Source of the DNA: a virus
Taxonomy: Duplodnaviria; Heunggongvirae; Uroviricota; Caudoviricetes
Strand: one strand, 5' to 3'
IMG/VR virus record: IMGVR_UViG_3300032250_000269
Span: 1 to 25,068 of that record
Length of the DNA stretch: 25,068 bases
Part shown: piece after piece, positions 1 through 25,068 of the stretch
Layout of the letters: each line of letters begins with the position of its first letter
Position numbering within the stretch: position 1 is the first letter of the stretch
Notes under the pieces: model-generated
What the model saw: the letters and a program-made list of their open reading frames with translations, nothing else
What the model was told of the DNA's origin: nothing
The model's database searches: none
Made by a program: the position numbers and the translations under genes

Positions 1-1
1 A

Positions 2-76
2 GATTGTGAAAATTTTGAGAAAGCAGTGTTGGTAAAAAATAAATTTGATGAAGAAATCACTAGAAGAGGTTTATAA
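2..76 (+). CDS. 3' end of an upstream ORF (partial), possibly the AP2-like C-terminus of a homing endonuclease
   Basis: Frame 2 reads DCENFEKAVLVKNKFDEEITRRGL* with TAA at 74-76. Loosely resembles the C-terminal helix of the HNH-AP2 proteins at 5354 and 6656; too short to be sure. Confidence 0.4.
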   Translation, partial: DCENFEKAVLVKNKFDEEITRRGL

Positions 77-85
77 TTTTTTTGC

Positions 86-114
86 TTTACATTTTTCACC
101 ATGCCATCTAGTAT
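86..114 (+). promoter_or_regulatory. Sigma70-type (early-like) promoter for the gp43 C-terminal ORF
   Basis: TTTACA (86-91), 17 nt, TAGTAT (109-114), intergenic; RBS GAGGA at 126-130 precedes ATG 139. Confidence 0.55.
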
Positions 115-138
115 AATTACCAATAGAGGATTTTCACA

Positions 139-1911
139 ATGAACATCGAAGATTTATATTATATGGACCTAACAAAATTATCTGATGATGAATTGTTGGA
201 TTTATCAAAAAATGTTAATATTAAAGCAAATTCAGAATGTCATCAAGCCGGAATGGAATACAACATTCATGACGTTGACTTGATCGATATGCTTGAAGCT
301 AAGTTGAAGCTAATTGAAATGGTGTTCGCCATTGCATATGATGCTAAGGTTAACTTCGAAGACGCATTGACTTCAGTGCTTCTATGGGATGTTATCATTC
401 ATAACTATCTGTTGTCTTTCAACACTGTTGTGAAGCCACAGGAAAATAACATACCAGAACATGCTATTGTTGGTGGCTATGTGAAAGACCCGCATGTTGG
501 TTTAACCAAATGGCCAGTATCGTTCGATCTTACCTCACTATACCCACACTTGATGATTCAATATCAAATATCACCAGAAAATTATGTTAAAAAGATGGAG
601 TTTGATATCGATGAATTCCTCGCTATCTATGATGCTGGCTTCCTAGACAGCACTGATGAGCGTTTGAGGAATACTCATACATTCAAATCTTTGCAGTACG
701 CCCACGAACACAATCTATCATTGACTGCAAACGGGGGTCTTTATAGAAGAGAAGATGGGTTTCTTCCAAATCTTATGGATAGGATGTTTAAAGAAAGAAA
801 TGAATATAAAAACCTGATGATGGATGCTAAGAAGGAGTACGCACAAACAAAAGCACCTGAACTTCTAAATACCATTTCAAAGTATAACAACCTTCAGCAA
901 ACCCGTAAGGTCAATCTGAACTCTGCTTACGGATCACTAGCTAACAAGTACTTCCGCTGGTTTAGTACTGCTGTTGCTGAATCTATTACTACTTCTGGTC
1001 AGCTATCAATTCGCTGGATTGAAATGAAGCTTAATCGTTATCTTAACAAGCTGCTTGGCACGACTGATATTGATTATGTTGTTGCAATTGACACGGATTC
1101 GGTGTATATTCGCCTTGATTGTGTTGTAGAAAAGTTCTTCCCCGGTAAGGACACAAAGAAGACTGTTGCTCTTCTGGATAAAATTTGTCAAGAAAAGCTA
1201 CAGCCATTCATTACCAAATCATATGAAGAACTTGCAACTCTTATGAATGCACGTGAGAACAAGATGTTCATGAAGCGTGAGAATATTGCTAATAAGGCAA
1301 TATGGATCGCTAAGAAGCGTTATATCATGAACGTGTATGATAGTGAAGGTGTATCATACGAAGAACCAGAACTCAAGATGATGGGCATTGAAGCTATTCG
1401 TTCTTCGACGCCCGGTATTGTTCGTTCTGCTATTAAAAATTCTCTCAGTATTATTATGAATGAAGATGAAAAAACTCTTCAGCAATACGTGATCGACTTT
1501 GAAAAACAATTCTTTGCAAGTCCATTTGAATTGGTTGCCTTCCCTCGTGGTGTCAGTGACCTAGAAAAATATGCTGACAAGGAAAAAATATTTGGATTTA
1601 AGACGCCTGTACACGTAAAAGGTTCACTTTTTTTCAATTATTTGCTAGAAAAAATGAAACTAAATGATAAATATGAGAGGATTTCTAGTGGTGATAAGAT
1701 CAAGTTCTGTTACCTCAAAGAACCCAATATATATCGAACACCAGTAATTTCTTGTGGTCCGGTAATACCAGAAGAACTTGACTTGAAGCGTCATATCGAT
1801 TACCATACACAATTCGAGAAGGCATACTTATCGCCATTGTCGAATATCACAGATGCTATTGGATGGCAGCTTGTTGATAGACCTTCTCTTATGAATTTCT
1901 TTGAGGATTAA
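139..1911 (+). CDS. 43: Family B DNA polymerase (T4 gp43-like), C-terminal part: ExoIII, palm, fingers, thumb
   Basis: ExoIII-like YNIHDV; motif A SFDLTSLYP; motif B KVNLNSAYG; motif C AIDTDSVY; KKRY; clamp-binding-like tail SLMNFF. ExoI/ExoII and the N-terminal domain are absent. In-frame TAG at 124-126 and its own RBS. Confidence 0.95.
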   Translation: MNIEDLYYMDLTKLSDDELLDLSKNVNIKANSECHQAGMEYNIHDVDLIDMLEAKLKLIEMVFAIAYDAKVNFEDALTSVLLWDVIIHNYLLSFNTVVKPQENNIPEHAIVGGYVKDPHVGLTKWPVSFDLTSLYPHLMIQYQISPENYVKKMEFDIDEFLAIYDAGFLDSTDERLRNTHTFKSLQYAHEHNLSLTANGGLYRREDGFLPNLMDRMFKERNEYKNLMMDAKKEYAQTKAPELLNTISKYNNLQQTRKVNLNSAYGSLANKYFRWFSTAVAESITTSGQLSIRWIEMKLNRYLNKLLGTTDIDYVVAIDTDSVYIRLDCVVEKFFPGKDTKKTVALLDKICQEKLQPFITKSYEELATLMNARENKMFMKRENIANKAIWIAKKRYIMNVYDSEGVSYEEPELKMMGIEAIRSSTPGIVRSAIKNSLSIIMNEDEKTLQQYVIDFEKQFFASPFELVAFPRGVSDLEKYADKEKIFGFKTPVHVKGSLFFNYLLEKMKLNDKYERISSGDKIKFCYLKEPNIYRTPVISCGPVIPEELDLKRHIDYHTQFEKAYLSPLSNITDAIGWQLVDRPSLMNFFED

Positions 1912-1912
1912 A

Positions 1913-2176
1913 ATGAAAAATTTGGAACTAGATGATGAGTTTGATTTTGGGTTCTCTTCAATTAGTGAAGGCGACTTCATTGATAGAGAGAATAAGGCAG
2001 TAGCTAGTGCCGTTGAAGGTGTCCAAAGTAAAGTTGAGCAAATGTATAGTTTAATACTACCGTTACTCAACAATCTGGCTAAGGATGGAGACACAAATGC
2101 CTATATCCATTGGCCAAATCGTGTTGATAAGATTGAGCAGTTTAAAAACAAATTGCTTGATATTGTGAATAGCTAA
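1913..2176 (+). CDS. Small hypothetical protein between gp43 and uvsX
   Basis: ATG 1913 follows GAGGA (1903-1907), a better start than TTG 1901. FDFGFS and YIHWPNR pattern recalled from T4-like phage hypotheticals. Confidence 0.75.
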   Translation: MKNLELDDEFDFGFSSISEGDFIDRENKAVASAVEGVQSKVEQMYSLILPLLNNLAKDGDTNAYIHWPNRVDKIEQFKNKLLDIVNS

Positions 2177-2247
2177 AAAACATACGTAAAAAATAAGCAA
2201 AGATCAGAACATTATTCCCAAAAGGGATCATATAAAGGAAAAAATAT

Positions 2248-3348
2248 ATGTCATTACTCGATAAACTAAAAAAATCATCAACAATCAAGGACAGTTCTGT
2301 CCTATCAAAGTCAAAGTTCTTCACAAAGAAGGACATGATTCCAACACCAATTCCAGCAATCAACATTGCACTATCTGGTAGTCTAGACGGCGGTCTAACT
2401 CCCGGTCTTACCATGTGGGCTGGTCCATCAAAGCACTTTAAGACAGCATTCTCGCTTCTTATGGCGAAGTCCTATATGGACAAGTATCCTGAATCTGTGC
2501 TACTATTTTATGATAGTGAGTTTGGTACTCCACAAGCATACTTTGAATCTTTCGGTATTGATATGGATCGTGTTCTACACACACCAATCACCGATATTGA
2601 ACTATTAAAGTTTGATTGTATGAAGCAGATCGAAGCAATTGAACGTGATGAGCGTGTTATCATCATCATCGATTCTATCGGCAATCTTGCCTCAAAGAAA
2701 GAAGTTGAAGACGCACTTGACGGTAAGTCAACAACAGACATGACACGTGCTAAGCAACTAAAGTCATTCTTTCGTATGATCACACCACACCTCACAATCA
2801 AGGATATTCCTATGATTGCGGTTAACCATACCTATAAGACACTTGAACTTTATGCCAAGGATGTTGTAGGTGGTGGTACTGGTTCGTACTACTCTGCCGA
2901 TAACATTTTCATCATTGGTCGCCAACAGGAAAAGGACAACAAGAAAGACCTTGTTGGATATAACTTCATCATTAACGTAGAGAAGAGCCGCTATGTGCGT
3001 GAGAAGTCAAAGATTCCTGTTACCGTTCTTCATGAAGGGGGTATTTCAAAGTGGTCAGGTCTTCTTGACATTGCAGAAGAATCTGGTCATATCGTAAAGA
3101 CTAAGATTGGCAACAGCACTGCTTATGCCAAGGTTGATATGAAGACAGGCGAAGTTGACGAGGAAAATAAGGTCAAGGCTGATGATACTAACACATCTGC
3201 TTTCTGGCTTCCTATTCTAAAGGATCAGAGTTTCCGTGACTTCGTTGAAAAGAAGTTTAGTGTTGCTCATGGTGATATCATTCAAGAAGAAGATGATGTT
3301 ATTTCTGTGATCGATAGTATTGAAGATGAAGAAGAAGTCATTTCATAA
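2248..3348 (+). CDS. uvsX: RecA-like recombinase UvsX
   Basis: Walker A GPSKHFKT, FYDSEFG, Walker B IIIIDSIGNL, DMTRAK, GGTG, NVEKSR, acidic tail. Confidence 0.96.
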   Translation: MSLLDKLKKSSTIKDSSVLSKSKFFTKKDMIPTPIPAINIALSGSLDGGLTPGLTMWAGPSKHFKTAFSLLMAKSYMDKYPESVLLFYDSEFGTPQAYFESFGIDMDRVLHTPITDIELLKFDCMKQIEAIERDERVIIIIDSIGNLASKKEVEDALDGKSTTDMTRAKQLKSFFRMITPHLTIKDIPMIAVNHTYKTLELYAKDVVGGGTGSYYSADNIFIIGRQQEKDNKKDLVGYNFIINVEKSRYVREKSKIPVTVLHEGGISKWSGLLDIAEESGHIVKTKIGNSTAYAKVDMKTGEVDEENKVKADDTNTSAFWLPILKDQSFRDFVEKKFSVAHGDIIQEEDDVISVIDSIEDEEEVIS

Positions 3349-3363
3349 TAATGATTGACTAAA

Positions 3364-3395
3364 ACGACAGGTGTTGGTAAAACAGCACCTGTCGT
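3364..3395 (+). other. Intergenic hairpin between uvsX and gene 41
   Basis: ACGACAGGTG-TTG / CAG-CACCTGTCGT, 13 bp stem with one G-U pair, GTAAAA loop; no U-tract. Confidence 0.6.
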
Positions 3396-3430
3396 GCCTT
3401 CCATATTCAACAATACTATAAGGAACTTTA

Positions 3431-4813
3431 ATGTCGCTTGAGAATGTAATTTTCAATAACCTAATTAATAACGAAGATTATGGTCGTAAGGTTATTCCCT
3501 TTCTTAAATCAGAATATTTTCAATCAAAGACCGATCAGGTTATCTTTGAATTGATCAACAATTATGTCTCGTCTTACAATGCATTTCCAACCAAAGAAGT
3601 ATTGAAGATCGATCTGTCCAACTATGTTGGTATTTCAGATGAACAGTTTGTTGACTGTAAGAATATTATTGATAAAATTCCCGACCAATCAGATACACTT
3701 TCAAGGATTGAATGGCTTGTCGATCAGACAGAAGCTTTCTGTCAAGAGAAGGCTATATTTAATGCAATCACAAAGTCTATTGAAATTATTGGCGATTCTT
3801 CAGGACAACTATCAAAGGGTTCTATTCCAAGTCTATTGACAGACGCTCTCGCAGTATCTTTTGATACTTCTATTGGTCATGACTTCTTAACAGACACAGA
3901 TTCTCGTTTTGAATTCTATCATCGTAAAGAAGAGCGTATTGCTTTTGACATAGAATATCTCAACAAGATAACTAAGGGTGGTCTTCCTCGTAAGACACTC
4001 AACGTTATTCTTGCTGGTACTGGTGTTGGTAAGTCATTGGCTATGTGTCATATGGCTTCTGCTAATCTTTTGGACGGTAAGAACGTCCTCTACATCACCA
4101 TGGAAATGGCTGAAGAAAAGATTGCAGAGCGTATCGATGCTAATCTTTTGAATATACCACTAGACCAGTTATACGATATTCCAAAGGATTTATATGATAA
4201 AAAGATTAATCGTATTCGTGAGAAGACAGTTGGAAAACTTATCATTAAGGAATATCCAACTGCTTGTGCTGGTTCTGCGAATTTCCGTCATCTTCTAAAT
4301 GAACTAAAGATAAAAAGAAATTTTGTACCAGACATTATCTATATCGACTATCTCAATATTTGTAGCTCTTCACGTATACGTCAAGGCGCTGGTGTAAACT
4401 CATATACCTACGTTAAGGCTATTGCTGAAGAACTTCGTGGTCTAGCAGTTGAATTTAATGTTCCTATCGTGACAGCTACACAGACAACTCGTGGTGGATA
4501 TGACAACAGCGATGTTGGTCTAACTGATACCTCAGAATCATTTGGTCTTCCTGCAACGGCAGACCTTATGTTTGCTTTGATTTCAACAGACGAACTTAAA
4601 CAGTTGAACCAGATTATGGTAAAGCAGTTGAAAAATCGTTATGCCGATCCTGAAATGTACAAGCGTTTCGTTATTGGTGTTGACAAGTCACGAATGAAGC
4701 TGTATGACGCAGAACAGTCAGCACAAGACGATCTTGTAAATGATGCAGTTGCTCCTGATACAGCTTTTGGACAAAGAGCAAGTAAGAAGCCATCCTTTGA
4801 TGATTTTAAGTAA
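3431..4813 (+). CDS. 41: Replicative DnaB-like helicase gp41
   Basis: Walker A AGTGVGKS, YITMEMAEE, Walker B IYIDYLNI, TATQTTR, SESFGLPATAD, KQLKNRY. Confidence 0.97.
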   Translation: MSLENVIFNNLINNEDYGRKVIPFLKSEYFQSKTDQVIFELINNYVSSYNAFPTKEVLKIDLSNYVGISDEQFVDCKNIIDKIPDQSDTLSRIEWLVDQTEAFCQEKAIFNAITKSIEIIGDSSGQLSKGSIPSLLTDALAVSFDTSIGHDFLTDTDSRFEFYHRKEERIAFDIEYLNKITKGGLPRKTLNVILAGTGVGKSLAMCHMASANLLDGKNVLYITMEMAEEKIAERIDANLLNIPLDQLYDIPKDLYDKKINRIREKTVGKLIIKEYPTACAGSANFRHLLNELKIKRNFVPDIIYIDYLNICSSSRIRQGAGVNSYTYVKAIAEELRGLAVEFNVPIVTATQTTRGGYDNSDVGLTDTSESFGLPATADLMFALISTDELKQLNQIMVKQLKNRYADPEMYKRFVIGVDKSRMKLYDAEQSAQDDLVNDAVAPDTAFGQRASKKPSFDDFK

Positions 4814-4824
4814 GGAGTGAACGT

Positions 4825-5043
4825 ATGAATTACAAGCTAGTCGATAATGCTGATCCAATGTTTGAGGGTGATTTTATGTATTCCACCTCAGACTTAATTG
4901 AAGTCAATACCGGTCTTACAATTAAAACTACCATGAAAAAGGAAGAAGGTAGAAGTCTTCTACGTCACCTCAATATGGGAGGCGGTTTTGATGGTTTTAC
5001 CCCTGCATTTTTTTGCCAATCTCTGAAACTAAAGGAAATATAA
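4825..5043 (+). CDS. Small hypothetical protein
   Basis: RBS AGGAG upstream; LNMGGGFDGFTPAFF motif recalled from T4-like phage hypotheticals; stop overlaps the next ATG. Confidence 0.75.
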   Translation: MNYKLVDNADPMFEGDFMYSTSDLIEVNTGLTIKTTMKKEEGRSLLRHLNMGGGFDGFTPAFFCQSLKLKEI

Positions 5044-5330
5044 TGTTTATTGAAACCCCCATCAAAAATGGTGATACTGTAACGCTAAAGCTTATCTCTG
5101 GTGAGGAAGTTGTTGGTCGCCTCTCTGATACCACTGAATCTTATTTTACTCTGTCTAAGCCTATGACATTTATTATGGGTCCACAAGGTTTTGGTATGGT
5201 GCCTTATATGTTCTCTGCTCCACAAGATGCAAAGATCAAGATCAAGGAAAGCTCTGTTGTTGCAGTGGCCAAGACTGACGAACAAATTAACAAGCAGTAT
5301 CTTTCGCAGACTAGTAATTTACTTGTGTAA
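5043..5330 (+). CDS. Small beta-barrel protein, possibly Sm-like fold
   Basis: ATG 5043 overlaps the upstream TAA, RBS AAGGA. Pattern VTLKLISGEEVVGRL...LSKP resembles Sm1-type motifs. Confidence 0.6.
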   Translation: MFIETPIKNGDTVTLKLISGEEVVGRLSDTTESYFTLSKPMTFIMGPQGFGMVPYMFSAPQDAKIKIKESSVVAVAKTDEQINKQYLSQTSNLLV

Positions 5331-5353
5331 ATTAAAATAAAGGAATAGTAAAA

Positions 5354-5917
5354 ATGAATTATAGAAATGATCTAACAGCAGAATATGTTAAAGAATGTTT
5401 GGAATATAATCCTGAAACGGGATTGCTCAAGTGGAAAGAAAGACCATTAGAACATTTTAAAAGTGAGAATGATTGTAAGAGATGGAATTCAAAGTATGCA
5501 AATAAAAAAGCTGGAACGTTATCTTCTTCTGGATATATTGATATAAAAATTAGTAGTGTAATTTATCGAGCACATCGAATTGCGTGGTTAATTTTTTATG
5601 GGAAATGGCCAAAAGATCAAATTGATCATAATGATGGTGAACGCTCTAACAATAAAATTGACAATCTAAGTGATGTGCCAAACTCTATAAATGGAAAAAA
5701 TCAAGCAATTAGAATTGATAACAATACTGGTCATGTGGGAGTTAAAAAAACAATACATGCTACATGGAGAGCATCTATTATGGTTGACGGAATTGCATAT
5801 GATCTTGGAACACATAAAAATATAGAAGAAGCAATAAAAGCACGTAAAGAAGCTGAAATAAAGCATAATTTTCATGCTAATCACGGTAGAAAATCATCGA
5901 CTAAAAAAGCTGCTTGA
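5354..5917 (+). CDS. Free-standing HNH homing endonuclease with C-terminal AP2-like DNA-binding domain
   Basis: YRAHRIAW; QIDHNDGERSNNKIDNL (HNH); NTGHVGV...WRASI...LGTHKNIEEAIKARKEAE (AP2-like). Confidence 0.9.
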   Translation: MNYRNDLTAEYVKECLEYNPETGLLKWKERPLEHFKSENDCKRWNSKYANKKAGTLSSSGYIDIKISSVIYRAHRIAWLIFYGKWPKDQIDHNDGERSNNKIDNLSDVPNSINGKNQAIRIDNNTGHVGVKKTIHATWRASIMVDGIAYDLGTHKNIEEAIKARKEAEIKHNFHANHGRKSSTKKAA

Positions 5918-5929
5918 GATAAAAAACTA

Positions 5930-5958
5930 TTGACAGTTCCTTTCGAATCACCTATAGC
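5930..5958 (+). promoter_or_regulatory. Sigma70-type (early-like) promoter
   Basis: TTGACA (5930-5935), 17 nt, TATAGC (5953-5958), just after the HNH stop; RBS AAAGGAA and ATG 5987 follow. Confidence 0.7.
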
Positions 5959-5986
5959 GGGTTCAACAAAACGAAAGGAACTGTCA

Positions 5987-6265
5987 ATGACCATTGAAAT
6001 TTACACTTCGGATTGCTCTTTTGTTAAGTCGAACAAGGCACTTTATGTTTCAGCACAAATGGAATGTCTTGGTATTTCTGGGCGGGGTTATCCTAAGCAG
6101 CTTTTTGTTACTTCTGATGACACTGGACGTTCTGTAAAGTTCGTTGCTATTAAAGAGGGTCATCCTCATTTTAATCATGACTTTTGGGATGGTGAGATGG
6201 CTATTTACGAGCCTGTTATCGCTCTTCCTAAAGTTGACATTCTGGTTATTAGTTATGGCATGTGA
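5987..6265 (+). CDS. Hypothetical protein (92 aa)
   Basis: ATG 5987 with AAGGAA RBS; the ORF-track TTG 5930 start coincides with the -35 box. Confidence 0.65.
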   Translation: MTIEIYTSDCSFVKSNKALYVSAQMECLGISGRGYPKQLFVTSDDTGRSVKFVAIKEGHPHFNHDFWDGEMAIYEPVIALPKVDILVISYGM

Positions 6266-6659
6266 GAAGTATTTTAAGATACTTCAGAAAGTAGCTGAAG
6301 CCGTAGAGCCTGTTTCTAGACAGAGACTTTCGGCATGTTTAGTCTACAAGAACGAAATTATTGGGATGGGCTTCAATAAAAAGAAGTCCCATCCCTTTCA
6401 GCGTAAATTCTCCAAGCACGAAGAAGCAATCTATCTCCATGCTGAAATTGACGCAATTAAGAATGCATTGAAGAATGTAGATGCTGAGACTATCAGCAAA
6501 AGCACCCTGTACATCATGCGAGTAAAATATGAAGACATGAACGCCAAACGGTTTGTTCGTGGTCTTTCTAAACCTTGTGAGGGATGTGCACGAGCAATCG
6601 CACAATTTGGAATTAAAAAAGTTTACTATACAACAGAAGAAGGATTTGATTATCTATGA
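6255..6659 (+). CDS. Zn-dependent cytidine/dCMP deaminase-superfamily protein
   Basis: LHAEIDAI and SKPCEGC motifs, C-terminal GIKKVYYT. Start at MACEKYF; the upstream in-frame extension is an overlap with the previous gene. Confidence 0.85.
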   Translation: MACEKYFKILQKVAEAVEPVSRQRLSACLVYKNEIIGMGFNKKKSHPFQRKFSKHEEAIYLHAEIDAIKNALKNVDAETISKSTLYIMRVKYEDMNAKRFVRGLSKPCEGCARAIAQFGIKKVYYTTEEGFDYL

Positions 6660-7291
6660 CACCTAAGAGTAGAAGCATTCCAGTAGAATATATTAAGCAA
6701 TGTTTTGAGTATCGTGAAGAAGAAGTTGATGGAGTTCTTCAAGGAAACGTATATTGGAAATATCGTGAAGATATGCCAAAATGGTGGAATACAAAATTTG
6801 CTGGTAAAAAAGTTGGTAATATAAATGGTAGAGGTTATTATAGTACAATTTTGGTGTATAATGGTTTTAGGTGCTGTTTATCAAATCACATAATTGTATG
6901 GATTATTAATAAGGGATGTTATCCAATCAATGTAATTGATCATATTGACCGTAACAAAATTAATAACCTTATTGTAAATTTAGACGATTGTTTACAAGAA
7001 GATAATGCTAATAATAGAGGCGCAAACTCAAATTCTAGTAGTCATTTTCGTGGAGTTTCTTTTATAACAAGACGAAATAAATGGTATGTGCAAATTGAAG
7101 TGAACGAAAAAGGTATTTTCGGCGGATATTTTGATGATGAAATACAATCAGCATTAAAAGCAAATAAACTTATTATTGAAAACTTTGGACATACTAAAAA
7201 CCTTTATCAAAACGACATAAGTATGGGATACACCAATCCACAATATCCAAACAAGCCTAGAGGATGGGTTCCAGAAGAGGTAGCATCATGA
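6656..7291 (+). CDS. Free-standing HNH homing endonuclease with AP2-like domain
   Basis: VIDHIDRNKINNLIVNL (HNH); SSHFRGVSF...KWYVQI...GGYFDDEIQSA (AP2-like); ATGA overlaps at both ends. Confidence 0.88.
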   Translation: MTPKSRSIPVEYIKQCFEYREEEVDGVLQGNVYWKYREDMPKWWNTKFAGKKVGNINGRGYYSTILVYNGFRCCLSNHIIVWIINKGCYPINVIDHIDRNKINNLIVNLDDCLQEDNANNRGANSNSSSHFRGVSFITRRNKWYVQIEVNEKGIFGGYFDDEIQSALKANKLIIENFGHTKNLYQNDISMGYTNPQYPNKPRGWVPEEVAS

Positions 7292-8097
7292 AGAATTTGA
7301 TTATCGGTGGTTACACCAACTATCAATATGACTTGGTTAAGCCATGGGTAAAATCAATTGGTGAAGTGTGTGATCCAGCAACAACCGACAAGGTTATGGT
7401 CGTTGGTAACACAACACAGGAAGCAATTGATGCACTAACCGCTGATAATTGGATTCTTGTACCAATGGCAGAAGGACAACCACATGTGGTTCGCTTCTTC
7501 AGCATCTTTGACTATCTCAAGGACAACTGGCAGAAGTACGAGTATATTGTGACCACTGATGTTCGTGATGTTATCTTTCAGGCTGATCCATTTGAATATC
7601 TGGATGGGGTTGGCGAATATAATCTTGTATGCGGTTCTGAGAGCATTCAGTACAAAAACGAAGCATGGGGCGATGAGAACCTTCTACAGTGCTATGGTCC
7701 ATATATCCATGAACTATATAGGGATAAGGAAATCTACAACGTAGGTGTCCTTGGTGGTCGTTCTGAATACGTCAAAGACCTAGTGTTGAATATCGCCATC
7801 AACTCTATCAATCGTCCTATTCCTATTGTAGATCAAGCTGTCTTCAATATGCTTATCAACACACAGCCATATAAGGACACTGTGTTTTTTGCCAAGCAGG
7901 AAAATGCGTGGGCATGTCAAGCTGGTACTGTTGCTGATCCTAACCATATTGAAAGATTTCGCCCCCATCTACTAGAACCAGAACCTGTCTGGAAGGACGG
8001 TAAAGTCTATACTTGGAATGGTGCTCTCTTTACAATTGTTCATCAATATGATAGAGTTCCTGAATGGAATCAATATATTAAGGAAAAGTATATATGA
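7288..8097 (+). CDS. Putative nucleotide-diphospho-sugar (GT-A-like) transferase
   Basis: DxD-type TTDVRDVIFQADPF, NVGVLGG, DQAVFN, IVHQYDR. ATG 7288 overlaps the upstream TGA. Confidence 0.65.
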   Translation: MKNLIIGGYTNYQYDLVKPWVKSIGEVCDPATTDKVMVVGNTTQEAIDALTADNWILVPMAEGQPHVVRFFSIFDYLKDNWQKYEYIVTTDVRDVIFQADPFEYLDGVGEYNLVCGSESIQYKNEAWGDENLLQCYGPYIHELYRDKEIYNVGVLGGRSEYVKDLVLNIAINSINRPIPIVDQAVFNMLINTQPYKDTVFFAKQENAWACQAGTVADPNHIERFRPHLLEPEPVWKDGKVYTWNGALFTIVHQYDRVPEWNQYIKEKYI

Positions 8098-8897
8098 GTA
8101 ATATTTCAATCGTTACAGCGTTCTATGATATCGGTAGAGGAGATTGGACACCAGATAAAGGATTGCCTTCATATCTTCATAGAACAACCAATGATTATAT
8201 TGAAAGATTTACTCATCTAACAAAACTCGCCAATGAATTGATTGTAGTAACAACCCCAGATATTGGTGTTGTTCTTAAAAATATTCGTAATGATATTAAG
8301 ATTATTGAATATGATCCATTTATTGATTATGCATATGAATTAAATCATATTTCTATGATACAAAATAGTGCTGAGTTCCAGCAATCTATTCGTCCAAGTC
8401 AGATTAAAAATCCAGAGTATTGGAGTTCTAAGTATGTTCTCATCAATATACTTAAGTCCCACTTTGTTAACATGGCAATAGAACGTGGGTTGGTAACAAA
8501 CGATACGGTTTCTTGGCTGGACTTTGGTTATTGTAGAAGTGAGGACACCTTACCTAAAAGTTTAAAATGGTCATATGATTTTGATCCATCAAAAATCCAT
8601 TTGTTTGATTATAAAGACTTACTTCCTAATAAAACAATAAATCAAATAATTTCCACAAATGATGTACATATTCTTGGAGCCAAGATTGTTGCTCATAAAG
8701 ATATGTGGCCTATAATGGAAAATAAGATATTTGAAGTAATGAATCTGTTGTTCACAAACAATCTGATAGATGATGATCAGACACTTTTATTGATGTGTTC
8801 TAGAATGTATCCAAATTTATTTGAACTGCATAGAATACCAGATCATCAAAATGGAAGTGATCCATTCATTATTTTTAAGCAATTTAATAGAGAGTGA
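8094..8897 (+). CDS. HtrL/YibB (WlaTC)-like putative glycosyltransferase
   Basis: N-terminal IVTAFYDIGRGDW, NPEYW, WLDFGY and DDDQ motifs typical of this family. Confidence 0.75.
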   Translation: MSNISIVTAFYDIGRGDWTPDKGLPSYLHRTTNDYIERFTHLTKLANELIVVTTPDIGVVLKNIRNDIKIIEYDPFIDYAYELNHISMIQNSAEFQQSIRPSQIKNPEYWSSKYVLINILKSHFVNMAIERGLVTNDTVSWLDFGYCRSEDTLPKSLKWSYDFDPSKIHLFDYKDLLPNKTINQIISTNDVHILGAKIVAHKDMWPIMENKIFEVMNLLFTNNLIDDDQTLLLMCSRMYPNLFELHRIPDHQNGSDPFIIFKQFNRE

Positions 8898-8903
8898 TAT
8901 ATT

Positions 8904-9857
8904 ATGAAAAGTATTCTAGTAACAGGTGGAAATGGTTTAATTGCCTCTCAATTCATTCGTCAGGTTTTGAAAGAAACTGATTGGAATGTAACAGCAACAA
9001 TCAATGAAACTTTTAACATTGGTCGCCTATTAGAGATTGCTGAAGAATTTTCAGACGATGATAATGATCGTGTAGTTATAACACGTAAATATAGTCATGG
9101 TCAAAAATTTGACATTATCGTTCATCTGGCTGCTGCTACTGATGTTGGTGAGTCAATTGACAATCCCATGAAACATTTTGAACAGAACGTTGTAGAGACG
9201 GCCAAGATTTTAGAATTTGCTCGTACAATAGAAAATCTTGAAAGCTTTATTTTTGTTAGTAGCAATGAAGTATTTGGACCATCATCCGATGATGTAGATT
9301 ATACTGAACTTGATGCTCTCAATCCACACACACCATATGCTGGTACAAAGGCTGCTGCTGAGCAACTATGTCTTTCATATTATAACACCTACAAACTTCC
9401 TATCAATATCGTTCGTACTATGAATGTGTTTGGTGAACTTCAAAATCCAAATAGATTTTTCTCTGTGTGTGTTGATAAGATTTTGAATGGTGAAGAAATT
9501 TCTGTTTACGACAATCTTCGCACATATATTCATGCACAAGATGTTGCTGATGGTATTATGTTCATTCTAAGGGGTGAATTCTTGTATCCGGCCTTTGAGC
9601 ACGATGGCTGTCCTAGATATCATATTGTTGGGAATCAACAAGTCAATAATCTTTGGGTTGTCAAGGAGTTTGGTAAGGCACTTGGTATTGAACCAAAGTA
9701 TGAGGTTGAATATGCTGGTAGAGTAGGTTATGAAAATCGATACTCTATGTCTGGTGCCAAGCTATATAGTATGGGATGGAAGCCAAAGGCAACTCTCTCA
9801 CAACGAATTGAACAGATGGCCTTATGGTTGAGAGATAATAAAGAAAGGAATATATAA
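8904..9857 (+). CDS. NAD-dependent nucleotide-sugar epimerase/dehydratase (extended SDR, RmlB-like)
   Basis: LVTGGNGLIA, VHLAAATDV, SSNEVFG, catalytic YAGTK, RTMNVFGE, R-x-YIHAQD. Confidence 0.9.
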   Translation: MKSILVTGGNGLIASQFIRQVLKETDWNVTATINETFNIGRLLEIAEEFSDDDNDRVVITRKYSHGQKFDIIVHLAAATDVGESIDNPMKHFEQNVVETAKILEFARTIENLESFIFVSSNEVFGPSSDDVDYTELDALNPHTPYAGTKAAAEQLCLSYYNTYKLPINIVRTMNVFGELQNPNRFFSVCVDKILNGEEISVYDNLRTYIHAQDVADGIMFILRGEFLYPAFEHDGCPRYHIVGNQQVNNLWVVKEFGKALGIEPKYEVEYAGRVGYENRYSMSGAKLYSMGWKPKATLSQRIEQMALWLRDNKERNI

Positions 9858-10369
9858 TGGAATGTTCAGGATTTGGACTACTGGAACTAATCAAAGATAT
9901 TAATAATCCTGTTGGCGTTGAAATCGGCTCTGCTGAAGGAGATACTACAGAATTTCTTTTATCAAATCATTCTTCGCTCAATTTAACATCAATTGATCCT
10001 TATGTTGAATATGTCGATTGGAATGGAAATAATATCGTTCGTAGAGAAACGTCCTTAAATTATCTTACACAAAGATTAGAAAAATTTAAGGATAGGTTTA
10101 AACTAATACAAATGTTTTCTGACGATGCTGTTGATTTGATAGAAGATGAATCTCTAGATTTTATTTTTATCGATGGTCTTCATACTTATGATCAAGTAAC
10201 AAAAGACTGTAATAATTATTACTCAAAGGTAAAAAGTGGTGGCATTTTTGCTGGGCATGACTATCATGTTATAAATGAAGTAGGTAAAGCGGTTGATGAG
10301 TTTGCAGCTAAATTTGGTGTTGAAATCTCTCATACCAAATATGATGTGTGGTATTGGGTAAAGCCATAA
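9857..10369 (+). CDS. Class I SAM-dependent methyltransferase (Methyltransf_24-like)
   Basis: GVEIGSAEG, SIDPY, LDFIFIDGLHTY, KVKSGGIFAGHDY. Confidence 0.9.
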   Translation: MECSGFGLLELIKDINNPVGVEIGSAEGDTTEFLLSNHSSLNLTSIDPYVEYVDWNGNNIVRRETSLNYLTQRLEKFKDRFKLIQMFSDDAVDLIEDESLDFIFIDGLHTYDQVTKDCNNYYSKVKSGGIFAGHDYHVINEVGKAVDEFAAKFGVEISHTKYDVWYWVKP

Positions 10370-10385
10370 TCGATAGGACGTGTAT

Positions 10386-11207
10386 ATGAAGAAATATTAT
10401 TTTTCTGTAGCAACCATTTTTAAAAATGAAAGCTGGGGAATGAAAGAATGGGTAGAGCATTATAAACGTTATGGTGTAGATCATATCTACATGGTAAACG
10501 ATGACAGCGATGACGAGTTTCTTCCTATTCTACAGCCCTTTATAGATGAAGGGTATGTAACTCTATATCATAATGAAATAAAAGAAATGTATGTCGGAAG
10601 ACAAGTTGACATTAACAATCGATATTTTAAAAGAGTTCTAGAAGATACAGAATGGCTTTCTGTTCTTGATATGGATGAGTATCTTTACTGTCCTAAACAA
10701 ACAGATATAAAGAAAATGATCATGAAGTATGATGATGCTAGGATTGGCTATATTGAAGTTAATTGGGCATATTTTACATCAAACGGATATATTGATCAGC
10801 CAAGTAGTGTTGTTGAATCTTTTATTATGAGAGTACCGTATAATGCTACCGTATACGCTCGTGCACCTCATATGCAATATCCTGAACATATCGGTTCTAA
10901 CGGACCAAAAGTAATATTTAATACAAAATATATTGTCAATTCTATTGATGTTCATAGTATCAATATTAATGCAAATCGTGTGAATGGTTCTTTTATTTCT
11001 AATGAAAACGATCCAGATTTTATAATCAATCATTACCAGCTACAGTCAAGAGAGTATTGGGAAAAGATAAAAATGCATCGTGGAGATGTTAATCATTGGT
11101 TTCGTGGTAATATAAGAAATTTTGAATTATTTGAAGCATTTGATAAAATTGGAACAGTAGAAGACACTAGATTAAGAGACATGAACACAAAGCTCAACTA
11201 TGAATAA
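10386..11207 (+). CDS. GT92/GT2-like glycosyltransferase
   Basis: VATIFKNE..MKEWVEHY..YGVDHIYMVNDDSDD, WLSVLDMDEYLY, INHYQLQS. ATG 10386 has an AGGA RBS. Confidence 0.8.
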   Translation: MKKYYFSVATIFKNESWGMKEWVEHYKRYGVDHIYMVNDDSDDEFLPILQPFIDEGYVTLYHNEIKEMYVGRQVDINNRYFKRVLEDTEWLSVLDMDEYLYCPKQTDIKKMIMKYDDARIGYIEVNWAYFTSNGYIDQPSSVVESFIMRVPYNATVYARAPHMQYPEHIGSNGPKVIFNTKYIVNSIDVHSININANRVNGSFISNENDPDFIINHYQLQSREYWEKIKMHRGDVNHWFRGNIRNFELFEAFDKIGTVEDTRLRDMNTKLNYE

Positions 11208-11865
11208 AAATATTTTTATTATAACATCAGCACTTAAGCCTCGTATAGGTGTCTTTTCACACGAAGAAAGATACAACCAGACTATAAACTGCTTGGAAGA
11301 TTTGAGGCTTAAGCTGCCAGATGAATTTTTAATATTAGCAGATTGTTCTGTGTTTTCGTTGTCTGAAGAAGAAAAGTTAGAACTCAGTTCTAAAGTAGAT
11401 TTGTTCTTAGACCTCTCTACATGCGAAAAAACTCTAGAATATTCAAAAATGGGGTTAAAGAGCCATGCTGAAAATTCTCTTTTATATACAGTATTAACAA
11501 AAATAAAAGATGAGAGTTTTTTTAAAAATTCCAAGAGAGTTTTTAAGATTTCTGCCAGATCATGGCTAACAGAACAATTTACTTTAAGCGACTATGAGGA
11601 TACATATGGAAAATATGTATTTAAAAAAAGAATATTGTCATGGATGAATAACTCTACGTACCTTTTTGTTACTAGATTATATTCATTTTGTTCTTCGTTG
11701 GTTGAAGAATATCTAGAAATAATTCAAAAAAATGAAGGTATGTTATCTTATCTTGACACAGAGCACATACATTTTATTAATGTTCCTCAAGATAAGCTAA
11801 TAGAACTTGACAATATTCATTGTTGGGGATATCTTGCATCAAACGGTACAACAGAATATTATTAA
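11200..11865 (+). CDS. Hypothetical protein, probably glycosyltransferase-related
   Basis: IITSA..ERYNQT and FKISAR pattern recalled from glycan clusters; sits between a GT and an MTase. Confidence 0.6.
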   Translation: MNKNIFIITSALKPRIGVFSHEERYNQTINCLEDLRLKLPDEFLILADCSVFSLSEEEKLELSSKVDLFLDLSTCEKTLEYSKMGLKSHAENSLLYTVLTKIKDESFFKNSKRVFKISARSWLTEQFTLSDYEDTYGKYVFKKRILSWMNNSTYLFVTRLYSFCSSLVEEYLEIIQKNEGMLSYLDTEHIHFINVPQDKLIELDNIHCWGYLASNGTTEYY

Positions 11866-11881
11866 GATAAAGGGAATTGAG

Positions 11882-12532
11882 ATGAGTTTAAAAGACATTA
11901 TGCTAAATGATCTTACAATGCATTCCATAAAATGGAATCCTTATTTTGACATATATGAAAAGTATTTTTCTAAATTTGTTGGTAAAGCTCCTGTGATTGT
12001 TGAAATCGGCGTTCATGGAGGTGGAAGCTTGCAGTTATGGAGGAAGTATTTTGGTCCTGATGCAATAGTAATCGGCATTGATATCAACTCAAATGTTCTA
12101 AATTATTCATATGATGAAAACACACACGTTATAATTGGTGATCAAGGAAATCCACAATTTTGGGATGAGTTTGTCAAACAATTTCCAAAAATTGATATTG
12201 TGGTGGATGACGGCAGTCATATTGGGAAACATCAAATCACCACATTTGAAAAGCTGTTCCCATTTGTATCAGAAGGTGGTATATATCTATGTGAGGACAC
12301 GCATACCAGTTGGTATTATGATACTCACAACTCTTATGAAGACAGCTTTATTCGCTATACAAAAGACCTGATCGATGTTATGCACAAAAATCATATGAAG
12401 GAAACTCCAAGACTAATTGACTTATCCGATCTTTGTAGTAATATTCGATCAATTAATTTTTCAGATAGTATTGTTGTGTTTGAAAAAGAAAAGCCAATTG
12501 AATTCTATCTTATAGATGTTCCTAATAGATAA
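11882..12532 (+). CDS. Class I SAM-dependent methyltransferase (sugar O-methyltransferase-like)
   Basis: KWNPYFDIYEKYF, VEIGVHGGGSLQLWRKYF, GIDIN, DIVVDDGSH, GGIYLCEDTHTS. Start at MSLKD after GGGA. Confidence 0.88.
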   Translation: MSLKDIMLNDLTMHSIKWNPYFDIYEKYFSKFVGKAPVIVEIGVHGGGSLQLWRKYFGPDAIVIGIDINSNVLNYSYDENTHVIIGDQGNPQFWDEFVKQFPKIDIVVDDGSHIGKHQITTFEKLFPFVSEGGIYLCEDTHTSWYYDTHNSYEDSFIRYTKDLIDVMHKNHMKETPRLIDLSDLCSNIRSINFSDSIVVFEKEKPIEFYLIDVPNR

Positions 12533-12543
12533 GGAGATAAAAA

Positions 12544-13101
12544 ATTAATATTTTTTATATTGATGAAGACCCACGCCAATGTGCAGAGTGGATGGTTGAT
12601 CGTCACACATATAAGATGATTCTTGAAACTGCACAACTGCTATCAACCGCTCATCGTGTTCTCGATGGTAAGGAAACAATTTTAGAAGGATGGGTCGATG
12701 AGTTTGGTATCAAGCATAAAAAGTCTAAGCACTGGATTCTTGATGATGGGCGCAATGATATACTTTATCGTGCTACTCATATCAATCATCCCTCTGCTGT
12801 ATGGGTCCGCAATTCTGTTGAAAATTATCTCTGGCTTGTGGAACATCTATTCGCTCTTGGTGACGAATATCGTTATAGGTATGAAAAGCCACAACACCAT
12901 GCCTCAATAATTAAAATGGGGTATGAGCTTCAGGCACCTCCATACAATCTAAAAGAATGGGAATGGACACCAATACCATGCTGTATGCCAGACTGTTACA
13001 AAACCTCTGACAATCCTGTGATCAATTATAGGAATTATTACAGGGAAGGTAAGAAGCACCTTCATTCTTGGAAGAAAAGAGACAAGCCTGAATGGATTTA
13101 A
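12544..13101 (+). CDS. DenV-like pyrimidine-dimer DNA glycosylase family protein, probable ATT start
   Basis: Frame is open from ATT 12544: (M)NIFYIDEDPRQCAEWMVDRHTYKMILETAQLLSTAH; YRATHINHPSAVW; D-x-H-x6-E spacing as in DenV. AGGAG lies 7 nt upstream of ATT. Confidence 0.75.
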   Translation: MNIFYIDEDPRQCAEWMVDRHTYKMILETAQLLSTAHRVLDGKETILEGWVDEFGIKHKKSKHWILDDGRNDILYRATHINHPSAVWVRNSVENYLWLVEHLFALGDEYRYRYEKPQHHASIIKMGYELQAPPYNLKEWEWTPIPCCMPDCYKTSDNPVINYRNYYREGKKHLHSWKKRDKPEWI

Positions 13102-13105
13102 CTTG

Positions 13106-13129
13106 AACCCCGCTTCGGCGGGGTTTTTT
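13106..13129 (+). terminator. Rho-independent terminator with cUUCGg loop
   Basis: AACCCCGC-TTCG-GCGGGGTT followed by a T-run. Confidence 0.92.
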
Positions 13130-13133
13130 CTTG

Positions 13134-13141
13134 TATAAATA
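13134..13141 (+). promoter_or_regulatory. T4-type late promoter
   Basis: Exact TATAAATA immediately after the terminator. Confidence 0.85.
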
Positions 13142-13167
13142 GTTCTATGAATAACAAGAGGACTATC

Positions 13168-13590
13168 ATGACTAATTGGATAAAAAACAAGTTTGAGAAT
13201 GAAATTAAAAGTTTCATGGTTATTACAGATAAAGTTGTGTCTAATATAAGTCAAAAAGAGATTAAAAAGAAGATTGTTGATCAGATGATTGACGATTTAA
13301 AAAAGAAATATAACTCTAAAAATCTTCAAGACCTTAGACCAATTACATGGAGAAGTCTTGAAGGAAGCCAATCGTGGAACGCAGACACCATGGTGAATAT
13401 ACAAAAATCTCTTAGAAATGCAGATGAAATTAAAAAAATATATCAATCAATTTATAATATGGTATCCAACAAATCAGTTAATGCTCCAATCATCATGATG
13501 CAGAATAATATTGGTATGCTCATATCAGGAGAGCATACTCTTATGGCATGTAGACTTTTAAACATTCAACCAAAGGTAATAATGATATGA
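13168..13590 (+). CDS. Hypothetical protein with degenerate ParB/Srx-like C-terminus
   Basis: ATG 13168 after GAGGA (13147 is too close to the promoter). APIIM...MLISGEHTLMAC.LL resembles ParB-N PIIV...DGxHRxxA. Confidence 0.6.
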   Translation: MTNWIKNKFENEIKSFMVITDKVVSNISQKEIKKKIVDQMIDDLKKKYNSKNLQDLRPITWRSLEGSQSWNADTMVNIQKSLRNADEIKKIYQSIYNMVSNKSVNAPIIMMQNNIGMLISGEHTLMACRLLNIQPKVIMI

Positions 13591-14021
13591 AAACCCTTAA
13601 ACAATTTCTAGACGAAGCTGAAACAACAAAGGTAACTATGTTTAATCGTGATTTGGATAATGATGAAATTGAAACGGGTGCTACTGTCAGTAGATATGGT
13701 AGACCAATGGAACGAGAGCATTCACAGGATAAAGTGAAGATGATACCATTGAATAGAACGATTCGTCACGAGACACCAGAAAAAACAGCACGTAATACAG
13801 CTACACCTGAAAGTGAAAAAGCAGTACAGGGTATTATGTCTGATATCAAGAAGAAAAAGGATATTGAGCCGATTCTAGTGCGTAGGAAAAAAGGTGGTAC
13901 TTATCAAATAATGGATGGTCATCATCGTCTTGAAGCACATCTGAGAATGGGATTAAGACATATTCCGGCGAGAGTAATAGACGCTAAGAATGTCAAATAT
14001 GATGGCACTGAAGAGAAATAA
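13587..14021 (+). CDS. ParB/Srx-like domain protein with a capsid-targeting-sequence-like N-terminus
   Basis: IEPILVRR...YQIMDGHHRLEAHLRMGLRHIPARV; N-terminus MKTLKQFLDEA. Confidence 0.8.
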   Translation: MKTLKQFLDEAETTKVTMFNRDLDNDEIETGATVSRYGRPMEREHSQDKVKMIPLNRTIRHETPEKTARNTATPESEKAVQGIMSDIKKKKDIEPILVRRKKGGTYQIMDGHHRLEAHLRMGLRHIPARVIDAKNVKYDGTEEK

Positions 14022-14033
14022 GGTTATTAAATA

Positions 14034-15890
14034 ATGGCACAGTATAACGCTAATACATCATCATTTCTAGGACAAGCAAAGTCGCTCTTTGAAATTAATA
14101 TGCTTGCTACTGAAAGTGGACTGCCTGTTACTAATACTAATCCACTACCCGTTACACTAGGTTCTGAAAATATTACAATTACAGGTAATGTGAATGTTGG
14201 TACTACAGTTGAAGTATCAAGTACACCTGAAAATCCAGTACACAATCACATTACTGAAGTCGGTACAAGTGGTGCACTAGCAGTTTCATATATGCCTATT
14301 GGTGGAAATGTAGTTGTTACATCTGGTTCTGTTAATGTAGGTAATTTTCCAGCATCGCAGAATGTTATTGTTACAAATACAACACTAGCAGCCAACGTTG
14401 TCGGAGTCGTTAATGTAGGTAATATACCTGCATCACAGAATGTCGTAGTCACATCAATTAATTCTGGTAATCTTTCTATCTACTCTGGTAATGTTACTGT
14501 GAGTGGATCGGTTAATGTAGGTAATATACCTACCACACAAAATGTTTTCATCACTAATACTATTCTTGCTGCTAATGTAACTGGTGTTGTCAATGTAGGT
14601 AATATTCCTGCTAGTCAAAATGTAGTTGTTACATCTGGTAATGTTGCTGTTACTGGTATAGTGAACGTTGGTAACATTCCCGCCTCTCAGAATGTTGTTG
14701 TAACATCAGGTAATTTTGCATTTGATCCTGTAGCATCAGATGCGTTTGGTAGACACAGAGTATCATTACCGCTAACTCTATTTGATTCTTCTCATCGATA
14801 CAAAGACAATGGATTATGGAGTACATCTAATACTTCTGGTACTACCTATGAGTTTAGACCTAATGAAGGTTTAGTAAATCTTAATCTTCCCACAACAGCA
14901 AATGCAGAAATCATTCGAGAGACTAATAAAGTATTTGCATATCAACCCGGTAAATCACTTCTTGTTCTTAATACATTTGTCCCAGAACCACCAAAGCCAA
15001 ATCTTCGTCAGCGTATAGGTTATTTTGGTGCACAAAATGGAATCTATTATGAGCTAGAAGGAAATACGGCATACTTTGTAGAAAGATCGTATGTCACAGG
15101 TTCTGTAGTAGAAACACGAGTAGCGCAAGCAGATTGGAGTGAAAACACTCTATCCAGTTTTGATAAGAGCAAAGCTCAGATTTTCTGGATGGATATTGAA
15201 TGGCTTGGTCTCGGTACTGTTCGTTGCGGTTTTGTTATTAATGGTAAGTTTATTCACTGTCATTCGTTCCACCATGCTAATTTAATTACTTCGACTTATA
15301 TTACTACAGCATCACTGCCTGTTCGTTATGAAATTAAAAATACAGGCACAACTGCAAGCGTTTCTACTATGAAGCAAATTTGCTCGTCTGTAATCTCTGA
15401 AGGTGGGTATGAACTGAGAGGTATTCAACAAGCAGTTGGCACCGCTATTACTGCCCCAAAAACTCTTGCAACTGCTGGTACGTTTTATCCTGTCGTTGCT
15501 TTAAGGTTAAAATCAACGGCATTAGATGCTATCGTTATTCCTACTGCCATCTCTATTTTAGGTGTTGGTGATTCTACATATAATTGGCAGATTAGATCAA
15601 ATCTGACTACTACTGCTGGTTCATGGGTAAGTGCTGGTGCAGATAGCTCAGTCGAATACAATTTAACTGGAACTGGTATTACTGGTGGTAGAATATTGGC
15701 CAGTGGCTATCTTGATAGCTCTAAAAACAATATTGCGGGTATTGATATTTTGAAAGAAGCACTGTTTAAGTTTCAAATGGAAAGAAACGGTTTAACTGGT
15801 ACATCATTTGAAATTGCTATTGTTATTACAGCAGCCAATGATAACCGTACTGTACATGCTTCAATGGATTGGGAAGAAATTTCTAGGTAA
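14034..15890 (+). CDS. Putative virion structural protein with internal repeats
   Basis: Gly/Thr/Val/Asn-rich and beta-prone; DAFGRHRVSLPLTLFDSSHRY, YQPGKS and DIEWLGLGTVRCGF recalled from T4-like structural proteins; late context. Confidence 0.7.
   Translation: MAQYNANTSSFLGQAKSLFEINMLATESGLPVTNTNPLPVTLGSENITITGNVNVGTTVEVSSTPENPVHNHITEVGTSGALAVSYMPIGGNVVVTSGSVNVGNFPASQNVIVTNTTLAANVVGVVNVGNIPASQNVVVTSINSGNLSIYSGNVTVSGSVNVGNIPTTQNVFITNTILAANVTGVVNVGNIPASQNVVVTSGNVAVTGIVNVGNIPASQNVVVTSGNFAFDPVASDAFGRHRVSLPLTLFDSSHRYKDNGLWSTSNTSGTTYEFRPNEGLVNLNLPTTANAEIIRETNKVFAYQPGKSLLVLNTFVPEPPKPNLRQRIGYFGAQNGIYYELEGNTAYFVERSYVTGSVVETRVAQADWSENTLSSFDKSKAQIFWMDIEWLGLGTVRCGFVINGKFIHCHSFHHANLITSTYITTASLPVRYEIKNTGTTASVSTMKQICSSVISEGGYELRGIQQAVGTAITAPKTLATAGTFYPVVALRLKSTALDAIVIPTAISILGVGDSTYNWQIRSNLTTTAGSWVSAGADSSVEYNLTGTGITGGRILASGYLDSSKNNIAGIDILKEALFKFQMERNGLTGTSFEIAIVITAANDNRTVHASMDWEEISR
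14331..14705 (+). repeat. Five copies of a VNVGN[IF]PxxQNVxxT peptide repeat
   Basis: Read directly from the translation; copies 1-2 and 3-4 form a larger duplicated unit; synonymous codons have diverged. Confidence 0.9.
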
Positions 15891-15901
15891 GGAAAAAAAA
15901 A

Positions 15902-16195
15902 ATGAAAACACTAAAAAATTTCATTTCAGAATGTGTTCTTACAGAACGTGGTGAAGACGATAAAGGACATTATCGTGCAACAGAAGATGGTGCTGGTCTT
16001 ACAAAGAAGGGCGCAGAACACTTTGGTATAAAGACTGCTGTAACAAGAAAGAATGTCGATCCTGACTCTGAGGCAGGAAAACGCCGTAAGTCATTCTGTG
16101 CAAGAATGTCTGGTATGCCCGGTCCTATGAAAGATGAAAAAGGTCGTCCTACACGTAAGGCAATGTCTCTAAAAAGATGGCGTTGTAAAGTTTAA
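15902..16195 (+). CDS. Small basic protein with a capsid-targeting-sequence-like N-terminus
   Basis: Starts MKTLKNFISE; GAGLTKKG, RRKSFCARMSG and SLKRWRC motifs (recalled as DUF6321-like, unverified). Confidence 0.75.
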   Translation: MKTLKNFISECVLTERGEDDKGHYRATEDGAGLTKKGAEHFGIKTAVTRKNVDPDSEAGKRRKSFCARMSGMPGPMKDEKGRPTRKAMSLKRWRCKV

Positions 16196-16199
16196 AAAG

Positions 16200-16207
16200 T
16201 ATAAATA
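16200..16207 (+). promoter_or_regulatory. T4-type late promoter
   Basis: Exact intergenic TATAAATA. Confidence 0.85.
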
Positions 16208-16267
16208 GAAGGTGGTTAAGGCTAAGGCAAACACCCATTTAAACAGATAAGTCCAAGGAAAACTCTG

Positions 16268-16372
16268 ATGGAAATAATAAAAGTAACGCCCTACAACAAA
16301 ATTTCTTCTCCCAATCTAGATGCAGTTGTCGGAGAAATGCGTGTTGCTTTAGTCTTAATCAACGGAATTTAA
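16268..16372 (+). CDS. Small ORF (34 aa) below the ORF-track cutoff
   Basis: MEIIKVTPYNKISSPNLDAVVGEMRVALVLINGI*; AAGGAA RBS 7 nt upstream; downstream of a late promoter. Confidence 0.45.
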   Translation: MEIIKVTPYNKISSPNLDAVVGEMRVALVLINGI

Positions 16373-16379
16373 TAAGAGG

Positions 16380-16409
16380 GCTTCTTGTGTTTTGCAAGAG
16401 GCTTTTTTT
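16380..16409 (+). terminator. Probable intrinsic terminator
   Basis: GCTTCTTGT / GCAAGAGGC stem (two G-U pairs) followed by T7. Confidence 0.65.
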
Positions 16410-16425
16410 GTATATAGAGGAAAAT

Positions 16426-18357
16426 ATGAACACACCTGAAAACATTAGAAATAAAGCATATAGTGCAGCCCGTCAACTCGTGAGAAATCGTCTTGCTGAG
16501 AACGCTGGCACTGCTTATGAAAATCTTGACCCAACTGAAAAAAAGGGAATTGATAGAGCCGTGGATATAAGAGAAGCTACTATTAAAAAGATCGCACTCA
16601 AGTTAATTCCGCAGATGATCAGCCGTAGTTCTTCAGAAAAAAGAGAATTCAACGAATCACTTAATGAAAAGTTTGAGAAAGCAATCAAGCCTTTAAAGAA
16701 AAAAGAAGAAAAGGGCGCTGCAAAGTCTCCACATATTGAAATTCACAACACATTTGGTGAAGAAGTTGCATTAAACAGTGCAGTATATAAAGCACTCATT
16801 AAGAAATCTAATAGTTCTGGTGTCGATGTTGATATTCTTGGTGAAGTATATAATCGTGGTATGAATGTATGGAATGAAAATACAAACGTATCCCAACAAC
16901 AATATGCATTTGCTCGTGTGAACTCATTTATCAATCAGGGCAAGACATATTTTAAAGAGGATTCAGATTTGGCAGAAGAAATTAAAACTCCTTCTAGAAG
17001 AAAGACTAAAAGGTTTATTGAAACAGAGCATGATGTAAAGGCTGGTCAGACATATGGAGGTAAACCATATTCAAGTCATCCAAAAATGGTAGAAAGAAAT
17101 ATTAAGAAATTTTTTGGTACTAAAGGAAAAGCAAGACACGCAAGAATTGCTGCACTTCTACACGATGTAGTAGAAGATACTCCTACTACACCTGAAGCTC
17201 TTCTTAAGAAGGGGCACCATCCTGACATAGTTAAAGCAGTTCAGCTTTTAAGTAAAGACAAAACAAAATCATACGAAGAGAATATTGAAAATATTGCAAG
17301 TGGAACTTCTGACGCACATCATATAGCTAAGATGGTTAAGTATGCCGACAATTATGCAAACTTTAGTGCTAAACCAAAGCCTGAGTGGGATAATGAAAGA
17401 ACCGCCAAGCAAAAGCAAAAATATTACGATAGTATGGTGAGATTAGGTCGTGAGCTAGGTGTCAACCATCACGAAAAAATTAAAGACATGCATAATGGCG
17501 TTAATATAACTGAAGAAATAAAACTTGATGAAGAAAGTGAAACCTTCAAAAAAGGCGATAGAGTTTTTCTAAAAACAAAAACTTTCTCAAACTCCCCACA
17601 CAGCGGTACAGTCATAAAAGTCACTCCTACACACGTTCATCTTAGAACTTTAGGTGGCACTGGATTATATAAGGCACCACACTCTTCAGTAACTAAAGAC
17701 AGCAAGAAATCACATCTTCATATGACTTATGGTAATAAGAATGAAGAAGTAGATAAATCTAAGCCATCAAACCGTGAATATGGTACTAATAAATTAAATA
17801 AGATTTATAAGAAAGATACTCCCGGTCAGAATCTAGACGAATCTTTCAACATGGCATTTGACTATCAAGGAAAGCCAATAGTGGCACCTACAGCACACGA
17901 GCTAATGATGAAGACACAGGGTGGGTTTGCTCATCACAATGACGTACAGGACGTTATGAACGTCAAGTCGATCAAGGAACAAATTGAAAAGGCTTTTCAG
18001 GCTACCATTCTTGAAGAAGACAAAGATAAACTATCTATCTCTTTAGACAGTTTGATCAACATGGTCAATGAAGCATTCACTACTATTGCAAGCATCAAGT
18101 CATCAAACATTGAACGTGATGCATGGTCACAGGCTGAAATCCTTAAGCTAGAACGTTACATTGAATCAGTTGCTGCATACATCAACAATATGGATGAAAC
18201 TGTTAGAAGTGGTGAAGCTCATGGAGAAGTTGTTCCTGCACACACAATCGTAAGTCAAAAAACAGGACAATCAATTTCCATTCCTGCTAAGACAAAAATG
18301 GTCAAGACAAATAAAGTTGTTCTTCATCCATATGATAATCCATTTGATGGCAAATAA
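16426..18357 (+). CDS. Large modular protein with a SpoT/Mesh1-type HD hydrolase domain, a DUF5824-like module and an SH3/KOW-like module
   Basis: ATG 16426 after GAGGA. PYSSHP, AALLHDVVEDT, VKAVQLLS, MVKYADNYAN (HD); ILGEVYNRG...YAFARVNSF; FKKGDRV..GTVIKV. Confidence 0.8.
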   Translation: MNTPENIRNKAYSAARQLVRNRLAENAGTAYENLDPTEKKGIDRAVDIREATIKKIALKLIPQMISRSSSEKREFNESLNEKFEKAIKPLKKKEEKGAAKSPHIEIHNTFGEEVALNSAVYKALIKKSNSSGVDVDILGEVYNRGMNVWNENTNVSQQQYAFARVNSFINQGKTYFKEDSDLAEEIKTPSRRKTKRFIETEHDVKAGQTYGGKPYSSHPKMVERNIKKFFGTKGKARHARIAALLHDVVEDTPTTPEALLKKGHHPDIVKAVQLLSKDKTKSYEENIENIASGTSDAHHIAKMVKYADNYANFSAKPKPEWDNERTAKQKQKYYDSMVRLGRELGVNHHEKIKDMHNGVNITEEIKLDEESETFKKGDRVFLKTKTFSNSPHSGTVIKVTPTHVHLRTLGGTGLYKAPHSSVTKDSKKSHLHMTYGNKNEEVDKSKPSNREYGTNKLNKIYKKDTPGQNLDESFNMAFDYQGKPIVAPTAHELMMKTQGGFAHHNDVQDVMNVKSIKEQIEKAFQATILEEDKDKLSISLDSLINMVNEAFTTIASIKSSNIERDAWSQAEILKLERYIESVAAYINNMDETVRSGEAHGEVVPAHTIVSQKTGQSISIPAKTKMVKTNKVVLHPYDNPFDGK

Positions 18358-18401
18358 TTTTAATAAATATATCAAGAACAACTTAATCAATAGGTAATAA
18401 A

Positions 18402-18845
18402 ATGGATGAACTAATTGAACAAATGAAAAAACTATTGGCTGACGTGTATGCTTATGGTCTAAAGGCACAGAATTTTCATTGGAATGTTGAAGGGCCAGAT
18501 TTTATTCAGTATCACGGTCTTTTTTCGGATGTATATCAAAAAGCTGCTGGTGATGTGGATAAAGTTGCAGAACATATTCGTGCACTAGATGCCTATGCAC
18601 CAGCTTCATTTAGTCGTTTTCAAGAACTAACATCAATTAAAGATGAGACTACAATTCCAATCGCAATTGAAATGGTCAATCGTCTCTATCAAGATAACAT
18701 GAAGGTTCTTACTACTGTTAAGACTGCTTGTGCAACTGCTGAAGAACTAAAGCAACACGGGGTTCTTAATTTCCTAGAAGGTCTTATTGACGAATATGAA
18801 AAACAAGCATGGATGCTTCGTTCAACTGTAAAGAGAACACACTAA
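18402..18845 (+). CDS. dps: Dps-like ferritin-family protein
   Basis: KAQNFHWNVEGPDFIQYHGLF..VY.....DVDKVAEHIRAL ferroxidase signature; C-terminal EKQAWML. Confidence 0.9.
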   Translation: MDELIEQMKKLLADVYAYGLKAQNFHWNVEGPDFIQYHGLFSDVYQKAAGDVDKVAEHIRALDAYAPASFSRFQELTSIKDETTIPIAIEMVNRLYQDNMKVLTTVKTACATAEELKQHGVLNFLEGLIDEYEKQAWMLRSTVKRTH

Positions 18846-19450
18846 TGGCTGATTACAAACCACTTGCATCTTATGCAAGAAACATTTTAGAGAAAAAAGA
18901 GCTTAAGGCCAAAAACCATCAGGCACCCGGTGGTGGTCCTGAAACTGATATGAATGATCAGATTGCTGTTGGTTCCTATCAGACAAAAGCATTTGAAATG
19001 TCAAATAAAGCACAGAAGCTTTATTCAAATTTACCAAAAGAAACAGATGCTGATAGTGCTGAACAAGCTGCTATCAATCTTGACAAAATATTTGCATTAC
19101 ACAAGGATGCAAAAGTAAAAGGTTATGCGTCACCGCAAGCTATCAAGACTGCAAAAGAAAATGCTGAAAAAGTTATGTATCTTGCCAAAGGTATGAATAT
19201 GGAAAAGGAATTTTCCTCAATTGTTGATGATTCTATGAACTTCTTGAATAAAAGTGCTGGTAAGTATCCAGACAATGAGATTGAACCTGATCAAGAAAAA
19301 TCTCCTGAAGATGATAATAGATTTAATACACCATCAAAAGATTATACTACTGACCGCAACAATGACCGTGATGTTGATAATGTCAAGCACTTTTTGATTA
19401 AAAGATCGCTGGCAGCACAACGCAAACTCAAGATTATCGATGACGATTAA
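18845..19450 (+). CDS. Hypothetical late protein
   Basis: ATG overlaps the dps stop (TAATG); charged, 201 aa; no motif I can assign. Confidence 0.75.
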   Translation: MADYKPLASYARNILEKKELKAKNHQAPGGGPETDMNDQIAVGSYQTKAFEMSNKAQKLYSNLPKETDADSAEQAAINLDKIFALHKDAKVKGYASPQAIKTAKENAEKVMYLAKGMNMEKEFSSIVDDSMNFLNKSAGKYPDNEIEPDQEKSPEDDNRFNTPSKDYTTDRNNDRDVDNVKHFLIKRSLAAQRKLKIIDDD

Positions 19451-19488
19451 TTTATAACAAATAAATAACATATCAATTGGAGAAGAAA

Positions 19489-21129
19489 ATGATTAAGAAT
19501 AACAATAATTTTGACAGCCTATCAAAAAATCTTTTGAATGACGTTCGTGCCGTTATGGAAGGCAAGAAGAGTTGCAGTAAAGATTGCAAGTGTGAAAAGT
19601 GCGAAACAGAAGAAAAGGGCGAAGTTAAGGAAGCCAAGAAGATGAAGGGTGAAGACCCTTGTTGGAAGGGTTATGAGATGGTTGGCACTAAAAAGGGTAA
19701 AGGCGGCAAGGAAGTTCCTAACTGTGTACCAGAAGAAGCAGAGGTCAAAGCTGAAGCTTATGATGAGACTGCTGTAAACAAGGCAATCAAGTCCTCACGT
19801 CAAAAGATCGGTGGTAGAGAAGCAAAGAAAATTCATGCTCTCCTAAAGGGTTCTTCTGGTTATAAGCCAAAGTGGACAAAAGATGAAGCTGATGCACACA
19901 CTGCTAAGGTGAAGGCAGACAATAAGGGTGTCAAGGAAGAAACTGAAGAGCTTGATGAGATTTCACAGAAGCTTGCTACAGACTATTTTCATGCAAAACA
20001 AGACAAGGCACGTAAGGATTTCATGCGTGGTAGAGCAACTAACAAGACAGGTGTTATGCTTGCTAAGAAAAAGATTGAAGGTACTGCAAAGGTTCCTGCT
20101 ACCAATGAAGAAGTAGAGGTTGTTGAGGCTAAAGAAAGCCCAATTGCTGGTACAAGAAAAATTTCTGTGCATCAAGGTGAAAATGGTCATCATGCAGAAA
20201 TTCGTTATAATCCAGAATATAAAGAGTATCAAGTTCACCACTATGAAAATGGTAAGCACATGGGTGAAGGTCCAGTGTCTTATCATGACACAAAGGCTGA
20301 TGCCAAGGAAACTGCTGAGTACGAAATAAAGCACTATCGTCCTAAGAATGGTTCTCTTCATAAAGAAAGCGTTGAAATTAACGAAGAAGTTGATTTTGCT
20401 AAGGTAAGAAAGCAGTTTGACAGAAACGAAGACAGAAACGAACATTCAAAGAATGCTGTTCTTATTGCTAAGCATTGTGGATCAGAAGTAGATCACAAAG
20501 AAGCCAAGGACATTATGAAGAAGCACAATGAGCTTGGCCATCTTGCTCCTTCTCTTATGGCTCGTCGTTCTGCTCTTTATGATAAGCTAAAGAAGACTGA
20601 CAACTATAAGAAGATTTTTCCTGAAGAAAACGTTAAGGAAGAACTTATTGGTAAGCAAAAGAACATTGACAAAAATAATAATGGAAAACTTGACAAGCAA
20701 GATTTTGAAATGCTTCGTAAGAGCAAGGGTAAGTGGAAGTCTTCTTCATATAAGAATTCTGATGGTAAATGGGCTAGCAAAGATGTTAAAGAAGAAACCC
20801 TTGAGGAAAAATTAAATCCTTCAATGGGCAGTGCTAAATACATCGATGATTTTATTAAATCAAAAGACCCACGTTTTGAAGGTAAGACTAAAAAAGAGCG
20901 TATTAAAATGGCACTAGGTGCTTATTATTCTGCTAAGAATGAAGAAGTTGAACAAGTTGATGAAGCTTATGGTGATAAAAGAGATTATAAACCACATCGT
21001 ATTAGTGTAAATGGTAAATATGTTGCTACTACAACATGGGCCAAAGATGCTAGGGAAGCAGAGAGAAGATTTCTTAAGCAACATCCAGATTTTAGAAGCG
21101 CAAGAATAACAGTCGCTAGAGAACCCTAA
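19489..21129 (+). CDS. Lys/Glu-rich modular protein, candidate head-internal polyprotein
   Basis: ATG 19489 after GGAG. About eight basic modules separated by acidic linkers (VKEA, VKEETEELDE, EEVEVVEA, ESVEINEE, EENVKEE, VKEETLEE, EEVEQVDEA). Confidence 0.8.
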   Translation: MIKNNNNFDSLSKNLLNDVRAVMEGKKSCSKDCKCEKCETEEKGEVKEAKKMKGEDPCWKGYEMVGTKKGKGGKEVPNCVPEEAEVKAEAYDETAVNKAIKSSRQKIGGREAKKIHALLKGSSGYKPKWTKDEADAHTAKVKADNKGVKEETEELDEISQKLATDYFHAKQDKARKDFMRGRATNKTGVMLAKKKIEGTAKVPATNEEVEVVEAKESPIAGTRKISVHQGENGHHAEIRYNPEYKEYQVHHYENGKHMGEGPVSYHDTKADAKETAEYEIKHYRPKNGSLHKESVEINEEVDFAKVRKQFDRNEDRNEHSKNAVLIAKHCGSEVDHKEAKDIMKKHNELGHLAPSLMARRSALYDKLKKTDNYKKIFPEENVKEELIGKQKNIDKNNNGKLDKQDFEMLRKSKGKWKSSSYKNSDGKWASKDVKEETLEEKLNPSMGSAKYIDDFIKSKDPRFEGKTKKERIKMALGAYYSAKNEEVEQVDEAYGDKRDYKPHRISVNGKYVATTTWAKDAREAERRFLKQHPDFRSARITVAREP

Positions 21130-21132
21130 TAT

Positions 21133-21140
21133 TATAAATA
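21133..21140 (+). promoter_or_regulatory. T4-type late promoter
   Basis: Exact intergenic TATAAATA; GGAG RBS and ATG 21175 follow. Confidence 0.85.
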
Positions 21141-21174
21141 TAAAAAGAAACTACTTTTAATCGGAGAAGAAAAA

Positions 21175-21753
21175 ATGGCTCAATGGGGCATGATCGATAG
21201 AGCAAATAATTCACCAATTTTTGCTACATCACAAGTAAATCTATCACCAACTGCTAATAATGCAAATACACTATTTGGCAATACTACAGTTGGTGCATTC
21301 CTAAACAACGGTATTGCTATGAAACAAGCAGTTGGTACTTTTGGTATCAGTGCTGTAGAAGCGGGTAATACTGTTTCTCACGGCACAAAGGCTGCACACG
21401 CTGGTTGGAATATACGTACAGCATTTACCGGTCCTCTTACAGGGATTACTATTGCTGCTGCTGGTAGATTATATTCTAACGCAGATACATACTCGATTGC
21501 AGCGGGTACTGGCGGAACAAACCAAACAGGTAATGTTGTAACAAATGCATCAGGTAACATAGTTTCTTATTCTGTTACTACTGCTGGTGCAAATTTCCAG
21601 TCAGCCACACCAACAGTAACTATTACTGTTACTGGCTCTGGTACTGCCGGATCAATCACTTCAACTGCTGGTGGTCGTGCAGGACGTGTTCAGCTTGAAA
21701 CCATTGTCGCATCTGGATCGATTACAGAAGACAGCGACGGAACAATTTTCTAA
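21175..21753 (+). CDS. Putative virion structural protein
   Basis: Thr/Gly/Ala-rich; MAQWG, AHAGW and GGRAGRVQLETIVA motifs recalled from T4-like structural proteins; own late promoter and terminator. Confidence 0.7.
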   Translation: MAQWGMIDRANNSPIFATSQVNLSPTANNANTLFGNTTVGAFLNNGIAMKQAVGTFGISAVEAGNTVSHGTKAAHAGWNIRTAFTGPLTGITIAAAGRLYSNADTYSIAAGTGGTNQTGNVVTNASGNIVSYSVTTAGANFQSATPTVTITVTGSGTAGSITSTAGGRAGRVQLETIVASGSITEDSDGTIF

Positions 21754-21763
21754 TTTTTGATAA

Positions 21764-21792
21764 TGGGGTGGCTTCGGCCACCTCATTTTTTT
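21764..21792 (+). terminator. Rho-independent terminator with cUUCGg loop
   Basis: TGGGGTGGC-TTCG-GCCACCTCA followed by T7. Confidence 0.9.
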
Positions 21793-21810
21793 ATTAAGTA
21801 TATAAAAAAT

Positions 21811-22194
21811 ATGCACCATGAAAAACTTGACAACAACAACTTTTTATTATTCGCTGCAAAGCATTATGATAATCCTCAGTGTCACGATACAACAGAATTT
21901 TATGATGATCTAAAGAGATTTAAGTATCTAAAAAGGTTGTTTGTTAAATATCAAGATTCTGGCGAATTACGTGAGCGTTTAATTCTAAATCACTTGATCA
22001 TTCTATATAATGTTTTTGGAGAAGCAGCAACAAGAATGTTGTTTCTAAAACTTGAAGGGCATTACCAATATTTAAAACCATTTGTTGTTATGCTTGGTTT
22101 TATGCCAGAAAAAATAACAGTCGAAAACAAAATTTATTATAGTAGCGATATTGATATGGATATGCATATTGTACAGGTTTTAAGGAAGATTTAA
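21811..22194 (+). CDS. Hypothetical protein of a recurring T4-like family
   Basis: NFLLFAAKHYDNPQC...EFYDDLKRFKYLKRLF...LILNHLIILYNVFG. The ORF-track start at 21757 lies in or before the terminator. Confidence 0.85.
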   Translation: MHHEKLDNNNFLLFAAKHYDNPQCHDTTEFYDDLKRFKYLKRLFVKYQDSGELRERLILNHLIILYNVFGEAATRMLFLKLEGHYQYLKPFVVMLGFMPEKITVENKIYYSSDIDMDMHIVQVLRKI

Positions 22195-22553
22195 TGGCAA
22201 AGAATATAGATAAAGGCGAATATGATTATGAAGGTGATATGGCCATGTCACAACTTAAGAGCATTATGTCAAATGCTAAAAGACTTCATGATATGCTTAG
22301 TCCAAATACAAACTTGCCTGAGTGGGTTCAATCTAAAATCACACTAGCAGAAGATTATATCAGTACTGTTACAAACTATATGAGCAGTCAAAAAGTTAAT
22401 GAAGATGCACCAGCAAACGCAACTGGTCCTGCTGTTTTTGGAACTAATGGTGAAGAAAATCCTCCAATGGGGCGTAAAGCAATTCAAAAATATAAAAAGA
22501 GCAATCAGCCACTTAAACGTAAAACACTAGAAGATTTTAAAAAAGGCACTTGA
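22194..22553 (+). CDS. Two-module hypothetical protein
   Basis: EYDYEGDMA...LPEWVQSKITLAEDYI module, then a VNE linker, then a DAPANATG module. Confidence 0.75.
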   Translation: MAKNIDKGEYDYEGDMAMSQLKSIMSNAKRLHDMLSPNTNLPEWVQSKITLAEDYISTVTNYMSSQKVNEDAPANATGPAVFGTNGEENPPMGRKAIQKYKKSNQPLKRKTLEDFKKGT

Positions 22554-22554
22554 T

Positions 22555-23076
22555 ATGTTTGGTTTTACAATTCCACTTCCTATTAGACTTTTAGCCACAA
22601 TACTTCTTTTATTTGGTGTTGCTACTTTAGGTTATATTAAAGGTTCTGCACATGCAGATATTGAGCTTGCCAACTATCAAGCAAAAGCAGAGAAACAAAT
22701 TAATGAACTTGAAAAAAAGAATTCTCAAATTTCTAGTAAAGTTGTAATACAATATGTTGATCGTGTCAATACAATTCACGATAAACAAATCATTTATAAG
22801 ACATTAATATCAAAGACAGAACCACAATACGATCTATCAAAAGCATGGATTGAATTGCATGATGCTTCTGCAAGTCTAAGCATCCCCGATACAACACTAG
22901 TTTCTGATAAATCTCCATCAGGTATTATGGATATCACTGCGCTTGACGTAGTGGTTGGCAACTATGCAATATGTCATGATAATAAAGAACAGCTTATAGC
23001 ATTACAAAAGTGGATCAGAGATAATCAAAAAACAATTGATGATGCTAATATTAAGAAATCAAAGGAAAAGAAATAA
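22555..23076 (+). CDS. Putative inner-membrane spanin (Rz-like)
   Basis: Single N-terminal TM (LLATILLLFGVATLGYI), coiled-coil, NYAICHDN..QLIALQKWI; followed directly by a lipoprotein gene. Confidence 0.7.
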   Translation: MFGFTIPLPIRLLATILLLFGVATLGYIKGSAHADIELANYQAKAEKQINELEKKNSQISSKVVIQYVDRVNTIHDKQIIYKTLISKTEPQYDLSKAWIELHDASASLSIPDTTLVSDKSPSGIMDITALDVVVGNYAICHDNKEQLIALQKWIRDNQKTIDDANIKKSKEKK

Positions 23077-23249
23077 TGAAAAAATTGATAGCAATCCTTT
23101 CTTTAGTTTTATTATCAGCATGTGCCGGAAAGACACACTTGGTTCCACAACCATACATGCCTTCTCCACCAGAAATTCTTATGAAAGCACCAAAAGAACT
23201 AAATACAATTAAAACTAATGAACAAACAATAAATACAGTAGCAAAATGA
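23076..23249 (+). CDS. Putative outer-membrane spanin lipoprotein (Rz1-like, 57 aa), absent from the ORF track
   Basis: MKKLIAILSLVLLSA-C lipobox, Pro-rich PQPYMPSPPEILMKAPKEL; TAATG coupling to the upstream gene. Confidence 0.8.
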   Translation: MKKLIAILSLVLLSACAGKTHLVPQPYMPSPPEILMKAPKELNTIKTNEQTINTVAK

Positions 23250-23341
23250 GTATTTGGCAAATAATCAAATCTATATTCTATAGTGATATACCAATTTTAA
23301 AACAATTTGAAAAACTATTTCTTGATGAAGAAAAGGATTGA
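23246..23341 (+). CDS. Tiny ORF (31 aa)
   Basis: MSIWQIIKSIFYSDIPILKQFENYFLDEEKD*; ATGA overlap with the o-spanin stop. Confidence 0.35.
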   Translation: MSIWQIIKSIFYSDIPILKQFEKLFLDEEKD

Positions 23342-23383
23342 AGTGTATTTGCTCGATAATCATGTAAAAAAAGGAAATGACTA

Positions 23384-23632
23384 ATGAAAAACATGATTAA
23401 TTACATCAAGGATGTTCTTGCAGATGGTGCGGGTTCTCCTTCAACTAAAAGAGTTGTCACATTTATCTTTGCGCTTTTGATTGCAATTGAATTTATCGCC
23501 AATTTGTTTTATGGATATCAAGTAGATAAAGAACTTCTTGATTCTGTAATGTATGTTGTGATCGCAGGATTTGGTTTCACTGGTATGGAGAAGTTTGCTC
23601 CTAAAAACCTATCAGAGGCACCAGTACAATGA
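23384..23632 (+). CDS. Putative holin (two TM segments)
   Basis: SPSTKRV followed by two hydrophobic segments, GFTGMEKF; adjacent to the spanin pair. Confidence 0.55.
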   Translation: MKNMINYIKDVLADGAGSPSTKRVVTFIFALLIAIEFIANLFYGYQVDKELLDSVMYVVIAGFGFTGMEKFAPKNLSEAPVQ

Positions 23633-24111
23633 CAACAGATAGTGACGTTAAGAAATTATCCGAGAACGTAGCTTCTTTACAAAAAGATATGGCCCAAGTC
23701 GGCACACTCGTTGACCGTCTTGACGTTACTATTGAAAAACTAACTGAAGTATCTTCAACAGTATCACAATTATTAGCAGTACAAGGCAACCGTCTTGAAT
23801 TTCATGAAAAAGTACAAGAGAGACTAGAAAAGATGGTTGAAGAACGCCGTAATGAAACAGAAAAAAATATTAAAGACGTATATGCACGTATTGAAAAAGT
23901 AGAAAAAGACCTACAAGAAGACATGGACGAATCATACTCTAAGATTGCTGCTAAAATTGAACAACTAAGATCAGAAGGTACCGATCAGCATAAAATTTTA
24001 AATGATCGTATGACACGTATGGAAAAGTGGATGTGGATGCTTGTTGGTGGTGGTATCGTCATAGGCACTCTTATAAATCATATTAATGTAGCAGCAATGT
24101 TCTCTAATTAA
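23629..24111 (+). CDS. Coiled-coil protein with C-terminal TM, similar in position and architecture to T4 gp61.1
   Basis: Heptad-rich; DRLDVTIEKL; MEKWMWMLVGGGIVIG; immediately upstream of primase. Confidence 0.7.
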   Translation: MTTDSDVKKLSENVASLQKDMAQVGTLVDRLDVTIEKLTEVSSTVSQLLAVQGNRLEFHEKVQERLEKMVEERRNETEKNIKDVYARIEKVEKDLQEDMDESYSKIAAKIEQLRSEGTDQHKILNDRMTRMEKWMWMLVGGGIVIGTLINHINVAAMFSN

Positions 24112-24120
24112 ATTTTCCAT

Positions 24121-24149
24121 TTGACATACCCTTTTGTAATTGGTATAAT
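24121..24149 (+). promoter_or_regulatory. Consensus sigma70 promoter for primase
   Basis: Perfect TTGACA, 17 nt, TATAAT. Confidence 0.9.
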
Positions 24150-24202
24150 CCATATGTCGATTCGAAATATATTTGAATCATATTATATAATGGAAGTAAC
24201 AA

Positions 24203-25068
24203 ATGGATTGGTTGGATAGAAAATATATTGGTTACATTTCTAATAGACTTCGTAACTACAAACAAAAATCAGAAAATCTTTACAATTTCTCATGTCCTAT
24301 ATGTGGAGACTCCAAAACAGATAAAAGAAAAGCACGTGCTTACTTCTATGAAAAGAAGGGTAAGGCATGGATGTGCTGTCACAATTGTAGTGCCGGTATG
24401 ACTGTTGATAGATTTATCAAATATCTAGATCAAACTCTATATAATGAATATGTCAAAGAACGTTTGTTGGCTAATGGTCATCAACGCAGAAAGACTGATG
24501 TTGAACTCTTCGCTGAAAAGATGAAGAAGCCAAAGTTCATGAAGGCAAGTCCTTTGATGAAACTCAAAAAATTATCTCTACTTAATGCTTCAGGTCCAAC
24601 ACGTTTGTATGTTGATGGTCGTAGAATCCCTACATCTATGCACCATAAACTTTTCTATTGCAAGAACTTTAAGGCATGGGTGAATAGTTTTATTCCCGGA
24701 AAGTTTGAGAGTGAAGAAAACGATGAAGCACGTTTAATCATTCCTTTCATTGATCAGGATGGAGAATTTTTTGGTTTTCAAGGTCGTTCACTGGCCAAGG
24801 AAAGTAATCTAAGATACATCACAATTATTCTTGACGAAGATCAACCAAAGCTGTATGGGCTAGATACGGTTAAACTTGACAGAACTATATACGTATTGGA
24901 AGGACCGATTGATTCGATGTTCATTCCAAATGCTATTGCATCTGCTGGTAGTGATCTTATATCTAACCTAAGATCACTAAGCACTGACAAGAGCAAGTTT
25001 GTGATCGTGTTCGATAATGAACCACGAAACAAAGAGATTGTCAAGAAGATCGAAAGAGCAATTGAACA
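24203..25068 (+). CDS. 61: DNA primase gp61 (partial, runs off the window end)
   Basis: MDWLDRKYI; Zn finger CPICGDS...CHNC; GFQGRSL; TOPRIM YVLEGPIDSMF and VIVFDNEPRN; no stop before the end. Confidence 0.95.
   Translation, partial: MDWLDRKYIGYISNRLRNYKQKSENLYNFSCPICGDSKTDKRKARAYFYEKKGKAWMCCHNCSAGMTVDRFIKYLDQTLYNEYVKERLLANGHQRRKTDVELFAEKMKKPKFMKASPLMKLKKLSLLNASGPTRLYVDGRRIPTSMHHKLFYCKNFKAWVNSFIPGKFESEENDEARLIIPFIDQDGEFFGFQGRSLAKESNLRYITIILDEDQPKLYGLDTVKLDRTIYVLEGPIDSMFIPNAIASAGSDLISNLRSLSTDKSKFVIVFDNEPRNKEIVKKIERAIE

Follow-up and report, generated by a model that had tools for sequence, protein, structure and literature searches.

Replicative family B DNA polymerases are textbook single-chain enzymes, in which the proofreading site is contained in one domain. 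In the Aeromonas phages 44RR and 25, and likewise in T4-like phages of Acinetobacter, gene 43 is split into two genes, 43A and 43B (Petrov et al. 2006, 2010; PMC2988022), and the gp43A and gp43B proteins of phage 25 co-purify and are active (PMC2988022). The described split gp43s break in the fingers, as the initial annotation of the DNA analysed here had stated, with gp43A ending after 498 aa in 44RR, after 502 aa in Acinetobacter phage AB2I2 and after 491 aa in cyanophage ACG-2014f. A similar fracture is the nrdA-a/mobE/nrdA-b arrangement of Aeromonas phage Aeh1, where the tails that NrdA-a and NrdA-b carry are indispensable for activity (Friedrich et al. 2007; Crona et al. 2011; PMC3045599). 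Gene fractures as such are already known, although no published report was found in the literature of a cut at this site, between the second and the third proofreading motifs, or of the travelling cassette described below.

The window (the whole stretch of DNA analysed, 25,068 nt) comes from an uncultured T4-like phage and covers the initial 25 kb of a viral contig of 99 kb, which begins 138 nt 5' of gene 43B. Its features at this end are the following:

2 to 76, plus strand: 3' end of gene 43A, comprising the last 24 codons of its C-terminal tail and a TAA stop at 74-76, the remainder lying beyond the contig start.
71 to 122, minus strand: remnant of an HNH homing-endonuclease gene (last 16 codons and stop), recognised by comparison with L002.
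77 to 138, plus strand: intercistronic spacer between 43A and 43B, 62 nt, containing a TAG (124-126) that is in frame with 43B.
126 to 130, plus strand: Shine-Dalgarno-like GAGGA, 8 nt 5' of the 43B ATG.
139 to 1911, plus strand: gene 43B, 590 aa, covering ExoIII as well as the palm, fingers, thumb and the second part of the N-terminal domain (PF00136).
139 to 252, plus strand: acidic N-terminal leader of gp43B, 38 codons, net charge -5, predicted helical.
259 to 273, plus strand: ExoIII motif YNIHD, Tyr41 to Asp45, aligned with RB69 Tyr323 to Asp327.

The initial annotation had placed the start of the polymerase ORF about 40 aa before ExoIII, behind an in-frame stop and a ribosome-binding site (RBS) of its own, and these readings hold, with Tyr41 encoded at 259-261, Asp45 at 271-273, the TAG found in the 43B frame and the GAGGA conserved in the relatives L019, L078 and L002. 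It also mentioned an unrelated ORF ending at position 76 and suspected that this intervening ORF was a homing endonuclease. The ORF does end there, but it is the tail of gp43A, and the real endonuclease gene is found in relatives, on the opposite strand. The 62-nt gap itself contains no intervening ORF, its minus strand at 71-121 corresponding to the last 16 codons and the stop of the deleted HNH gene. The proposed promoter of the polymerase ORF fared worse: the promoter-like match before 43B (TTTACA, 17 nt, TAGTAT, at 86-114) agrees with the consensus at 9 of 12 positions, and 15 such matches were observed against 9.0 +/- 2.6 in shuffles (2.4 kb of AT-rich DNA), which is not clearly above chance. 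No terminator-like site was found on the plus strand between 43A and 43B. A translational bypass or frameshift fusing 43A to 43B was considered and rejected, given the in-frame TAG, the variable gap and the separate RBS and start codon of 43B.

A profile search detected no PF03104 match (43A) in the window's own 99-kb contig, because this contig begins inside the junction region; the argument for two genes therefore rests on a longer, identical scaffold (of 192.7 kb, from which L018 is taken). Window positions 1-11911 correspond to L018 9863-21773, without a difference across 11,911 nt, and there the order is 43A (331 aa, at L018 8943-9938, with ExoI and ExoII), a 62-nt gap and 43B (590 aa). 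In L002 (826-901) and in L018 (up to 9938) the 43A end of the window recurs unchanged; it forms the last 24 codons of 43A in both and closes the 331-aa ORF in the latter, and window 1-122 as a whole is identical to L002 826-947. In this scaffold gp43A matches PF03104, and gp43B contains ExoIII and all polymerase motifs. The upstream polypeptide that had been predicted to carry ExoI (DIE) and ExoII is thus gp43A, found where it had been expected. No second polymerase was found in the 99-kb record, which CheckV estimates to be 56% complete, so that one may still be encoded outside it.

Alignment of a single-chain relative to RB69 gp43 locates the cut at gp43A residue ~278, near RB69 residues 304-314, inside the exonuclease domain, where it separates ExoIII from ExoI and ExoII. 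The motif residues of gp43A are Asp112 and Glu114 (the DIE of ExoI, pattern DxE) and Asn192 and Asp197 (ExoII, NxxxFD), whereas those of gp43B are Tyr41, Asn42 and Asp45 (ExoIII, YxxxD), invariant in 57 aligned sequences; in these 57-sequence alignments the residues of all three motifs are invariant and align to RB69, divided over the two chains. With ExoI and ExoII on gp43A and ExoIII on gp43B, a DEDD-type site would therefore have to form in trans, as had been proposed from the initial reading. gp43B matches PF00136 (E 5.9e-22), is about 48% identical to cyanophage gp43 and keeps polymerase motifs A (DxxSLYPS), B (KxxxNSxYG) and C (DTDS) intact, its invariant columns including Asp130, Ser133-Pro136, Lys257, Asn261, Ser262, Tyr264, Gly265 and Asp318-Ser321. 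When the two gene halves are compared with intact sister genes, dN/dS is 0.06-0.09, which shows strong purifying selection on both of them.

Relatives that are 88-93% identical (L003-L008 and L020) encode a single chain of ~850 aa, and the gene is intact across the break site in 91 of the fetched loci. The same cassette of tail, gap and leader is present in at least four gp43 lineages. Each of the three lineages that have a complete gene appears in the tree as sister to intact genes, which requires at least three changes. Between L018 and L019 the cassette DNA is 70-93% identical and the gene body 43-65%; judged from these sequences, the cassette is younger than its host genes. The relatives form a series from the intact gene to a cassette with a full endonuclease gene, a remnant and, finally, no gap. 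The gap between 43A and 43B varies from 0 to ~700 nt: against 62 nt in the window, it is 63 nt long in L019, reaches 167 nt in L078 and is absent in L105, where the 43A stop overlaps the 43B start.

The full HNH gene lies in the gap, on the opposite strand, in L002 (223 aa), L103 (230 aa) and L104 (244 aa), at the same position and in the same orientation, and the three proteins share 42-52% mutual identity. L002 has 648 extra nt (948-1595) at window junction 122|123, which complete the 223-aa ORF, and this ORF matches PF01844 with 24.8 bits (cut-off 21.4). The window, L019 and L078 retain endonuclease remnants only; the one in the window, which ends at the deletion junction 122|123, amounts to 51 nt and still encodes WHGEKC, one half of a Cys/His zinc-finger-like motif. 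The deletion junctions of L018 and L019 are no more than ~3 nt apart, yet L002, which is near-identical, keeps the full gene. These junctions may reflect either one old deletion with later re-invasion or recurrent deletion.

The tail (51-55 aa) and the leader (35-40 aa) stand in place of ~22 native residues. Homologous tails and leaders occur in the four gp43 lineages; the leader is missing from single-chain relatives, and when 1.84 billion representatives were searched with a profile, the tail turned up on gp43A fragments only. For L018 against L019, dN/dS is 0.185 in the tail and 0.145 in the leader, which shows constraint on both peptides in this one pair of lineages. In the distant pair L018 and L078, whose tails are 28% identical, dN/dS of 0.5-1.2 comes from 35-50 codons, too few and too divergent to inform. 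The leader is acidic in all five sequences (net -5 to -8). The tail, by contrast, is basic in L078 and L103 (pI 9.5-9.7) and close to neutral in L019 and L104, and it has a net charge of -4 in the window's lineage. A charge zipper was considered as an account of the tails and rejected as not general, the tail of the window's lineage being acidic.

A model of the gp43A/gp43B complex reached an ipSAE of 0.87 against 0.00 for the best control, with three runs agreeing in at least 85% of contacts and a partner pLDDT of at least 85; the pass mark applied is reached by 58 of 80 solved complexes and by 2 of 110 mismatched pairs. The co-folding that had been proposed as a check thus favours, at the level of a model, the association of the two halves, although the score of the RB69-like body may merely mirror solved single-chain structures. 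The confident interface includes tail residues 306-331 and leader residues 3-38, the output listing interface residues and not tail-leader pairs. Modelled alone, gp43A 256-331 and gp43B 38-78 have pLDDT below 50, and the first 100 residues of gp43B model poorly without gp43A. The leader is helical at residues 3-8 and 16-36 in the AlphaFold2 model. The idea that this acidic leader is a docking helix gains from its helical prediction, its conservation in four lineages and its place in the modelled interface, and it keeps the standing of a model-based proposal.

Taken together, gp43 is very probably a polymerase of two non-covalently associated subunits whose exonuclease site is composite, its gene having been broken into pieces by a mobile cassette. 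The cassette would have taken the place of ~22 native codons between ExoII and ExoIII, bringing in, in this order, a C-terminal tail with its stop, the opposite-strand HNH gene, and an RBS and start codon followed by the N-terminal leader. Later deletion of the endonuclease gene in the window's lineage would have left the 62-nt spacer. gp43A and gp43B would be translated separately and would reassemble non-covalently into an RB69-like enzyme, whose proofreading site would be composed of Asp112, Glu114 and Asp197 from gp43A and Tyr41 and Asp45 from gp43B, with the cassette-derived tail and leader probably helical and serving as a clasp or interface filler.

Other explanations of the same arrangement would restore a single chain, either at the protein or at the mRNA level. 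The tail and the leader could be the two parts of a split intein, degenerate yet still active, and its trans-splicing would produce one polypeptide. The layout of the locus (host N-part with tail, endonuclease gene, leader with host C-part) indeed mirrors that of fractured genes (PMC2677866). In L103, moreover, uvsX is broken up by a split intein that can be recognised as such, and an HNH gene belonging to a related family lies between its parts, and in the window's lineage the tail starts with Ser and the Ala-Asn-Ser of the leader loosely resembles an intein C-terminal junction. The halves of such an intein would have the Hint fold, a Cys or Ser nucleophile at the N-junction and a final Asn followed by Cys, Ser or Thr at the C-junction. 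The junction residues nevertheless vary among lineages: L078 and L103 have Gly as the first residue of the tail, the leader junction is Asp-Lys in L078 and Val-Gln in L104, and ligation at those points would remove ~12 native residues. Tail and leader together total only ~84-91 aa, well below known mini-intein size, they give no intein or Hint Pfam match at E<=10, and the leader is predicted to be helical and not beta-rich, so that an active intein is very unlikely. An intron of group I or II, which might contain a degenerate endonuclease ORF and would be spliced from the mRNA, making the tails intron sequence and not protein, would find precedent in the group I introns known in gene 43 of phages 25 and JSE (PMC2993671) and would fit a gap that adjoins a conserved catalytic motif, a typical intron site. 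Against it, no Rfam intron family was found at E<=10 in L002 or in L018 9600-10350, where matches were at chance level only, and the tail and leader evolve as coding sequence (dN/dS 0.15-0.19). The conserved RBS and start codon, the opposite strand of the endonuclease gene and the overlap of stop and start in L105, which has no gap, also argue against an intron, making it highly improbable. Splicing of mRNA or protein, which the initial annotation had named as able to overturn its reading, has left no signature in Rfam or Pfam searches. A fused form, with the leader internal to a longer protein, was not found among longer proteins either, which is weak evidence.

The split could also reflect a polymerase that is decaying or partly functional, for example with gp43B alone acting as an exonuclease-deficient polymerase and gp43A being dispensable. 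Split lineages are rare, with only 9 clusters of leader-bearing proteins among 5.8 billion, and the event looks recent beside intact relatives that are 88-93% identical. Decay is, however, difficult to reconcile with a dN/dS of 0.06-0.09 in both halves, with the invariance of every exonuclease and polymerase catalytic residue and with the persistence of the split after endonuclease loss in several diverged lineages; moreover, gp43B alone lacks most of the N-terminal domain, and its poor modelling in the absence of gp43A points in the same direction. We consider this explanation improbable. An assembly artefact or chimera at the contig end would account for a contig that starts inside the junction region and for two other assemblies that break within ~100-140 nt of the junction. 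Nevertheless, the junction is spanned inside longer contigs (ENA scaffold_13, of 192.7 kb; IMG/VR 3300032327_001105; Logan SRR14578332; ENA ERZ19037015 and ERZ27271991) and the split arrangement recurs in separate assembly records from IMG/VR, ENA, Logan and JGI, which answers the concern about misassembly raised at the outset and makes an artefact extremely improbable. The contig breaks at the junction are better explained by coexisting endonuclease-plus and endonuclease-minus alleles in the sample.

If the two-subunit reading is correct, a proofreading site cut over two polypeptides and kept under selection would indicate that the fold of the exonuclease withstands a cut immediately before the ExoIII helix. 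The tail and leader would then be small natural heterodimerising peptides available for split-polymerase engineering, and the comparative series among the relatives makes it possible to examine the idea, put forward by Crona et al., that mobile elements carry their own 'antidote' tails. Splits of this kind also disrupt assemblies and gene calls at g43, a core phylogenetic marker of T4-like phages. It is possible, although rather doubtful, that the HNH gene, the tail and the leader form one portable 'cut-and-clasp' unit that spares the enzyme it breaks and moves between diverged polymerase genes, leaving a two-subunit polymerase behind. A selfish endonuclease would in this way bring an interacting peptide pair, which would let it cut an essential enzyme across the active site without incurring a cost, and when the endonuclease decays the host would keep a permanently two-subunit polymerase, in which the relative supply of the two chains could tune proofreading.

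The two-subunit gp43 finds its closest parallel, in what seems the best reading, in the NrdA-a/NrdA-b system of Aeh1. In both cases the insertion of a free-standing HNH endonuclease splits an essential replication-related enzyme through its active site, the downstream fragment has an acidic N-terminal tail and the fragments are translated separately, which for gp43 is a prediction. The enzyme is a ribonucleotide reductase in Aeh1 and a family B polymerase here, where the opposite strand carries the endonuclease gene, the upstream tail is basic in some sequences only and the cassette occurs in four diverged host-gene lineages together with a decay series (full gene, remnant, no gap). The tails are essential in Aeh1, whereas in gp43 dN/dS and the modelled interface suggest a putative role in assembly. 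The gene 43 of 44RR and phage 25 is likewise made of two cistrons, with a spacer that is short and untranslated (44RR) or contains an endonuclease gene (phage 25), but the break is in the fingers near residue 500, instead of ~278 in the exonuclease domain, and the endonuclease is of the GIY-YIG and not of the HNH type. The topoisomerase genes 39/60 of T4, split by mobA, share the homing-endonuclease-associated fracture and the tail-like extensions (PMC2988022, PMC3045599); they code for another enzyme, and gene 60 also uses translational bypassing, whereas here there are in-frame stops in the gap, a separate RBS and start codon, and a gap of 0 to ~700 nt. The 'fractured genes' of Dassa et al. 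(2009, PMC2677866), which combine split inteins with a free-standing endonuclease gene, have the same three-part layout and come from metagenomic T4-like phages, but the intein motifs, size and conserved junction residues are absent from the gp43 cassette, whose products most likely reassemble non-covalently. The split family B polymerases of Methanothermobacter and Nanoarchaeum, as far as they are described where cited (PMC2677866), are also made from two genes, but they are archaeal, break elsewhere, involve a split intein in Nanoarchaeum and, in that account, have no homing-endonuclease cassette with tails comparable to the one that seems to have shaped this phage polymerase.

The gene for the family B DNA polymerase (gene 43) is broken at the edge of the window, which itself carries the downstream half, 43B, and no more than the end of 43A. 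The source record (99,415 bp, classed as linear, completeness estimate 56%; the window is its bases 1-25068, with a G+C content of 36%) is T4-like, and among cultured phages the polymerase is closest to those of Synechococcus myophages (~48% identity).

Features of the window
139-1911, plus strand: family B polymerase ORF (43B), ATG at 139
between the polymerase ORF and uvsX: small ORF, T4-like replication block
2248-3348: uvsX, T4-like replication block
3431-4813: gp41-type helicase, T4-like replication block

The start of 43B is as initially annotated, with an ATG at 139, a ribosome binding site (GAGGA, 126-130) and a TAG at 124-126 that shuts the frame upstream; the proofreading motif ExoIII lies, as proposed, about 40 aa past this start, at residues 41-45, which align to Tyr323 and Asp327 of RB69 gp43 (matched by aligning RB69 gp43 with a single-chain relative). 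The site proposed as the promoter of 43B, in a stretch rich in A and T, matches the consensus weakly. The ORF that stops at 76, taken to be unrelated and perhaps the homing endonuclease, is the end of 43A, whose product matches PF03104 in two other loci (L002 and L018); the endonuclease ORF is instead found on the minus strand in L002. No exonuclease-domain match was found in the window's own record, because the contig opens 138 nt upstream of the 43B start codon. Window 1-122 equals L002 826-947, and window 1-11911 equals 9863-21773 of L018, taken from a 192.7-kb ENA scaffold, with zero mismatches; this scaffold supplies the upstream half that had been looked for and carries the whole arrangement.

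Split gene 43 in L018
8943-9938: 43A, 331 aa
between 9938 and 10001: 43A/43B gap, 62 nt
10001-11773: 43B

Relatives (L003-L008), 88-91% identical to the window's 43B, encode a single chain of ~850 aa. Compared with them, ~22 native residues, from the Lys-Leu after ExoII to the Met-Glu-Tyr opening ExoIII, are replaced by a 53-aa C-terminal tail on gp43A with its stop, the gap, and a 38-aa N-terminal leader on gp43B. This break, at RB69 ~304-314, is within the exonuclease domain, whereas published or annotated split gp43s do break, as initially stated, in the fingers, near residue 500 (PMC2988022), with gp43A lengths of 498 aa in 44RR, 502 aa in Acinetobacter AB2I2 and 491 aa in cyanophage ACG-2014f. 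In the split polymerases found in a literature search, the cuts fell in the fingers or on boundaries between domains, and none fell between ExoII and ExoIII. A separate clade (L012-L017, ~52% identical to the window), in which the first gp43 ORF stops at 478 aa (e.g., L013:9131-10564), looks like the known fingers-type split.

The cause of the break is a homing-endonuclease cassette. L002, 92% identical to the window in 43B, has 648 additional nt, inserted precisely at window 122|123; with them a minus-strand ORF of 223 aa is complete, and its product scores above the Pfam HNH threshold. The final 16 codons and stop of this ORF, including half a Cys/His motif, persist on the window's minus strand at 71-121, which marks the window as a deletion derivative. 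Orthologous endonuclease genes (42-52% identity) occupy the identical place and orientation in L103 and L104; remnants of 16 codons and 167 nt are left in L019 and L078, respectively, and in L105 there is no gap, the 43A stop overlapping the 43B start. Three assemblies (window:1; the contig of P0002; L106:1-100) stop upstream of 43B, 99-138 nt from its start, which suggests that the samples contain both endonuclease-plus and endonuclease-minus alleles, whose coexistence breaks the assembly graph. Farther along the window's replication block, an HNH_3-type endonuclease gene at 5354-5917 has no similarity detectable by blastp to the gap endonucleases of L002, L103 and L104.

Homologous tails and leaders are present in four gp43 lineages (window/L018/L002; L019; L078/L103/L105/L106; L104). 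In a tree of gene bodies, with the tails taken out, each of the three lineages with complete genes has intact genes as its well-supported sister group (sister pairs include L019-L020, 93% identity, and window-L008, 90%), and at least three state changes are required. Between L018 and L019, DNA identity is 43-65% in the gene bodies, with synonymous sites saturated, but 70-93% across the tail-gap-leader stretch; the split allele has thus moved between diverged polymerase genes. Endonuclease-driven gene conversion would be the simplest route, the direction of each event being inferred.

A single chain might still be restored by splicing, but this is unlikely judging from the sequences, since Rfam gives no intron at E<=10 either in L002 or over the junction in L018, neither tail nor leader has an intein Pfam match, both evolve like protein (dN/dS of 0.185 and 0.145, respectively, L018 vs L019) and together reach only ~84-91 aa, and the would-be splice-junction residues are not kept from lineage to lineage. 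Translational bypass or frameshifting is incompatible with the in-frame stops and with a gap varying from 0 to ~700 nt.

Purifying selection on both halves is strong (dN/dS 0.06-0.09 against intact sisters), no catalytic residue of exonuclease or polymerase varies, and no further polymerase of family A or B was found in the 99-kb record, which is estimated to be only 56% complete. Modelled alone, gp43A is confident to ~residue 250, with pLDDT <50 at 256-331 and helices at 283-292 and 312-329; in gp43B alone the leader is helical (3-8, 16-36) and the first 100 residues are poorly placed. The complex predicted from custom alignments reached an ipSAE of 0.87 (best control 0.00; the tool's mark is reached by 58/80 solved complexes and 2/110 mismatched pairs), with at least 85% of contacts agreeing between runs and partner pLDDT >=85. 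As the body resembles the solved RB69 and T4 structures, this pass may reflect those structures as learned by the predictor; tail 306-331 and leader 3-38, which have no solved counterpart, are also in the confident interface. The models would fit two mutually dependent chains. The acidic leader, proposed as a docking helix, is indeed predicted to be helical and to lie in this interface; it is acidic in all lineages, but a basic tail is seen in some lineages only, that of the window having an acidic one, and therefore a charge zipper of the simple kind considered for Aeh1 NrdA (PMC3045599) is not a full explanation here.

Further splits occur in relatives. At L103:3295-7605, gp43 is divided into three or more parts. 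A 329-aa 43A is followed by the live minus-strand HNH gene, then by a 205-aa piece that stops in the fingers, by an ORF of 263 aa, possibly a further endonuclease, and by the remaining polymerase, which begins near 6546-6604 by tblastn, in a frame different from that of the first ATG at 6730. The uvsX of L103 (7617-9793) is of the classical 'fractured gene' type: its N-part terminates in an intein-like N-half, followed by a 234-aa HNH gene (26-28% identity to the gp43-gap endonucleases) and a C-part with a short C-intein-like leader, a His-Asn end before Thr and the remaining UvsX (weak PF14890 match). In L105:1987-4008, of the L078 lineage, a plus-strand HNH gene of 281 aa interrupts 43A a second time, directly downstream of the DIE motif of ExoI; the resulting pieces, 135 and 250 aa long, each have a tail or leader of their own.

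The mechanism class is already known, being common to Aeh1 nrdA-a/mobE/nrdA-b, with its essential tails (PMC3045599), and to T4 genes 39 and 60 with mobA and 43A/43B of phages 44RR and 25 (PMC2988022). Three features are new with respect to these reports: a replicative polymerase is cut through its DEDD-type proofreading site, the tail/leader cassette is kept across four host-gene lineages, and the endonuclease gene occurs in a natural series of stages of decay.

Follow-up and report, generated by a model that had tools for sequence, protein, structure and literature searches.

An RSH hydrolase-type HD module in a modular late protein of a T4-like phage, bounded by acidic linkers that resemble capsid-protease cut sites

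Small alarmone hydrolases such as Aph1 (7SMG), PaSAH (6YVC/6Z3N), Mesh1 (3NR1/5VXA), RelH and PaSpo of Salmonella phage SSU5 are stand-alone proteins, and several phage-encoded members are known (PMC9712102, PMC12846349, PMC7824862). Delivery of proteins together with phage DNA is represented by the T4 cargo proteins IPI, IPII, IPIII and Alt, single effectors which are loaded into the head by a capsid-targeting leader (CTS; MKTYQEFIAE in T4) and trimmed at their ends by gp21, a protease that cleaves after L/I-x-E (PMC9026906). In the giant phages phiKZ, 201phi2-1 and SPN3US, a gp21-related protease cleaves ejection or inner-body head proteins behind a Glu within a short motif, in some cases at multiple sites (PMC9026906), but the motif is S/A-x-E rather than L/I-x-E and the proteins cut are not chains of small, exchangeable enzymes. 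Finally, the polyvalent proteins (Iyer et al. 2017, PMC5512222) carry many unrelated effector-type domains per chain in variable architectures, and it has been suggested that they enter the cell along with the DNA and undergo processing; the RelA/SpoT domains reported in this class are synthetases rather than hydrolases, and a repeated linker of the EETELDE type is not described there.

The locus studied here shares elements with each of these systems. Within the window (the whole 25,068-nt stretch of viral DNA analysed), a T4-like phage gene that lies between gp41 and gp61 encodes a 643-aa protein composed of the following parts:

16426 to 18357, + strand: gene of the modular protein (643 aa, 72.5 kDa, pI 9.2), from the ORF list and its translation, with 265 homologues
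16426 to 16632, + strand: basic, helical N-terminal core (aa 1–69, pI 10.0), conserved across about 100 homologues as well as phiM12 gp159
16744 to 16977, + strand: DUF5824 module (aa 107–184; Pfam PF19141, E 7e-7), ending in a conserved D-x-D-L-A-E
16969 to 16977, + strand: candidate cut site L-A-E (aa 182–184) on the N side of the HD cassette, pLDDT <50 at aa 183–186
16981 to 17517, + strand: RSH-type HD hydrolase cassette (aa 186–364; 20.4 kDa, pI 9.6), from profile matches, fold and residues
17506 to 17532, + strand: acidic linker I-T-E-E-I-K-L-D-E (aa 361–369) with two candidate cut sites, matching the family linker motif
17533 to 17748, + strand: small, mobile beta-rich module (aa 370–441), modelled as three strands with low confidence
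17749 to 18354, + strand: conserved C-terminal core (aa 442–643), 76–86% identity in 27 homologues

The reading frame enclosing the HD domain is genuine. It probably starts at ATG 16426, which is preceded by a ribosome-binding site (GAGGAAAAT); GTG 16387 was discarded as a start codon, being located within a terminator hairpin. In the full-length model, built with alignment A5, the N-terminal core (aa 1–69) consists of helices, and the C-terminal core folds as a three-helix bundle with a beta tail, for which fold searches returned generic matches only. The C-terminal core also contains a conserved L-D-E/S-F site (aa 470–474) with E472 and F474 invariant in the same alignment. Among cultured phages, the N-terminal core was matched only by gp159 of the phiM12 group, and tblastn found no homologue of the C-terminal core or of a second bead-string protein. 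DUF5824 is also present in Melnitz gp18 and HTVC008M gp130, where it follows an (L/I)DE linker; a literature search returned no papers on DUF5824, DUF6321 or DUF7207.

The central segment is a complete RelA/SpoT (RSH) hydrolase-type HD domain with the full catalytic set, confirming the SpoT/Mesh1/SAH-type assignment of an earlier note made from the DNA letters. Its 179 residues include PYSSHP, AALLHDVVEDT and VKYADNYAN and are bordered by LAEE before and IKLDEE after. They matched Pfam HD above its cut-off (E 1.9e-6), the N-terminal hydrolase region of TIGR00691 spoT_relA (E 8.6e-9) and phrog_990, annotated as metal-dependent phosphohydrolase (E 6e-33). The earlier note had proposed Pfam HD_4 as a check, and here the outcome was mixed: the cassette alone remained below threshold (17.1 bits vs a cut-off of 27.2), while 45 of its 69 aligned relatives matched (E ≤ 0.001, best 2.3e-13). 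In a Foldseek search of the PDB with the AlphaFold model of the module (pLDDT 94.8), the best 43 matches were all RSH-type hydrolases, leaving no unrelated HD family as the best hit; VIA Z was 19.3 for PaSAH and 18.5 for both Aph1 and Mesh1, compared with 12.6 for YpgQ, from the next HD family, and 9.0 for DatZ. A PDB profile search likewise recovered Aph1 (E 8.5e-26) and Rel (E 6e-22). The metal-binding residues H33, H61, D62 and D123 (module numbering; H218, H246, D247 and D308 of the whole protein) were invariant in the 69 relatives, as was the HDxxED pair E65/D66, and N127 of ADxxxN was nearly so; in alignment A2, H218, H246, D247, E250, D251, K305 and D308 of the 643-aa protein were invariant and N312 and Y333 nearly invariant (≥90%). 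The cassette thus resembles the small alarmone hydrolases in fold (Z 18–19), in its H/HD/ED/D/N set and in size, and is predicted to be a Mn/Mg-dependent 3'-pyrophosphohydrolase of this type; it differs from them in being an internal module of a longer chain.

This module is optional and movable, so that the word cassette, used in the earlier note, proved apt. Of the 28 homologues whose backbone is almost the same, nine contain the HD module, at positions and beside neighbours that vary, and 19 do not; over all homologues it is present in 17 of 120. Module order is altered in two homologues (P0004 and P0035), the beta-rich module precedes the HD module in P0004 and P0005, and in P0032 the inserted HD module has a copy of the junction GKNINE on either side. 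The closest cluster representatives of the HD module (about 55) were all embedded in proteins of 200–1392 aa, and the distant ones were solo proteins of about 150 aa. The gene is therefore best described as encoding a bead-on-a-string late protein with exchangeable modules, kept by T4-like phages between gp41 and gp61. Like the polyvalent proteins it joins unrelated modules in one chain, but their hallmark domains are absent from it (Pfam gives DUF5824 and HD only) and its gene does not lie beside portal, MuF or terminase genes.

The late character that had been ascribed to the protein agrees with the upstream region, in which a T4-type late promoter is present, separated from the gene by a strong hairpin:

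16200 to 16207, + strand: T4-type late promoter box TATAAATA, one of three in the window, each lying between genes on the + strand
16208 to 16412, + strand: conserved structured leader RNA, 91% nucleotide identity in five relatives
about 16374 to 16412, + strand: intrinsic terminator hairpin with U7 at the end of the leader (dG -16.7, z -4)

Over the 99-kb genome the TATAAATA box occurs 12 times on the + strand and once on the - strand, nearly always between genes, and the copy upstream of the 643-aa gene is kept in five relatives. Among the late genes nearby are one for a virion structural protein and others for proteins with a CTS.

We then considered the junctions between modules. The earlier note had described linkers with Glu sites on both sides of the HD domain, and both borders indeed carry L/I-x-E in flexible segments: the candidate sites LAE (aa 182–184) and ITE and LDE (aa 361–369) fall in low-pLDDT linkers, the model is disordered from aa 356 on, and the L-x-E at the DUF5824/HD junction is retained in close homologues. 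In this one protein the sites are weak evidence alone, since L/I-x-E is a low-information motif and its frequency is marginally above chance (11 observed vs 6.4 ± 2.3 in shuffles, P ~0.05). Across the family, the signal is far stronger. The linker E-E-(T/V)-(E/Q)-(L/I)-(D/E)-E occurred 140 times compared with 15.4 ± 4 in shuffles, at module junctions that lead into 15 or more different module starts. An [LI]xE lay no more than 20 aa before the HD module in 37 of 49 proteins and no more than 23 aa after it in 24 of 53, against a background of 19%. Moreover, the five linkers of one gene encode the same peptide with synonymous differences (ACA/ACC/ACT, CTA/CTT/CTC, GAC/GAT, GAA/GAG), which, together with their location at junctions, indicates that the peptide itself is under selection. 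This conserved acidic linker, which joins the modules, looks like a capsid-protease cut site, and the enzyme may therefore be loaded into the head and injected. Such an arrangement would release several modules from one chain through a consensus much longer than that of the end-trimmed T4 cargo.

Capsid-targeting leaders provided a second line of evidence. Most HD-first multi-module proteins with a leader before the HD domain had one of CTS type (MRAHEFITE, MRAIEFLQE, MLLREFLNEE), as against 0 of 74 solo HD proteins; the genomic contexts of the CTS-led proteins were T4-like and their fusion partners include GH19 lysozyme and Cu/Zn SOD. The phage itself has at least five genes that begin with a leader of CTS type, and two of these belong to the late operon just before. 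The sister HD proteins and neighbouring genes have leaders of the form MKTxxxF(L/I)xE or MRAxEF(I/L)xE that resemble the T4 leader, and the locus further shares with T4 cargo a T4-like phage background, late-promoter genes and L/I-x-E sites. The 643-aa protein differs from that cargo in having no such leader: it begins MNTPENIRNK, and most of its homologues begin MDELDE. As for the protease, the gp23 propeptide site is conserved in T4 (FLTE/A), Melnitz (FLSE/A) and HTVC008M (FLGE/I), and both Melnitz and HTVC008M encode gp21. These two cultured phages, of Methylophilales and Pelagibacter respectively, also have linkers of the same kind: EEFQLDE/K in Melnitz gp18, KEEIEIDE/M in Melnitz gp20 and KDIEIDE/T in HTVC008M gp130. 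In the recovered 99-kb fragment, tblastn found no match to T4 gp20, gp21, gp22, gp23, gp24, gp67, gp68, Alt or Inh; a PF03420 search had no match in the phage genome and none in control genomes either, and was uninformative. The IMG/VR relatives L007–L009, which are short, lack gp23.

Taken together, we favour a reading in which the 643-aa protein would enter the prohead, where a gp21-type protease cutting after Glu in L/I-x-E would free a basic HD module of about 20 kDa. The freed module would travel with the DNA into the next cell and there, ahead of all phage gene expression, strip (p)ppGpp, (p)ppApp or toxSAS-modified tRNA of their 3'-pyrophosphates. We give this explanation as a whole, from the alarmone-hydrolase activity to packaging and release, roughly even odds (about 0.45). 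The junction linkers, the CTS-led sister HD proteins and the late promoter speak for packaging and cleavage, which are weakened by the missing CTS on the protein itself, by the hairpin after the promoter, by the lack of head genes and protease on the fragment, by the low information of L/I-x-E, and by the possibility that acidic linkers are mere spacers. More broadly and still tentatively, T4-like phages of natural waters may keep swappable effector polyproteins whose EE(T/V)E(L/I)DE linker is cut by the prohead protease in the capsid, so that the injected effectors, here including an alarmone hydrolase, would neutralise toxSAS-type immunity or the stringent response ahead of any phage transcription. 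The earlier note knew of no described example of this arrangement, which holds only in part: small alarmone hydrolases encoded by phages, T4 cargo loaded through a CTS and polyvalent proteins with several effectors have each been described, but their combination as seen here has not.

The strongest competitor retains the same enzyme in a cytoplasmic multi-domain late protein that is neither packaged nor cut, with acidic linkers serving as flexible spacers, and which acts in the producing cell, for example by keeping alarmone levels low during assembly or by undoing a toxSAS (CapRel-type) defence. This would suit a protein without a capsid-targeting leader, encoded among replication genes and outside the head module, in which bare L/I-x-E is near chance; moreover, the major capsid protein, a late product, activates CapRel, and the phage SAH PaSpo neutralises toxSAS toxins (PMC9712102). 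Spacers, however, are not expected to adhere to one exact consensus of seven residues, hydrophobic at P3 and Glu at P1, over dozens of unrelated junctions and through synonymous codons. Nor would this account lead one to find the same HD clade behind CTS-type leaders elsewhere, or a virion structural protein and CTS-tagged proteins as late neighbours. We regard it as a serious possibility, although on balance a doubtful one.

Substrate preference bears on a further alternative. The (p)ppApp-specificity signature of Aph1 consists of D24, R96, D116, R119, K133 and Y134 (PMC10083569); the cassette retains two of the six (K133 and Y134), the first four being T, N, S and P, and keeps none of the guanine-binding residues of Rel, which sets it apart from the known small alarmone hydrolases. 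The module might therefore act in vivo on a different 3'-phosphorylated or pyrophosphorylated nucleotide, for example NADPH or PAPS (like Mesh1), pGp or a nucleotide that signals in immunity. The best fold matches included structures of Mesh1 bound to NADPH and to PAPS, and the cassette family has a conserved motif of its own, GQxYGGxPY. Against this, every solved relative above noise is an alarmone hydrolase, the HDxxED and Asn catalytic set is kept, and so are both K133 and Y134, the tyrosine being proposed to contact the substrate pyrophosphate in Aph1 (PMC10083569). We consider a non-alarmone substrate unlikely.

It is very improbable that the linkers are DNA-level recombination signals for module shuffling and the peptide motif a mere by-product, since, although modules are clearly shuffled between genomes and GKNINE copies flank the HD module in P0032, the five linkers of one gene vary synonymously while the peptide is kept.

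If packaging and injection are correct, an alarmone hydrolase made in advance and brought in alongside the DNA would give phages a new way to counter defences and take over the host, and one gene would load an evolvable effector cocktail into the capsid. It has been suggested that phages of starved aquatic bacteria reduce (p)ppGpp, and the enzyme first credited with this was cyanophage MazG. MazG was later reported, in work cited in PMC12846349, to prefer dGTP and dCTP; the HD cassette would be a credible candidate for the old idea. The linker motif matters independently: together with capsid-targeting leaders it would make the injected arsenal of uncultured T4-like phages readable from sequence, and it would offer a natural modular design for bringing several proteins into T4-type capsids.

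The same phage encodes a second, solo Aph1-type paralogue (genome positions 43429–43869) that retains all six Aph1 specificity residues and is probably expressed early, and delivery by injection is therefore not strictly needed. The solo copy is predicted to be specific for ppApp, and the cassette to be broader or to prefer guanosine nucleotides. The presence in one phage of two RSH-type hydrolases with differing specificity signatures suggests a role for alarmone control in more than one phase of infection. With regard to the leader RNA, there was no Rfam match and no second copy in the 99-kb genome; a 34-codon ORF within it has mostly nonsynonymous changes, and RNAalifold predicted a 27-bp long-range stem, with z -3.5 for the entire element.

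Translation of 16981-17517 (+) gave 179 residues carrying the complete HD motifs (PYSSHP, AALLHDVVEDT, VKYADNYAN) that the earlier note had read there, with LAEE before them and IKLDEE after, as it had described. The enclosing open reading frame opens with a GTG at 16387 and extends to 18357; the GTG was rejected as a start, being inside a terminator hairpin, and an ATG at 16426 (MNTPEN...) is preceded by a ribosome-binding site, GAGGAAAAT, so that the protein has 643 aa, with the HD module at residues 186-364. A T4-like myovirus is the source of the 99.4-kb IMG/VR fragment (completeness estimate 56%) whose first 25 kb make up the window. The window has the following gene order:

gp43 C-terminal part, UvsX, gp41 helicase
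homing endonucleases, sugar and methyl transferases; two HNH homing-endonuclease genes (phrog_99), at 5354-5917 and 6656-7291 (+), lie around an ORF resembling dCMP deaminase
ParB-like protein, virion structural protein, DUF6321 protein
target gene, Dps/ferritin-like gene, second modular protein
lysis-type genes, gp61 primase

A syntenic relative (L005) shows this neighbourhood again: a structural-type gene, the modular protein, ferritin and a 201-aa gene are followed by a modular protein of 609 aa, a DUF7207 gene and, where the primase sits, a gene of 346 aa; the N-terminal core of the target also occurs in phiM12-group gp159, likewise upstream of gp61.

Profile and fold searches agreed with the SpoT/Mesh1/SAH-type assignment of the earlier note. 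The HD stretch matched Pfam HD over the cut-off (E 1.9e-6), the hydrolase part of TIGR00691 spoT_relA (E 8.6e-9) and phrog_990 (E 6e-33); Pfam HD_4 stayed under its cut-off for the query alone (17.1 bits, cut-off 27.2) and was matched by 45/69 aligned relatives. All matches in a single-sequence search of PDB sequences were RelA/SpoT (RSH)-type hydrolases, and a profile of the 69 relatives retrieved Aph1 (7SMG, 8.5e-26), then Rel, RelA, SpoT, Lmo0812, Mesh1 and SAH. With the very confident AlphaFold model of the module (pLDDT 94.8), RSH hydrolases filled the top 43 Foldseek matches in the PDB, and a Foldseek-independent aligner gave Z scores of 19.3 for PaSAH, 18.5 for Aph1 and 18.5 for Mesh1 vs 12.6 for YpgQ and 9.0 for DatZ; in predicted fold, RSH hydrolases are thus well above other HD families. 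No best match was to an unrelated HD family, the outcome that the earlier note had named as refuting its reading. H33, H61, D62, E65, D66, K120 and D123 (module numbering) were invariant in the family alignment and N127 and Y148 nearly so; as known from Rel and Mesh1, these are the metal ligands, Glu-Asp pair and Asn of the RSH hydrolase site.

Searching 5.8 billion proteins with the whole protein yielded 265 homologues, and BLAST comparison of the best 120 of these revealed conserved cores at the N terminus (aa 1-185, with DUF5824) and at the C terminus (aa about 440-643), on either side of a variable middle. The earlier note had suggested checking whether orthologues lack or swap the module, and both were seen: among 28 homologues with cores 76-91% identical to the query, nine had the HD module and 19 did not (17/120 overall had it); a DUF6321-like unit is among the modules that take the slot where HD is lacking. 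Module order also varied: a small beta module stands after HD in the query and before it in two homologues (P0004, P0005), and in a third (P0035) HD precedes the core. When the HD module alone was scanned exhaustively with HMMER against 1.84 billion cluster representatives, 1807 relatives came up: the nearest ~55 all sit inside proteins of 200-1392 aa, at positions that vary, and the more distant ones are solo proteins of ~150 aa. Judged from this distribution, the HD stretch is a cassette. A second bead-on-a-string protein (546 aa, 19489-21129, +) carries target-type linkers (ETEELDE, EEVEVVE, VEINEE, EQVDE), and homologues of the target protein also contain its small modules (e.g. PCWKGY...VPNCVP); a search of cultured phages gave no match to it.

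The LAEE and IKLDEE linkers had been put forward as prohead-protease sites. Both are present, but as stand-alone evidence the two L/I-x-E sites are weak, because the query holds 11 such motifs vs 6.4 ± 2.3 in shuffles (P about 0.05). The family as a whole shares an extended motif, [ED]-x-[EQDKT]-[LIV]-[DEGN]-E, typically (N/K)EE(T/V)(E/Q)(L/I)DE, with 140 occurrences in 120 homologues (best of 265) vs 15.4 ± 4 in shuffles, always between modules and followed by at least 15 different module starts. Next to the HD module, 37/49 distinct embedded proteins had [LI]xE in the 20 residues on the upstream side and 24/53 had it in the 23 residues downstream, compared with a background of 19% for windows drawn at random from these proteins. 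Both cassette borders are predicted to be flexible, since the full-length model drops to a pLDDT of less than 50 over aa 183-186 and again from aa 356. In two cultured phages, Melnitz (EEFQLDE|K) and HTVC008M (KDIEIDE|T), DUF5824 stands behind the same linker type.

T4 gp21 cleaves after Glu in L/I-x-E, and the first ten residues of T4 IPIII are its capsid-targeting sequence (CTS) (PMC9026906); in the T4 record, ipII and ipIII begin MKTYQEFIAE|A and ipI MKTFKEF.... Melnitz and HTVC008M both encode gp21 and conserve the gp23 propeptide site (T4 FLTE|A, Melnitz FLSE|A, HTVC008M FLGE|I), so that cleavage specificity is plausibly common to the three phages. At least five genes of the source phage have CTS-type N-termini close to T4 MKTYQEFIAE, several of them directly behind TATAAATA, a T4-type late promoter box:

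13587-14021 (+), ParB-like protein, MKTLKQFLDE
15902-16195 (+), DUF6321 protein, MKTLKNFISE
genome 76278, 80245 and 87703, MKSYTEFLEE, MKTFSAFISE and MKTFRQFREE

Of greatest weight for the prohead-substrate question are HD-first proteins with a leader: most begin MRAHEFITE, MRAHEFVTE, MRAIEFLQE, MRAQEILQE, MRAREFVKKE, MLLREFLNEE or MNLFEFISS, and the three placed on contigs all had T4-like contexts (3/3) with DsbA and gp43 nearby; no CTS-type start occurred among 74 solo HD proteins. Behind such leaders in other T4-like phages (P0157, P0164, P0168, P0149; L020, L017), the HD clade is partnered with a GH19 lysozyme domain and Cu/Zn superoxide dismutase; a domain with an HExxH motif, recognised by eye, was also seen fused to it there. 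Among cultured phages, Melnitz gp16, gp18 and gp20 (L001) and HTVC008M gp130 (L002) are modular and begin in CTS-like fashion (MKKFSEIIE, MKTLKELL, MLTLINFSKYITE); an annotated cytidyltransferase of HTVC008M belongs to this set, in which a DUF5824 module and (L/I)DE linkers also occur.

We favour, at a probability of roughly 0.45, a reading in which the late modular protein would enter the prohead, a gp21-type protease would cut its linkers and free a ~20-kDa HD module of pI 9.6, and this module, injected along with the DNA, would remove 3'-pyrophosphates from alarmones or toxSAS-modified tRNA. The main alternative, somewhat less probable, is that the multi-domain protein stays uncut and that the same enzyme works within it in the producing cell. 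This would suit a defence of the CapRel kind, which responds to the late capsid protein and which a phage SAH neutralises (PMC9712102). Counting against packaging, the query and its close clade carry no CTS leader, starting M(N/S)TPENI, most other homologues begin MDELDE, a linker-like L-D-E and not a CTS, and a search for head genes on the recovered 99-kb fragment found none.

As to substrate, a non-alarmone one is a further, unlikely reading; in its favour, Mesh1 also binds NADPH and PAPS. Six residues (D24, R96, D116, R119, K133, Y134) mark (p)ppApp-specific enzymes (PMC10083569); of these the cassette has only the K and the Y, the first four being T, N, S and P, and the guanine-contacting Arg-Arg-Ser of T. 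thermophilus Rel is T-Y-G. Outside the window, at genome 43429-43869 (+) (L023:1474-1911), lies a solo 146-aa RSH-type hydrolase (Aph1, 7SMG, E 5.7e-27) with 6/6 signature residues vs 2/6 in the cassette; this one phage thus has two RSH-type hydrolases of different predicted specificity. A CGAATC box stands ~400 nt upstream of the solo copy. That the linkers are a DNA-level signal is very improbable, since the five linkers in one gene (P0035, L019) write Thr, Leu, Asp and Glu with differing synonymous codons, which argues that the peptide, not a DNA recombination signal, is conserved.

As to timing, TATAAATA has three copies in the window (13134, 16200, 21133), all intergenic and on the coding strand, and 12 on the + and one on the - strand in 99 kb, nearly all intergenic. 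The box at 16200 is 226 nt upstream of the target ATG, and the intervening leader of ~200 nt (16200-16412 with the box) has 91% nucleotide identity in five relatives whose flanking proteins are more diverged. Its predicted fold has a 27-bp long-range stem, hairpins inside it, and a strong terminator hairpin with U7 at the end. The U-run is 16 nt from the ATG, so the target mRNA must read through the terminator, which makes late expression plausible but conditional. Rfam gave no match to the leader, which has a single copy in the genome, and differences from L005 in a 34-codon ORF inside it are mostly nonsynonymous (alignment A1); the segment may serve as a late leader, an attenuator or a small RNA.

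The earlier note knew of no described example of this arrangement. Its parts are known: stand-alone phage SAHs (PaSpo, PMC9712102; phage Adele, PMC12846349; the jumbo-phage 'HD-alarmone PDEase', PMC7824862), prophage-located Aph1 (PMC10083569), T4 CTS cargo (PMC9026906, PMC3012670) and polyvalent proteins (PMC5512222), for which RelA/SpoT synthetase domains were reported and, in the text searched, no hydrolase domains. Whereas the stand-alone SAHs are solo proteins, here an RSH-type hydrolase is an internal module of a 643-aa protein. As far as literature searches show, three features are undescribed: this internal, swappable module, the family-wide EETELDE-type linker, and a solo Aph1-type enzyme together with a differently specified cassette copy in one phage.

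The modular or HD-bearing gene has a Dps/ferritin-like gene beside it in the window (18402-18845, +; Pfam Ferritin E 2e-22), and so it does in relatives L005 (L005:11937-12377), L006, L017 (L017:1076-1516) and L018.

Follow-up and report, generated by a model that had tools for sequence, protein, structure and literature searches.

A phage gene built of exchangeable beads and glutamate-ended linkers is a candidate polyprotein of head cargo

Can a single phage gene supply a whole set of small head proteins, carried in as one chain and separated by the head protease? The question is raised by P0001, a 546-aa open reading frame (ORF) in a 25,068-nucleotide stretch of viral DNA, here called the window, from a record whose replication genes indicate a T4-like phage. 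A first-pass annotation of the sequence had proposed that this ORF strings together about eight basic modules, that a gp21-like cleavage at their linkers yields many head-internal peptides, and that the locus is equivalent to T4 IPI-III. The reading that we favor, with somewhat better than even confidence, is close to this: P0001 would be a capsid-loaded polyprotein that a head protease cuts into mini-proteins. The ORF is a genuine gene, since public gene calls give the identical 546-aa product, and it is preceded by a ribosome-binding site and by a late-promoter-like box (Table 1). The sequence ATAAATA occurs in seven copies in the window, all on the + strand, and five of the seven lie just 5′ of gene starts; the box of P0001 is not conserved upstream of its ortholog L001. 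The gene sits among replication genes, between those for a gp41-like helicase and a gp61-like primase. It is outside the head operon and does not occupy the gp67/gp68-type position between portal gene 20 and protease gene 21. A search of the phage's own 99-kb record (about 56% complete) gave no match to an S77 protease or to gp23/capsid genes, so the head protease of this phage is an assumption. Longer contigs, of about 190 kb, are known for P0001-P0003, and close relatives are on contigs of 190-200 kb.

The protein opens with a leader and a Cys knuckle of 24 residues each, after which come eight modules of 40 to 86 aa; the parts are joined by Glu-rich acidic linkers that end in [V/I/L]-x-Glu. 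These ends are VKE at residues 48, 150, 384, and 435, LDE at 157, VVE at 213, INE at 299, LEE at 440, and VDE at 492. Cutting at the double sites, 150/157 and 435/440, would excise acidic peptides of 5 to 7 residues. The bead-on-string layout proposed at first is borne out in every detail quoted for it: each linker ending is there, and so is each unit (PCWKGY..VPNCVP, YDETAVNKAI, ISQKLATDY, ESPIAG, the EF-hand-like unit, and KLNPSMG..KERIKMALGAY). The count of about eight modules also stands, with the Cys knuckle and the leader in addition to the eight. Calling them all basic was only partly right, because the His-rich fragment 214-299, with 9 His, is near neutral; the fragments are mostly basic, with a pI of 8.2 to 10.2. 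P0001 begins MIKNNNNFDSLSKNLLNDVRAVME, and its orthologs share the start MIKNN. Module 1 matches phrog_9737, phrog_4359, and phrog_36547. The EF-hand-like sequence of module 6, DKNNNGKLDKQDF, has a loop that fits the pattern D-x-N-x-N-G, and its matches to EF-hand_7, EF-hand_1, and EF-hand_6 (E 0.003-0.005, 17-18 bits) fall below the cut-offs of 25-30.

Table 1. Features of the P0001 gene and of its neighbors in the window
Feature	Coordinates	Strand	Remarks
ParB-like protein	13587..14021	+	T4 CTS-like N-terminus MKTLKQFLDE
DUF6321 protein	15902..16195	+	T4 CTS-like N-terminus MKTLKNFISE
Second chain, 643 aa, DUF5824 and HD-hydrolase beads	16426..18357	+	Linker grammar same as in P0001
Late-promoter-like box AATAAATA	19460..19467	+	21 nt upstream of the P0001 ATG
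Ribosome-binding site GGAG	19479..19482	+	Read in the sequence, upstream of ATG 19489
Bead-on-string gene P0001	19489..21129 (including stop codon)	+	ATG at 19489, stop codon 21127-21129
Leader, residues 1-24	19489..19560	+	Amphipathic helix (13-23 in AlphaFold2), ends V-M-E; always N-terminal in orthologs
Cys knuckle, residues 25-48, C-x3-C-x-C-x2-C	19561..19632	+	Ends V-K-E; low pLDDT
Module 1, residues 49-88	19633..19752	+	PCWKGY..VPNCVP motif at residues 57-81
Module 2, residues 89-157, helical	19753..19959	+	C-terminal double site V-K-E / L-D-E
Module 3, residues 158-213, helical	19960..20127	+	Presence or absence variable in orthologs
Module 4, residues 214-299	20128..20385	+	His-rich sheet-plus-helix mini-domain; most widespread bead; phrog_7884
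Module 5, residues 300-384, helical bundle	20386..20640	+	Reordered, present or absent among orthologs
Module 6, residues 385-440	20641..20808	+	EF-hand-like loop; C-terminal double site V-K-E / L-E-E
Module 7, residues 441-492, KLNPSMG..KERIKMALGAY	20809..20964	+	Directly after a CTS-like leader in many relatives
Module 8, residues 493-546, alpha/beta mini-domain	20965..21126	+	Always C-terminal in orthologs; pLDDT 84-90
Single-bead gene, 119 aa	22194..22553	+	58% identity, E 5e-31, to an internal bead of P0098

Structure prediction agrees with this layout. AlphaFold2 models the whole of P0001 as folded beads (pLDDT 75-91) with no global fold (pTM 0.25), and its low-confidence segments extend over all of the junctions (residues 80-89, 145-155, 203-216, 287-299, 381-384, 428-442, and 485-497). 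A single fold spanning the linkers, the outcome that would have spoken against separate beads, is ruled out by this model. The full-length model had no match in the PDB at E ≤ 0.001. No Pfam family reached its cut-off against the whole protein or against any module, and no built-in peptidase appeared in that search. Module 4 has invariant His and Gly residues and is predicted with a pLDDT of 84.5 and a pTM of 0.71. We considered deriving its function from the fold, and rejected this because the matches are weak and mixed: KTSC (E 2.8e-3) and AcrF1 (E 0.3), with further weak structural matches to 6d7k (Z 6.3), AP2 (Z 6.0), and DarA_C (TM 0.61, Atlas).

Among relatives, the linker grammar is maintained even as modules change order, go missing, or are added, as one would expect of the proposed layout. 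In about 58 orthologs the first and the last module stay in place, inner ones are reordered, dropped, or inserted, and conservation is not simply collinear. Module 1 varies in its position along the chain, module 4 exchanges order with module 5, and module 5 is found alone as the 94-aa protein P0136. In the relative L061, module 1 is located in the counterpart of the neighboring 643-aa chain gene, and in gp34 of Paraglaciecola phage PANV1 (MW805361.1), which has two copies of it, it comes after a leader resembling the T4 capsid-targeting sequence (CTS). At E ≤ 1e-3, P0001 matches 2,965 representative clusters (clustered at 50% identity); about 3,000 clusters carry subsets of its modules, single modules also stand alone, and the nine modules are distributed independently of each other. 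DNA homology blocks end no more than a few codons from the linkers; in L002 a 35-nt linker stretch is repeated at another junction. Because some beads are also present in phages of 40-45 kb, for the most part podoviruses, the beads as such cannot be called head-specific. Bead 4 and the C-terminal bead of P0098 have stand-alone copies in 35-45-kb phages, again mostly podoviruses; in a complete 35-kb phage without T4 portal or S77 matches, a natural control, bead 4 has neither leader nor linker and starts near the predicted cut site. Effector-type beads are a HicA toxin in relatives and the HD hydrolase of the neighboring chain. A tblastn search of GenBank phages gave no match for the whole of P0001, for module 4, for modules 7-8, or for the L006 chain, and cultured-phage matches in GenBank were confined to module 1 DNA and the P0098 chain.

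We then considered the junction itself. Nine of the 13 hydrophobic-x-Glu sites of P0001 fall within the 26% of its residues that have a pLDDT below 50 (binomial P 0.0013). When P0001 is shuffled with its composition preserved, motif enrichment in linkers reaches a P of only 0.049, and for P0001 taken alone the enrichment beyond composition is marginal. The case that the motif is placed by more than chance is modest within this protein; the comparison across relatives makes it strong. Against a background of 2.5% per position, the motif directly abuts the module start in 13 of 13 distinct sequence contexts of module 3, 23 of 28 of module 5, 44 of 70 of module 6, 61 of 62 of module 7, and 24 of 31 of module 8, and it lies within 3 residues of the start of module 4 in 106 of 109. 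The junction before module 2 has an exact hydrophobic-x-Glu in 0 of 27 contexts, and most orthologs have V-K-A-E there. Across 349 distinct internal junctions, the module begins immediately after the motif, P8-P4 is Glu-rich, P3 is Leu, Ile, or Val (35, 33, and 28%), and P1′ is Ala, Lys, or Glu. This agrees with the gp21 cutting rule, L/I-x-Glu (PMC9026906), and also with the capsid-protein cut site in relatives, L-G-E↓A or L-M-E↓S, aligned to T4 L-T-E↓A. Beads 1, 4, 6, and 7 have the same start residue whether they follow a CTS-like leader or an internal linker. Within the P0001 gene the linker codons vary, and P2 and P3 vary freely while Glu is fixed, which indicates that the constraint acts on the protein. 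In the phage's own genome, five of six occurrences of the extended linker motif are in the two neighboring chain genes.

These junctions bear on the alternative that P0001 is packaged essentially whole, as a flexible polyvalent protein that loses its leader at most and whose acidic linkers are solubilizing spacers between basic beads. In its favor, there are polyvalent phage proteins of 2-15 domains, some of which are packaged unprocessed (PMC5512222), each T4 internal protein receives a single cut (PMC8442874), and the enrichment within P0001 is marginal, as described above. A spacer, however, needs no invariant Glu with Leu, Ile, or Val two residues earlier at the starts of unrelated beads, in 349 contexts. 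Neither would it call for double sites, for the same bead start after a removable-type leader as after a linker, or for beads that stand alone in other phages. We therefore regard packaging of the whole protein as unlikely.

The class of chains that share this bead architecture, conserved junction, and shuffling is linked to the prohead by position, by homology, and by leaders. Four contigs (L030, L006, L069, and L070) carry chains with the same beads and linkers between Portal_T4 and Peptidase_S77; inspection of the gene order confirmed that genes 67 and 68 occupy this slot in T4. P0098, a 776-aa chain, is located between portal and protease. Twelve chains open with a gp67-like domain (hhalign against T4 gp67: probability 86.5%, E 4.6e-6). 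At least 25 of 175 distant chains have a CTS-like start, M[KR][STKQ][FLI] with the first motif at residue 6-16, for which T4 MKTYQEFIAE is the reference. The chain of the relative L007, which keeps a Dps-like gene directly upstream, opens with such a leader, and relatives with chains encode an S77 protease. Two cultured carriers do so, PANV1 and Synechococcus phage BUCT-ZZ01 (ON615601.1, host PCC 7942), whose chain is the 612-aa protein UTS51990.1. P0001's own leader is not CTS-like and matched no known targeting signal. We rejected it as a short gp67 (hhalign 1.3% against T4 gp67 and 0.4% against the gp67-like profile), and a second N-terminal class (MSTRKMIEESINKNP..) was likewise rejected as gp67-like (probability 0.1%). 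Homology of the slot chains to T4 gp68 was not supported, the best E of 0.22 being not significant. Within the window, P0001 and the neighboring 643-aa chain have no modules in common. DUF6321, found in a gene of its own here (Table 1), is also recorded on P0103, a 456-aa chain with two copies of module 1.

A second alternative is that P0001 does not enter the virion at all but is a cytoplasmic mosaic of host-takeover domains, in which the linker is mainly a recombination joint and its likeness to a protease site is incidental. The place of the gene among replication genes fits this, as do the homology blocks that end at linkers and the linker stretch repeated in L002. A constraint that acts on the protein does not, nor do relatives that lie in the head operon or carry a gp67-like domain or CTS-like leaders, and a recombination role is compatible with cutting. 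We consider this alternative quite improbable. Least probable of all is the reading of P0001 as an accessory of the prohead core or scaffold, comparable to gp67/gp68, that builds or sizes the head, is degraded with its fragments expelled, and delivers nothing. The four chains in the gene 67/68 slot, the gp67-like domain of twelve chains, and the departure from the head of most fragments of T4 gp22, gp67, and gp68 (PMC9026906) are in line with it. A structural role does not agree, however, with beads that close relatives freely gain, lose, and rearrange, nor with HicA toxin and HD hydrolase beads, and the P0001 copy is outside the head operon. Nor does such a role suit beads that stand alone in phages of 35-45 kb, mostly podoviruses, in which no core of this type would be anticipated (one complete record was checked among them, without an S77 match).

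How would a cargo polyprotein compare with known systems? T4 internal proteins have an N-terminal peptide removed by gp21 after hydrophobic-x-Glu (PMC9026906, PMC8442874). Like these CTS-targeted proteins, P0001 is predicted to give small, mostly basic head cargo that stays with the DNA, and a CTS-like leader is present on many of its relatives and on at least five other genes of its own phage. In T4, though, internal proteins each have a separate gene, a separate CTS, and a single cut, whereas P0001 has nine units in one gene behind one leader, with about ten internal candidate sites; the T4 CTS has about 10 residues, and the leader of P0001 has 24 and is dissimilar. In T4, gp21 breaks gp67, gp68, and gp22 up into multiple fragments (PMC9026906), and hydrophobic-x-Glu sites number 13 in P0001, 4 in gp67, and 7 in gp68, which has a basic C-terminal tail. 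Unlike P0001, gp67 (80 aa) and gp68 (141 aa) are without folded, exchangeable beads, and P0001 is neither in the head operon nor detectably homologous to either. The equivalence to IPI-III claimed at the outset is an analogy; by position and homology, the class is closer to the multiply cut gp67/gp68. In the giant phages phiKZ, 201phi2-1, and SPN3US, a T4-type protease cuts many head-internal proteins after Glu at short motifs, some of them multiply, and the products are ejected into the host (PMC9026906). What is cut off in those phages is for the most part a propeptide of a large single protein, and, compared by description only, their inner-body and ejection proteins are not known to have a standard linker or freely shuffled mini-domains. 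For polyvalent proteins, packaging and delivery alongside the DNA have been predicted, with release by proteolysis in some cases (Iyer et al. 2017; PMC5512222). These proteins combine 2-15 unrelated domains, as P0001 combines nine unrelated modules in one polypeptide, but they are large, with recognizable enzymatic conflict domains and often a peptidase of their own (PMC5512222), while the beads of P0001 have 40-86 aa and the proposed cutter is the head-maturation protease, acting at a standard linker.

The shuffling, junction, structure, and head-link comparisons leave the idea that P0001 may be a cargo polyprotein well supported by comparison. In the sequence of events that we infer, P0001 would be made late, alongside the head proteins, and its N-terminal amphipathic leader would carry it into the prohead scaffolding core. 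A T4-type (S77, gp21-like) protease would cut after Glu at the exposed [V/I/L]-x-Glu linker ends, freeing about nine mini-proteins of 3-10 kDa, mostly basic, together with a few short acidic peptides. The beads would remain with the DNA and enter the host, where they may serve as ready-made effectors, or they may act as DNA-binding counter-ions. Since every bead would carry an identical "cut here" junction, beads could be traded, change order, or pass from one gene to another and still be processed, and the linker DNA probably also aids bead exchange. Several points weigh against this scheme: products as small as 3-10 kDa could escape from the head in the manner of T4 scaffold fragments, and each bead would retain an acidic tail after a single cut. 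Also unfavorable are the unlike leader of P0001, the place of its gene, the record without an S77 match, the late-promoter box that L001 does not share, the marginal enrichment within P0001, the deviant junction before module 2, and the occurrence of beads in podoviruses.

More broadly, and more tentatively, T4-like phages of lakes and seas may possess a plug-and-play cargo system derived from prohead core proteins, with the linker serving as both cut site and recombination joint and with thousands of mini-proteins being loaded, cut, and injected. The mini-proteins would include toxins, alarmone hydrolases, and domains that podophages encode separately, a rapidly changeable supply of ready-made "early" proteins. 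To our knowledge, known phage head cargo, including T4 internal proteins, Alt, P1 Dar, and the giant-phage ejection proteins, is loaded gene by gene. Natural leaders and linkers of this kind suggest themselves for packing several foreign proteins into T4-type capsids. If the polyprotein reading of P0001 is true, it would represent a different mode of loading, in which one leader brings in many payloads in fixed proportion and payloads are replaced with no need for a new targeting signal to evolve. The mosaicism of such genes would then be explained, and about 3,000 "hypothetical" clusters from this query alone would gain a likely role and location, as head cargo.

P0001 is built as beads on a string: eight modules, joined by acidic linkers, follow a leader and a Cys knuckle. 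The first-pass annotation had described the modules and linkers, and every unit and linker ending that it quoted is present in the protein. Its description of the modules as basic holds for most of the predicted pieces (pI 8.2 to 10.2) but not for the His-rich one (pI 6.3). Cutting at all junctions would release pieces of 24 to 86 aa, plus two short acidic peptides (5 and 7 residues). We built an AlphaFold2 model from a 60-sequence alignment. The individual beads are confident (pLDDT 75 to 91), and a single domain spanning the linkers was not seen, with a pTM of 0.25 indicating no global fold. Low-confidence segments (residues 80-89, 145-155, 203-216, 287-299, 381-384, 428-442, and 485-497) cover all junctions. 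Nine of the 13 hydrophobic-x-Glu sites have pLDDT <50, compared with 26% of P0001 residues (P 0.0013). Once linker composition is allowed for, enrichment of the motif in low-pLDDT residues has a P of only 0.049, and this single protein is therefore weak evidence.

Layout of P0001 and chains located between head genes in relatives
Feature	Protein or contig	Position	Strand	Remark
Chain gene	P0001	19489-21129	+	546 aa; public gene calls give identical product
Leader	P0001	residues 1-24		
Cys knuckle	P0001	residues 25-48		
Module 1	P0001	residues 49-88		
Module 2	P0001	residues 89-157		
Module 3	P0001	residues 158-213		
Module 4	P0001	residues 214-299		His-rich
Module 5	P0001	residues 300-384		
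Module 6	P0001	residues 385-440		
Module 7	P0001	residues 441-492		
Module 8	P0001	residues 493-546		
Chain	L030			453 aa; between Portal_T4 and Peptidase_S77
Chain	L006			722 aa; between Portal_T4 and Peptidase_S77
Chain P0134	L069			483 aa; between Portal_T4 and Peptidase_S77
Chain P0098	L070			776 aa; between Portal_T4 and Peptidase_S77

P0001 has no family match in Pfam, and a PHROG search returned four families of unknown function, each matching a single stretch. A word-index search gave 1,211 matches, and 2,965 representative clusters matched at E <= 1e-3. Among about 58 orthologs, the leader is always first and module 8 always last. Between them modules are exchanged, as had been anticipated: 4 and 5 swap order, 1 moves, 3 and 5 are lost, and foreign modules are inserted. 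Distant proteins hold subsets of modules 1, 4, 6, and 7, and single modules also occur as separate proteins of 94 to 105 aa. These sequence comparisons argue strongly for a bead architecture. In the window, a 119-aa gene at 22194-22553 encodes a bead alone, which shares 58% identity (E 5e-31) with a bead inside P0098.

We then scored the junctions for [V/I/L/M/F]-x-Glu, counting distinct contexts against a background of 2.5% per position. The motif exactly precedes module 3 in 13/13 contexts, module 5 in 23/28, and module 7 in 61/62, and abuts the starts of modules 6 (44/70) and 8 (24/31); for module 4 it lies within 3 residues in 106/109. One P0001 junction departs from it. Across 349 distinct junctions, P8 to P4 are Glu-rich with Val at P5/P6, P3 is L, I, or V, P2 is anything, and P1′ is Ala, Lys, or Glu. 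This grammar persists across module exchange, and foreign inserted modules follow it too. An extended linker motif occurs six times in the phage's 99-kb record, five of them in P0001 and the neighboring chain gene (16426-18357). That neighbor encodes 643 aa with DUF5824 and HD hydrolase beads; it has the linker grammar in common with P0001 and shares no module with it.

At the DNA level, homology between P0001 and the relative L001, which has modules 4 and 5 swapped, ends within a few codons of linkers. In another relative, L061, module 1 (5820-5918) sits inside the counterpart of the neighboring chain gene, so modules move between the two genes. A 35-nt linker stretch is repeated at another junction in L002. 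Linker codons differ within the P0001 gene, and P2 and P3 vary while Glu is fixed, and thus the constraint is at the protein level; a further role of the linker may be to help recombination.

On four separate contigs, the Portal_T4-to-Peptidase_S77 interval contains a chain that uses these beads and linkers. T4 has the order portal 20, core 67 and 68, protease 21, scaffold 22, and capsid 23; gp21 cleaves after L/I-x-Glu, and gp22, gp67, and gp68 are each cut into several fragments (PMC9026906). A further chain has a large terminase gene on one side and, on the other, a gene with a weak Pfam match to small terminase. The N-terminal domain of 12 chains aligns with the small portal-adjacent gene of the portal-S77 contigs and with T4 gp67 (hhalign probability 86.5%, E 4.6e-6). 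In L006, a small gp67-like ORF (..KQEIAQSLY.., 1200-1400) overlaps the start of the chain gene in a different reading frame. In relatives, the capsid-protein cut site aligned to T4 L-T-E|A reads L-G-E|A or L-M-E|S.

Of 175 distant chains, 25 start with M[KR][STKQ][FLI] and have their first motif at residue 6-16, resembling the T4 capsid-targeting sequence (CTS), MKTYQEFIAE (PMC8442874). The P0001 leader is neither CTS-like nor, by profile comparison, gp67-like. Beads 1, 4, 6, and 7 begin at the identical residue after a CTS-like leader or an internal linker. In cultured phage PANV1, which encodes an S77 protease, gp34 has a CTS-like leader followed immediately by two copies of module 1. A complete 35-kb phage in which neither the T4 portal nor the S77 family has a match provides a natural control: its bead 4 stands alone beside a portal-like gene, lacks both leader and linker, and has its start near the predicted cut site. 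The gene directly 3′ of a Dps-like gene in L007, a neighborhood similar to the window, is a chain with a CTS-like leader. A Dps/ferritin-like gene (18402-18845) also lies close 5′ of P0001, with one 213-aa ORF between, and in L061 one gene separates the pair. CTS-like starts occur in the window at 13587-14021 and 15902-16195 (MKTLKQFLDE and MKTLKNFISE; one ParB-like, the other DUF6321, also recorded on P0103, a chain with two copies of module 1), and at 76278, 80245, and 87703 of the full record.

The source record comes from an uncultured T4-like myophage. The window, one part of it, encodes a spanin pair and sugar and methyl transferases in addition to a DNA polymerase, UvsX-like recombinase, gp41-like helicase, and gp61-like primase. 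Head genes are absent from these 99 kb, and P0001 lies amid replication genes. It has a GGAG ribosome-binding site and, 21 nt before the ATG, a late-promoter-like box, AATAAATA, which is not conserved upstream in L001. ATAAATA occurs seven times in the window, always on the + strand; five of these boxes (13135, 16201, 18363, 19461, and 21134) sit just 5′ of gene starts, which suggests T4-type late promoters within the replication-gene region. A 618-aa protein (14034-15890) matches phrog_1645, "virion structural protein" (E 3e-139), yet replication genes flank it. The region 22555-23249 encodes an Rz-like i-spanin (173 aa) and then a candidate o-spanin of 57 aa, which is lipoprotein-like and has an LLSAC lipobox; a possible holin is the small membrane protein encoded at 23384-23632. 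The polymerase ORF (139-1911, 590 aa) covers only positions 306-852 of its profile, so this may be a split polymerase, or one whose N-terminal part is encoded 5′ of the window.

In gene position and homology, the chains come closest to T4 gp67 and gp68; in proposed function, their nearest T4 counterparts are the internal proteins. Against a cargo role, small pieces might leave the head. The comparisons give good support to P0001 being a cargo polyprotein, as first proposed, and overall we lean slightly toward this reading. We found no description of linker-joined, shuffled cargo chains in the literature searched. Cultured freshwater cyanophage BUCT-ZZ01 (ON615601.1, host Synechococcus PCC 7942) encodes both an S77 protease and a 612-aa chain with module 1 (33658-35496), two genes after the large terminase gene, and is therefore a workable test system.

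What might the beads do? Module 4 is a small sheet and helix with invariant His and Gly residues, and fold searches gave weak and mixed matches. Podophages encode stand-alone proteins of about 61 aa whose fold matches part of the model, and these probably correspond to bead 4. Relatives carry a HicA toxin bead, and the neighboring chain its HD hydrolase. The stand-alone, HicA, and HD beads favor host-acting effectors rather than mere scaffold debris.
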